From Spirochaetales bacterium (GTDB lineage Bacteria; Spirochaetota; Spirochaetia; Treponematales; UBA12059): 45,813 nt of DNA. The notes beneath the pieces are model-generated. The model was not told where the DNA came from. It worked only from the letters and a program-made list of their open reading frames with translations, and searched no databases. Location of the stretch: positions 1-45,813 of the forward strand of contig JAFGJV010000012.1 of assembly GCA_016928955.1 (NCBI GenBank). Direction: 5' to 3'. Both the position numbers and the translations under genes were made by a program. Shown in pieces: positions 1 through 45,813 of this stretch (its first letter is position 1; the number at the start of each line of letters is the position of its first letter).

Positions 1-51
1 CTTGCCGGCCTTTGGATGAGCGCGCGTCCTGCGCGCCAAGCCACCGAACGG

Positions 52-1479
52 TCACTTGGCGTACCTGTCGGCAAAGGCTATCAAGGCATCACGGAAAGCG
101 TTCTCCGGTGGCTTGACTAGGCCGGCGCCGACCATGCCGATGCCGGGATCCTTGTGCGCTATGCCCGTGTTGATGGCCGGCAGGATGCCCGTGTCCACCA
201 CCTTGCGGACGTCTATGCCCGTGGGCGTGCCGCGGAAGTCCAGGGCCGGTATCTGGTAGGCGTCGTTCTCCGCGGCCGTGATCTCGTACATGCGCAGGGT
301 CACGTTCACGGCGTCCGCCGGGGAGCCGCCCACGAATTTGACGATGGCCGGCGCGGCCGCCATGGCAAAGCCGCCTATGCCTGAGGTTTCCGTTATCACG
401 GAGTCGCCTATGTCCCGCGCCGCGTGCTCGGGACCGTAGCCCGGCAGGTACAGGCCGTCCACCACGCCGGCGGGGCCGGTGAACCAGCGGCCGGGCAGGC
501 CGGACAGTCGGATGCCAAACTCGGTGCCATTGCGGGCCATGGTGGTGATGATGGAGCTTCCCTCTATGCCGGCCGCGGCGTCCACTGTGCACTTGGCGCT
601 GGGCATGGTCAGGTTGAGGAAGAAATGGTCGTTGGCGTTGAGGAAGGACAGGACCTTGGCCAGCTGGTCGCGGGGACGGTCCAGGGCCACGATGAAGGGA
701 GCCAGCTCGCGGATCACGATGGACGTGCCCGCCCGGTTGCGGTTGTGTCCCTCGTCTCCCATCTGGAGGACCTGGGCTATGATGGTCTTCATGTCCAGCT
801 GGCCTCTCGCGGCAAGGGCTTCCGACAGGACGGGCGCCAGCTCGTCGCGCATCCAGCGCAGCCGCTCTATGACCTCGGGTCCGTAGGCGCCGTAACGCAG
901 CACCTTGCCCAGGCCCTCGTTCAGGGTACAGTACGCCGTGTTCCCAAAGGCCTTGTTTTCCACTATCCACACGGGCATGTGCGCCGTCATGACGCCGGCC
1001 ATGGGGCCCACGGCGTCGTGGTGGTGGCAGGAATCAAAGCGGATCGTGCCGGACGACGCCAGGCGCTCGGCCTCCTCGGGCGTGCCAGCAAGGCCTTCGT
1101 ATATGAGTCCGCCCATGATGGCGCCGCGCATGGGGCCGCACATGTCTTTCCAGGCCACCGGAGGCCCGGAGTGCAGGATCAGGTCCGTTGCCATGCCCGG
1201 CACCGTGTCCAGGGCCAGGCCTATGCCGGTCACGGTGGGCTTGGCCGAAAGGATCCGACGCACGGCTTCCGCGTTGGCGGCTTCTATGTCGACGCGGGCT
1301 CCGGCGGCCAGCCTGTCCAGGGCGGCCATGGCCGCTGTATCCCCGCCGGCCGGCGGTTTCCAGTCCACGTGCACGACGGGAGCGCCGGCGGCGGCCAGGT
1401 TGTCGGCAAAGGATTGCAGGCCCAGGTTGAGGGCAGACAGGGGTTTGGAAAAGAGTTCGTTGATCGCGGTGTTGTTCAT
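52..1479 (-). CDS. DUF1116 family protein (YahG/YlbE(AllG)-like), 475 aa
   Basis: Start reassigned to ATG at 1479 (MNNTAINELFSKPL): GGAGG upstream and ATGA overlap with the fdrA stop. Motifs LHSGPP, CHHHDAVGPMAG, MGDEGHNRN, MARNG, DIGDS and INTGIAHK match YahG/YlbE. The N-terminal VVHVDWKPPAGG segment is YahG-like. Confidence 0.88.
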   Translation of the reverse strand: MNNTAINELFSKPLSALNLGLQSFADNLAAAGAPVVHVDWKPPAGGDTAAMAALDRLAAGARVDIEAANAEAVRRILSAKPTVTGIGLALDTVPGMATDLILHSGPPVAWKDMCGPMRGAIMGGLIYEGLAGTPEEAERLASSGTIRFDSCHHHDAVGPMAGVMTAHMPVWIVENKAFGNTAYCTLNEGLGKVLRYGAYGPEVIERLRWMRDELAPVLSEALAARGQLDMKTIIAQVLQMGDEGHNRNRAGTSIVIRELAPFIVALDRPRDQLAKVLSFLNANDHFFLNLTMPSAKCTVDAAAGIEGSSIITTMARNGTEFGIRLSGLPGRWFTGPAGVVDGLYLPGYGPEHAARDIGDSVITETSGIGGFAMAAAPAIVKFVGGSPADAVNVTLRMYEITAAENDAYQIPALDFRGTPTGIDVRKVVDTGILPAINTGIAHKDPGIGMVGAGLVKPPENAFRDALIAFADRYAK

Positions 1480-3083
1480 GCCCGCCCTCCTTGGGCCAGC
1501 TTGGCAATGGCTATGGCCAGCCTGGCCGCCCTGACGTTGGACGGCATGACCACCACGCCTTCCGCTTCCAAAACAGCCACCTGGGCGGAGTAGCCCTGGG
1601 GATCGGCCGGGGTGCCCGTGACGGACGCGACCACTGGCAGGTAGCCGCCCCGCGATGTGGCCGCGGCCCGGGCGGCGCGTATGGCCGGGGCGCATGCGCC
1701 CGCCGGGTCAGGATGGGAACCGTAGCCGAGCACAAGGTCCAGGAGTATGACCGCGGTTTCGCCGTCGGCGCCTTCCTGGACTATGCGCTCCGCGCGGGCT
1801 GCCGGGTCTATCATGGGGTGGGGCTTGCCCGAGGTGAACGCGTCGTCGCCAAGATCGACTATGGCATGCCCTTCCGAACGGAACGGGTCGGCCATGAGCC
1901 AAGCGGGGTCTGTCTGGTTGTTGGAGCGCACGCCGCCAAGCTGGGCGTGGGCCAGGAAGAGGGCCTCGTCCGCCAGGGTGCCGCCTGTGTACAGGCCGCG
2001 CAGATAGCGCTGGGCGGGGGACAGGCGGCGGGCCTCGTCCGCGGCCAGTTCGTCTATGCGGGAAGGCCGCGGCTTGTTGTAGTGGTCGTTGCCCGAATCC
2101 TCGAGCATGAGGGCGCGTGCCTGCATGGGGCCGTCGGCCCCTCCTGCCAGGAGGGACGCCAGCAGGGCTGCTTCCTCCAGGTCCGACGCGTACGCTATGC
2201 GCTCCTCGTCCGCCGCCGGCGGCATGCCAAGGAAGAAGGCCACGGCGGGCTTGCCGGCGGACCTGAGGGCGTCTAGCACGGTTTTTGCCACGTCCGGGGC
2301 CGGCGGTTTGCTCACGAGCGCGATCACCGACGTGGCCGGATCCGCGGCCAGGGCCCGGATGGCCAAGAGGCTGGTACGGCCGCCCACGGCCGCGTTTTTG
2401 AGGTCGCGACCGCCCGTGCCTATGGCCTGGCTGACGCCGGAGCCAAAGCGGTCCAGCAGGCAGCTGACCTCCTGGAGCCCCGTGCCGGACGCGGCCACAA
2501 TGCCCACGTTCCCCCGGCGCACCGCGTTGGCAAAGCACAGGGGCTTGCCGTTGATGATGGCCGTGCCGCAGTCAGGCCCCATCATCAAGAGGCCCTTGGA
2601 CGACGCCAGGGTTTTCAGGGCAACCTCGTCGTCCAGTGACACGTTGTCCGAGAACAGCATGACATGCATGCCGGCGTCCAGGGCCTTGCGAGCCTCGCGG
2701 GCGGCGTAGGTTCCGGGCACGGATATGAGGACAAGGTTGGCGTCCGGAGCCAGGGCCAGGCCCGAGGCCAGGCTTGCGGCCGTCCTGTTCCCGGCGGCCG
2801 CCCCGGTTCCGGATTTGCGCTTGAGGGCGTCAAAGGCCGCCGTGGTCGCGTCGTCCAGAACCGCGTCGGTATCCGCGTCTATGGCCACCACCAGGTCGTT
2901 TGGCGACAGGCCGGCCAATTCTTCCTTGGGAAAGCCGAGCCCGGCCAGCAGATCCACGTTCATGGGCGTGGCCATGGCAACCACGGCCTCGGCCACGCCG
3001 GGCAGGGCCTTGATGCCGCGCGTGGCCAGCATCAGGAACACCGAGTCAAAATACGTGTCCTTGCGGACGGTCAGTCGTTTCAT
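1476..3083 (-). CDS. fdrA: FdrA/YahF (AllF-like) acyl-CoA synthetase-fold protein
   Basis: YFDSVFLM N-terminus; MLFSDNV, MGPDCGT, ASGTGLQEV, GTGGRDL, GLYTGGTLADE and PHPMIDP motifs. Confidence 0.92.
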   Translation of the reverse strand: MKRLTVRKDTYFDSVFLMLATRGIKALPGVAEAVVAMATPMNVDLLAGLGFPKEELAGLSPNDLVVAIDADTDAVLDDATTAAFDALKRKSGTGAAAGNRTAASLASGLALAPDANLVLISVPGTYAAREARKALDAGMHVMLFSDNVSLDDEVALKTLASSKGLLMMGPDCGTAIINGKPLCFANAVRRGNVGIVAASGTGLQEVSCLLDRFGSGVSQAIGTGGRDLKNAAVGGRTSLLAIRALAADPATSVIALVSKPPAPDVAKTVLDALRSAGKPAVAFFLGMPPAADEERIAYASDLEEAALLASLLAGGADGPMQARALMLEDSGNDHYNKPRPSRIDELAADEARRLSPAQRYLRGLYTGGTLADEALFLAHAQLGGVRSNNQTDPAWLMADPFRSEGHAIVDLGDDAFTSGKPHPMIDPAARAERIVQEGADGETAVILLDLVLGYGSHPDPAGACAPAIRAARAAATSRGGYLPVVASVTGTPADPQGYSAQVAVLEAEGVVVMPSNVRAARLAIAIAKLAQGGRA

Positions 3084-3102
3084 GTCACCACCTGGGCTGT
3101 CG

Positions 3103-3111
3103 AGTATAGCA
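3103..3111 (-). promoter_or_regulatory. Extended -10 promoter (TGC-TATACT) upstream of fdrA
   Basis: Minus strand reads TGCTATACT, followed by an AGGTGG SD and the ATG at 3083; lies in the DUF2877-fdrA intergenic gap. Confidence 0.5.
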
Positions 3112-3199
3112 CTCCGGGCTTCCCGGAGGAAGCGTTCGGTTTTTTTACGGGCAGTTGGATACGGTGCCGCTTTCCAACAACCCGGCTGGGACGATCGTT

Positions 3200-4018
3200 T
3201 CAGGCGACCACGGCGGCGCGGATGCCTGCCGCAAGGCCCGACAGCGCGTCCCTGCCTGAACTTGCGCCGTGCCCGAGGGCGGCGCGCACGGCGGCTTCAA
3301 GGTCCGCGGCGCCGCCCGTGGCGAGCGCCAGCGCCAGGGCCACGATATACGCCGGCGGAATTCCCGCAAGGGCGCCAAGGAGGAGAGAGCGCCCGGCGGC
3401 GGTGGTCGTTCCCAGACGTTCCGCCACGCGCTCTCTCAGCTCCCCGGCTGCCTGTCCGGGAGTGCCGGCTTCCATGTCCGCCGCGGCCAGATAGCCGGCT
3501 AGCCAGTCGTCGCCGGCCGGTGTGGTACCCGGCCCAAAGCCCACCAGATTGGCCGGAAAGCCGTCGGCGGCTTCCAGGGCAGCAAAGCCGGACGCAAAAG
3601 GGCCGCCTCCGTGAATGCCGTAATCCTCGCCGTCAGGGTCGGCGGCGCGCATGGCTTCTTGGAGCATGGCCTCCATGGACGCGACGCTCCTGGGCGGTCT
3701 GCCTGCCCGCCTGATCAGCGGCCGCGGATCCCAAACAGATGCCTCCGAAAAATCCAGCGTCGCGCGGCCAGCGCAAAGCAGGCGCGAGCCGTCCCACCCT
3801 ACCATGGCGTTCTGGGAATCGAGCAGCGGCTCCAGCTCGTTCCTGAACCGCGCCCATTCGCCATGGCCCATGGCCCGGGCCTCCATGTCGGACTTGCGGG
3901 CCACCACGCTCACCAGGGCTCCGTCGGGATGGAGCAGGGACACGGCCTTGGAGCCTGCCCCGACCAGGCGGGCCGACCACGGTGCTGCCGGCACCAGGAT
4001 GCCTACCAACGCTGTCAT
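3200..4018 (-). CDS. DUF2877 family protein (YahE/YlbF(AllH)-like)
   Basis: LVGFGPGTTPAGDDWLAG and GHGASSGRDALSG motifs; start at 4018 (MTALVG) preceded by GGAGG; adjacent to fdrA. Confidence 0.85.
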   Translation of the reverse strand: MTALVGILVPAAPWSARLVGAGSKAVSLLHPDGALVSVVARKSDMEARAMGHGEWARFRNELEPLLDSQNAMVGWDGSRLLCAGRATLDFSEASVWDPRPLIRRAGRPPRSVASMEAMLQEAMRAADPDGEDYGIHGGGPFASGFAALEAADGFPANLVGFGPGTTPAGDDWLAGYLAAADMEAGTPGQAAGELRERVAERLGTTTAAGRSLLLGALAGIPPAYIVALALALATGGAADLEAAVRAALGHGASSGRDALSGLAAGIRAAVVA

Positions 4019-4087
4019 AGCCGCCCCTCCCCGACGACAAGGGGCCGCCATGGGCGACCCCTTGATGCACAACCGGTCGCTGTTCCG

Positions 4088-5350
4088 TCAGCCCTCTGAC
4101 TTGGTGATGTCCTTGGGCCTGAGTATCAGGTTGAGCACGATGCCGACGATGGCCGCCAGGCCCAGGCCGGACAGGTTGATGTTGCCGAACTTGAAGGCCG
4201 CCCCGCCAAGGCCGAGCACCAGCATGGCTGCGGTGATGATCAGCAGTTTTGGATTGGACAGGTTGACCTTGGCGTCCACCATGTTCTTGACGCCTATGGA
4301 CGAAATCATGCCGAAAAGCAGGATCGATATGCCGCCTATGACCGGCCCCGGTATGGTGCCGATGAGCGCGGTGAATTTGGGCACCAGGGACAGCACGATG
4401 GCAAAACAGGCGGCTATGCGCATGACCCAGGGATTGGTCACGCCGGTCAGCGCAACGGCGCCGGTGTTCTCGCTGTAGGTGGTGTTGGCGGGTCCGCCGA
4501 TGAGCGCCGCCAGGGACGTGGCTAGGCCGTCGCCTATCAGGGTGCGGTGGATGCCGGGGTCTTTGATAAAGTCGCGGCCCACCACGTTGCCGATGGCCAG
4601 CACGTCGCCAAAATGCTCCACCATGGTGACAATGGCTATGGGCACCATCACCGTGATGGCCTCAACCGAGAATTTTGGCAGGCTGAATTTTGGCAAGCCT
4701 ATCCAGGCCGCGTCGCCCACCGCCTTGAAGTCCACGATACCCAGAATGAGGGCCAGGATGTAGCCGGCTACCAGCGCGATGAGGACGGGCAGGTTGGACA
4801 TGAACTTCCAGCCGAATTTTGGGAAGGCGATTTTTACGAACACGCCCGCGGCGAAGGTGAACAGGGCCAGTCCCCAGCAGCCGTTTTCCCCTATGGCCTG
4901 GGCCACGGCGGGGGAGTTGGTGCCGTTGGCGCTCTGGATGGCCACCGGCGCCAGGATGAGGCCGATCAGGATGATCATGGGGCCCGTCACGTGGGGCGGC
5001 AGGATCTTGTGCAGGTTCTCGTAGGAGACGAATTTGAAGATGACGGCCACGATCACGTAGAGGATGCCGGCTACGACTATGCCTCCAAGCGCATACGGCA
5101 GGCCCTGGCTGGCTCCCACGGCCGCTATGCCGGGTATGAAGGCAAAGGAACTGCCCAGGAACACGGGCACCTTGAACGCCGTCACCAGGTGGAACAGCCA
5201 GGTCCCAAGTCCCGCGGCGAACAACGTAACTCCCACGTCCAGTCCCGTGAGAATGGGAACCAGCACCGTCGCTCCGAACATCACAAAGGTGTGCTGGAGA
5301 CCGAGCACCACGGTTTTGCCGGTGATCGGTTCGTTCAGGGATTCTGCCAT
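4088..5350 (-). CDS. NCS2 nucleobase:cation symporter, UraA/PyrP (uracil)-like
   Basis: LGLQHTFVMFG, LGSSFAF, MVEHFGD and the NCS2 signature NTTYSENTGAVALTG; many hydrophobic helices. Confidence 0.9.
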   Translation of the reverse strand: MAESLNEPITGKTVVLGLQHTFVMFGATVLVPILTGLDVGVTLFAAGLGTWLFHLVTAFKVPVFLGSSFAFIPGIAAVGASQGLPYALGGIVVAGILYVIVAVIFKFVSYENLHKILPPHVTGPMIILIGLILAPVAIQSANGTNSPAVAQAIGENGCWGLALFTFAAGVFVKIAFPKFGWKFMSNLPVLIALVAGYILALILGIVDFKAVGDAAWIGLPKFSLPKFSVEAITVMVPIAIVTMVEHFGDVLAIGNVVGRDFIKDPGIHRTLIGDGLATSLAALIGGPANTTYSENTGAVALTGVTNPWVMRIAACFAIVLSLVPKFTALIGTIPGPVIGGISILLFGMISSIGVKNMVDAKVNLSNPKLLIITAAMLVLGLGGAAFKFGNINLSGLGLAAIVGIVLNLILRPKDITKSEG

Positions 5351-5433
5351 GTACGCCTCCTAGAACGTAGAGCGTGCGGTCTCCGCCAGGGGAGCCGCCA
5401 GAGCCAGGTTTTAAGCGTCCGGCGTCGGGCCGT

Positions 5434-7869
5434 TCATTCCTTTGGCCGGGCCTCCGGCGCCGAGCGGCATGAGCCGACCGGCGATTTGGTTATCCAGTTG
5501 TCTATGGGCTCACGGTTTTCCAGGGCGCGCCACACGTCCTCAAAGCGCATGGGCATGTGGGTGAGCTCGGCGCCCGTGGCTTTCTGTATGGCGTTGCCCA
5601 AGGCGGGCGCCACTGAAATCATGGAATGCTCGCCCACGCCGCGCGCGCCGTACGGGCCGTCTATCTGCGGGGTTTCCACCACGGCGCATTCAACTTCCAG
5701 CGGGAGGTCCTTGGCCGTGGGTATCTTGTTGTCCGTGAACGACGGGTTGAGCAGGCGCCCATCCTTGTCGTATATGTAGCCCTCGCAGGTGGCCGTGCCC
5801 AGGCCCTGCATCATGCCGCCTATGGCCTGACCGCGCACCATGTCCGGGTTGATGGCCCGGCCCACGTCGTACACGCTGGCCACCTTGAGCACGCGGTACT
5901 CGCCGGATTCCTCGTTCACTTCCACGATCATGCCGTGGGCGCCAAAGGTCCAATCCAGGGCCGGGGTGCCCTCGCCGGTTTCCTTGTTCAGGTTGGACAG
6001 GCCCTGGGCTATGTAGCGGCCCACGCCTATGAGCGGACCGCCTATGCCGTTGCCGTTGGGCAGGGCCAGTCCCACGGCCATGGAGCTGAAGCTCACGCCT
6101 TTGTCCGGATGGTGGCGCAGGAACACGCGCTCGCCGTCGTGCGCCAGGTCGCGCGGATTGGCGTGCAGGGCCTGCGCGGCCACGTCGTAGGCGTTCTTGA
6201 GAAGGTCCTCGGCGGCCAGGATGGCGGCGTTGCCTGAAAGGACCAGGCCCTTGGACGCCACGGTCTGCCAGTCGTAGGGATCGCGGTCCGTGTCGTTCTC
6301 GAAGGCCACGCGGATTTTCTTGGGAGGGAAACCCAGGCGCTCGGCCACGATCTGCCTGATGGACGTGTAGGTGCCCTGGCCGTAATCGGTCAGGGCCAGG
6401 TTGACCAGCACCGAGCCGTCCTCGTTCATCTTGAGGATCACGGCCGTGGCGGTGAAGGGCGGCATGGCCGGGGCTTTGTGCAGGGCGGCCACGCCCTTGC
6501 CTATCTTCCAGCCGGTTTGTTTCTGGCGTTCCTTCTCCTCGGGCGTCAGGTCTCCGTAATGGATGCGCCTGGCCGCGTCTTCTATGCACGCCACCACGTT
6601 GCCCGTGTTTTTCTGGATGGTCTCGCCGGTCAGGGTCTTGGAGCCCGGTCGGAGGGCGTTCTTGAGCCTGAACAGCAGGGGATCCATGCCTATGGCCTGG
6701 GCCACAAGTTCCATGTGGCGCTCAACGGCCCAGTGGAATTCCACGTGCCCAAAGCCGCGGTACGCCGTGCCGTAGGGCTTGTTGGTGTATATGGTGTATG
6801 CGTCCACCCAGGCGTTGGGGATTTCGTAGGGGCCGGAGGCGGAGTAGCCGGACGCGCGCGTCACGTTGACCGCGTAGTCCGCGTAGGCTCCCGAGTCCCA
6901 GTACATGGTCATCTGCTGGGCGACGATCTTGCCCTCGGCCGACACGCCGGTCTTGATGCGGTAGGTCAGCGCCGAGCGGCAGGGCAGGAGGCTGAATTCC
7001 TCCTCGCGCGTGGCCTGGAACTTGACCGGCCGCCCGCCCGCCTTGCGCGACAGGACGGCGCAGAGGGGCTCCACGCCTATGCCTGCCTTGCCGCCAAAGC
7101 CGCCCCCCACGTAGGGTATCTGCACGCGCACCTGGGCGTGGGCCAGGCCAAAGGCGTGGCAGAACAGGTTGCGCACGGTGAAGGGTGACTGGGCGCTGGT
7201 CCAGATGGACACCCGGTCGCCCTTGCCCCACTGCACGATGGCCACATGCGTCTCCATGGGCACGTGCTGGACCGAGGGGCAGTCGTATTCCCGTTCCACG
7301 ATGTAGGCCGCCTCGGCAAAGCCCTTGTCCACGTCGCCCTTGCGCAGCTTGGTGTGGTTGGCGATGTTGGTTCCGGGCATGGGCGTGAACGCGGCGGCCA
7401 CGTAGCCGTAGGATCCCAGGTCGGGGTGTACGAGGGGCGCGTCGGGTTTCAGGGCGTCCATGTGGTGGAGCACGGGCGGGAGGACCTCGTATTCCACCTC
7501 GATGGCGTCCGCGGCGGCGCGGGCTTCTTCCAGGCTGTCGGCGGCCACGGCGGCCACTGCCTCTCCGTAATGCCGCACCTCGCCCTTGGCCAGCACATAC
7601 TTGTCCACAATGTAGAGCCCTATGTGCACGTCCACCTCGTCGCCGGTGATGATGGCGCGGACGCCCGGCATGGCGGCGGCCTTGCCGGTGTCTATGCGGA
7701 CTATGCGCGCGCGCGCGTGGGGGCTCTTCTTTACCTGGGCGTGGAGCATGCCCGGTAGGCGCATGTCGCTGACGTAGGTGGCCTCGCCGGTCAGCTTTTC
7801 CATGGTGTCTGGGCGGTCGGAGGACCTGCCCACGTAGGCCAGCTCCTCAGGGCGCTTGTCGTCAAACAT
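5434..7869 (-). CDS. Xanthine dehydrogenase-family molybdopterin-binding subunit
   Basis: QHVPMET, GGGFGGK, AYRGFG, GQGT, GGMMQGLG and ARGVGE motifs; 811 aa. Confidence 0.93.
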   Translation of the reverse strand: MFDDKRPEELAYVGRSSDRPDTMEKLTGEATYVSDMRLPGMLHAQVKKSPHARARIVRIDTGKAAAMPGVRAIITGDEVDVHIGLYIVDKYVLAKGEVRHYGEAVAAVAADSLEEARAAADAIEVEYEVLPPVLHHMDALKPDAPLVHPDLGSYGYVAAAFTPMPGTNIANHTKLRKGDVDKGFAEAAYIVEREYDCPSVQHVPMETHVAIVQWGKGDRVSIWTSAQSPFTVRNLFCHAFGLAHAQVRVQIPYVGGGFGGKAGIGVEPLCAVLSRKAGGRPVKFQATREEEFSLLPCRSALTYRIKTGVSAEGKIVAQQMTMYWDSGAYADYAVNVTRASGYSASGPYEIPNAWVDAYTIYTNKPYGTAYRGFGHVEFHWAVERHMELVAQAIGMDPLLFRLKNALRPGSKTLTGETIQKNTGNVVACIEDAARRIHYGDLTPEEKERQKQTGWKIGKGVAALHKAPAMPPFTATAVILKMNEDGSVLVNLALTDYGQGTYTSIRQIVAERLGFPPKKIRVAFENDTDRDPYDWQTVASKGLVLSGNAAILAAEDLLKNAYDVAAQALHANPRDLAHDGERVFLRHHPDKGVSFSSMAVGLALPNGNGIGGPLIGVGRYIAQGLSNLNKETGEGTPALDWTFGAHGMIVEVNEESGEYRVLKVASVYDVGRAINPDMVRGQAIGGMMQGLGTATCEGYIYDKDGRLLNPSFTDNKIPTAKDLPLEVECAVVETPQIDGPYGARGVGEHSMISVAPALGNAIQKATGAELTHMPMRFEDVWRALENREPIDNWITKSPVGSCRSAPEARPKE

Positions 7870-8344
7870 GGTCCAGCCCTCCCTTGGCGCCCGTGCCGGT
7901 CAGTTCGGTCACCGCTTCCACAATCTGCGTGTAGCCGGTGCAGCGGCAGAAATTGCCCTCCACCGCCTCCTTGATGGCGTCCACGGACGGATGGGGATCT
8001 GAGGCCAGCAGTTCTTTCACAGACATGACCATGCCCGGCGTGCAGAAGCCGCACTGCACGGCGTGGTTGCGCTCGAACGACGCCTGTATGTCCGACAGGG
8101 TGGGCCCTTTGGCCTCGCCCTCTATGGTCTGGATGACGGCGCCGTCGGCCTCGGCAGCCAGGACCATGCACGAGTTGACAGCGCGCCCGTTCATGATGAC
8201 GGTGCAGGCCCCGCACTCGCCCATGCCGCAGCCTTCCTTGGTGCCGGTAAGGCCCAGGGTCTCGCGGATGAAACGGAGCAGGGTATGGTGCTCGGCGCAC
8301 TCGCGTTCATAGCGGTCGCCGTTGACGGTGAGCGTGATCTTCAT
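7862..8344 (-). CDS. Molybdenum hydroxylase small (2x[2Fe-2S]) subunit
   Basis: GTKEGCGMGECGACTV, QCGFCTPG and NFCRCTGY motifs. Confidence 0.95.
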   Translation of the reverse strand: MKITLTVNGDRYERECAEHHTLLRFIRETLGLTGTKEGCGMGECGACTVIMNGRAVNSCMVLAAEADGAVIQTIEGEAKGPTLSDIQASFERNHAVQCGFCTPGMVMSVKELLASDPHPSVDAIKEAVEGNFCRCTGYTQIVEAVTELTGTGAKGGLDHV

Positions 8345-9157
8345 TTACTTGACCTCCGCGAGGAGACGCCGGACAAAGACGCCTATCATGTGCTGGCGGT
8401 ACTCCTTGGTGCCGCGCACGTCGCTGATGGGCGACACCGAGCCGAGCACCGTGGCGGCCGCCTGGTCCGGGCCGTCCTTGGCCGTGACCGTATCCACGAG
8501 CACGGGCGTGGGAGCCGCCGAACTGACGCCAAAGCGCAGGGAGCCGCCCAGGCGGACAAAGAGCACGCCTACAATGCCAAGGTCGTGCCCGGCTATGCGC
8601 TTGAGCTTGAGATAGGAGCCGCGGGCTCCGGCGGACGATGCGGGCACCACGATCCTGTCCAGCCACTCGCCCGGCTTGAGCGCCGTTTTTTTGACCCCGG
8701 TGAAAAATTCCCTGAACGGCAGCTCGCGCTGGCCGGTTCCGGAGCCGATTACGGCTACGGCGTCAAGGCAGAGAAGGGCCGGGGCCATGTCGGAGCAGGG
8801 CGACGCGTTGACCACGTTGCCCGCCACGGTGGCCCTGTTGCGGACCTGGTGGCTGGCCAGCTCATGCGCGCAGGCGCAGAGCACCGGGTAGCGTTCCCTG
8901 GCGTCCTTGGAGCGCAGGATGTCGTTCACCGTTACCGCCGGACCGAGCGACAGCCCGTCCGCGCCAAGGCGCAGGCTGGAGGCATCCGGCAGCTTTTTGA
9001 CGTCGATGACCACGGACGGCTTGAACACGCCGTTCCGGATGTTCGGGATGAGGTCCGTGCCGCCCGCCAGGATCTTGCCGTCGGACGCGTGGTCGGCGAG
9101 CATGGCAGCAAGTTCCTGGGCGCTCTGCGGCGCCAGGTATCTGAATGGATGGAGCAT
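8345..9157 (-). CDS. Molybdenum hydroxylase FAD-binding subunit
   Basis: ILAGGTDL, QVRNRATVAGN, NASPCSD and PISDVRGTKEYR motifs; abuts the Fe-S subunit gene. Confidence 0.93.
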   Translation of the reverse strand: MLHPFRYLAPQSAQELAAMLADHASDGKILAGGTDLIPNIRNGVFKPSVVIDVKKLPDASSLRLGADGLSLGPAVTVNDILRSKDARERYPVLCACAHELASHQVRNRATVAGNVVNASPCSDMAPALLCLDAVAVIGSGTGQRELPFREFFTGVKKTALKPGEWLDRIVVPASSAGARGSYLKLKRIAGHDLGIVGVLFVRLGGSLRFGVSSAAPTPVLVDTVTAKDGPDQAAATVLGSVSPISDVRGTKEYRQHMIGVFVRRLLAEVK

Positions 9158-9324
9158 GGTGACCGCCTTGGGGCGCCTTTGGCGGGCGCCTGGAATGAGC
9201 CAGGACGGCCGTTCCCGTACGGAGGCGGCCGCCAGAGGCTTTGTCGGTCACTACAGTTAACGACGATACGGGAAATCAGTCAAGGAAAACCTGCCCGCGG
9301 CCCGGCTCAACCAGGATGCTGGCC

Positions 9325-10935
9325 TTATTCCCGGCCCCCCGACACCACAGGCGTGTCGTAGCTTTTGGCCGCGGGCAATCCGGCCCACACGGGCACGCCC
9401 GTGCGGTGGCTGATATCAAAGCGCCACAGCCTGCCGCCCGAGGGATTCCAGACCAGGCCCGCGGCCGCCGCGCCACGGTCGGCCGTAACGCCGTTGGGAG
9501 GAACCAGCCAGCCGGGCAGGAGCACGGCCACCGAGTTGCCCCAGTGCCGCTCAAGCCAGCCCGGCGCGTCCGGGCTCCTGGATATAACGACGTCCGCGCC
9601 CGCTTTGGCCAGGGCCTTCATGTCCGCTTCCCAGGCGGCCGCGTCAAAAGCGTCGCCATGGCCATACCTGTTCCCGCATTCGGCCAGCACGATGACCGGA
9701 CGGCGGCCGTCCTTGCGCTCGATCGCCGCGTCCACCAGCAGGCGGTCATAGGCTCCGTCCCAGTCTACCGGCGCCCTGAGCACCGACACCCGCGAGTGCC
9801 CCACGTCCAGGCGCTCGCGCTGCTCGCCCTCGGAACCGAACAGGTACAGGTCTGAACCCATGAAGCGCCTGTCCTCATGGCCGGCTCCGGCCAGCTCGGC
9901 CAGGGCGGGATAGGTCCGCGCGGTGCGGTCAGGGTCGCGCCAGTCCCAGGTCCAGGACCGGAGCGTCTGGAAGGGCGCGTCCTTGTCTCCGGCCACTGAG
10001 GGCAGGGCCAAAATGGTGACGGTTGGCACGGACGCGCTCCGCCCGGAGCCGTAGCTTGCGTACACGTGGCTGGTGTTGTCGCCTATCGCTTCCTCAAAAT
10101 GATCCTGGAGGTCGGTGCGGTGGAACACGTTGGCCCGGTCGACGCCCATGCTTTTCATGAGCAGGGTAAGGAGGTACAGCGATTCGGGAGAGTCGACCTC
10201 GGCTCCCAGGATCCTGGACGCGTCCATGGCCTCCAGGGCAGCCTCGCTCATAGCGTCGTGGAAACGGGAGAACGCCACGGGATTGTAGTGGGAGAAGTCC
10301 ACGGACGCCACCACCAGGGAGTCCCGGGGGAGGGCGTCGCGCAGGTCGACCATCAGCTGGTCCAAGGCCCGCGTGTCCGTTCCGGGTTTTATGAGTATGG
10401 GCAGGAAGCGGGTTCCGGGCAGGTAGTAGGCCACGAAGGGGGCATGGGTGTGGACCCCGTGCTCTTCGGTGTACAGTCCCGACGCCTGGGCGCGCATGCT
10501 GTCTTTCCGGAGCAGGGTGTCTGACAGTTCCCGGTCGGCCGGCAGGTAGCCAAAGGCCGTGTCAAAACCCACGTCGCCTGGCAGGGTTATGGACGCGGGT
10601 CCTGCCAGAAAGTGGTCGGGGGAAAGGAGCACGACCACGGAAGGGCGGGCCGCCCGCGCGACGGCCTTCCAAACGCCGGCCAGCTCGAACTGCTCGGACA
10701 GGTGATGGGGCACGACCAGGCCTTTGAGGCCGCGCGGCAGGCTGAAGGACGCGGCCTTGAGGGTTATCTGACCCCACATGGCAGTGTCCCCGGGATAGTA
10801 GCCGCGCACGAGGAGGGTATCCGGCCCCGGCGTGGCGGGTTCCGGCGGCGGGGCTTCCGGACCGCAAGCGACCAGGATGAGAGCTGTTCCCAGGGCCAGA
10901 ATCCAGGCCGCCGGCCGGCAGCGCGTCGCCCGCAT
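9325..10935 (-). CDS. Lipoprotein with MEMO1/AmmeMemoRadiSam-B-like domain and degenerate CapA-like C-terminus
   Basis: Start at 10935 (TGATG overlap with upstream stop); signal ends LILVA-C24; MEMO motifs GLVVPHH, LLSPDH, EEHG and VASVDFSHY; C-terminal AKAGADVVISRSP resembles CapA GADxxIGHHPH without the histidines. Confidence 0.7.
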   Translation of the reverse strand: MRATRCRPAAWILALGTALILVACGPEAPPPEPATPGPDTLLVRGYYPGDTAMWGQITLKAASFSLPRGLKGLVVPHHLSEQFELAGVWKAVARAARPSVVVLLSPDHFLAGPASITLPGDVGFDTAFGYLPADRELSDTLLRKDSMRAQASGLYTEEHGVHTHAPFVAYYLPGTRFLPILIKPGTDTRALDQLMVDLRDALPRDSLVVASVDFSHYNPVAFSRFHDAMSEAALEAMDASRILGAEVDSPESLYLLTLLMKSMGVDRANVFHRTDLQDHFEEAIGDNTSHVYASYGSGRSASVPTVTILALPSVAGDKDAPFQTLRSWTWDWRDPDRTARTYPALAELAGAGHEDRRFMGSDLYLFGSEGEQRERLDVGHSRVSVLRAPVDWDGAYDRLLVDAAIERKDGRRPVIVLAECGNRYGHGDAFDAAAWEADMKALAKAGADVVISRSPDAPGWLERHWGNSVAVLLPGWLVPPNGVTADRGAAAAGLVWNPSGGRLWRFDISHRTGVPVWAGLPAAKSYDTPVVSGGRE

Positions 10936-11900
10936 CAGCGGTACTTCCGGCCGCCCCACTCGACCACGGTGAAGCCGCGGCGCTCCGCCGTATCCAGCCG
11001 CTGGGCAGGAACCGAGATGGGACCGTCCAGTCCGCGGTGGTCAAAGTACACCCGGATGACCGTGTCCGGCGCCGGTATGACGGTGAGCGGAGCCTCAGCG
11101 TCCAGTCTGTCCTTGGGCCAGAAAGCCAGATGGTACCACTCGTAGTCGTTGAGCAGCGGGAGCCAGAATTCCAGGAAGTCCGCGATCTCCCGGTCAATCA
11201 GGCCAAGCTTGGCCAGCGCTATACGGAAGAAAGCCTCCAGACCGGCCCGTTCCACCACAAAGCCTTCCTTGAACGAGAACGGGGCCGCGGCGTCGGGGCT
11301 TTCCCAGAACAGGTAGGGATAGGTCTTGCCGTCGGCCACGTTGACGATGCGCCCGTCCGGGTGCGCGTCCACGTTCCAGCCGGTTCCCAGCGGCGGGTCG
11401 CTCACGGACACGCCCTCCCTGGGCTGCACGTTGACGAACACGCGCTCGGCGCGTTCCGGGTAGAGGTAGATCACGGGTTTTGCCCGCTCCCCGACGTGCT
11501 CGCTCGAGTAGATCTGGACGCTACTGATCACGGACAGGCCGCTGGCCGTCTTGCCTATGACCTTGTACAGGTTTGTGCCCAGGCCCAGGTTGCCCAGGCT
11601 TGGGAAAATGCGGTAGAGAAAGGACCCGGAGCCGGGAACGAATTTCTTCAGCGTGTACGAATCCACCAGGCTCAGGTCCTGGTCGCTGGATTTGTCATAA
11701 TCTAGCTCTCTCCAGTAGTACTCCACCGTGACGCTTACGATATCTTTGGAGCAGGTCCCTTCAAGGATGACGGGTTCCCGGGGCGCTTGGACGTGGTCCC
11801 CGTCTGTGGGGCGGGTTATGGCTATGAACGGCCCGGTCTGTGCCGGGGCCGCCGCCACCGCGGCGATGGCCAGGATCAGCGTGGGGTACAAGCGTTTCAT
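10935..11900 (-). CDS. Secreted hypothetical protein with KPVIYLYP...VEWGG domain
   Basis: Signal peptide MKRLYPTLILAIAAVAAAPA; C-terminal motifs AKPVIYLYP, YPYLFWE, EFWLP, PDTVIRV and GFTVVEWGG. Confidence 0.8.
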   Translation of the reverse strand: MKRLYPTLILAIAAVAAAPAQTGPFIAITRPTDGDHVQAPREPVILEGTCSKDIVSVTVEYYWRELDYDKSSDQDLSLVDSYTLKKFVPGSGSFLYRIFPSLGNLGLGTNLYKVIGKTASGLSVISSVQIYSSEHVGERAKPVIYLYPERAERVFVNVQPREGVSVSDPPLGTGWNVDAHPDGRIVNVADGKTYPYLFWESPDAAAPFSFKEGFVVERAGLEAFFRIALAKLGLIDREIADFLEFWLPLLNDYEWYHLAFWPKDRLDAEAPLTVIPAPDTVIRVYFDHRGLDGPISVPAQRLDTAERRGFTVVEWGGRKYR

Positions 11901-11906
11901 GGCAGG

Positions 11907-11935
11907 ATTCTGTCCCTCCGGCGCAGTTCTGTCAA
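11907..11935 (-). promoter_or_regulatory. Sigma70-type promoter TTGACA-17-CAGAAT, 6 nt before ATG
   Basis: Perfect -35 (11935-11930), 17-nt spacer, CAGAAT (11912-11907), ATG at 11900. Confidence 0.55.
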
Positions 11936-12031
11936 TCTTACGAATGCCGTGCGACCCGCGCCGAGCGGCCGTTGGAGAAAGCCGCTGGTTTGCCTGCTTA
12001 TTTTGCGCGGGCAGTGCTATACTCCAGGATC

Positions 12032-13495
12032 ATGAAGCGAGCCATAATGATAGGTCTGAGCCTGATATCCGCCCTGGCTTGGGCGGACGGGCTGTTCTTG
12101 GCAGGTTCCGAGGTCTACTATGATGGTCTGCCCCTATTTCTTGGCGACAAAATGCTGGGAACGTACAACTGGGTAGCCACCACGGACGGAGCCTTTGCCA
12201 CGGCCTTAAATTGGAGCGACGACACGCGGCGCGTACCTTCATACACGTTCTGGGCGGCGGATGGTAGCCGCGTGCTACCGGCTGTTGGCCCGCTCGCGGC
12301 TGCCGGCGCCTTCGGGTCGGGCCGGGCGCCGGTCCTCCTGGCCGACCGGGAAGCCCTGTACGGTTACATGGGCACGAACGGGCGCTGGGCCATCCAGCCG
12401 CGCTTCGTAGAGGCCGAGCCGTTTCTGGACGGTTACGCCCTTGCCCGCGAGCCCGGGGGTACCTGGGGGGTCATAGACGTGTCTGGCGCCTGGGTTGCCA
12501 GGCCGTCCTGGACCTCGGCGACCAACCTGGGCTACGGTTTCATCCTGGCCGAGAGCGGGAGCCGCTCCGTTTTTGACGCCAAGTCGGCCAAGGTGGTGAT
12601 CCAGGCGACCGAAATCCAGGTTACGGTCCATGAAGGCCTTACGCCGGGGAAATCGATCCTTATCTTCCTTGCCCGGGTATCCGGAAAGCCCGACGTGCTT
12701 CTGGGGAGCGACGGCGGCGACCTGTTGCCCCTGGTGTCCAAGGATCAGCTTGCCTTCAAGGGAGTGCCCTTTCCTGTTTCATACCGCATTGGCACTACGC
12801 GGTACGGCGATATCGAGTACGATGAATATGGCCTTCTGACCTATAGCAAGGTTGAGGCGCTCCGGCCGGATGGCACCCAGGCCAGTCCCTTTGTGTTCAA
12901 CAAAATCGGCCAATTCCACGGATCTGTGGCCTTGGTCGGTTTTGGCAATGCCTACCCAAGATCAGGCAGGAACGGGACGGTAGGATACGAATACATGGCT
13001 TCGTCCAGTTCTGAAGGGGTCGTTGGCCTGTACGATTTCGCGGCGAAGCGCTTTCTGGTCGATCCGAACTGCTCCCTGATCCAGAGAATCGGACCAGGCC
13101 GCTACTATGTGCTTCCCATAGAAGGCCCGGCTTTCCTGGCCGACCAGACAGGCGCGAAAATTTCCGAAGCCGTTCCCGGCTTGCGGCCCACATGGATACG
13201 CGGCCCGTTCTATTGCTGCACCCAGAGCTCCGGCGCGGAAATGGAAGCCATGGGCCTGATCAACAATATGGCCGTGAGGGTGCGTTCGGGTCCGGGCACG
13301 GACAGCGCGGTCGTGACCCAGGTGGACAAAGGCACCAGGGTCACGGTGCGCCAAGTCGATCCCCGGGTGGTCAGCGTGGCCCACTGGACCGGCGCGTGGC
13401 TATTGTTGGATATCCTGGACAAGGATGGCCGCACGGCGTACACCGGTTGGGTGCTCAGCGAATTCGTCGAGTTTGCCTATTACGACGGACCGTAA
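12032..13495 (+). CDS. Secreted WG-repeat protein with C-terminal bacterial SH3 domain
   Basis: Start MKRAIMIGLSLISALAWA (signal peptide); WG-repeat-like YGYMGTNGRWAIQPRF...WGVIDVSG; SH3b-like VRVRSGPGTDSAVV...GWVLSEFV. Confidence 0.75.
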   Translation: MKRAIMIGLSLISALAWADGLFLAGSEVYYDGLPLFLGDKMLGTYNWVATTDGAFATALNWSDDTRRVPSYTFWAADGSRVLPAVGPLAAAGAFGSGRAPVLLADREALYGYMGTNGRWAIQPRFVEAEPFLDGYALAREPGGTWGVIDVSGAWVARPSWTSATNLGYGFILAESGSRSVFDAKSAKVVIQATEIQVTVHEGLTPGKSILIFLARVSGKPDVLLGSDGGDLLPLVSKDQLAFKGVPFPVSYRIGTTRYGDIEYDEYGLLTYSKVEALRPDGTQASPFVFNKIGQFHGSVALVGFGNAYPRSGRNGTVGYEYMASSSSEGVVGLYDFAAKRFLVDPNCSLIQRIGPGRYYVLPIEGPAFLADQTGAKISEAVPGLRPTWIRGPFYCCTQSSGAEMEAMGLINNMAVRVRSGPGTDSAVVTQVDKGTRVTVRQVDPRVVSVAHWTGAWLLLDILDKDGRTAYTGWVLSEFVEFAYYDGP

Positions 13496-13516
13496 GCCCT
13501 GGGTGGCATGCGCGGG

Positions 13517-15277
13517 TCAAACCTTGGCCCGCTCCATGCGAATGGTCACAGTAAAGCCGCCGTCCGACGATGCTTTGACCAAAGCCTGGCCGCCCAGGTC
13601 CTTCTCCACCAGGGTTTTCACGATACCGGCCTCTATGGCCTTGCCCGGGTAGCGTTTGGCAGTGGCCAAGCTGGGCCCATCCGACGGCTGGTTTATGCCA
13701 GGCAGGGGCCGGAGGGATATTTCCACCAGGGCCCTCTCATCCACGCCTGACACAAAAATCTGGAAGAGCTTGGGACCCAGCTGGCTGGGCAGGGCGGCCG
13801 CCCCGGCCACGATTGACGCAACCGTCCGGTTGATGGCGGCGTACGATGTCCGCACGTATACCGGGACGTCACGGGTGAGCACCGGGTGGGCGTCCGCGTC
13901 GCGCAGAGGGCCGGACAGGATATTGACCGCGTCTTCCATGGCCTGGCCCAGCTCCAGCACCACGGGGGACTCGTCCCCGCCGCCCACGGATACGCGCCTG
14001 AAGGAACTGATGACGGCGCTTGCCCTCCGCAGGCTTCCGTCCAGGATGTCGGCCGCCTTGCCTATCTCTGCCAGTGCGCCCGCGGGATCGCCGCCGTCAT
14101 AGGACTGGACGGTGTCGCGCACGAACGACGAGGATGTCAGCGCCACGCCTATGGGCGTGTTCAGCTCGTGGGCCAAGCCGGCCACCGCCGAGCCAAGCAC
14201 GGCCGAACGCTCCGTCTGGATGATCAGGTTCTGGGCGGCGCCCAGCTCGTCCAGGGCGTCGGCCAGCTCCTTGTTCTTGAAATTCAGCTGCCTGGAACTC
14301 AGGATAACCCAACCGGCGCCTATGCCCGTTGCCAGCGCCGCCGCCACCGATATGAACACGGCCGTGAGCGTTGGGCCCGTCACCTGGGCGGCCGGCAGCA
14401 TGGCAAACAGGGTCCATGGCCTGAGCACGGCTGGCTCGGCCACGGCCAGCACCTTCTGTCCACGCGACAGGCGCATGTAGCCGGACGAGCGCTGGCCACC
14501 CAGTATTAGGCCGGTCAGGGTTTCCGCCGAGTCGCTCTGGTCGGGCAAGTAGGTCCATTCGGCAAGGTCGTTGCCGGCCAGTATGAAGCCGTTTTCATCC
14601 ACAACGCCGTAGCTGAACCGGGAACCGGTGCGTTTGGCTATGACCGGCGCCAGGAAGCGGCTGGCGCGGATGATTACCCCGGCCGTGCCCGCGTAACGGT
14701 TGTCCTGGTCGTAGGTGGGGCTGGTGGCCACCACGACAAGGCGCCGTTCGGGGCCTATGGCGTAGGGGCCGCTCAGGTCGACGTTGCCGCGCATGGCCGT
14801 GGTATGGTAGGCGCTGGACGCCGGGGGCACGGACGCAAGGAGCTCTTCGGCGCCAAGCTCGTAGACCACCTGGCCGCTCTTGTTCAGGTAGAAGACGCTC
14901 TCGTAATAGCTGATTTCCCTGATCAGGCGCTGGGCGTAGGTATCCACGGCGTCCAGGACGTCGGCCGGGGACGCGTGGCCCGTGCCCAGGGCCTGGTTGG
15001 ACGCGGCGACCATGCGCACCACGTCCGTGTTGTGGGCTATCTCGTAGGCCGTCCGTTTGGCCGCCTGTATGGACTCGCCCAGGATGGCCCGCCGGTCAAC
15101 AAGAGACTCCCGCGCCGCGCCCGTGGACGTGTCGTGGATGGCGCCCACCAGGGACGTGGACGCCAGCACTATCACCGCTGATACGGGAACCATGACGGCG
15201 AGCCAGGGCAGGAGGAAACCCAGGAAGAAGGTCCGGATATCCGGAAACAGCCGCTGGCGCGGTCGCTCGTGGTCCAT
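13517..15277 (-). CDS. Membrane sensor (Cache-like) histidine kinase-like protein with degenerate ATPase domain
   Basis: Two TM helices flank an extracytoplasmic domain; H-box LAHELNTPIG is intact; N, G1, F and G2 boxes are not recognisable. Confidence 0.75.
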   Translation of the reverse strand: MDHERPRQRLFPDIRTFFLGFLLPWLAVMVPVSAVIVLASTSLVGAIHDTSTGAARESLVDRRAILGESIQAAKRTAYEIAHNTDVVRMVAASNQALGTGHASPADVLDAVDTYAQRLIREISYYESVFYLNKSGQVVYELGAEELLASVPPASSAYHTTAMRGNVDLSGPYAIGPERRLVVVATSPTYDQDNRYAGTAGVIIRASRFLAPVIAKRTGSRFSYGVVDENGFILAGNDLAEWTYLPDQSDSAETLTGLILGGQRSSGYMRLSRGQKVLAVAEPAVLRPWTLFAMLPAAQVTGPTLTAVFISVAAALATGIGAGWVILSSRQLNFKNKELADALDELGAAQNLIIQTERSAVLGSAVAGLAHELNTPIGVALTSSSFVRDTVQSYDGGDPAGALAEIGKAADILDGSLRRASAVISSFRRVSVGGGDESPVVLELGQAMEDAVNILSGPLRDADAHPVLTRDVPVYVRTSYAAINRTVASIVAGAAALPSQLGPKLFQIFVSGVDERALVEISLRPLPGINQPSDGPSLATAKRYPGKAIEAGIVKTLVEKDLGGQALVKASSDGGFTVTIRMERAKV

Positions 15278-15294
15278 GCGCGCTTTCCGTGGCC

Positions 15295-16296
15295 TCAGGG
15301 CAGGAGTTCGAGCCTGAGCGACCCGTCCATAACCTTGGCGGCCACGGCGTCCACGTCCTGCCTGAGCTCGGTGGGCACGGGGCTGGGATCGTCGCCCCAG
15401 TCCAGCCCCACAAAGCTCTGGGCAAGGCCATAGCGCCTGAGGCCGCCTTTGAAGCTGTCTTCCGCTATTTCCTTGAGCACGGTATAGACGGCCTGGCCCG
15501 TGTCCTTGACCATGCTGGCCAGGATGCGCTCGGGATCCAGGGGCCGCTGGTCCTGGTCCACGCCTATGGCGTACACGTCCGCGTCCCTGCAGGCGGCCAG
15601 GGCGCCCAGCCCGGCCCCGCCCGCGGCCACAAAAAGTATGTCCGCGCCGGCGGCGATCTGGGCCCTGGCGGCCGTGGCTGCCGGTTCGGTATCCTCGAAC
15701 GAACCGGCAAAGGACACAAAGGCCTCAACCTCAGGATCGGTATCCTTCACGCCGGCCAGGAAGCCCTCCACAAAGGCGCGTATGACCGGTATGTCCATGC
15801 CGCCGACTATGCCTACCTTTTTCTCCGGGTTGGTTTTGGGCAGGTTCGGGTCCACGGTACCCAGGGCGGCCAGGACTCCGGCCAGGTACGAGCCCTCGGA
15901 CTCGGTAAAGTCTATGACGGCCAGGTTTGGCTGCTCCTGGACATTGGCGTCCACGTATATGAATTTTTTGTCCGGATATGAGCGCGACGTCTGCTGCACC
16001 AGCTCGAAGAACTGGTAACCCATCACGATGATGACGTCATGGTTTTCCGCGGCGGCGGTGATGGCGCCGGCATAGAGGTTGATGTCCTCATGGCACTCGG
16101 TTGTGCTCACCGTGTAGCCGAATTCGGCCTGGGCCCGGTCCAGCCCGCTCTTGGCGGAGTCAAAGAAGGATTTGTCGCCAAAGGCATTGGACACAACCAT
16201 GGCGACCTTGAGCTTGCTTGCCTTCGACGCGGGGGCGCACGACGCGACGAGGGCGACCAGGGCCAAAGCGGCCGCTATCTTCCATGCACGATTCAT
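15295..16296 (-). CDS. BMP family (PnrA/TmpC/Med-like) substrate-binding lipoprotein
   Basis: Lipobox LVAS-C; GDKSFFD, EGSYLAG, GADILFVAAG, AIGVDQDQ and ILASMVK motifs. Confidence 0.9.
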   Translation of the reverse strand: MNRAWKIAAALALVALVASCAPASKASKLKVAMVVSNAFGDKSFFDSAKSGLDRAQAEFGYTVSTTECHEDINLYAGAITAAAENHDVIIVMGYQFFELVQQTSRSYPDKKFIYVDANVQEQPNLAVIDFTESEGSYLAGVLAALGTVDPNLPKTNPEKKVGIVGGMDIPVIRAFVEGFLAGVKDTDPEVEAFVSFAGSFEDTEPAATAARAQIAAGADILFVAAGGAGLGALAACRDADVYAIGVDQDQRPLDPERILASMVKDTGQAVYTVLKEIAEDSFKGGLRRYGLAQSFVGLDWGDDPSPVPTELRQDVDAVAAKVMDGSLRLELLP

Positions 16297-16337
16297 GCGT
16301 TTAGTATACGCGGCGGCCGCTTCAAATGCGAGCCGTA

Positions 16338-17330
16338 TCAGGTGGCCAGGCCCAGGGCGCGGGCCGCGTTCAGGGCGCAGCGCGTCTTCAGCTCAGACAG
16401 CGAGCGGGTGGAGCGGTACGCGCAGTGGTCGCTGGCTATCACTTTGGGGTGAGTGGCCAGGACGTGGCCGGGTCCGGGAGGCTCGCGCGAGAATACATCC
16501 AGGCCGGCTCCCGCCAGGTGGCCGGAGTCCAGGGCGGCGAGCAGGGCCGCCTCGTCGATAAGGCCTCCCCGGGACGTGTTGACCAGGAAGGCGCCGCGCT
16601 TCATGCGGGCAAGGACCTTCTGGCCAAAGAGCCCCCTGGTTTCCTCGCTCAGGGCCAAATGGACGCTGAGAAAATCGGAGGACGCCGCCAGCTCGTCGAG
16701 ACCCGCCGCCTGGATAGGCGTGCCCAGGGCTGCGGCGGCCGCGCCCAGCTCACGGTCTACCCGGGCCGGGTCCAGGTGCGGGCTCCATACCAGGACCCGC
16801 TCCGGTGCCAGGGCCAGGGCCATGCGCGCAAAGGCCCTGCCCGTGCCCCCAAAACCGGCCACCCCTATGACCGCGCCCGCGGGGCTGGACTGGGGCCCGT
16901 CCAGGTTCCAGCCGCCGTTTTTGACGGCTCGGTCGCGCCCGGCAAGGCCGCGGGCCAGGGCCATCATAAGGGCAAGCGCGTGGCCGGCCACTTCCTCATC
17001 GCAATAGCCGCGTACGGGCAGCACGCTTATGCCCTTGGCGGCGGCCGCTTCCTGGTCGACATTGTCCATGCCCACGCCGTAGCGGCAGATGGCCTTACAG
17101 CGCGTCATGGCCGCTATGGCCTTGGCGTCCACGGGAGCCAGGTTGACCAGCACGGCGTCCGCGTCCGCGCAGGCGGCGGCCACGTCTTCAGAGCTCGAGC
17201 AGGATGCCACCCTGAGCTCAGCGCCGAGCGGCCCGAACACGGCTTCTTCCTCGGTCACGCGGCCGTGGCGCTCGTCGGTGATGACCACCAAGGGCTTGTG
17301 CGTACGACCCGATGTGTCGGCGTGAACCAT
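16338..17330 (-). CDS. D-isomer-specific 2-hydroxyacid dehydrogenase (CtBP-like)
   Basis: RYGVGMDNVD, GVAGFGGTG, LVNTSRG, AGLDVFSREP and SDHCAY motifs. Confidence 0.9.
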   Translation of the reverse strand: MVHADTSGRTHKPLVVITDERHGRVTEEEAVFGPLGAELRVASCSSSEDVAAACADADAVLVNLAPVDAKAIAAMTRCKAICRYGVGMDNVDQEAAAAKGISVLPVRGYCDEEVAGHALALMMALARGLAGRDRAVKNGGWNLDGPQSSPAGAVIGVAGFGGTGRAFARMALALAPERVLVWSPHLDPARVDRELGAAAAALGTPIQAAGLDELAASSDFLSVHLALSEETRGLFGQKVLARMKRGAFLVNTSRGGLIDEAALLAALDSGHLAGAGLDVFSREPPGPGHVLATHPKVIASDHCAYRSTRSLSELKTRCALNAARALGLAT

Positions 17331-17387
17331 GCTGCCTCCGGCGGCCGCTTTCCGGCGGCCCTGCCCGCCAGTATAGCCGGAAACGAG

Positions 17388-17425
17388 GGGACGCTCTATT
17401 CGCTCCTAGGTCCATAGGGGTTCAG
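17388..17425. repeat. Possible highly degenerate copy of the ~36-bp palindromic repeat
   Basis: GGGACGCTCTA...TAGGGGTTCAG: 9/11 and 8/11 matches to the GGGAACCTCTA and TAGAGGTTCCC arms; 38 bp; intergenic. Confidence 0.3.
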
Positions 17426-17494
17426 GCGGAACGCGGCTTTGCGTGGGACGCCCTTCAGGCGCTAGAATTGGCGGCGTGCTCGAGGAGGCCCTGT

Positions 17495-18508
17495 ATGGCG
17501 AGCGTATTGGTATTCGGCGCCGGCGTGATCGGCTCGGTCTACGCGCTCAGGTTGGCGAAGGCCGGCCACGAGGTCCAGTTGGTGGCGAGGGGCGATCGCC
17601 TGGCCGCGCTCCGCGCGGGAGGGCTCGAGATCCGCAACGTCTTAATGTGCGATGCTCCGGAAAAGGCCCCGGTCACCGTGCTCGAGCGCGTGCCGGACGG
17701 CGAGTTTTACGATCTTTCCATCGTCGCGGTACGCTCGGGCCAGGTCGAGCCGGCTTTGCGGGAAGTCGCCCGCGCCAAGAATTCTGGGCCGGTAGCGGTA
17801 ATAGGGAACAATCTTGGCGACCTGGGCGCGCAGGGCGCCATGATCGGTCCCGAGCGCTTTGTTGCGGGATTCGGGGCTTTTGGAGGTTGCCGGGAAGGCG
17901 GCGTGATATCATAGGTGGATGGTCGCACGCCAAAGAAGCCATACCGGCGTTCGCCCACAACATTCGGCCTTGTTTCCGAGGAGGCGCGGCCGTCGCTGGA
18001 TACGGCCCGAGCGCTGTTCGAGTCGGCTGGCTTGCCCACGGTGGAGAGCCCCGATATACGCGCCTGGCTTGTCTGCCACGCCGCGCTCGTCTTCCCCCTC
18101 GCAGGCGCCATCTACGCCGCCGGCGGCGGGCAAGAACGACTGGGCCGCACAAACGACGCGTTGAGGCTCGGCATACGCGCGGCCAAGGAACTCTTTGTCG
18201 CGCTTCGCGCGTTGGGCACGAGGCTCGAGCCACCCCGGGTCGGGAAACTGCTCGCCAGTCCCGAGTGGCTGCTCATGGGAACACTGCGCAGGGCTTTCCG
18301 GGGCGAGGGAGCTCGCGTGGCCATGTTCGGCCACGCTAACGCCCCGGGAGGCCGCGTCGAGCTCGGGGGGCAGGCAGCTATACTGGACCGGATAGTCAGG
18401 GAATCGGGCCGGCCCTTGCCCGCTTGGGACCTGCTTCTGCCCCAGCTCGCGGGCACGGCTGAACCACTGCCCGATGGCTCGCGCGAGCTCAGGCCTCGGC
18501 TATGGTAG
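17495..18508 (+). pseudogene. Ketopantoate reductase (PanE/ApbA) family gene interrupted by in-frame TAG at 17912-17914
   Basis: Rossmann start MASVLVFGAGVIGSVYA after GAGGAGG; the same frame continues after the TAG through WLVCHAA and MFGHA to the stop at 18508. Confidence 0.8.
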
Positions 18509-18569
18509 CTCCCAATCCCATGGCGCGCGGGGGAAGCTAAAAACCGCGTAGCCGGGCTATACTGGGCGC

Positions 18570-19577
18570 ATGATCGGAAGGATATTCTGCGCGCTTTGCT
18601 CCGCCGCCGGCCTGGCGCTTCTTGCCTGGCTGTCCGGGGGACCGGCGGCCCTGGCCTGGGTCGCCGTCGGCGGGCTCGCCCTGCTTGCGGCCGCCGTTTA
18701 CAATCTGGGCTACTGGCCTCGACCCCGGGCGCGGGCGCCTGTGCCTCCGGATCCGTCTCGCGTTCGTTGGCCAGAGGCCCTGCCCCTGGAGTCGTTCAAG
18801 GGCAATAACCGGCTCCTGTTCTGCCTGCACGGCTTTCCGTCCACGCCCGCGGATTTCAGAAAAGTTGAGGCAGCGTCGAACCAGCGCGGCTGGGACCTGT
18901 ACGCGCCCCTTCTGCCCGGGCACGGCACCATGCCGTCCGACCTGTACGGCACAAGCTGGGACCAGTATCTGGCCTATGCCCTGGAACGTTGGCGCGAGCT
19001 CAGACCGCGCTACAGCCAGGCCTGCCTGGTGGGTTCGTCCATGGGCGGCTCCCTGTGCCTGGCTGTGGCCGAGGCATGTAGGGACGAGCCGGGGCTGACG
19101 CCCTCAGCCCTGGCCACCATAGGATCTCCAGTCGTGCTCAACTCGCTGTTCAGGCACGCCCTGGTCAAGAATCCGTTGATATACGCGTCGCGTAGCCTCG
19201 GCTGGATAGTGCCGGCCCTGGGCTCCGGCTACCCGGACCCGGACAGGCAAGGCGTGGACGGCGACGGCTCGTGGAAGGGCTACCTGGGCGTGTATCCCAG
19301 GCAGACCTGGACCCTGCAGGCGGGCCTCCGCACCGTGGAGCGGAACCTGGGCCGCGTGACCTGCCCGGTGCTGATATGCCACGCCACCGGCGACCGCATC
19401 GTGCCCTACCGCAACGCCGAGATCTTGGCCAGGGGCCTGGGGTCCGACACGGTGGAGCTGTACGCGGCCAAGATGGACACGTTTGACCACGCGCGCCACA
19501 ATCTCATCCTGTACGACAGCCAGCGCGACCGGGTATGGGCGCGCATACTGGCCTTCTTTGAGGAGACGCTTACATGA
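18570..19577 (+). CDS. Membrane-anchored alpha/beta hydrolase (carboxylesterase/monoacylglycerol lipase-like)
   Basis: N-terminal hydrophobic helices; LHGF oxyanion motif, GSSMGG nucleophile, GDRIVP Asp and RHNL His. Confidence 0.85.
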   Translation: MIGRIFCALCSAAGLALLAWLSGGPAALAWVAVGGLALLAAAVYNLGYWPRPRARAPVPPDPSRVRWPEALPLESFKGNNRLLFCLHGFPSTPADFRKVEAASNQRGWDLYAPLLPGHGTMPSDLYGTSWDQYLAYALERWRELRPRYSQACLVGSSMGGSLCLAVAEACRDEPGLTPSALATIGSPVVLNSLFRHALVKNPLIYASRSLGWIVPALGSGYPDPDRQGVDGDGSWKGYLGVYPRQTWTLQAGLRTVERNLGRVTCPVLICHATGDRIVPYRNAEILARGLGSDTVELYAAKMDTFDHARHNLILYDSQRDRVWARILAFFEETLT

Positions 19578-21553
19578 TAACGACGAACGACGCCTGGCTG
19601 CGCGACGAGCACGGCCGCGCCCTGATCCTGCGGGGCTGCAACCTGGGCGGTGACTGCAAACAGCCGTACTGGCCGGCCAACGAGCTGGCCCAGCGCGAGC
19701 GCTTTTACGACTACAAGGCGGCCAGCTTTGTCGGCAGGCCCTTCCCGGATGCCGAGGCCGACGAGCACCTGGACCGCCTGGCCCGCTGGGGCTTCAACGT
19801 GGTCCGCCTGCTCGTCACCTGGGAGGGGCTAGAGCCCGCGGGTCCCGGTCTCTACGACGAAGCCTATTACGACTACATAGAGCGCGTGGTGGCCAAGGCG
19901 GCCGAACGCGGCATACGCGTGTTCGTTGACCCGCACCAGGACGTATGGAGCCGCTGGACCGGCGGCGACGGGGCCCCCGCCTGGACCCTGGAGCTGGCCG
20001 GCTTTGATATCCGGAACCTGCACGCCTCTGGCGCCGCCTTTGTCCACGAGGAGGCTGGCGATCCCTGTCCCCGCATGATCTGGCCGTCAAACTATAACCG
20101 CCTGGCCACGGCCACCATGTTCACGCTCTTTTTCGCCGGTGACCTGTTTGCCCCCTCGCTCCGCATGGATGGGCGCGACGCGCGCACCTTCCTGCAGGGC
20201 AGCTACCTGGCGGCCGTGGCCCGCCTGGCCAAGCGCCTGGCCCGGCACGACGCGGTCATGGGCTTTGACACCCTGAACGAGCCCGGCGACGGCTGGATAG
20301 GCTGGTCGGACGCGTCGCGGCTGGTACGGGCCATGTCCAAGACCGGACCCATGCCCACGCCCTGGGAATCCATGCGCGCGGCCTCGGGCTATCCGGTGGA
20401 CGTGGACGTGTACGGCGTGCGCTGGGGCGCCCAACGGCCTGTCGGCAGGGCCACGCTGGGCCAGAGCGGCCTGTCGGCCTGGGCAAGCGGCCGGGACTGC
20501 GTATGGAAGCGGGAAGGCGTATGGGACGACCAGGACGGCTCCCCCGTCCTCAAGAAGCCCGGCCACTTTGCGTCCGCCGGCGGAAAAGCCGTCGAGTTCG
20601 AGAGGGATTGCCTCAGGCCCTTCGCTTGCAGGGTTGGCGCCGCCATGGCGGACGCCGCGGGCACCGGCCGCTATCTATTGTTCGTGGAAAGCGTGCCCAA
20701 CGTGGAGCATCCCCGCTGGGAGCCGGACGACGCGGCCGAGGCCCGGGCGGCCGGCATCGTCAACGCCAGCCACTGGTACGACGGACTGACCCTGACCCTG
20801 AAGCGCTGGACGGGCTTTCTGGGCTACGACACCGAGGCCGGGCGCATCGTGGTGGGTCCGGGGCGCCTGCGCCGCTACTTTGCCGAGCATCTGGGCAGGC
20901 TGCGCTCCCGCGGAGCCGCGGACATGGGCGGAGCGCCCACGGTGGTGGGCGAGTTTGGCCTGCCCTTTGACCTCAATAAGGCGCGCGCGTACCGCACGGG
21001 CGACTACCGCCTGCACGAAAAGGCCATGGCCGCGTACTACGACGCCCTGGACGCCAACCTGCTGTCGGGCACGGTATGGAACTACGCGGCCGGCAACACC
21101 CATGCCCGCGGCGACGGCTGGAACGGCGAGGACCTGTCCATATTCTGCCGCGACGAGCGCGACGCGGGTCGCTCGGAAACGGGTGAGAGCGCCGACTCTG
21201 GCGGCAGGGCCCTGCGCGGCTTTGCTCGGCCGTACGCGCGCGCGGTGGCGGGCACGCCCCTGTCCATGCGCTGGAGCGGGAGCTCGTTCTGGCTGGCCTA
21301 CGCGCCGGGTCCGGACCTTTCCGCGGAGACGGAGATATTCCTGCCGGGCTTCCAGTTCCCGAGCGGCTTTTCCGCCGAGGTGGAGAACGGCGCCCAGCGC
21401 GCGGAGGACGTGCCGGGAGGGGTCATCCTCTTAATCAGGGCCGACGCCCAGGACGCTCCGGTGCGCGTGACCGTGCGCCGGAACCGGCCGGCCTGGACCT
21501 GCCCCCTGGCGCGCTTGCGGAGAGCGCGGCGCTCGGGTACCATGCGTCCATGA
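19574..21553 (+). CDS. GH5 glycoside hydrolase, endoglycoceramidase-related/steryl-glucosidase-like
   Basis: LRGCNLGG, FVGRPFP, DPHQDVWSR, GDGAPAW, NEP acid/base, VGEFG nucleophile and WNGEDLSI motifs. Confidence 0.87.
   Translation: MITTNDAWLRDEHGRALILRGCNLGGDCKQPYWPANELAQRERFYDYKAASFVGRPFPDAEADEHLDRLARWGFNVVRLLVTWEGLEPAGPGLYDEAYYDYIERVVAKAAERGIRVFVDPHQDVWSRWTGGDGAPAWTLELAGFDIRNLHASGAAFVHEEAGDPCPRMIWPSNYNRLATATMFTLFFAGDLFAPSLRMDGRDARTFLQGSYLAAVARLAKRLARHDAVMGFDTLNEPGDGWIGWSDASRLVRAMSKTGPMPTPWESMRAASGYPVDVDVYGVRWGAQRPVGRATLGQSGLSAWASGRDCVWKREGVWDDQDGSPVLKKPGHFASAGGKAVEFERDCLRPFACRVGAAMADAAGTGRYLLFVESVPNVEHPRWEPDDAAEARAAGIVNASHWYDGLTLTLKRWTGFLGYDTEAGRIVVGPGRLRRYFAEHLGRLRSRGAADMGGAPTVVGEFGLPFDLNKARAYRTGDYRLHEKAMAAYYDALDANLLSGTVWNYAAGNTHARGDGWNGEDLSIFCRDERDAGRSETGESADSGGRALRGFARPYARAVAGTPLSMRWSGSSFWLAYAPGPDLSAETEIFLPGFQFPSGFSAEVENGAQRAEDVPGGVILLIRADAQDAPVRVTVRRNRPAWTCPLARLRRARRSGTMRP
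21515..21543 (+). promoter_or_regulatory. Promoter TTGCGG-17-TACCAT, 6 nt before the galU ATG
   Basis: -35 at 21515-21520, -10 at 21538-21543, ATG at 21550, no SD. Confidence 0.5.
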
Positions 21554-22401
21554 AAGGCATCATCGTTGCCGCCGGCTACGGAACGCGTTTCCTTCCGGTG
21601 ACCAAGACCGTTCCCAAGGAAATCCTCCCGCTGATAACCCGGCCGGCCATATCGTTTATCGTGGACGAGTTCCTGGCGTCGGGCATTGAGGACATCGTCG
21701 TCATATCGTCGCGGCGCAAGAAGGCCCTGGACGACTATTTTGACCGGGAGGCAGAGCTGGAGGCCGTGTTCGCCCGCGAGGGCAGGGCCGACCGCCTGGC
21801 CGCCGTGGCCCCGCCCAAGGCGCGCGTCAGCTACGTGCGACAGACCGAAATGCGCGGCACGGGCCACGCCCTTCTGCAGGCGGCTCCCCTCCTGGGCGGC
21901 CAGCCCTGCGTGGTGGCCTACCCGGACGACATACACCTGGGCAACCCTCCCCTTACCCAACAGCTGATAGACGTGTGGAAAAAAACGGACTGTTCCGTGC
22001 TGGCCGCCTGCCACGAGCCCGGGGACGTGTCCCGCTACGGTGTCCTGGACCCCGACCCGGACGGCCTGCACGTGCGCGGCTTTGTGGAAAAGCCCCAGGC
22101 AGGCGCCGAGCCCAGCCACGACATATCCATAGGGCGCTACCTGTACACGGCTGAATTCATGGGCGTGCTGGCCGAGGGCTGGGATGCCCACCAGAAAGCC
22201 GGCGGCGGCGAGTATTACCACCTGTTCGCCCTGGAGCGCATGATGGCCGCCGGCAAGGTGGCGTACAAGCGTGTAGAGGGGCTCAGGCTGGACACCGGCG
22301 AGCCGGCCGGTTACCTGGACGCCATCCTTGAATACGCATGGACCCAGCCTGACTACCGGGCCGTTGTGGAAAATTTCATGAAACGCAAGGTGAACCTGTG
22401 A
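21550..22401 (+). CDS. galU: UTP--glucose-1-phosphate uridylyltransferase
   Basis: AAGYGTRFLPVTKTVPKE, RQTEMRGTGHA, FVEKP and IGRYL motifs. Confidence 0.92.
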   Translation: MKGIIVAAGYGTRFLPVTKTVPKEILPLITRPAISFIVDEFLASGIEDIVVISSRRKKALDDYFDREAELEAVFAREGRADRLAAVAPPKARVSYVRQTEMRGTGHALLQAAPLLGGQPCVVAYPDDIHLGNPPLTQQLIDVWKKTDCSVLAACHEPGDVSRYGVLDPDPDGLHVRGFVEKPQAGAEPSHDISIGRYLYTAEFMGVLAEGWDAHQKAGGGEYYHLFALERMMAAGKVAYKRVEGLRLDTGEPAGYLDAILEYAWTQPDYRAVVENFMKRKVNL

Positions 22402-23318
22402 GCGGCCACGCGGCTGTGGGGCCCTGGCCGAGCTCCGCCATGCGCATGGCCACCCTGTACCTCAGGCTCAAGGGCAAGGCCATGGCCAGGCCCGAGCGCT
22501 TTTCCCGCGAGCTGGCCACGCGCAGCTACCCGGAGCCCGATCCCATATCCAAGAAGATCCACCAGCGCTACGCGATTCGCACCTACCATGTGGGCGGTTG
22601 GCCGGTGCTGGAATTCAGCCCCCGGGCCGGAGCCACTGAAAACCAGGTGGTGTTTGTCCACGGCGGCGGGTACGTGTTCCAGGCGGTCAAGCAGCACTGG
22701 TTCATGGCCGACGAGCTGTCGCGCGCCCTGGACGCCAGCGTGCTCATGCCCGTGTATCCCCTGGCGCCCGAGCACGGCCACGCTGAAGCCTTTGCCTTCC
22801 TGGACACCGTAGCGGACGACGCCCGCGCACGGTGTCCTGGCAGGCTGTACCTGGCCGGCGACTCAGCCGGCGGGGCGCTGGCCCTGGGCATGGCCATGCG
22901 TGGGCGCGACGCCGGGAAGCCGGCGGCGGACGGGCTTGCGCTCTTCTCGCCCTGGGTGGACGCGACCATGGCCAATCCGGAGGCCGCCGCGCTGGAAAAG
23001 GCGGACGTGTTTCTTGCCGTGCCACCGCTCATCGAGTGCGGGCGGCTGTGGGCCGGCGGGCTCGACACGGCGGCGCCGGACATCAGCCCCCTGTACGGCA
23101 GGCTGTCCGGGCTGCCGCCCATGGCAGTGTTCCAGGGTACGGCCGACATCCTCATGCCTGATAGCCGGCTTTTTGCGCGGCGCGTCCGCGAAGCGGGCGG
23201 CAGGATCGACTACCACGAGTACCCGGGGGCCTTCCACGACTTTGTGGGCGCCACCTTTGCCCCCGAGGCGCAAGACGCCTTCGCAAAGCTGGCCGCCTGG
23301 CGGACAAGCTTAGCTTAA
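22398..23318 (+). CDS. HSL-family esterase/lipase (alpha/beta hydrolase_3)
   Basis: HGGGY, YPLAPE, GDSAGG, SPWVD and GAFHDF motifs; start uncertain (GTG 22398 or a downstream ATG). Confidence 0.9.
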   Translation: MSGHAAVGPWPSSAMRMATLYLRLKGKAMARPERFSRELATRSYPEPDPISKKIHQRYAIRTYHVGGWPVLEFSPRAGATENQVVFVHGGGYVFQAVKQHWFMADELSRALDASVLMPVYPLAPEHGHAEAFAFLDTVADDARARCPGRLYLAGDSAGGALALGMAMRGRDAGKPAADGLALFSPWVDATMANPEAAALEKADVFLAVPPLIECGRLWAGGLDTAAPDISPLYGRLSGLPPMAVFQGTADILMPDSRLFARRVREAGGRIDYHEYPGAFHDFVGATFAPEAQDAFAKLAAWRTSLA

Positions 23319-23370
23319 GAACGGCACGGCGGCCGGGGCCCGAGCGTCGCCAGGAAACCAGCCTGTCTCC

Positions 23371-25851
23371 TCAATCTACGGTGATGGACTTGCTCACGTT
23401 CTTGGGCGCGTCGGGATGCACGCCGTGCTCGTCCACGCCCAGCTGGTCCAGGTACTCCATCTTGAGCACGGACATGCGGTAGGCCAGGTACTGCAAGGCC
23501 ACCGTGGCCGCGAACACGAACAGGAAGCGGTCCTTGGTGGTGGGCAGTTCCACGTAGTCGGAGTGGTAGCCGGGATTGTTGGCCGGCACGCCCCGCACGG
23601 CCAGGTCCAGGTCAGCCTGCTTTTCCGCGAACAGGACTATGGCCGCGCCGCGTATCTTGTGCGTGTGGATCTGGCTCACGGTGATGCGCGTGTCGCGCTC
23701 GTCAGGCGGGCACACGAACACCAGCGGGTAATCGGTAAAGAGGCGTTCCATGAGCTCGGGATGGGCGGCCAGGAAGGCGTGCCCGGCAGCCGCCTGGTCC
23801 CCGCCGGAGGGCAGGGCGGTGCCGGATGCCAGGGCCGCTCCCACGGCAAGTTCCAGGTCCAGGGGTGAGAACACGGTGTTCTTGCCCAGGATGGTATTGG
23901 GACCGTGCTTGAACTCGGCCGCGTCGTAGCCCTCGGCGTGGTTCAGGACCACCTCCCGGATCTTGAGCGCTCCCTCCCTGGCCAGGCCAAAGAGTCCCGT
24001 GCCCAGAAGGTGGACGGAAGGTTCCAGGAACAGGCGCCCGGCCACCCTGTCTATGGCCGGACCGGCCGTCCGCAGCGTGTCCTCCATGAGCCCGGCCATG
24101 GCCCGCACCTTGTCCATAACGGCCTGCTCGGGCAGGCTGAAGGACGCGGCCAGGATGTACAGGATAACCAACTGGTTGACAAAGGACTTGGTGGCCGCCA
24201 CGGCTATTTCCGGGCCGCAGAGTATGGGCAGGTAGAAATCAGACAGCTCCTGGGGTATGCGGGAGTTTTCGTTGTTCACCAGCGACGCGCGTCCGACCAG
24301 GGGTCTGCGTTCGGCTATGTCCGTGAGTATGTCCACCAGGTCCTTGGTCTCGCCGGACTGGGATATGGCCAGCACAAAGTCGGCGTCCGACAGGCAGTCC
24401 ATGTACGAGCCCCTGAACTGTCCCGGGTTGCAGGGATGGACGGGAATGCCGGCCAGGCCGCTGAAAAAGTATGCCGCGGTCAGGGCGGCGTGGTAGGACG
24501 TGCCGGACGCTATCATGTACACCGACCCGCCCGATTTGCGGCTCTCCCGTATCCTGTCCGTAAGCCCGCGGGCGTAGCGCGTCACCGAACGCCGCTTGCG
24601 CCATATCAAGGCCAGGTCCACAAGCGCAAGGTCCTCGGGCGAGCCGGGCGCCAGGCGGGCAAGCTCGGCCAGGAGCGTGGCCTCGTCCGAGCGGAAGCTT
24701 GTCCGTCCGGCCAGAACCTGCCTGGCCTGGGGCTCGGCCGCCGCCTTTGAGGCCAGGGCGCGGAAGTCCGCGGACGCCGACAACTCGGCCCAGGCGGCCG
24801 ACAGGGCCCGGTCGTCAGTGCGGGAGCTGAGGTCTGACGCCGTGTCGCACAGGCCCTTGGCCAGGTCTGCGTGCTTTTCCAGGACGGCCGCCAAGCCGGC
24901 CTCCGCGGCGTCCTGGAAATAGTACCGGATGATTTCCTGGACGTTTCCGGGGGCTGAGCGGATCTCCTGCTCCATGTAGTGCTTCCAGCGCGGATCCAGG
25001 GCCGTGTCCTTGACGTTGAGCCGCGAGCGCTTGGGCTTGGGCACGGAAAAGCGCGCTTCGTTGCCCAGGCTGAACACCAGGTAGCGGTCATGCGTGTACC
25101 ACAGGCCCTCGCCCTCGGACAGGGGTATGAGCAGGCGGGTCTTGGCCAGCACGGAGGTCAGGTCCGACGATACCACCACGAAGGAACCGTCGGCGTCCGA
25201 GCCTATGCCTGCGTACAGCGACGAGCCCGATTTGATGGCAAAGGCGCCCGGCACCCGGGGGTCGGCCACGGCTGCCGCGTACGAGCCCTGGGCCTCTGAC
25301 TCGGCCTTGCGTATGGCGTCGATGAGGATGAGCACATCGTCGTCCACGGGTTCATCCACGCCGCTGGACGCGTATGCGTGGCGCAGGGAGCCAAGGACGG
25401 CGTCCGGCTTGGCCTTGTTGGCCGCGTAGTGGTCCTCCACCAGGTGGACGATGATCTCGCCGTCGTTTTCAGACACCACGCGGTGGCCGCGCGCCGTAAG
25501 GTCTACCCTGAGGGAATCCGTGTTGGATATGTTGCCGTTGTGCGCTCCCACCATCTCCACCTTGCAGCGCACGTGGTGGGGCTGGCTGTTGGCGTCGGTC
25601 ACCGCCCCGTAGGTGGCCCAGCGCACCTGGCCTATGAAACGCTGCCCGGAATACGACGCTATGTTCAGCTCCTTGCATACCTTGCTGGGAGCGCCCACTC
25701 TCTTAACGAGGACGATGTTCCTGTCCTTGTCTATGAACGACGCACCGGTGGAGTCGTAGCCGCGGTACTCAAGCCGTTTGAGGAGCTCGGCGGCCTCCCT
25801 GCCTATGTTCTTGGTTTCATCCTTGTAGACTATGGACACGATGCCGCACAT
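23371..25851 (-). CDS. glmS: Glutamine--fructose-6-phosphate aminotransferase, extended (826 aa)
   Basis: MCGI N-terminal nucleophile; LEYRGYDS, RWAT, HNG, SQSGET, VAATKS, EGALK, EFKHGP and PKNVSKSITVD motifs. Confidence 0.9.
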   Translation of the reverse strand: MCGIVSIVYKDETKNIGREAAELLKRLEYRGYDSTGASFIDKDRNIVLVKRVGAPSKVCKELNIASYSGQRFIGQVRWATYGAVTDANSQPHHVRCKVEMVGAHNGNISNTDSLRVDLTARGHRVVSENDGEIIVHLVEDHYAANKAKPDAVLGSLRHAYASSGVDEPVDDDVLILIDAIRKAESEAQGSYAAAVADPRVPGAFAIKSGSSLYAGIGSDADGSFVVVSSDLTSVLAKTRLLIPLSEGEGLWYTHDRYLVFSLGNEARFSVPKPKRSRLNVKDTALDPRWKHYMEQEIRSAPGNVQEIIRYYFQDAAEAGLAAVLEKHADLAKGLCDTASDLSSRTDDRALSAAWAELSASADFRALASKAAAEPQARQVLAGRTSFRSDEATLLAELARLAPGSPEDLALVDLALIWRKRRSVTRYARGLTDRIRESRKSGGSVYMIASGTSYHAALTAAYFFSGLAGIPVHPCNPGQFRGSYMDCLSDADFVLAISQSGETKDLVDILTDIAERRPLVGRASLVNNENSRIPQELSDFYLPILCGPEIAVAATKSFVNQLVILYILAASFSLPEQAVMDKVRAMAGLMEDTLRTAGPAIDRVAGRLFLEPSVHLLGTGLFGLAREGALKIREVVLNHAEGYDAAEFKHGPNTILGKNTVFSPLDLELAVGAALASGTALPSGGDQAAAGHAFLAAHPELMERLFTDYPLVFVCPPDERDTRITVSQIHTHKIRGAAIVLFAEKQADLDLAVRGVPANNPGYHSDYVELPTTKDRFLFVFAATVALQYLAYRMSVLKMEYLDQLGVDEHGVHPDAPKNVSKSITVD

Positions 25852-25991
25852 GGGCTCCTCCTGGGTGTACGGAAACCGGCAAGGGTTGTCCGGCGCTTGC
25901 CCGCAGTATACAGGCGGCCTTGAGCCATGAAAAGCGGATAGATCGCGGAAATTGGCTGACAGGCCGGAACAGCGTGGCGTATACTGGGCCC

Positions 25992-27134
25992 ATGCTGTAC
26001 AGGAACTTTCCCGGCATGGAAGAAGCCCCCGTGTCCGCCCTTGGCCTGGGCATGATGAGGCTGCCGACTCTGGGTGGCGACTCCGCGGCCATAGACAGGG
26101 CTGCCGCCATGGATATCGTGCGGGCGGCCCTGGACGCGGGCGTCACCTACATAGACACGGCCTGGCCCTACCACCGCGAACAAAGCGAGACCTTTGTGGG
26201 CGACGCGCTGGCCGAGCTCGGAGCCCGGGAACGGGTCAGGCTGGCGACCAAGTCCCCCGTGTGGCTGGTCGAGTCCGAGGCGGACTGGGACCGCTATCTG
26301 GACACCCAGCTTGAGCGCCTGCGCACGGACCGCGTTGACTTTTACCTCATGCACGCCATGAACGCCGAGCGCTGGATCAAGCTGAAAAAGCTCGGCGGCC
26401 TGGAATTCCTGCGCAGGGCCAAGGCGGACGGCCGCATAGGCCACGCGGGTTTCTCCTTCCACGACTCCAATGCCGTCTTCAACGAAATCCTGGATGGCTG
26501 GGACGGCTGGGAATTCTGCCAGATCCAGTACAACTACATGGACGAGGACTACCAGGCCGGGCTGGCCGGGCTCCAGCGGGCGGCCGCCAAGGGCCTGGGC
26601 GTCATTGTGATGGAACCTTTGCGCGGCGGGACCTTGGCGCGCCTGCCCGATCCGGCGCTGGACATCCTGGCGTCATACGGGGTGCCGCGCACTCCGGCCG
26701 AGTGGGCTCTGCGTTTTGCCCTGGACAGGCCGGAGGTGGTGACCGTGCTGTCCGGCATGGGCAGTCCCGGCCAGGTGTGGGAAAACGCCGCCGTGGCCTC
26801 GTCCGCGCGCCCCCTGTCCGCCGAGGAACGCGCCGTCATTGCCCAGGCCAGGGACTGGCTGCGCTCCCGCCAGGCCGTGCCGTGCACGACCTGCGCTTAC
26901 TGCAAGCCCTGCCCGCACGGCGTGGCCATACCGGAAATTTTCGAGCTGTGGAATTCCGTCCGCATGTACGGCAACAAGGATGGCCCGGCGTCGTGGTACA
27001 AAACCGCGTATCTGTCCCATGGCAACGGGGCCGACGCCTGCGTGTCCTGCGGCATATGCGTGACCCGTTGTCCCCAGGGCATAGCAATACCCGAGCGCCT
27101 GGCGGAGGCCCACCGCGAGCTTGCCGGCGAGTAA
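25992..27134 (+). CDS. Aldo/keto reductase with C-terminal 4Fe-4S dicluster
   Basis: LGLGMMRLP, YIDTAWPYH, LATK, QIQYNY and MEPLRGG; CTTCAYCKPCP and CVSCGICVTRCP. Start MLYRNF at 25992. Confidence 0.92.
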   Translation: MLYRNFPGMEEAPVSALGLGMMRLPTLGGDSAAIDRAAAMDIVRAALDAGVTYIDTAWPYHREQSETFVGDALAELGARERVRLATKSPVWLVESEADWDRYLDTQLERLRTDRVDFYLMHAMNAERWIKLKKLGGLEFLRRAKADGRIGHAGFSFHDSNAVFNEILDGWDGWEFCQIQYNYMDEDYQAGLAGLQRAAAKGLGVIVMEPLRGGTLARLPDPALDILASYGVPRTPAEWALRFALDRPEVVTVLSGMGSPGQVWENAAVASSARPLSAEERAVIAQARDWLRSRQAVPCTTCAYCKPCPHGVAIPEIFELWNSVRMYGNKDGPASWYKTAYLSHGNGADACVSCGICVTRCPQGIAIPERLAEAHRELAGE

Positions 27135-27161
27135 GGAAACGGTAAACCCCGTAAACACCAT

Positions 27162-27181
27162 CCCCGCGCGGCCGCGCGGGG
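27162..27181. repeat. Perfect 20-bp GC palindrome CCCCGCGCGGCCGCGCGGGG
   Basis: Directly visible in the AKR-kinase intergenic region; no U-tract, so a terminator role is unproven. Confidence 0.6.
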
Positions 27182-27218
27182 GAGGCAGGGACGCTCCCTT
27201 CCGTAGTATAGTCGTGGT

Positions 27219-28895
27219 ATGCGCCAAGCCTGGAGGCCGCGAGTCGGCATAGCCCTGATAGCCCTGCTTCTGCCCGTGGTGGCCGGCTTCTGGCTGGTGC
27301 TCCGGGGTACCTTCATGCGCGCGGCCCAGGCGGACACGGAGCGCTCGCTGTCCGCCCTGATGAACCAGGCTGACCGGCTGGTATGGGACCTGGACCTGGA
27401 GCTGTCCCTGCTGGACGGTTACCTGGCCGGCCAGGACGCCGACCAGCCCATCGAGCGCGCGGCGGACAGCGCCCTGCAATCCTACCGGGACGCCACGCGC
27501 TGGCCTGGCCTTGTCAATTCGCTGTATCTGGTGGACAGGAGCGCTGACGGGGCCGTGCGCATCCTGAGGCTTGCCCCGGGCGGAGACGCGCCCGACCTTG
27601 CGGACATAGAATCCCTGCTTACTCAGTTTGGCCTGGCCGGACCCGAGGCCGCCCTGGGTTCGGCGCCGCCGTCCAGGGTCATGGCCGTGCGCGTGCAGGA
27701 CAGCGACTCTGGCGGGCGCTCGGCGCGCTTTATCGTGGCCGTGCTCAACCGCGACGTGCTCTCGGGGGCAGCCATGGCCAGCCTTGCGGCCAGCTACTTT
27801 GGCCAGGACTCGGGCTTCCGGGAATACGACATAGTGGTGCGCGACGCTTCCGGGCGGGTGCGTTTCGGCACGCCACCGGCCGACGGGCGTCCGGCGGATT
27901 TCCAGCGGCCCCTGTTCAGGGAATCCGGCCGCTTTGACGTGTTCCGCTTCTATTTCTCTTTCATCCCGCATGACCCAGCCGAGCGTGGCCTGGCCCAGGG
28001 CGAGCTGGAGCGTCCCATAGACCGCCTGCGTTTTCAGACCGACGAGCTCAAAGGCGCTTGGACCCTGGACGTGTACCGCCGGGGCCTGTCCGTTGAGCTG
28101 GCCGAGTTCTGGGAAGCTCGCTTGTGGACGGCGGGCTCGGCGGGCATCCTGACCTTGCTGTACGGCAGCGTGGTTGCCCTGTACGCGGCGGCACGGCGGG
28201 CACGGGAGCTGGCATCGCGCGAGCGTTCCTTTGTGGCCAGCGTCACCCACGAGCTCAAGACGCCCATAGCCGTGGCGCTGAGCGCCGCCGAGAACCTGGA
28301 AAAAGGCATAGTGCCGGACGGCAAGGTGGCCGCGTACGGCGGGGTGGTGGCCAAGGAGGCCAGACGTCTGTCCAGCTCGGTGGACCGCCTCCTGGCCGTG
28401 GCCGGGCTCGAGTCGGCCCAGTCGCGTCCCGGCGGCGAGCCCTTCCCGCTGGCCGACGCCGTGCGCCAGGCGGCCGACGCCCTGGCCCAGGCCGCGTCGT
28501 CCAAGGGCGCCGTCATAGACATAGAAGAAGACGGTCGGCCGGAGGTGGCCGGTTCGCGCGTGCTGGTGGAAGCGGCTGTTGAGTGCGTGCTCGGCAACGC
28601 CGTGGCATACGCAGGCGGCCGGGTGCGCGTGCGCGTAGGGCGCCTGCCCGGCCGGAAGGCCCTGGCCTACGTGCGTTGCCAGGACTCGGGCCCCGGCATA
28701 CCGGCGGACGAGCGTCGCAGGATCTTCGAACCTTTCTACCGGGGCAGGGCTGCAGCCGAGACGGGAGCGCCGGGCACCGGGGTGGGCCTGTACCTGGCGC
28801 GCAAGGCGGCCCAGCTGCATGGGGGCCACGCCAAACTGGAATTGCCTCCTGAGGGAGGCCTTGTGGTCACCCTGAGCTTCAGGAGCGTGCCATGA
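27219..28895 (+). CDS. Two-component sensor histidine kinase
   Basis: Two TMs; VTHELKTP H-box, LGNA, QDSGPGI, IFEPFYRG and GTGVGL all intact. Confidence 0.92.
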   Translation: MRQAWRPRVGIALIALLLPVVAGFWLVLRGTFMRAAQADTERSLSALMNQADRLVWDLDLELSLLDGYLAGQDADQPIERAADSALQSYRDATRWPGLVNSLYLVDRSADGAVRILRLAPGGDAPDLADIESLLTQFGLAGPEAALGSAPPSRVMAVRVQDSDSGGRSARFIVAVLNRDVLSGAAMASLAASYFGQDSGFREYDIVVRDASGRVRFGTPPADGRPADFQRPLFRESGRFDVFRFYFSFIPHDPAERGLAQGELERPIDRLRFQTDELKGAWTLDVYRRGLSVELAEFWEARLWTAGSAGILTLLYGSVVALYAAARRARELASRERSFVASVTHELKTPIAVALSAAENLEKGIVPDGKVAAYGGVVAKEARRLSSSVDRLLAVAGLESAQSRPGGEPFPLADAVRQAADALAQAASSKGAVIDIEEDGRPEVAGSRVLVEAAVECVLGNAVAYAGGRVRVRVGRLPGRKALAYVRCQDSGPGIPADERRRIFEPFYRGRAAAETGAPGTGVGLYLARKAAQLHGGHAKLELPPEGGLVVTLSFRSVP

Positions 28896-29599
28896 GCAAG
28901 GCGAGAATCCTCCTGGTCGAGGACGAACCGGGCCTGGTCCTGACCGTTACCGACCTTTTAGAGGCGGACGGTTACGACGTGGCCCACGCTGGCGATTTCC
29001 ATTCCGCGGACGAGGCCCTGAAGGCCGGCTGGTTTGACCTGGTACTTCTGGACCTCATGCTGCCGGGCGGCTCGGGCCTGGACCTGCTCCGGGACATGCG
29101 GGCCAGGAGCGACCGCAAGCCCGTGCTGGTGCTGACAGCCAGGGCGGCCGTGCCCGAGCGCGTGGTCGGGCTCAAGCTTGGCGCGGACGACTATCTGGGC
29201 AAGCCCTTTGATTCCATGGAGCTATTGGCCAGGATAGAGGCCTTGATCCGGCGTTCGGATACGCCGTCCCTGGCGGCCGAGCTTCCGCAGGCCGTGGTGT
29301 CTAGTTTTGGCGACGTGGAGATAGACGAGGCCCGTTCGGAGGTCCGCAAGGCAGGGCAGGCGCTTCAGCTGACCGTGCAGGAATACCGCCTGCTGGTGTT
29401 CATGGCCGCCCATCCCGGCCGGACCCTGTCCAGGAGGCGTCTCTTGGACGAGGTATGGGGCTACGACGCAGACGTGAACAGCCGCACCGTGGACGTGCAC
29501 GTGTCGTCGCTGCGCCAGAAACTGGGAGAGGATCCCAACCGGCCGCGCTGGGTGTTGACCGTGCGCGGCTTTGGCTACCGTTTCGAGCCGGGCGCCTGA
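28892..29599 (+). CDS. OmpR/PhoB family response regulator
   Basis: LLVEDE, LLDLMLPG, GADDYLGKPF, RTVDVHV and TVRGFGY motifs; ATGA overlap with the kinase. Confidence 0.95.
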   Translation: MSKARILLVEDEPGLVLTVTDLLEADGYDVAHAGDFHSADEALKAGWFDLVLLDLMLPGGSGLDLLRDMRARSDRKPVLVLTARAAVPERVVGLKLGADDYLGKPFDSMELLARIEALIRRSDTPSLAAELPQAVVSSFGDVEIDEARSEVRKAGQALQLTVQEYRLLVFMAAHPGRTLSRRRLLDEVWGYDADVNSRTVDVHVSSLRQKLGEDPNRPRWVLTVRGFGYRFEPGA

Positions 29600-29606
29600 C
29601 AGCCGG

Positions 29607-30782
29607 CTACAGGGCCCCGCTGGCCAGCACGGGAAAGGCTATGAAATTGCCTATGGCTCCCCCAAGGCTGGACAGGAAGAACACCAACAGGATGTGCGTC
29701 ACCTTGTTGGAATAAAACCCCCTGACCGTGCTGATGTCCTTGTTCAGGTTCTGGAAGTCATGGACGCGGGGCTTGCGCAGCCAGGCCTCGGTCAGGCCGG
29801 AGAAGAGGCCCACGGCCACCAGCGGGTTGAGCGTGGCTATGGGCGCCGCCGCAAAGGACACCAGGATGGTCAGCGGGTGGGCCAGGCAGGCCAGGCTGCC
29901 AACGGCCGCCAGGGTGCCGTTCAGGGCTACCCAGCGCAGGAACAGGTTGAGGCTGGCCTCGGCGCCCGAGTTGACAAAGCCCAGGGCGATAAGCCCCACA
30001 ATGACGGCGGGCACCAGCCAGCCTGCCGAGCGCGCCAGAAAGCCCTTGGGCGGGATGCGCTCAAGCTCGGACACGTCGGTGTCTGCCTGGCCGGCGGCCA
30101 GGCGTCCGAGCCAGGCTTCCACGCCGGGCAGGTGGCCGGCGCCGAGCACGGCAAGCACGCGCTGTCCAGGGGCGGACCATATACGGGCGGCCAGGTAGCG
30201 GTCGCGCTCGTCTATCAAGGTTTCCTTGACGCTCGGCAGGTAGTCGGCCAGCTCGCCCATCATCTCGTCCAGCTCCGAGCGTTGCTTGAGGCGCTCTATC
30301 TCTTCCTGACCGGGCTTCTCGGACGAGAAGGCGCCGGCCAGGAGCTGGGCCATCAGCTTGGACTTGTTCCAGAAATTGGACTTGCCCCAGGCGCGCCTGA
30401 GCGTGGTCTGGATGTCGCGGTCACAGAGGCTGTAGGGTATTCCGGCGGCCTCGGCGGCGCGCACGGCCGCGGCCATCTCGGCGCCTGGCTGTACGCCCGC
30501 GTCCAGGCCCATGCGCCGCTGGAACGCGGACAGGGCAAGGTTGGCCAGGAGCAGGAAGGCCTTGCCCTCCTTGATGACCTTGGCTATGTCGGTTTTCTGC
30601 CAGCTGTCCTGGGAATTCATGGAGCGCCAGCGCGTCTCGTCCAGCTCCACGCACACGCGGTCGGGCTGTTCTTCTCGTATCAGGGCCTGGACCTCGTCCA
30701 CGCTGTTCTGGGACACGTGGGCCGTGCCCAGGAGCACGATGCGGCGGTCTTGAAAGCTCAGCGTTCTCACATTGTCGGACAT
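29607..30782 (-). CDS. TraB/GumN family (pheromone shutdown-like) membrane protein
   Basis: LLGTAHVS, VCVELD, PGAEM, DRDIQTTL, LIDERD and VLGAGH motifs; C-terminal TM helices. Confidence 0.92.
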   Translation of the reverse strand: MSDNVRTLSFQDRRIVLLGTAHVSQNSVDEVQALIREEQPDRVCVELDETRWRSMNSQDSWQKTDIAKVIKEGKAFLLLANLALSAFQRRMGLDAGVQPGAEMAAAVRAAEAAGIPYSLCDRDIQTTLRRAWGKSNFWNKSKLMAQLLAGAFSSEKPGQEEIERLKQRSELDEMMGELADYLPSVKETLIDERDRYLAARIWSAPGQRVLAVLGAGHLPGVEAWLGRLAAGQADTDVSELERIPPKGFLARSAGWLVPAVIVGLIALGFVNSGAEASLNLFLRWVALNGTLAAVGSLACLAHPLTILVSFAAAPIATLNPLVAVGLFSGLTEAWLRKPRVHDFQNLNKDISTVRGFYSNKVTHILLVFFLSSLGGAIGNFIAFPVLASGAL

Positions 30783-30812
30783 TCAAACTCCCGGTGGATA
30801 CAGCGTCGCCAA

Positions 30813-30848
30813 GGGAACCTCCAAAAAACGGCGTGATCGGAGGTGCCC
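30813..30848. repeat. 36-bp REP-like palindrome
   Basis: GGGAACCTCC-AAAAAACGGCGTGATC-GGAGGTGCCC; arms complementary 9/10; same family as 43288-43394. Confidence 0.65.
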
Positions 30849-30853
30849 GGCGT

Positions 30854-32230
30854 TTATTTCTCTGCAGGCAGGCGGGCCAGCTCGGCCTGGGCCATGCGGT
30901 GCTCCAGCGTGCCCTGCCGGTCCAGCTCCAAGGACAGGCGTACGTATTTGGCCCCGAGTTCGGGATGGTTCCTGCCCATCCAATAGGCCCCCAGGTAGAA
31001 CAGCATGGCCGCTTTGTTGTCCAGGCTCCGCTCGGCGCTGATCCTCAGTTCCAGCTCGGTGCTCATGTCCGTCTGGTCGTAGGCCAGCCTCAGCATGAGC
31101 CAGTGGGCGGGATAGGTGTCCTTGTTGATCTTGGGCAGGTTCTTGCCCGCGTAGTCTTTGGCGCCCCGGGCGTTACCCGAGCGGAGCAGGGCAAGGGCGG
31201 CGGCTATGTGGTACTCGGGATGGTACTGGGAATGCGTGGACGCCGCCATGAAGGCGTCGGCCGAATCCTGCCAGGCGCCCTGCCTCCAGGACAGGACCCC
31301 GATGGACTCAAGCGCGTACCAGTAGTCAGGGTTGAGCTTGACGATGGCCCGGTAGTCCTCTAGCGCCTCCTGGTCCTTGCCCAGTTCCTCGCGTATGCCG
31401 GCGCGGTACACATAGGGCAGGAAGTAATCAGGATCCAGGTCTATGGCCATGCCCAGGTCCGTTTCGGCCTTGGCGGCGCGTCCGGTGTCCATGTACAGAA
31501 TGCCGCGTTCCAGGTAGGTCCATGCCGACGAGGGAGCCAGCTCCACGGCCTTGTCCAGGTCGGCCTCGCTCTCGGCCAGGCGGCCCAGGTCCCGGTACAC
31601 GCGGCTGCGGTCCAACAGGGCCACGGCGTTGTCCGGCTCGGCGTCCACGGCCCTGGTCAGGTAGGCAAGTGCAGCCTTGCTGTCCTCACGCCGCACCATG
31701 ACGCGGGCCAGGCCCATGAGGGCGTCAACGTGCGTTTCGTCGGCCGCAAGGGCCTTGGCGTATTCAGCCTCCGCGCCGGCGTAGTTCTTGCCGTCGTAGG
31801 CCAGGTCGCCCAGGGCGGCGTGGGCGTCGGCGTTGGCCGGGTCGGCGGCCAGGAGGGCGTCCAGCGCGGCTTTCTGGGCCTTGGTGTCGCCGCCCAGGCG
31901 CTCTATCTCGGACAGCACAAAGAGGGCGTTCAGGTTGTCGGGGGCGGCGGCCACCTCGGCCTGGACCGTGGCCCTGGCCTGGTCGATCTTGCCCATGGAC
32001 AGCTGGACCGAGGCCAGGAGCACCGGCAGGTCCCTGTCCAGGGGCTTGGCCTCCATGAGCTCCATGAGGCGGGCTTCGGCTTCTTCCAGCTTGCCGCCGT
32101 CTATCAGGTTGTACACGGCCTCTACCTTCATGATCTCGCGGTCTGTTGCCGTTGCCGGGGGCGAGCCCGCGCAGGAGGCAAAAGCCAGGACAAACAGAAG
32201 GGCCACGCTGCAGCTGACGGTGGTTTTCAT
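30854..32230 (-). CDS. TPR-repeat lipoprotein
   Basis: Lipobox FAS-C; multiple TPR-like helices (AHAALGDL, AYLTRAVDAEP, DLGMAIDLDP). Confidence 0.88.
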   Translation of the reverse strand: MKTTVSCSVALLFVLAFASCAGSPPATATDREIMKVEAVYNLIDGGKLEEAEARLMELMEAKPLDRDLPVLLASVQLSMGKIDQARATVQAEVAAAPDNLNALFVLSEIERLGGDTKAQKAALDALLAADPANADAHAALGDLAYDGKNYAGAEAEYAKALAADETHVDALMGLARVMVRREDSKAALAYLTRAVDAEPDNAVALLDRSRVYRDLGRLAESEADLDKAVELAPSSAWTYLERGILYMDTGRAAKAETDLGMAIDLDPDYFLPYVYRAGIREELGKDQEALEDYRAIVKLNPDYWYALESIGVLSWRQGAWQDSADAFMAASTHSQYHPEYHIAAALALLRSGNARGAKDYAGKNLPKINKDTYPAHWLMLRLAYDQTDMSTELELRISAERSLDNKAAMLFYLGAYWMGRNHPELGAKYVRLSLELDRQGTLEHRMAQAELARLPAEK

Positions 32231-32260
32231 AATCGCTCCGGGACGCGGTGCGGGGATGAC

Positions 32261-32296
32261 GGGAAGCTCTACTCTCCTGAGTTCCTAGAGGCTCCC
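32261..32296. repeat. 36-bp REP-like palindrome (degenerate)
   Basis: GGGAAGCTCTA...TAGAGGCTCCC; right arm identical to 43384-43394; intergenic. Confidence 0.6.
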
Positions 32297-32427
32297 TGCG
32301 GTTACGCCTGCGCTTGCGCGCCGGGTACCCATGGTCTGGCCATCCTATACGGTAGGGCGATGTTTTGCAAGTTGCCCGCCGGCTGGCGTCGTTGCCTAAG
32401 CGCACGGAAAGCGTATACTATCGCGGC

Positions 32428-34230
32428 ATGAAGTCAGGCGCCTTTGGCCGCGGAGCCCTGTACGCGCTCCTGTATGTGGCCATATTCATCGTTCTTGTGG
32501 TTGTCCAGTTTCCTTCCTCCGGCCCAGAGGTCCTGGTATCCGGGGGCGTCACCCTCCGCGTTGTCCCCGGCCCGGAGGACGACGACGCTCCCCGCTCGGT
32601 GGAGCTCATAGCGGCGGCCCTGCGGCTCACCTTGGGCGAGCGCATGCCCCTTGAGTACCAGGACTCAGGAGGCCAGACCGTTCGGACGCGGCCGTCATCC
32701 TGGATGGAGGTGAACGGCGGCTTTCGCGTGAGCTTTGACGACGGCGGTTCTCTGACGGTGACCGTGGACGCCTTGGGCCGGGCCACCTGGCTCCTGGTTC
32801 CCAGGCGCGACGTGTCGTCCGTGATCCTGCCGCTTGCCGCGGCCAGGGGAGCCCGCCTGCTCACGCCGGCCGACGACGGATCGCCCAGGCTGCGCGCCGA
32901 CGACACATCCTACACGGTGAGCGGGGCTCAGACCGCGGGCCGCTCGGGCCTGGCCCTGGTCGTGCAGAGGGGCGTTGTCCAGCCCCTGGTGGCCGCCCCG
33001 GAGGAGGATCCGGCCCAGCGCGACGCCGCCATGGTCCTGGCCCAGAAGCCCATGGAACCGGAAGCGTGGAAGGCCGTCATAAGCGGCTGGCAGGACACGG
33101 CCTGGGCATGGCTGTCCGGCGAGCGCCTGGACGTGGCATCAGCGTCCTGGGTGGACGCCCAGGGCGGACGCACCTTTGACGAGGACTCGTTTGTGGCATA
33201 CTCGGCCGAGGCGCTGAAGCGTGGCCGGCCGGAACTGGCCTCCGCCCTGGCGGCGTCCGTCAGGGCCAGGCACCTGGAAAAGGTGACCTGGAGATCGGTG
33301 CCCTTCGCGGGCAGGACGGCCACAGCCATGGCCAGCTACGAGACCGCAGGCCTGGCCGCCGCCAAGGAGGCCGAACGCCTGGTCCTGGCCCGGTCGCCGG
33401 AGCTGTTCGCCACGCCGGATGTCATTCACCTGCTGTTCGACCGCTCGTCCTACGCCGTGGCCCAGGCGGCCATGGCCCTGGCCGCCGAGCTGGATTTTTC
33501 CGGCGCGTCCGCCCGTGACGCCGTGCGCCTTATCCAGGCCTACCTGGATTCCCGCGCCTACCTGGACGAAGGGGCCAATCCCCTGGCCAAGCTGGCGGCC
33601 CTGGCCGACAAGGTTTTGGCCCCGGCCGTGCGCCGGGCTGACACGGGTTTCTACCTGGTGACCGGAGCGGACGGAAGCGCGGACACCCTGCTTGGCCTTG
33701 AGGCGGCGCGTGCCCTCATTGAGCTGGGCAACGCCCTGGACAAGGCCGTGTACGTGGGCCTTGGGCAGAGCATCATGACGTCCATACTCGGCGCCCAGGC
33801 CGCAGACGCGTCGGTGCCGGCCGTCTTTACCGTGCGGGACGGGGCCGTGGTTGCCTCCGGAAACCGCCTGAGCGCCGCCAAGATATACGCCCTGGTGGCC
33901 GATTCGCCGTATCTGCCCAAGGCGGTCAGCTTTTTCCGCGACCTGGGGCCGGGCTCCTGGGCGTGGACCTGCTCGCCGTCGTTCACCCTGAAAACCGAGG
34001 CCGACGGCCTCAGCTACCTGGCCAGCTTCCCCGTGCCCTACGCACATTACGCGGCCGTGTACGGCGTGAAGCCCTTTGAGCGCATCCAGCTGTACGGCAT
34101 CAATTACAACATGGACCCGAGTTTCGAGAACTACAACGCGTCGGGCTACCTGTACCGGCGGGAAGCGTCCGCGCTCTACCTGAAGCTCAAGCACAAGAAG
34201 GAAGCGGAGGACATCCGGCTGTTCAGGTAG
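32428..34230 (+). CDS. Membrane-anchored hypothetical protein
   Basis: Long ORF with host codon usage; N-terminal TM (ALYALLYVAIFIVLVVVQF); -10 box 6 nt upstream of ATG 32428; no family recognised. Confidence 0.75.
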   Translation: MKSGAFGRGALYALLYVAIFIVLVVVQFPSSGPEVLVSGGVTLRVVPGPEDDDAPRSVELIAAALRLTLGERMPLEYQDSGGQTVRTRPSSWMEVNGGFRVSFDDGGSLTVTVDALGRATWLLVPRRDVSSVILPLAAARGARLLTPADDGSPRLRADDTSYTVSGAQTAGRSGLALVVQRGVVQPLVAAPEEDPAQRDAAMVLAQKPMEPEAWKAVISGWQDTAWAWLSGERLDVASASWVDAQGGRTFDEDSFVAYSAEALKRGRPELASALAASVRARHLEKVTWRSVPFAGRTATAMASYETAGLAAAKEAERLVLARSPELFATPDVIHLLFDRSSYAVAQAAMALAAELDFSGASARDAVRLIQAYLDSRAYLDEGANPLAKLAALADKVLAPAVRRADTGFYLVTGADGSADTLLGLEAARALIELGNALDKAVYVGLGQSIMTSILGAQAADASVPAVFTVRDGAVVASGNRLSAAKIYALVADSPYLPKAVSFFRDLGPGSWAWTCSPSFTLKTEADGLSYLASFPVPYAHYAAVYGVKPFERIQLYGINYNMDPSFENYNASGYLYRREASALYLKLKHKKEAEDIRLFR

Positions 34231-34272
34231 GCTTGCCTTGGACCCGGGCCTTCTGCTAGCATGGCGCCAACC

Positions 34273-37266
34273 ATGCGTATCGAAGTTCGTTTCTCCGACC
34301 GCGGATTGGACGGCCGGGCCGCCGGCCTGGCCGATAAACTGAGCCGACGGCTTGCCGTCGACATCGGCGTCGCCGTGGTCGACGTCTTCCTGTCAAGCGC
34401 GCCCGTGTCTGTGGACCGGGCGCGCTTCGTTTTGGCGGACCCGGTGGCGCAGACGGTGGCCGTGGACAGGCCAGCCGCCTCCGAGCCGGACCTGGACGGC
34501 TGGTCATGGCTGGTCGAGGTGGCGTACCGGCCGGGCGTGACCGATACCCTGGCCATCACCGCCCGGGAAGCCCTGGCCCTGGATTCGGGCCAGAGCGCGC
34601 CGAACCTGGCCAGCGCGCGCCAGTACCTGCTGTACGGCCCCTTGGACCGGGACGCGGCAGGCAGCTGCGCGGCGCTCGTGCACAATCCCCTGATCCAGAC
34701 GGCCGTGCTCATATCGGCCGCTGACTGGCGCTCAGGCGCCCGGCCCCCGGCGTCCTATCCCGAGCCAGCCGTCCATGACAAGCCAGAGCCCGAGCTTCTG
34801 CCCGTGGGACGCATGGGCGACGACGAGCTTTTGGCCCTGTCCCGTGACCGGCTCCTGGCCCTGAGCCTGGACGAACTGGGCGCCGTGCGCGCCTGGTACG
34901 CCGATCCGGCCACCGCGACGGCGCGCGCCGAACGCGGCCTTCCGCCTGACGCCACGGACGTGGAAATCGAGATGATAGCCCAGACCTGGAGCGAGCACTG
35001 CAAGCACAAGATATTCAACGCCGACATAACGTACGAAGAGCCCGGCAGCCCGCCCCAGACCATTTCGTCGCTCTTTAAAACCTACATCCGCGCCACCACC
35101 GAGCGTCTGGCTCCGCGCAAGCCTTTCCTGCGCTCAGTGTTCACGGACAACGCCGGCGTGGTCGCCTTCCACCAGGGTTCCCTGCTCTGCGTCAAGGCGG
35201 AGACCCACAACAGCCCGAGCGCCCTAGACCCCTACGGCGGGGCCATCACGGGCATTGTGGGCGTCAACCGCGACGTGTTGGGCACGGGCCTGGGCGCCAA
35301 ACCGATTTTCAACACCAACGTGCTGTGCTTTGCGCCGCCGGACACGCCTGAGCCCGAGGTGCCAGCGGGCCTCCTCAAGCCCCGGGACGTGCTGGAGGGC
35401 GTGCACCGCGGCATCGTTGACGGCGGCAACCAGTCGGGCATACCCACGGCGGCGGGCGCCTTCCTTTTTGATGAAAGCTACCTGGGCAAGCCCCTGGTGT
35501 TCTGCGGTACCGGCGGCATCATGCCGGAGACCGTGGGCGGCAAGCCTTCCTGGGAAAAAGCCGCGCGGCCGGGCCACCTGGCCGTCATGATCGGCGGCCG
35601 CATAGGCAAGGACGGCATCCACGGCGCCACCTTCTCCAGCCTGGCCCTGGACGAAGCCAGCCCCGTGTCCGCGGTGCAGATAGGCGACCCCATCATACAG
35701 CGGCGCATGACGGACTTCCTCCTTGAGGCGCGCGACCTCTACCTGTACCGGTCCATTACGGACAACGGCGCCGGCGGCTTGTCGTCCAGCCTGGGCGAGA
35801 TGGCCGAGTCGTCTGGCGGCGTCCTCATAGACCTGGACGCCTGCCCGCTCAAGTATCCCGGCCTGTCGCCCTGGGAAATCCTGGTGTCGGAGAGCCAGGA
35901 GCGGATGAGCCTTGCCGTGGACCCGGCCGACTGGGACGCGTTCAGGGAGCTGGCCGTGCGGCGCGGCGTAGAGGCCACCGTGGTGGGCCGCTTCACGGAT
36001 TCAGGCTACATAGAGATCCTGGCCAACGGGGCGCTGGCCGGCCTTCTGTCCCTGGACTTCCTGCACCACGGCCTCCCGGTCATGAGCCTGCCGGCGCGCT
36101 GGTCGCCAAGCGGGCGCCCTTCCTCTTTCCCGCAGCCGGCTAACGACTGGACCGAGGCCCTTCTTTCCATCCTGGCCGAGCCCAACGCGGCCAGCAAGGA
36201 GCCCTGGGTCCGCCAGTACGACCACGAGGTCCAGGCGCGTTCCGTGGAAAAACCCATGACCGGCGTCAGGCGCGACGCGCCAAGCGACGGCGCCGTGCTC
36301 AGGCTGGACGCCGACACGTTCCGGGGCATTACCGTTACCCATGGCATCTGCCCGCGCTATGGCGACGACGACACGGCCCTGATGGCGCGCATGGCCGTTG
36401 ACGAGGCCTACCGCGCCCACATAGCCCTGGGCGGCGACCCCGAGCGCGCGGCCTGCCTGGACAACTTCTGCTGGCCCGACCCCGTTGAATCCGACGCCAA
36501 TCCGGACGGCGCCTTCAAGGCGGCCCAGCTGGTCCGCGCGTGCCGCGGCCTCCAGGATGCCTGCCTGGCCTACGGCCTGCCCCTGGTCTCAGGCAAGGAC
36601 TCCATGAAGAACGACGCGCGCGCCGGCGGCCGCGTCATATCCGTTCGCCCGACCCTGCTTGTCACCCTTATGGGCGCCATGGACGATGTGCGCAAGGCCC
36701 CGTCCACGGATTTCCTGGGGCCCGGCGAGCTGGTATACGTCCTGGGTTCCACCGGGGGCGAGCTGGGCTGTACCCTGTTCGAGCGCACGCGGGGCCCGGA
36801 CGCGCGCTACGGCGGGGCGCCGGACGTGGACCTCGGAAAGGCGCTGGGTTTGTACAAGGCCCTGGCCCGGGCCGTTTCCGGACGCATAGCGCGCTCCTGC
36901 CACGACTGTTCGGACGGAGGCTTGGCGGCCGCCCTGGCCGAGTCCTGCCTGGGCGGCAGGGTCGGGCTGGAGGCCGAGCTGGGCGGCTTGCCCGGCACCT
37001 GGCGGACGGCGGGCTGTCCGGATCCGGCACCGGCCGCGCTGTTCTCGGAGAGCGGCGGCCGATTTGTTGTGTCCATCAGGCCGGAGGACCGCGAGCGCTT
37101 TGAGGAAACCCTGAGCGGGCATACCGTCCGCTGGATAGGCCGCACCACGGCCGACCCGGGCTTTACGCTTACCCTGGACGGGCGCGCTGTGGTACGCACG
37201 GACCTGGACGCGCTGGAACGCGCTTTCAAGACGCCGATAGGCGGCCACGGCGGAGGCCGGATATGA
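34273..37266 (+). CDS. purL: Phosphoribosylformylglycinamidine synthase PurL with N-terminal PurS-like region
   Basis: AQTWSEHCKHKIF, KAETHNSPSALDPYGGA, DGIHGATFSS, DNGAGG, SESQERM, GKDSM and HDCSDGG motifs; start 34273 or 34261. Confidence 0.93.
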   Translation: MRIEVRFSDRGLDGRAAGLADKLSRRLAVDIGVAVVDVFLSSAPVSVDRARFVLADPVAQTVAVDRPAASEPDLDGWSWLVEVAYRPGVTDTLAITAREALALDSGQSAPNLASARQYLLYGPLDRDAAGSCAALVHNPLIQTAVLISAADWRSGARPPASYPEPAVHDKPEPELLPVGRMGDDELLALSRDRLLALSLDELGAVRAWYADPATATARAERGLPPDATDVEIEMIAQTWSEHCKHKIFNADITYEEPGSPPQTISSLFKTYIRATTERLAPRKPFLRSVFTDNAGVVAFHQGSLLCVKAETHNSPSALDPYGGAITGIVGVNRDVLGTGLGAKPIFNTNVLCFAPPDTPEPEVPAGLLKPRDVLEGVHRGIVDGGNQSGIPTAAGAFLFDESYLGKPLVFCGTGGIMPETVGGKPSWEKAARPGHLAVMIGGRIGKDGIHGATFSSLALDEASPVSAVQIGDPIIQRRMTDFLLEARDLYLYRSITDNGAGGLSSSLGEMAESSGGVLIDLDACPLKYPGLSPWEILVSESQERMSLAVDPADWDAFRELAVRRGVEATVVGRFTDSGYIEILANGALAGLLSLDFLHHGLPVMSLPARWSPSGRPSSFPQPANDWTEALLSILAEPNAASKEPWVRQYDHEVQARSVEKPMTGVRRDAPSDGAVLRLDADTFRGITVTHGICPRYGDDDTALMARMAVDEAYRAHIALGGDPERAACLDNFCWPDPVESDANPDGAFKAAQLVRACRGLQDACLAYGLPLVSGKDSMKNDARAGGRVISVRPTLLVTLMGAMDDVRKAPSTDFLGPGELVYVLGSTGGELGCTLFERTRGPDARYGGAPDVDLGKALGLYKALARAVSGRIARSCHDCSDGGLAAALAESCLGGRVGLEAELGGLPGTWRTAGCPDPAPAALFSESGGRFVVSIRPEDRERFEETLSGHTVRWIGRTTADPGFTLTLDGRAVVRTDLDALERAFKTPIGGHGGGRI

Positions 37267-38015
37267 GCATCAACGCTATCATCGTGACCGGGTACGGCAT
37301 CAACGCGGACGCCGAGCTTGCGGACGCCTTCAAGATGGCCGGGGCCGTTCCCCGCCGCGCGCACGCGGCCGATCTCCTGGCCGATCCCGCGCAACTGGCA
37401 TCGTGCTCCATCCTGGCCTTTCCCGGAGGGTTCTCCTTTGGCGACCACCTGGGCTCGGGCCTGGTGCTGGCCAACCTGTTCCGCTCGCGCATGGCCGCCG
37501 AACTCAAGGCCTTTGTTGCCGGCGGCGGCCTGGTCCTGGGTATATGCAACGGCTTCCAGACCCTGGTCAAGGCCGGTTTCCTGCCGGACCTTGACGGCAA
37601 CGGACAGCCGAGCGTCGCCCTGGTCCACAACGACCACGGCCGCTTTGTTGACGACTGGGTGGGCGTGCGTTTCGAACCGGCGAGCCGCTGCGTTTGGACG
37701 GCCGGCCTTGAGCCCCGGCTCCTGCCCATACGCCACGGCGAGGGCCGCTTTGTGGCCGACGACGCCACGCTCGGCCGCCTGGAGGCTAACGGCCTGGTGG
37801 CCCTGCGCTACGACGGGCGCAACCCCAACGGCTCGGTCCACGACATAGCGGGTATATGCGACCCCACGGGCCGCATCCTGGGCCTGATGCCCCATCCGGA
37901 GGCGTCCATACATCCGGACACCCATCCTGCGCGCAGGCGGCCGGGCAGGCAGCTCTTGGGCCTGGACCTGTTCAGGGCCGCCGTGCGCTGGCTGGAAGCC
38001 AACAATCCGGCATAA
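37263..38015 (+). CDS. purQ: FGAM synthase glutaminase subunit PurQ
   Basis: PGGFSFGD, GICNGFQ (catalytic Cys), NPNGS and LMPHPE; ATGA overlap with purL. Confidence 0.93.
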   Translation: MSINAIIVTGYGINADAELADAFKMAGAVPRRAHAADLLADPAQLASCSILAFPGGFSFGDHLGSGLVLANLFRSRMAAELKAFVAGGGLVLGICNGFQTLVKAGFLPDLDGNGQPSVALVHNDHGRFVDDWVGVRFEPASRCVWTAGLEPRLLPIRHGEGRFVADDATLGRLEANGLVALRYDGRNPNGSVHDIAGICDPTGRILGLMPHPEASIHPDTHPARRRPGRQLLGLDLFRAAVRWLEANNPA

Positions 38016-38094
38016 TGGCGATTGTGCCTGTCCGTGGGCTGGAAAGAGCGGGCGGCAGGCACTATACTGCACTCACGGGAGCGGAACGCCGTCA

Positions 38095-39138
38095 ATGAAC
38101 GACCAAAGCGAGCTTGAGCGCCTGAGGGACGACTACGAAAAGCAGGTTTTTGACCTGAAGCAGTTGCTCGAGGTGTCCAAGAGTCTCAATTCCACGCTGG
38201 ACTACAACATACTCATCGATTCCATCCTGTACACCATCATGGGGCAGATGAAGGTGCTCAAGGCCGCCCTCTACGCCAAAAAGGGCATAGACTCCACCTA
38301 CTTCAGCCTGCACCGCAACTACAAGGGCTTTGACGTAGAGCGTACCGTAAGCTACACCCTGCCGGAGGACGCGCCTGCCCTCAAGCTGTTTGCCAGGGAA
38401 TACCATCCCTACACCCTGGACGAGATACGGTCGGCTCTGGGCGACCTTGGCGGTCTGGACAGCATGGCCAGGCTCCAGCCCAGCCTGATTATCCCGCTCA
38501 AGGCCAAGGGCCAGATCAACGGCATCATTATCCTGGGCGACCAGATCATGGGCTCGGGTTTCACGGAAGGCGAGCGGGAGTACGTGCAGAACATAGCCGT
38601 GCTGGCCGCCATAGCCATCAACAACGCCTTCCTGTTCGAGATGACCACCACGGACATGATGACCAAGCTCCGGATGAAGCACTATTTCTACACCGTGCTG
38701 ATGGAGCGGATGGAGCAGTCGTCCCTGAGCGGCAGGCCCTTGTCCGTGGTCATGATGGACATAGACCACTTCAAGAAATTCAACGACACCTACGGCCATT
38801 CCTGCGGCGACGTGGTGCTCAAGCAGGTGGCCCAGCTCATCCAGTCCCACATCCGTGGCAACGACGTGGCCGCCCGTTACGGCGGCGAGGAATTCTGCCT
38901 CTTGTTGCCGGACACCGACCTGAGCGTGGCCGCCAAGATAGCCGAGCGCATACGCCAGAGCGTGGGCGCCACCGTCATAGAGTACGAAGGGCAAAAACTC
39001 AACGTGTTCATATCCCTGGGCGCAGCCCAGTTCGATTCGTCCCGCGACCTGTCCGGCAAGTCCCTGATAGACCGCGCTGACAAGGCCCTGTACCGCTCCA
39101 AGCAGGAGGGCCGCAACCGGGTGTCCGTGTCGGAATGA
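38095..39138 (+). CDS. GAF-GGDEF diguanylate cyclase (DgcA-like)
   Basis: GAF region; DIDHFKKFNDTYGH, RGND I-site and RYGGEEF active site. Confidence 0.92.
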   Translation: MNDQSELERLRDDYEKQVFDLKQLLEVSKSLNSTLDYNILIDSILYTIMGQMKVLKAALYAKKGIDSTYFSLHRNYKGFDVERTVSYTLPEDAPALKLFAREYHPYTLDEIRSALGDLGGLDSMARLQPSLIIPLKAKGQINGIIILGDQIMGSGFTEGEREYVQNIAVLAAIAINNAFLFEMTTTDMMTKLRMKHYFYTVLMERMEQSSLSGRPLSVVMMDIDHFKKFNDTYGHSCGDVVLKQVAQLIQSHIRGNDVAARYGGEEFCLLLPDTDLSVAAKIAERIRQSVGATVIEYEGQKLNVFISLGAAQFDSSRDLSGKSLIDRADKALYRSKQEGRNRVSVSE

Positions 39139-39455
39139 GCGCCCTTATCAGGCTGGAAGCCCCCGACCGGCCGCCGTCCAGCTTTGAAGCCGGCGTCCTG
39201 GACAGCCTTCTGGTGGCTGCCCAGCGCTCCGGCGCCCGGCTCCGCCACGATTGCGGCGGCAAGGCCCTATGCGGCACCTGCAGGGTGCGCGTCCTGGACG
39301 GGCGCCTGGGGCCCGTGTCGGCGCGGGAAGCCGCCCGTTTGTCGGAAACCGGCCAGAGCCTGGACGGATCGGTGCGCCTGGCCTGCCAGGCCCGCGCCCT
39401 GTCAGACGCCCGCCTGGTCGCCCTTGAACCCCTGAAACCGGCAGGAAACCCATGA
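39135..39455 (+). CDS. 2Fe-2S ferredoxin-like protein
   Basis: CGGKALCGTC...RLACQ; ATGA overlaps at both ends. Confidence 0.88.
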   Translation: MSALIRLEAPDRPPSSFEAGVLDSLLVAAQRSGARLRHDCGGKALCGTCRVRVLDGRLGPVSAREAARLSETGQSLDGSVRLACQARALSDARLVALEPLKPAGNP

Positions 39456-41089
39456 CCATGACCACGCATCGACACAACGCGCCCTGGTGGCAGACGGCCG
39501 TCTTCTACCAGATATACCCGCGCAGTTTCCAGGATTCCAACGGCGACGGCGTGGGCGACCTCAAGGGCATCACATCCCGCCTGGACTACCTGTCACAGTT
39601 TGGCGTGGACGCCCTGTGGATCAGCCCCTTCTTCAAGAGTCCCATGCGCGACTTTGGCTACGACATATCCGACTACCGCGCCGTGGACAGCCTGTTCGGC
39701 GGCATGGACGACTTCAGGGAGCTTCTGGCCGCCGCCCACGGCCGCGGCATCCGGGTGGTCATAGACCTGGTAGTCAACCATTCGTCGGACGAGCATCCCT
39801 GGTTCGCCGAGGCACGCTCGTCGCGGAGCAACCCCAAGCACGACTGGTATATTTGGCGCCCCATGAACGGGCCCAGGCGGCCGAACAACTGGGTGAGCCT
39901 GTTCGAGCAAAAGTCCGCGTGGCAGCCCAACCCGGCCACCGGCGAGTGGTTTCTGGGCACCTTTACCAGGAACCAGCCCGAGTTCGACTGGCGCAATCCC
40001 GAACTCCGCAAGGCCATCTATGACGTGGCGCGCTTCTGGCTGGACCTGGGAGCGGACGGCTTCCGCATGGACGTTGCCACGGCCTATGTCAAGGACGACC
40101 AGTTCAGGTCCAATCCCTTCAAGTGGAACCTGTCGCCTGACATATTCCAGGAGCATATCTACGACCGCAACCGCCCGGAGGTGCACGGCATCTTCCGCGA
40201 GTTCCGGGCGGTGGCCCAGTCCTATCCCGGCGACCGCGTCCTGATAGGCGAGACGCACGGCCGCGACCCGGCCCTGGCGGCGTCTTGCCACGGCTCGGGC
40301 GACGAGCTCCACATGGCGTTCAACTTTGAGTTCCTGTTCAGCCCCTGGGGGGCGCGCGCCTTCCGCGAGCGGGCGGAGCGCTGGTACAAGTTCCTGCCCC
40401 AGGGCGCCTGGCCTAATTTTACCCTGTCCAACCACGACCAGAGGCGGCACTACGCCCGCTACGGCAAGCGCGACGCGGATGCCCGCGCGCGGGTGGCCGC
40501 CGCCATGCTCCTGTGCCTCCGTGGCACGCCCTTCCTTTATTATGGGGAGGAAATAGGCATGACCTGCAGGCGCCTTGGCCGGGCGGCCCTGCGCGATCCC
40601 CTGGGCATAGCCACCTGGCCGCTGTCTGGCTACGGCCGCGACCCCGAGCGCACGCCCATGCAGTGGGACGACAGCCCGGGCGCGGGGTTCACCTCGGGGA
40701 CGCCGTGGCTACCCGTCAATCCGGATTTCCCGACCAGGAATGTCCGCGCCCAGATGGCCGACCCAGGCTCGCTGTGGTCCTGGTACGCCGGCCTTATACG
40801 CCTGCGCAAGGCCGAGCCGGCCCTGGCCCTTGGTTCCTTGACCTGGCTGGACGCCCCGCCGGACGTCATGGCCTGGACGCGGGAACTGGACGGCCGGAGC
40901 GTGTCCGTGTACCTGAACTTTGGCCCGCGCCGGCGCGAGCTTGCGGTGCGGGGCGGGAGCGCGCTTGCGGCCTGGTCGCCCACACGAGGGTATGGCAAAG
41001 GCGGGCCGAACCGGGGCGACGCTGTGCCGGCCAGCCGGCGCGTCCTGGAAGGCTACGGCATCCTGATCGTCGGTGAAGGCACCCGCTAG
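39452..41089 (+). CDS. GH13 alpha-glucosidase/oligo-1,6-glucosidase
   Basis: YQIYPRSFQDSNGDG, DLVVNH, GFRMDV, IGE, SNHD and RTPMQW motifs. Confidence 0.93.
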   Translation: MTMTTHRHNAPWWQTAVFYQIYPRSFQDSNGDGVGDLKGITSRLDYLSQFGVDALWISPFFKSPMRDFGYDISDYRAVDSLFGGMDDFRELLAAAHGRGIRVVIDLVVNHSSDEHPWFAEARSSRSNPKHDWYIWRPMNGPRRPNNWVSLFEQKSAWQPNPATGEWFLGTFTRNQPEFDWRNPELRKAIYDVARFWLDLGADGFRMDVATAYVKDDQFRSNPFKWNLSPDIFQEHIYDRNRPEVHGIFREFRAVAQSYPGDRVLIGETHGRDPALAASCHGSGDELHMAFNFEFLFSPWGARAFRERAERWYKFLPQGAWPNFTLSNHDQRRHYARYGKRDADARARVAAAMLLCLRGTPFLYYGEEIGMTCRRLGRAALRDPLGIATWPLSGYGRDPERTPMQWDDSPGAGFTSGTPWLPVNPDFPTRNVRAQMADPGSLWSWYAGLIRLRKAEPALALGSLTWLDAPPDVMAWTRELDGRSVSVYLNFGPRRRELAVRGGSALAAWSPTRGYGKGGPNRGDAVPASRRVLEGYGILIVGEGTR

Positions 41090-41175
41090 CCCGTAGCATC
41101 AAACCCCTTGCGGAGCGTACCTTTGCGTAGTATCGTGCCCTGGCGCCGGTGCGGACGGGCGGCAAGGAGAGCTCC

Positions 41176-42198
41176 ATGGTTGAACGACGACACGCCCTCG
41201 AGTCCATCAAGGAAACCGAGCGGGCCATCAAGACCATCAAGGATTTTTTCCAGGACCAGCTGGCCAGCGAGCTCAGGCTCAGCCGCGTCACCGCGCCCCT
41301 GTTCCTGCCAGCGGGCACGGGCCTCAACGACGACCTGAACGGCGTTGAGCGACCGGTCAGCTTTGCCGTGCCGGCCCTCGGCGGCGCGCAGATAGAGGTG
41401 GTGCAGTCGCTCGCAAAATGGAAGCGCCACGCCCTGGCCATGTACGGCTTTGAGCCCGGCTACGGCCTGTACACGGACATGAACGCCATCCGCCCGGACG
41501 AAAACCTGGATGAGGTGCATTCCCTGTACGTGGACCAGTGGGACTGGGAAAAGGTGATACTCCCGGAACAGCGTACGCTTGCCTATCTCAAGACAACCGT
41601 GCGCGGCATATACGGATCGCTCAGGCGCCTGGAATTCCACCTGCACGAGCGCTACCCGGACCTGCCCCTGGAACTGCCGGACGACATACGCTTTGTCCAC
41701 GCCGAGGAGGCGCGCGCCCTCTATCCCGCCTTGTCGCCAAAACAGCGGGAGGATGAACTGGCCCGCGAGCACGGCGCCGTGTTCGTCATGGGCATAGGCG
41801 GCGAGCTTTCCGACGGCATCCCGCACGACGGCCGCGCCCCCGACTACGACGACTGGAGCACGCCCAACGAGGACGGCTATTCCGGGTTGAACGGGGACAT
41901 CCTGGTGTGGAATTCCACGCTCGGCCGGGCCCTGGAGCTGTCGTCCATGGGCATACGCGTGGACCCAGCCGCCCTGGAGCGCCAGCTGGACCTGCGCGGC
42001 GCGGGGGACCGGAGGAACCTGGACTTCCACAGAAGGCTCCTGGCCGGCCAGCTTCCCCTGACCATGGGCGGAGGCATAGGCCAGTCCCGGCTGTGCCTCC
42101 ATTTCCTCCGCAAGTCGCACATTGGCGAGATCCAGGTGGGCCAGTGGCCGGAGGGCATGCGGAAGTCGTGCATGGAAAGAGGAATACGCTTGCTGTAA
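41176..42198 (+). CDS. asnA: Aspartate--ammonia ligase
   Basis: LNDDLNGVER, EVVQSLAKWKR, VDQWDWEK, HDGRAPDYDDW, ELSSMGIRV and GGGIGQSR; AAGGAG SD before ATG 41176. Confidence 0.96.
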   Translation: MVERRHALESIKETERAIKTIKDFFQDQLASELRLSRVTAPLFLPAGTGLNDDLNGVERPVSFAVPALGGAQIEVVQSLAKWKRHALAMYGFEPGYGLYTDMNAIRPDENLDEVHSLYVDQWDWEKVILPEQRTLAYLKTTVRGIYGSLRRLEFHLHERYPDLPLELPDDIRFVHAEEARALYPALSPKQREDELAREHGAVFVMGIGGELSDGIPHDGRAPDYDDWSTPNEDGYSGLNGDILVWNSTLGRALELSSMGIRVDPAALERQLDLRGAGDRRNLDFHRRLLAGQLPLTMGGGIGQSRLCLHFLRKSHIGEIQVGQWPEGMRKSCMERGIRLL

Positions 42199-42225
42199 TG
42201 CGTGAGTCTCCTGAGGCGGCCTACC

Positions 42226-43221
42226 TCAATCGAATACGTCGTCTATTTTCCGGATCATGAAATCCATGATGCCATAGACGCTGTGTACGCTTCCGTCCTC
42301 AGACATGAAACAGCCGAAGCTCCGGAGGAAATATTGGGTCTTGGAGGAAGGGGCGGTTTCTTCACTGTGATAGGCCAGCATGGAGTCGCTGATGACGAAT
42401 ACAATCGTCTCGCCGGAGCCCGTGGTGACGAGGGCTGAATTTGTCATGGTGTTGAGTCTGGGATTCCTGGTGCTCTGGGCCAGGAATCCGATGAATCGTT
42501 TCAGTACGCTGTCCTCTCCAATGGCTTTGAAGCCTGACAGCGTGTCCACCCAAAGACGGTTTGTAAAAGCTAAGTCGTAGTTGAAGCTTGTGCCGCTCGG
42601 CTTGGGTCCCTCGATGGGAAATGCTACCAGGTCATCCACGTCCTCGATCGGAAAAAAGGACAGGTAGTCTAGCGTCCCTGTTTCCATGAGCCACATGCCA
42701 GGGTAGAGGAAAACGTCATCCACCCCCGGCAGCGTGCCGGCGCCGCGACCCCCGGCCAAGGCCAATACGTGAACGTTGAAATCGCCCACCGTGAATACCA
42801 CGATCTTCACATCCTTGCCGGCGTTGAAAGGCAGTTCCTCATTGGCCATAGTGCCGATATCCTGACTCACCGTGACCTTGTCGCCAGCCTCAACATGATC
42901 AGGCACGCGAACATTCGCGTAAAGGACATAAAACACGCTTTCCAGTTCACTGCCGCCAAGGTAGTATGTCGAGGATGATTTCACGACGATACCTCCGCCA
43001 AAAACGCCGTGGAACTGGTCGCCAGAAAATACGGCTTCGACCGTCCCGGAGCGTAGCGGCTTCAAGGTATCGAAGGATATCCCGAAGGATATACCGTCGA
43101 CGCCTTCCTGGTTTTCGACCATGAAGTCGGCTATCCTGCCGAGGCCGTCTGCGGCGCTCGATTGGGCCGCGCAATACGCGGCGGCGAGGATGGCCATGCA
43201 GGCAACAAAGGCTCGTTTTAT
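42226..43221 (-). CDS. Secreted hypothetical protein with degenerate M23/LytM-like segment (start uncertain)
   Basis: Signal-like (I)KRAFVACMAILAAAYCAA; YVLYANVR...VEAGDKVTVSQDIG resembles the M23 core without its His ligand. Candidate starts: ATG 43263, ATA 43221, ATG 43197. Confidence 0.6.
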   Translation of the reverse strand: MKRAFVACMAILAAAYCAAQSSAADGLGRIADFMVENQEGVDGISFGISFDTLKPLRSGTVEAVFSGDQFHGVFGGGIVVKSSSTYYLGGSELESVFYVLYANVRVPDHVEAGDKVTVSQDIGTMANEELPFNAGKDVKIVVFTVGDFNVHVLALAGGRGAGTLPGVDDVFLYPGMWLMETGTLDYLSFFPIEDVDDLVAFPIEGPKPSGTSFNYDLAFTNRLWVDTLSGFKAIGEDSVLKRFIGFLAQSTRNPRLNTMTNSALVTTGSGETIVFVISDSMLAYHSEETAPSSKTQYFLRSFGCFMSEDGSVHSVYGIMDFMIRKIDDVFD

Positions 43222-43287
43222 GGGTGTCTCCGTGAGGGGCGAATCCCTTGAGTATAATCGCATCTAGTGCTTTTCGGAATCCCTATT

Positions 43288-43394
43288 GGGAACCTCTAAA
43301 ACCCCCATGGGTATTAGAGGTTCCCTGCGTTTTCGGCGGAAAACACAGGGTTTCTAAGGTAACCCTCTAAAAACTGAAGTTTTTAGAGGCTCCC
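43288..43394. repeat. Composite palindrome cluster (REP doublet/BIME- or MITE-like)
   Basis: Hairpin 43288-43325 (12-bp perfect arms GGGAACCTCTAA/TTAGAGGTTCCC), linker hairpin 43323-43350, hairpin 43364-43389 (11-bp perfect CCTCTAAAAAC/GTTTTTAGAGG); the outer ends of the whole unit are also inverted repeats. Confidence 0.8.
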
Positions 43395-43606
43395 TTTTGT
43401 AAATTTCGAGCAATATGGTAAAACTAATTGCGTATGCTTATATTACTAGGCGATGTTTCTTATCATAGTGTGTATTGTTGCTTGTACTGATCTGGAAAGA
43501 AGCATGGGAAATTATGAGAGCTATGTGAGTGTGCTTTGAATAGAGTCGTCGATGCAGCAAAGGGTTATACTGTAATTATTAGCAGAAGCCGGGGGCGCAT
43601 TAAGAA

Positions 43607-44140
43607 ATGCCAATCATAATCGCTATTCTAGCATTCGCGGCGCAGTTTTTAGTTAAAGAATAATATGGTTCCTTTATTTCGCTATTCGGAATGGTATTTC
43701 TGTGTGCTGTAATTCATTATGCGAAACCTGATGTTAGATTTAATAAACTTAGTTTTATATTGGCGCCCTTTTTTGTTTTGGCGGTCGACGCGTCAAATTA
43801 CTTGATTTCTGGCAGCTATTTTCCAACGATAGGTCTTTTTGTGGCAGCTTTCATAGAAGAAGTGGTGTATAGATTCTATCTAGATGATGAGTTGTCAAAA
43901 TATCATAGCAGCGGGTGCTCGGGAATGATCTCTCTAGGAGTTTTCTTACTCATTCATGTACCCAAATATTTGGACAGACTTCAGTCTTATCTTATTTTAG
44001 GTTTTGCGACAACCTTTTTTCTTTATTACAAACGTAAGACAAGAGATTTGATGCTGGTCAGCATACTCCATTTTGGTTTCAATTCATTTCTCATGTTATT
44101 TCTATTGCCAATTGTTGAATTCATTCTTTATGGATCATAA
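43607..44140 (+). pseudogene. CPBP family (CAAX/Abi) intramembrane protease, in-frame TAA at codon 19 (or truncated product from ATG 43691)
   Basis: FIEEVVYR, FLLIH and LHFGFN motifs; upstream in-frame MPIIIAILAFAAQFLVKE*YGSFISLFGM with TAA at 43661-43663. Confidence 0.7.
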
Positions 44141-44235
44141 GACCAAGATTTGTTCGTTGTTAATATATAGGGCCGGAACCATATTAGAAGCCAAGGAGTA
44201 TCATGATTGGAGCCTCTATGCAAAAGCGAAAAACT

Positions 44236-44266
44236 TTGACAAATTTCCCCAGGTGGCGAATATTTT
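44236..44266 (+). promoter_or_regulatory. Possible promoter of the peptide gene (TTGACA ... TATTTT)
   Basis: Perfect -35 at 44236-44241; -10-like TATTTT at 19-nt spacing (suboptimal); AAGGAG SD at 44275-44280. Confidence 0.4.
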
Positions 44267-44286
44267 TAATGTCCAAGGAGAAGCGT

Positions 44287-44658
44287 ATGAAAAAGCTGTT
44301 GCTGTTGTTGGTTCTGGCGCTCTGCGCCGGGCTGGGGCTGTGGGCCCAGGAGGCCGCCGTGGATCCCTTTGCTGCCATCGAAGCGGAGGAGCTCTGCGCC
44401 GAAGAGATGAAAATGGTTCAGGGCGGATTGCCGCGTAGGGCTGGAGATGTCACCATGTCTATTGATGGTGTGTCAGGTGGGTACCTGAATCAGTGGCAGG
44501 CGAATTTGCATAGCGGGTATAACACTGGAGATGATTATTACCCGGCATCTACAGCAAAAGAAAGACGAAAAGAAATAAAAAAAGTTATTGGTATTACTAG
44601 GTATGTCCTGAATTTTTGGGACAACTTGCTTGGCGGAATCTCTGAAGAACTCGAATAA
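44287..44658 (+). CDS. Secreted precursor: Sec signal, acidic double-glycine-type leader and 76-aa core (bacteriocin/peptide-signal-like), 123 aa
   Basis: MKKLLLLLVLALCAGLGLWA|QEAAVDPFAAIEAEELCAEEMKMVQGG|LPRR...; strong SD; followed by a terminator; CPBP genes on both sides. Confidence 0.8.
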   Translation: MKKLLLLLVLALCAGLGLWAQEAAVDPFAAIEAEELCAEEMKMVQGGLPRRAGDVTMSIDGVSGGYLNQWQANLHSGYNTGDDYYPASTAKERRKEIKKVIGITRYVLNFWDNLLGGISEELE

Positions 44659-44666
44659 TTAGCCTG

Positions 44667-44697
44667 CTACTGGCAAAGCCATTTGCTTTGCCAGTAG
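44667..44697 (+). terminator. Intrinsic terminator-like hairpin
   Basis: 13-bp perfect stem CTACTGGCAAAGC/GCTTTGCCAGTAG, 5-nt loop, followed by TCTTCAATTTT; begins 8 nt after the stop. Confidence 0.75.
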
Positions 44698-44841
44698 TCT
44701 TCAATTTTACTCACATCGACAGCGGTATGCTACAAAAATAAAAGCACTGTAGCTGTTGACAACTCGCATTTGCGGTTTTTCAACATCTTGTTGCTATAAG
44801 TGAGAGGGGGGCATGAGAAGTGCCCCCGTTGGTGGTGAAAA

Positions 44842-45573
44842 ATGGATGATTTCTTGAAAAAACTATTAGGGAATTCAGTAGGCCGGGCAGGAGTTATTTT
44901 ACTTATTAATACCATTCTACTTTTTTTGCTAGTCCTAGGTGCTAAGCTATCCAAAAAGAAAGCATTCTTTCGCGGTTTGTGCATCGTTTTATATAACATA
45001 GTGCTTTCTGAATTCATCTATACAGCAATAATAGCGTTTGTCAATTATAATTACCAAAAATGGCTGGTTGGGCAGTTTTTAGTCATGATCTTTCTTGGGC
45101 TTTTACAGTCAAGTGTGATTTATATGTCATATTGCTTATTTCAAAAGGCAATAGGTGTTAATGTTGGAAAGAATTTATTGAACTCAATGGTGGTGAAAAA
45201 AGGTGATTTATTTCCTATGGTAAAGAGTTTGATTTTTCCGTTGATTTATCTGGTGGTCTTTATCACTGCGAGAGGCCGGCATCGTATTGTATTAGAACCT
45301 CTACAAATCGTCAACTTGGTCGTCCTAACACCAATAATCGAAGAATTCATATTCAGGTTTTCGATACCGCAAATGCTCAAAAAAGAAAAACTTGCGTTGG
45401 GATACATTTCTATTTTGTCAATTGTCTTCGCGCTTCTCCATCCTGCGGACGCGAAGTTGTTTGCCCTATTTTTTTCAATGTATGTGTATTCTGTTTATAA
45501 TAAAATCGGCAAATTAAGCGCAACAATAATTATCCATAGTATTTCGAATTTTGTGTACGTTTATTGGATGTAG
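44842..45573 (+). CDS. CPBP family (CAAX/Abi) intramembrane glutamic protease
   Basis: PIIEEFIFR, FALLH and IHSISN motifs; multiple TM helices. Confidence 0.88.
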   Translation: MDDFLKKLLGNSVGRAGVILLINTILLFLLVLGAKLSKKKAFFRGLCIVLYNIVLSEFIYTAIIAFVNYNYQKWLVGQFLVMIFLGLLQSSVIYMSYCLFQKAIGVNVGKNLLNSMVVKKGDLFPMVKSLIFPLIYLVVFITARGRHRIVLEPLQIVNLVVLTPIIEEFIFRFSIPQMLKKEKLALGYISILSIVFALLHPADAKLFALFFSMYVYSVYNKIGKLSATIIIHSISNFVYVYWM

Positions 45574-45576
45574 ATT

Positions 45577-45813
45577 ATGACTACCAAAACAACAAAACTT
45601 AGCTTTGTAGAAACACGTTATATGCAGGTGAAAAAATGTAATTCACGCGTAAGCGCAAGGCTAATTGGAACTCTTGGGGCGGTCTGTCTCGCGCTCACGC
45701 TCGAAATAGCTCTACAGTGGATTTATGGTGAGATAGTCAATCGTAACGAGACCTGGTTGTACGAGCATTGGTCACCTTTTGTCTGGGATAACTACGATTT
45801 CCTCCGGGAACTC
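45577..45813 (+). CDS. Partial membrane protein (open to window end)
   Basis: ATG 3 nt after the CPBP stop; frame MTTKTTKLSF...LIGTLGAVCLALTLEIALQW...DFLREL stays open to 45813; not in the ORF track. Confidence 0.55.
   Translation, partial: MTTKTTKLSFVETRYMQVKKCNSRVSARLIGTLGAVCLALTLEIALQWIYGEIVNRNETWLYEHWSPFVWDNYDFLREL

Follow-up and report, generated by a model that had tools for sequence, protein, structure and literature searches.

Near the end of the window (the whole 45,813-nt stretch of Spirochaetales DNA analysed here), a small gene for a putative secreted peptide lies between two genes of the CPBP (Abi) membrane protease family. How would such a peptide leave the cell, which enzyme would remove its leader, and what are the CPBP proteins for? 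The preliminary description of this DNA proposed a Sec-exported, double-glycine (GG) precursor bracketed by CPBP proteases, which would either take off the leader outside the cytoplasm or give immunity to the peptide.

The precursor gene and its setting

The precursor ORF (44287–44658; all features are on the + strand unless stated) encodes 123 aa, made up of a signal-like segment, a GG leader and a 76-aa core. Residues 1–20 (44287–44346) are predicted to form a Sec-type signal peptide, with a hydrophobic N-terminus (KD 9-mer value 3.62) and probable cleavage after A20. Residues 21–47 (44347–44427) make up an acidic pro-segment that ends in the GG motif and serves as a conserved family tag. 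This leader is in canonical register (L-12, E-8, M-7, V-4, G-2 and G-1, the last two being G46-G47). The translation and the register thus bear out the three-part layout read earlier, and together with the hydrophobic N-terminus they argue for a Sec-type signal ahead of the GG leader. The core has two parts, a G/N/Y/D-rich linker (residues 48–85, 44428–44541), common to precursors with other tips, and a swappable amphipathic helical tip (residues 86–123, 44542–44658), presumably the active part. The core had been described as ending in a basic, amphipathic helix; this holds for the tip, whose hydrophobic moment is 0.56, but the core as a whole has a net charge of -1. Searches of Pfam and NCBIfam with the precursor gave only sub-threshold leader matches, no toxin domain was recognisable in the core with Pfam, and the ESM Atlas returned nothing at 0.9 or above.

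The gene has its own expression signals, as first reported. A Shine–Dalgarno element read from the sequence, AAGGAG (44275–44280), stands 6 nt ahead of the ATG, and a 14-bp hairpin with a T tail (44666–44698), a likely terminator, separates the precursor from the partner gene behind it. A hairpin 3' of the precursor was also seen in eight of the nine loci folded. The sigma-70-like promoter match at 44236–44264 (10/12) is weak, with 11 such sites against 7.2 ± 2.7 in shuffled sequences.

Past 43200, GC content drops from ∼0.57–0.70 to 0.36–0.44, and this low-GC island reaches the end of contig C23, which is also the end of the window. Its left edge is marked by a dispersed palindromic repeat of ∼115 bp with inverted arms (43288–43402, no strand assigned), outside the system proper. 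This REP- or MITE-like element has dozens of copies on many contigs of the same genome (G000), several of which end in it. Adjoining the island is a 345-aa ORF (42226–43263, - strand) with a signal-like start, a weak M23-like match (E 0.23) and a GC content below that of the genome.

The stretch is present in metagenomes from sediment, freshwater, sludge and wastewater (22 runs, four of them compared with the window). Contigs from these environmental runs did not extend the sequence past 45813. All four runs show a rise in depth at the leader; this value is summed over organisms and gives no copy number. Contigs of RNA run X7 span parts of the precursor and of the CPBP gene behind it, which is no demonstration of transcription.

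A leader family with exchangeable cores

Eight homologues of the precursor were found among 90 candidates, and four of these are ∼90% identical to it over residues 1–47 only, with unrelated tails. A leader profile built from three sequences matched in 13 of 42 family genomes, ten of which hold true precursors; a 14-sequence profile retrieved 65 cluster representatives at E ≤ 1e-3. Because the leader recurs in these 65 representatives, and once more in its own genome, it is not a chance resemblance. L36, E40 and G46 are invariant across the 14 aligned leaders, and a 20-residue hydrophobic segment precedes the GG leader in every one.

The preliminary description had suggested a leader-profile search of spirochaete genomes and a tally of C-terminal diversity. 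The GG-type motif is present in 57 of the 72 proteins examined, the other 15 being fragments, variants or false matches. At P1, these 57 leaders have G (30), E (14), D (10) or S (3). The 54 cores of at least 25 residues, some of them from loci that had gone into the profile, fall into 36 BLAST clusters. Moreover, the window core is a mosaic. P0004, P0005, P0016 and P0017 have its initial ∼38 residues joined to other tips, and a contig of run X3 departs from the window at 44544, the border between linker and tip. Only two of 60 precursors have a Pfam match over cut-off, one to an M23 peptidase (E 2.7e-17) and one to a YkuD domain, both known enzyme domains; the remaining 58 have no match. From a reading of their sequences, many other cores appear glycine-rich and hydrophobic, resembling microcins.

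When 401 genomes sampled across the phylum were searched with the leader profile (cut-off 1e-5), matches came from the precursor's own family only. This search understates the range of the leader, since it scored no more than 16 candidates in each genome, and a search that started from C39 peptidase genes (below) gave divergent leaders in other families.

Two further loci show other cargos. At L038:2984–3894 (G020), a precursor with a 114-aa core is followed, without a hairpin between them, by a soluble 134-aa protein; the pair resembles a cytoplasmic toxin–immunity pair and has no Pfam or NCBIfam match. At L045:2501–4339 (G004), the order is YkuD-like cargo, lipoprotein, then C39 and barrel genes.

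CPBP partners and the putative export genes

Both ORFs that flank the precursor match PF02517 above cut-off, as the first reading had it. The downstream gene, CPBP2 (44842–45573, 243 aa, E 7.3e-12), has the three catalytic motifs of the Abi/Rce1-like family intact (EExxxR, FxxxH and HxxxN) and probably encodes the cognate immunity protease; it matches best the CPBP that accompanies the related core P0005. The upstream gene, CPBP1 (43607–44140, E 2.8e-11), is broken by an in-frame TAA at 43661–43663. Base 43663 is C in runs X3 and X4, giving a sense codon, while X2 carries the same base as the window, which makes the stop a strain allele; the study behind X2 also produced the possible source run, so X2 is not fully independent. 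CPBP1 is 34% identical (E 2e-28) to the CPBP behind a different core in G065. The further membrane ORF noted downstream is indeed there, cut by the contig end (45577–45813), and is 37% identical over 54 aa (E 3e-13) to L037:1469–1630, which follows a P0006-type core. Since CPBP1 and this last ORF match partners of other cores, neither of which is present in the window locus, both are probably orphan immunity genes. Upstream of CPBP1, a search for a remnant core gave nothing convincing (best E 0.003).

The neighbour counts do not support bracketing by CPBP genes as what defines the family. We listed the gene directly behind 19 precursors (that of the window, 16 in nine family genomes and two on metagenome contigs), and it is a CPBP in nine, called by Pfam for five and by motifs for the rest. 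Other direct followers include small membrane proteins, DUF5658-like and DUF3267 proteins, the soluble 134-aa protein, a lipoprotein, the C39 gene itself and an interrupted cassette. In G007, seven precursors stand in tandem, each with one partner gene. The catalytic motifs are intact in all ten CPBPs tested, and in both cases where two cores resemble each other, their CPBPs do so too (scores 405 and 201). There are counter-cases: two CPBPs of G007 score 202 and CPBP2 scores 177 against a CPBP of G036, yet the cores are unrelated in each case. Covariation of core and CPBP is thus partial and, at this small sample size, only suggestive. Still, that other cargos have other partners and similar cores have similar CPBPs fits cognate immunity, the second option of the preliminary description. 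Apart from these loci, the window genome has two more tandem CPBP genes (C24:4047–5035), where the profile found no leader ORF.

The constant neighbour of the leader is instead a gene for a stand-alone C39 peptidase, with one for a FapF-like barrel. In seven of the nine other leader-bearing family genomes, a stand-alone C39 lies in the precursor locus; on contigs that extend past it, the barrel gene comes next and usually then one for a lipoprotein. The two exceptions, G007 and G064, have precursors with no C39 found; a barrel fragment and the lipoprotein remain in G064, and G007 has a lipoprotein fragment at a contig start and no barrel found. These family counts of co-occurrence are not independent, the profiles having been built from the same genomes, so we rely on adjacency and on a class-level search for C39 genes. 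This search matched 25 of 401 class genomes at 27 places, and 20 places were taken (the window's own genome was set aside, as were two frames of ABC length and four short contigs). The profiles found the leader at 4/20, the barrel at 6/20 and CPBP at 2/20. After removal of one 2.8-kb contig, ORFs were listed for 19 loci, and an upstream ORF with signal and leader was seen in ten (four by HMM, six by pattern or eye), including one array of three cassettes; in the other nine there was no precursor within 4.2 kb. These counts argue that C39 and barrel, not CPBP, accompany the leader.

The family C39 frames are short and match PF03412 over cut-off. The FapD and FilB models also match, FapD with a score well short of its cut-off (26.6 of 330 bits). 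All six C39 N-termini compared have a short hydrophobic stretch, often with no basic n-region, and a periplasmic location of the enzyme is uncertain. The barrel matches PF13557 over cut-off. Its predicted model (pLDDT 71.7) has the FapF fold: the ten best Foldseek rows are all FapF, with that of Pseudomonas first (E 1.8e-12, TM ∼0.67).

Pseudomonas Fap and Neisseria nap are the closest known systems, and the family is neither an ABC-exported GG bacteriocin system nor a Fap amyloid system proper. As described for Fap (PMC5557850), it would combine Sec-exported substrates, a stand-alone C39 and a FapF-fold barrel, here predicted. In that account FapD is periplasmic and its cysteine is needed for secretion, with its target left open. 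Unlike the Fap substrates described there, the cargo here is short and polymorphic, has a canonical GG register and comes with a partner gene each time; the spirochaete loci have an extra lipoprotein of ∼125 aa, and the barrel, of ∼280–290 aa, is modelled without a long N-terminal coiled coil. No match to the FapB/FapC amyloid-repeat family was found in the window ORF or the 60 precursors.

The nap locus (PMC11798529), with the C39 peptidase NapP, NapF, the GG peptides NapABC and NapI, shares with these loci a low-GC island, GG peptides, a putative immunity gene, a stand-alone C39 and a FapF homologue. Its main text mentions no signal peptide and suggests a holin for passage across the inner membrane, although the Nap sequences, given in the supplement, may show signal peptides. 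The peptides of nap, as described there, are small and fixed and cause autolysis instead of killing, and neither CPBP genes nor cassette arrays are described. Class II bacteriocins and microcins with Abi (CPBP) immunity, for example SkkI, PlnI and PlnL, resemble the family in GG register, hydrophobic or amphipathic cores and an adjoining Abi-family gene (PMC8538875). According to the same source, Abi-family proteins give cognate immunity, suggestedly by proteolysis, and in class II bacteriocins the leader is N-terminal and an ABC exporter removes it with its C39 domain; in the present family, it lies behind a signal peptide instead of at the very N-terminus, and no C39-ABC was found in the window genome, where the single PF03412 match is a stand-alone C39. 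Treponema denticola TepA and TepB (PMC4947327) are likewise GG-leader peptides of a spirochaete, described with type I export by C39-ABC plus HlyD, whereas the present family appears to use Sec plus a barrel.

Polymorphic toxin systems (Zhang et al. 2012, PMC3482391) offer another parallel: a conserved N-terminal trafficking part, a variable C-terminus, and both adjacent and orphan partners, with the adjacent partner here changing with the cargo. No Sec/C39/barrel route is described where that paper names C39, CPBP, spirochete or Treponema, and 'double-glycine' has 0 occurrences in the 300,000 characters of it that were searched.

Proposed function, alternatives and the window strain

We think it reasonably probable that the cassette works like a polymorphic toxin–immunity system on Fap-type export. 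Sec would bring the precursor to the periplasm, where signal peptidase would take off residues 1–20. To judge from register and gene linkage, a stand-alone FapD-like C39 would then read the acidic leader and cut after G47. The core would exit through the FapF-like outer-membrane barrel, perhaps helped by the conserved lipoprotein, and would harm neighbouring bacteria. The gene behind the core, here CPBP2, would guard the producer, probably by degrading the core. Recombination within the conserved leader and at the linker/tip border would swap cores, as the mosaics indicate, and leave orphan immunity genes behind. This chain as a whole, from Sec export to immunity by CPBP2, we hold to be somewhat better than an even bet. 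It agrees with the earlier proposal of a bacteriocin-like core freed of its leader outside the cytoplasm, which we count as supported. Against the chain stand the P1 residues, with G in 30 leaders only, unusual for C39, as well as the 58 precursors with no Pfam match, the two genomes with no C39 and the nine C39 loci with no precursor.

More broadly, and more tentatively, with the odds as we see them falling just short of even, this would be a two-step polymorphic-effector pathway of Spirochaetia, not previously described. In it, a tandem Sec and C39 leader (P1 G/E/D/S) would send peptides resembling microcins, and cell-wall enzymes as well, along a path of periplasmic C39, FapF-fold barrel and lipoprotein, with the Fap channel acting as a general toxin exporter and CPBPs as a diversifying immunity repertoire. 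No description of such a polymorphic system was found in the literature searched, which comprised the main texts of openly available papers. If the pathway is real, competition between bacteria is a further use of the Fap 'hybrid' amyloid exporter, and spirochaetes gain a polymorphic toxin system not found in that literature. Dozens of natural leaders would then allow a test of which substrates periplasmic FapD-type C39 peptidases accept. Many cognate core–CPBP pairs would be on offer to probe how Abi proteases give immunity, and the family would be a pool of candidate antibacterial peptides.

What, then, is the state of the system in the window strain? The window itself has no C39 gene, as first reported, but the genome has one, a stand-alone 137-aa frame at the end of contig C59. 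It stops early, lacking the conserved DP motif and the last third, and a leuS-like gene comes directly after. No barrel or lipoprotein was found in this genome, and no overlap joins the end of C23 to another contig, C59 included. With the CPBP1 stop, the truncated C39 and no barrel found, the locus looks decayed. The cassette is probably not exported in this strain, barring a second copy of the machinery in an assembly gap, and with export genes that seem defective, the locus may by now be chiefly a store of immunity genes. These defects would also suit a dead remnant with no present role. We consider this a real but lesser possibility: the precursor and CPBP2 are intact, and close relatives in X3 and X4 keep the arrangement with an open CPBP1 codon. 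A dead locus in this one strain would also be compatible with the toxin–immunity reading for the family. Shortened C39 or barrel genes, and a cassette interrupted by an IS, recur at L039:2913–3173, L044:2211–2483, L021, L145 and L146, so decay of the export genes seems common.

The main caution for a toxin reading comes by analogy from nap, the nearest described locus with C39, FapF and GG peptides, where the peptides drove autolysis and showed no antimicrobial activity against competitors (PMC11798529). The cores might likewise be self-directed peptides, or strain-specific signals, exported by the same Sec/C39/FapF-like route and processed or quenched by CPBP; most cores match no known toxin family, and that of the window is not cationic overall. 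Conflict is a better fit for the M23 and YkuD cell-wall enzyme cargos, for tandem arrays with one partner each and for orphan partner genes, and no sensor or regulator was noticed beside the cassettes in the loci viewed, which were not scanned systematically. We therefore regard a signalling or self-directed role as unlikely. A structural role, as surface or matrix subunits of the Fap amyloid or Fil filament type diversified against phages or predators, is more improbable still. FapD/FapF-like machinery, matches to the FilB and, weakly, FilC models and the G/N/Y-rich linker would suit it, but the cores are short and mutually unrelated, have no match to a Fap repeat family, and as structural variants would not need a dedicated membrane partner each. 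Least credible is the idea first favoured, that CPBP proteases take off the GG leader outside the cytoplasm: CPBP motifs are intact and CPBP2 is the only intact linked protease in the window strain, but ten of the 19 precursors lack a directly following CPBP, the CPBPs diverge strongly although the leader is kept, and the leader is in exact C39 register beside a constant C39 gene.

Related arrangements occur at further loci. Loci L067–L071 of genus g11 have a similar upstream ORF and lipoprotein, with no match to the leader profile. In other families, L136, L140, L143 and L144 have, beside C39, a distinct cargo of ∼200 aa with a common 'HCDIIA' motif, followed by one or two signal-bearing partner genes of ∼255 aa.

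Follow-up and report, generated by a model that had tools for sequence, protein, structure and literature searches.

In this study, the 123-codon ORF at positions 44287-44658 (+ strand) of the window (the whole stretch of DNA analysed, 45,813 nt) was found to be one unit of a modular system in which a constant leader is joined, at staggered junctions, to many unrelated cores, with tandem units and with downstream genes that match the cores. In relatives, genes for a stand-alone C39 peptidase, a lipoprotein and a PF13557 barrel are linked to these units. The gene is likely part of an undescribed toxin-and-immunity system, for which export by a Fap-type protease and pore is predicted. Hereafter, G000 is the genome analysed, other G numbers are genomes of relatives, L numbers are loci, C numbers are contigs of G000 (named as such to avoid confusion with the C39 peptidase), and X numbers are sequencing runs. 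The ORF lies within an AT-rich island, whose 1-kb windows have approximately 43-44% GC and which stands at the end of contig C23; G000 itself measures 2.87 Mb and has approximately 64% GC. Close homologues carry the label Spirochaetia.

Codons 1-20 (44287..44346) encode a predicted Sec signal peptide with a basic n-region, a hydrophobic h-region and Ala at -1; the prediction is based on these sequence features and on conservation, Ala20 being invariant in 47/47 aligned proteins. An acidic pro-leader ending in Gly-Gly, the predicted C39 site, follows in codons 21-47 (44347..44427), and its Gly46 is likewise invariant in all 47. The "GG cleavage site" of the original prediction is a putative one, suggested by the motif and by conservation in the family; lantibiotic-leader models matched the pro-leader weakly, below the cut-offs (TIGR03893, E 0.1; PF16934, E 0.056). 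The core consists of an N-terminal segment of type N3 (44428..44541; GC3 17/36), which is common to cores with other C-termini, and a variable C-terminal segment with the stop codon (44542..44658), which is replaced in P0002, P0011 and P0010 and has diverged in P0003. A sigma70-like promoter match (TTGACA-17-AATATT) at 44236..44264 on the same strand came from a consensus scan only, which gave 11 promoter-like sites versus a shuffle mean of 6.3. The -10 part of this match and the RBS fall within a DNA module at 44251..44411 (+), comprising the upstream region, the signal peptide and most of the pro-leader, which is shared with the metagenome loci described below. Behind the gene, a terminator-like hairpin with a 14-pair stem (44666..44698, +) belongs to a small repeat family in G000 with 3 longer copies and further shorter ones. 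The 44660-44790 repeat was considered as an integron attC site and rejected, since other copies stand behind ordinary host genes.

Two genes for CPBP/Rce1 (CAAX) proteases flank the ORF on the same strand, CPBP1 at 43607..44140 (PF02517, E 1.4e-11) and CPBP gene 2 at 44842..45573 (PF02517, E 7.3e-12), and the latter is followed by a membrane-protein gene (45577..45813, +), truncated by the contig end and without a Pfam match. CPBP1 contains an in-frame TAA at codon 19 (43661-43663), and runs X3 and X4 differ from the window at 43663. The island is bordered by a REP-like palindromic repeat of 115 nt with three hairpins (43283-43397; z -5.5), present in G000 in approximately 50 copies of at least 70 nt; X3 and X4 skip 180-192 nt just behind it. 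A 330-aa secreted-looking ORF (42229-43218, - strand), divergent from the island and intermediate in GC (GC3 0.67), gave only weak Pfam matches to M23 and FimA. Further AT-rich islands of G000 (C13:1-5400, C24:1-2300, C39:1-11500, C40:1-7000 and C1:49500-53000) hold no leader copies; resolvase/recombinase-like, restriction-like and large secreted ORFs were recognised in them by eye, contig C39 being seen as low-GC windows only.

The original prediction rested on hand counts of GC, and these were exact: 87/141 GC and GC3 37/47 for codons 1-47, and 99/228 and 30/76 for codons 48-123. The best single GC3 changepoint had a permutation p of 0.0003 (10,000 shuffles), and the +0.39 difference between the two codon blocks was reached in the same blocks by none of 1300 long host ORFs with GC3 of at least 0.72 (maximum 0.28). 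Host genes have a GC3 of 0.84-0.86 and the flanking CPBP genes 0.33-0.36. The contrast is not an amino-acid effect, because it persisted when Met and Trp codons were omitted (leader 33/43 vs core 27/73; Fisher p 4.4e-5) and at fourfold sites (20/24 vs 13/33). While the counts and the synonymous contrast were thus confirmed, the single sharp breakpoint placed at GG did not hold: the ten best changepoints spanned codons 25-79 within 0.73 log-likelihood, and GC3 dropped in two steps, from 31/39 (0.79) in codons 1-42 to 19/40 (0.47) in codons 43-85 and 10/37 (0.27) in codons 86-123, the last also being the count for the C-terminal core segment. Leader GC3 exceeded core GC3 at p<0.05 in 9 of 10 family genes tested, which are related and not independent. 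The contrast was absent in 3 of 12 precursors (G004, G020 and G021); that of G020 is AT-rich throughout (GC3 leader/core 0.32/0.22) and that of G021 GC-rich throughout (0.84/0.92), and we read the former as having arrived recently and the latter as fully ameliorated.

A protein search with the window product gave 8 matches among 90 candidates. Four of the 8 aligned to the first 37-38% of the query only, with 87-91% identity, and then ran into unrelated cores, designated B and C; others kept the first half of the window core and switched near residue 85. Leaders over unrelated cores were 85-94% identical in amino acids and 89-96% in DNA, and one contig of 19,896 bp carried four leader genes with three core types (KBB32_05435, 05450, 05460 and 05470). 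Three metagenome loci matched the window from 44251 (or 44301) to 44411-44413 and then diverged into cores different from that of the window, with DNA identities of 96% over 161 nt (L014), 92% over 163 nt (L015) and 89% over 44301-44411 (L013). Tandem units were found in L014, with a leader containing a stop codon and a core of A type, a CPBP gene, and a leader with core C, and also in G005. The idea of a polymorphic cassette was therefore supported in relatives, in which such leaders precede unrelated cores, several per contig and each with its own downstream gene; the opposite outcome, homologues conserved across the junction, was not what was found, as the homologues change sequence there.

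Against the window, the identity drop did not fall at the predicted GGC GGA codons. Identity to copies with other cores ended at 44411-44413 (codon 42-43), five codons (approximately 15 nt) short of the end of GGC GGA, and loose contig ends were present at 44411/44413 in runs X2, X3 and X7. Among genes with cores B, C and D the junction is at codons 51-55, and between the two paralogues of G005 it is exactly at GG (81% over 259 nt). Crossover points are thus scattered from approximately codon 42 to 55 rather than fixed at GG, and a second switch zone lies near codon 85, inside the core. The 44251..44411 module is likely a recombination anchor, judging from its DNA identity across loci. Fragments from the 5' end of the C39 gene follow inner units in G005 and L015, which suggests that the 5' end of the C39 gene is a second anchor. 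Modular exchange or conversion, taken alone, is regarded as highly probable. In G005, a 562-aa serine hydrolase of the beta-lactamase family (PF00144; L026:8167-9855) lies between two units and overlaps a 5' C39 fragment. In G009 (L066:1591-3230), a family leader stops three residues past GG, with CPBP and C39 genes beyond the neighbouring transposase, which we take to be IS30-like. At L077:1-1271, on a contig that its source calls 'archaeon' and that is possibly mis-binned, a precursor of the family has a beta-rich core; a lipoprotein-like gene and a transposase come next.

The leader had also been predicted to be multicopy, which applies to other genomes and to read contigs, whereas in this assembly it is single-copy: blastn, tblastn and six-frame searches with HMMs of the leader and of the pro-region found no second copy in G000. 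The assembly breaks within the island, where contig C23 ends, and the other AT-rich contig ends of G000 carry no part of it. The sole PF03412 match of G000, at the end of contig C59 (L016), is a stand-alone C39 peptidase cut by the contig end, which covers residues 23-142 of a full homologue with 207 residues and is short at the C-terminus; the gene directly after it is presumably leuS-like. Because a piece of this C39 precedes a leader in L015, contig C59 likely continues the C23 locus, its end being the likely other side of the island. The PF13557 barrel had no match in the G000 assembly; the export module of G000 is in the assembly gap or decayed, and may be degenerate.

Of the 22 runs listed, 5 were compared with the window as Logan contigs. 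Run X2 contained 1462 nt of the window without difference, in addition to variants of the leader that continue into different cores. One contig each of X1 and X3 leads from 44544 across 1089 letters back to 44251 and so contains another tandem unit, a strain mixture being possible; the joint in X1 has 18 letters on one side, matched at 85% likeness, and X1, of which 56% was covered, is possibly the source run and so not independent. Read depth over the leader was higher than over its neighbours in the runs examined, which we do not read as copy number. Leader pieces were present in the RNA run X7, in which contigs cannot show transcription. An identical copy of the CPBP1 protein and a precursor with core B were each found on a JGI contig of 1276 bp; if the two contigs are one, for which equal size is the sole link, core B occupies this slot in another strain.

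A PF02517 CPBP gene follows 8 of the 12 precursors with a visible next gene. The other four are followed by a membrane gene (L013), a gene for a 134-aa soluble protein (G020) and lipoprotein-like genes (G004 and L077, judged by eye). Related cores go with related CPBPs, the G005a and G036 cores being identical at 42/67 positions and their CPBPs at 90/239, and the partner gene varies with the core, in loci that are few and related. Different cores are carried by loci beside the same kinase gene, syntenic in G005, G036, G120 and G131; the gene labels pyruvate kinase, purL and purQ are presumptive. The cores of the window and of L014 have a common N-segment and different C-ends, and CPBP gene 2 matches the CPBP behind that related L014 core in the catalytic half only, with 43% identity over 82 aa; it is likely the cognate partner of the window core. 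CPBP1, without a precursor upstream, is identical at 61/163 positions to the CPBP behind a different core in G120 and is likely an orphan, a putative immunity gene. The product of 45577..45813 is 37% identical over 54 aa to that of L013:1469-1630 (pairwise E 3e-13), the gene directly after core B, and probably represents a second orphan partner gene. According to PMC4517551, CAAX proteases act in pneumococcal bacteriocin immunity, with their targets given as not known.

The gene order in G005, G120 and G020 is precursor, partner, C39, barrel and lipoprotein; the C39 and FapF-like export module had been overlooked in the original prediction, which listed only leader, core and downstream immunity/protease genes. 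Stand-alone C39 genes linked to substrates were found in G005, G120, G020, G004 and G009, and the linked C39s of relatives are proteins of approximately 200 aa. The G005 barrel matched PF13557 over the cut-off (E 4e-5); NCBIfam matches of the module were weak, including FapD (NF058616, E 3.2e-6, far below the cut-off), FilB and FilC. Among 41 family genomes, C39 was present in 13 and the barrel in 16, with all 13 C39 genomes having the barrel. In G020, the whole module, leader included, has approximately 30% GC (GC3 0.2-0.37) in a host of approximately 58% GC. As for class II features, a GG-type leader motif is present, library leader models matching below the cut-off only, and the combination of N-terminal leader and C39-ABC transporter was not found, a 20-aa Sec-type signal coming first and the PF03412 match of G000 being stand-alone. 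No N/Q-rich amyloid repeats of the FapB/FapC type were seen by eye in the 63 collected proteins, and no Fap family match was obtained among the precursors scanned. In genus g11, C39 and barrel are present in 5 of 6 genomes, and a fully GC-rich single unit, comprising a GG precursor with a YkuD-like core, a lipoprotein-like gene, C39 and barrel, occurs at L064:6310-8636 and L065:5298-7633.

With a leader profile, this anatomy was also recognised in further genera of the family, and among the 7453 candidates of a profile search, 54 proteins belonged to it. The leader motif was present in 54 of the 63 collected proteins, with GG (39), GD (8), GS (3), GA (2) or GE (2) as the last two residues; G021 and G010 are looser members, recognised by eye and position only. 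Cores of the 54 motif proteins formed 22 clusters (60% coverage) or 16 (any match), and comparison of the first and last 30 core residues gave 16 N-segment and 26 C-segment types in 28 combinations among 59/65 proteins. Core sizes were 43-137 aa, and up to approximately 200 aa with an enzyme fold. In a leader tree of 50 columns, mostly unresolved, the 13 window-type leaders formed one clade (100/100) carrying N1, N3 and N7 cores, and N1 and N3 cores also occurred on the other leader clade.

The family seems to be a narrow one. Among 400 genomes of the phylum sample there was no true match, the sole match outside G000 being a signal peptide only; a search of genome contigs gave 0/401 stretches, one of viral contigs 0/172, and a search of representatives gave 6 matches only. 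Among 9 non-self matches and 16 non-self places, those without a pro-region were rejected as plain signal peptides. Fused long forms of the family numbered 0 among 7999 candidates of 334-2000 aa, which is weak evidence. A literature search, chiefly of open-access main texts, gave no description of the family; the supplements of PMC3482391 and PMC11798529 could list spirochaete members.

The window core gave no Pfam or NCBIfam match and no Atlas match of 0.9 or more. Its net charge is -1, many other cores also not being strongly cationic, and its amphipathic helix is unremarkable (103/1000 shuffles as high). The G004 core has a YkuD fold (E 2.9e-5, over the cut-off), with a lipoprotein-like gene next to it, and the G021 core gave a YkuD match below the cut-off (E 2.5e-4). 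For the G020 core there is a weak Ntox35 lead (Atlas 0.92, only 4/10 matches agreeing; Pfam none). A PDB sequence search with the G004 and G020 cores gave 0 matches, as did a plasmid tblastn with the G020 core and P0050. The P0050 core ends in a Lys/His-rich stretch, presumably reminiscent of an Rhs-type C-terminal toxin, and had no Pfam, NCBIfam or plasmid match. Tox-LD-peptidase is among the polymorphic toxin domains listed in PMC3482391.

The nearest system is the nap island of Neisseria (NapABC, NapP, NapF and NapI; PMC11798529), in which acquired, AT-rich genes for GG peptides and a putative immunity gene are likewise flanked by a stand-alone C39 and a FapF homologue with GC nearer that of the host. 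By the accessible text of that paper, mature Naps differ in being 16-36 aa long, in functioning in autolysis, and in lacking CAAX partners and a constant leader over many cores; the term 'signal peptide' does not occur in its main text, in which a holin is proposed for the inner membrane. Pseudomonas Fap resembles the arrangement predicted for the spirochaete genes in its Sec-exported substrates, its periplasmic C39 FapD and its outer-membrane barrel FapF of the PF13557 family (PMC5557850). The Fap substrates described there, however, are amyloid subunits that lack canonical GG leaders, and the target of FapD is given as unclear, whereas every spirochaete substrate has a conserved GG-type leader, a variable core and a partner gene.

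As to the likeness to polymorphic toxins, the modular architecture agreed with the original prediction: a constant N-terminal trafficking part with variable C-termini was found, as were alternative cassettes and orphan partner genes within the locus (tandem units, two orphans in the window and the broken L014 leader), while "toxin" and "immunity" are putative labels. Sec-dependent toxins of the MafB type share a signal peptide, a lineage-specific constant N-terminus, a variable C-terminus, a downstream partner and orphan partners, and one spirochaete core has the LD-peptidase fold (PMC3482391). The constant part, however, is a GG pro-leader of 27 residues and not a globular domain, the partner is mostly a CPBP, and most spirochaete cores match no toxin listed in the available part of PMC3482391, in the first 300,000 characters of which 'double-glycine' and 'CAAX' have 0 occurrences. 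The pneumococcal blp (PMC4517551) and Treponema denticola Tep (PMC11879956) systems share GG leaders, tandem variable precursors and immunity-linked CAAX proteases. Their leaders begin directly at the N-terminus and depend on a C39-ABC transporter, whereas in the spirochaetes a Sec signal precedes the GG leader and the G000 PF03412 match is stand-alone.

The best reading is that these spirochaetes carry polymorphic arrays of GG precursors that combine a Sec signal with export genes of the Fap/Nap type. In the proposed mechanism, Sec would move the precursor to the periplasm, where signal peptidase would cut after Ala20 and a FapD-like C39 after GG; the 76-aa core would then exit through a FapF-like barrel and act on related cells, the producer being protected by the paired CPBP, or by another partner in the case of enzymatic cores. 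New pairs of core and partner from AT-rich donors would enter by recombination in the leader, and probably also in the C39 5' end, leaving orphan partner genes behind. We slightly favour this chain as a whole, i.e., a modular array unit, a secreted precursor predicted to be an antibacterial toxin, CAAX-protease immunity and AT-rich donors. A wider generalisation is put forward tentatively, as a view somewhat short of even likelihood: spirochaetes may use Sec, periplasmic C39 and FapF barrel as a general launcher of polymorphic toxins, with a signal and GG leader of 47-52 residues as the fixed address, to which AT-rich donors would supply anything from 45-residue peptides to cell-wall enzymes as cores, each with its own immunity gene, through crossovers at varying positions around GG and within the core.

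Several other explanations have to be weighed. The cores could serve as pheromones that signal within a strain, or as autolysis peptides directed at kin of the producer, with the CPBP maturing or clearing them rather than giving immunity; we consider this unlikely. A CPBP protease matures the staphylococcal agr peptide, and many cores are not strongly cationic. The Neisseria Naps, with a C39 and a FapF homologue, cause autolysis and had no antimicrobial activity (PMC11798529), and the GG proteins of T. denticola are secreted, with no killing detected with supernatant (PMC11879956). The cores, however, measure 43-137 aa, more with an enzyme fold; no sensor kinase or regulator was seen by eye among the ORFs listed around the loci; and the partner class changes with the core (CPBP, soluble protein or lipoprotein-like), with orphan partners retained. 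It is very improbable that the cores are structural or surface subunits, such as Fap/Fil-like fibres or variable surface peptides, leaving by the same route and not acting as weapons. The only characterised route with a stand-alone periplasmic C39 and FapF does export amyloid subunits (PMC5557850), and the best NCBIfam matches of the module are to putative pilus proteins (FilB/FilC), but the cores have neither repeats nor a common sequence, and a one-to-one variable partner gene is unexpected for fibre subunits.

The origin of the cores can also be explained by old in-house paralogues, whose leaders are kept alike and GC-rich by gene conversion while the cores drift in place, with no foreign swap. 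The grouping of leaders by host lineage, with N1 and N3 cores on both leader clades, agrees with this, as does the fact that an AT-rich donor was found neither in the 400 phylum genomes nor in viral contigs. Yet cores and CPBPs have a GC3 of 0.22-0.50 in hosts near 0.85, different cores occupy the syntenic loci by the kinase gene in four genomes, and the G020 module is AT-rich with its leader, as a recent arrival would be; we therefore hold the paralogue explanation to be improbable. The chance that the GC shift is merely an amino-acid or random effect in an ordinary single gene is close to nil: signal peptides are rich in Ala, Leu and Gly and the leader is single-copy in G000, but the contrast is seen at fourfold sites, occurs in 9 of 12 homologous genes and is not matched by any of the host ORFs compared, and the homologues change sequence at the junction.

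A codon-level GC step in a gene of 123 codons can mark a genuine module boundary. If the preferred reading of exported polymorphic GG precursors is true, it would add a delivery route to polymorphic toxin biology and give periplasmic C39 peptidases of the FapD type a first family of substrates whose GG leaders are clear. The natural pairs of core and CPBP would serve the study of CAAX-protease bacteriocin immunity, and the spirochaetes of sludge and sediment would possess a system for competition whose core types, at least 16 of them, are unclassified.
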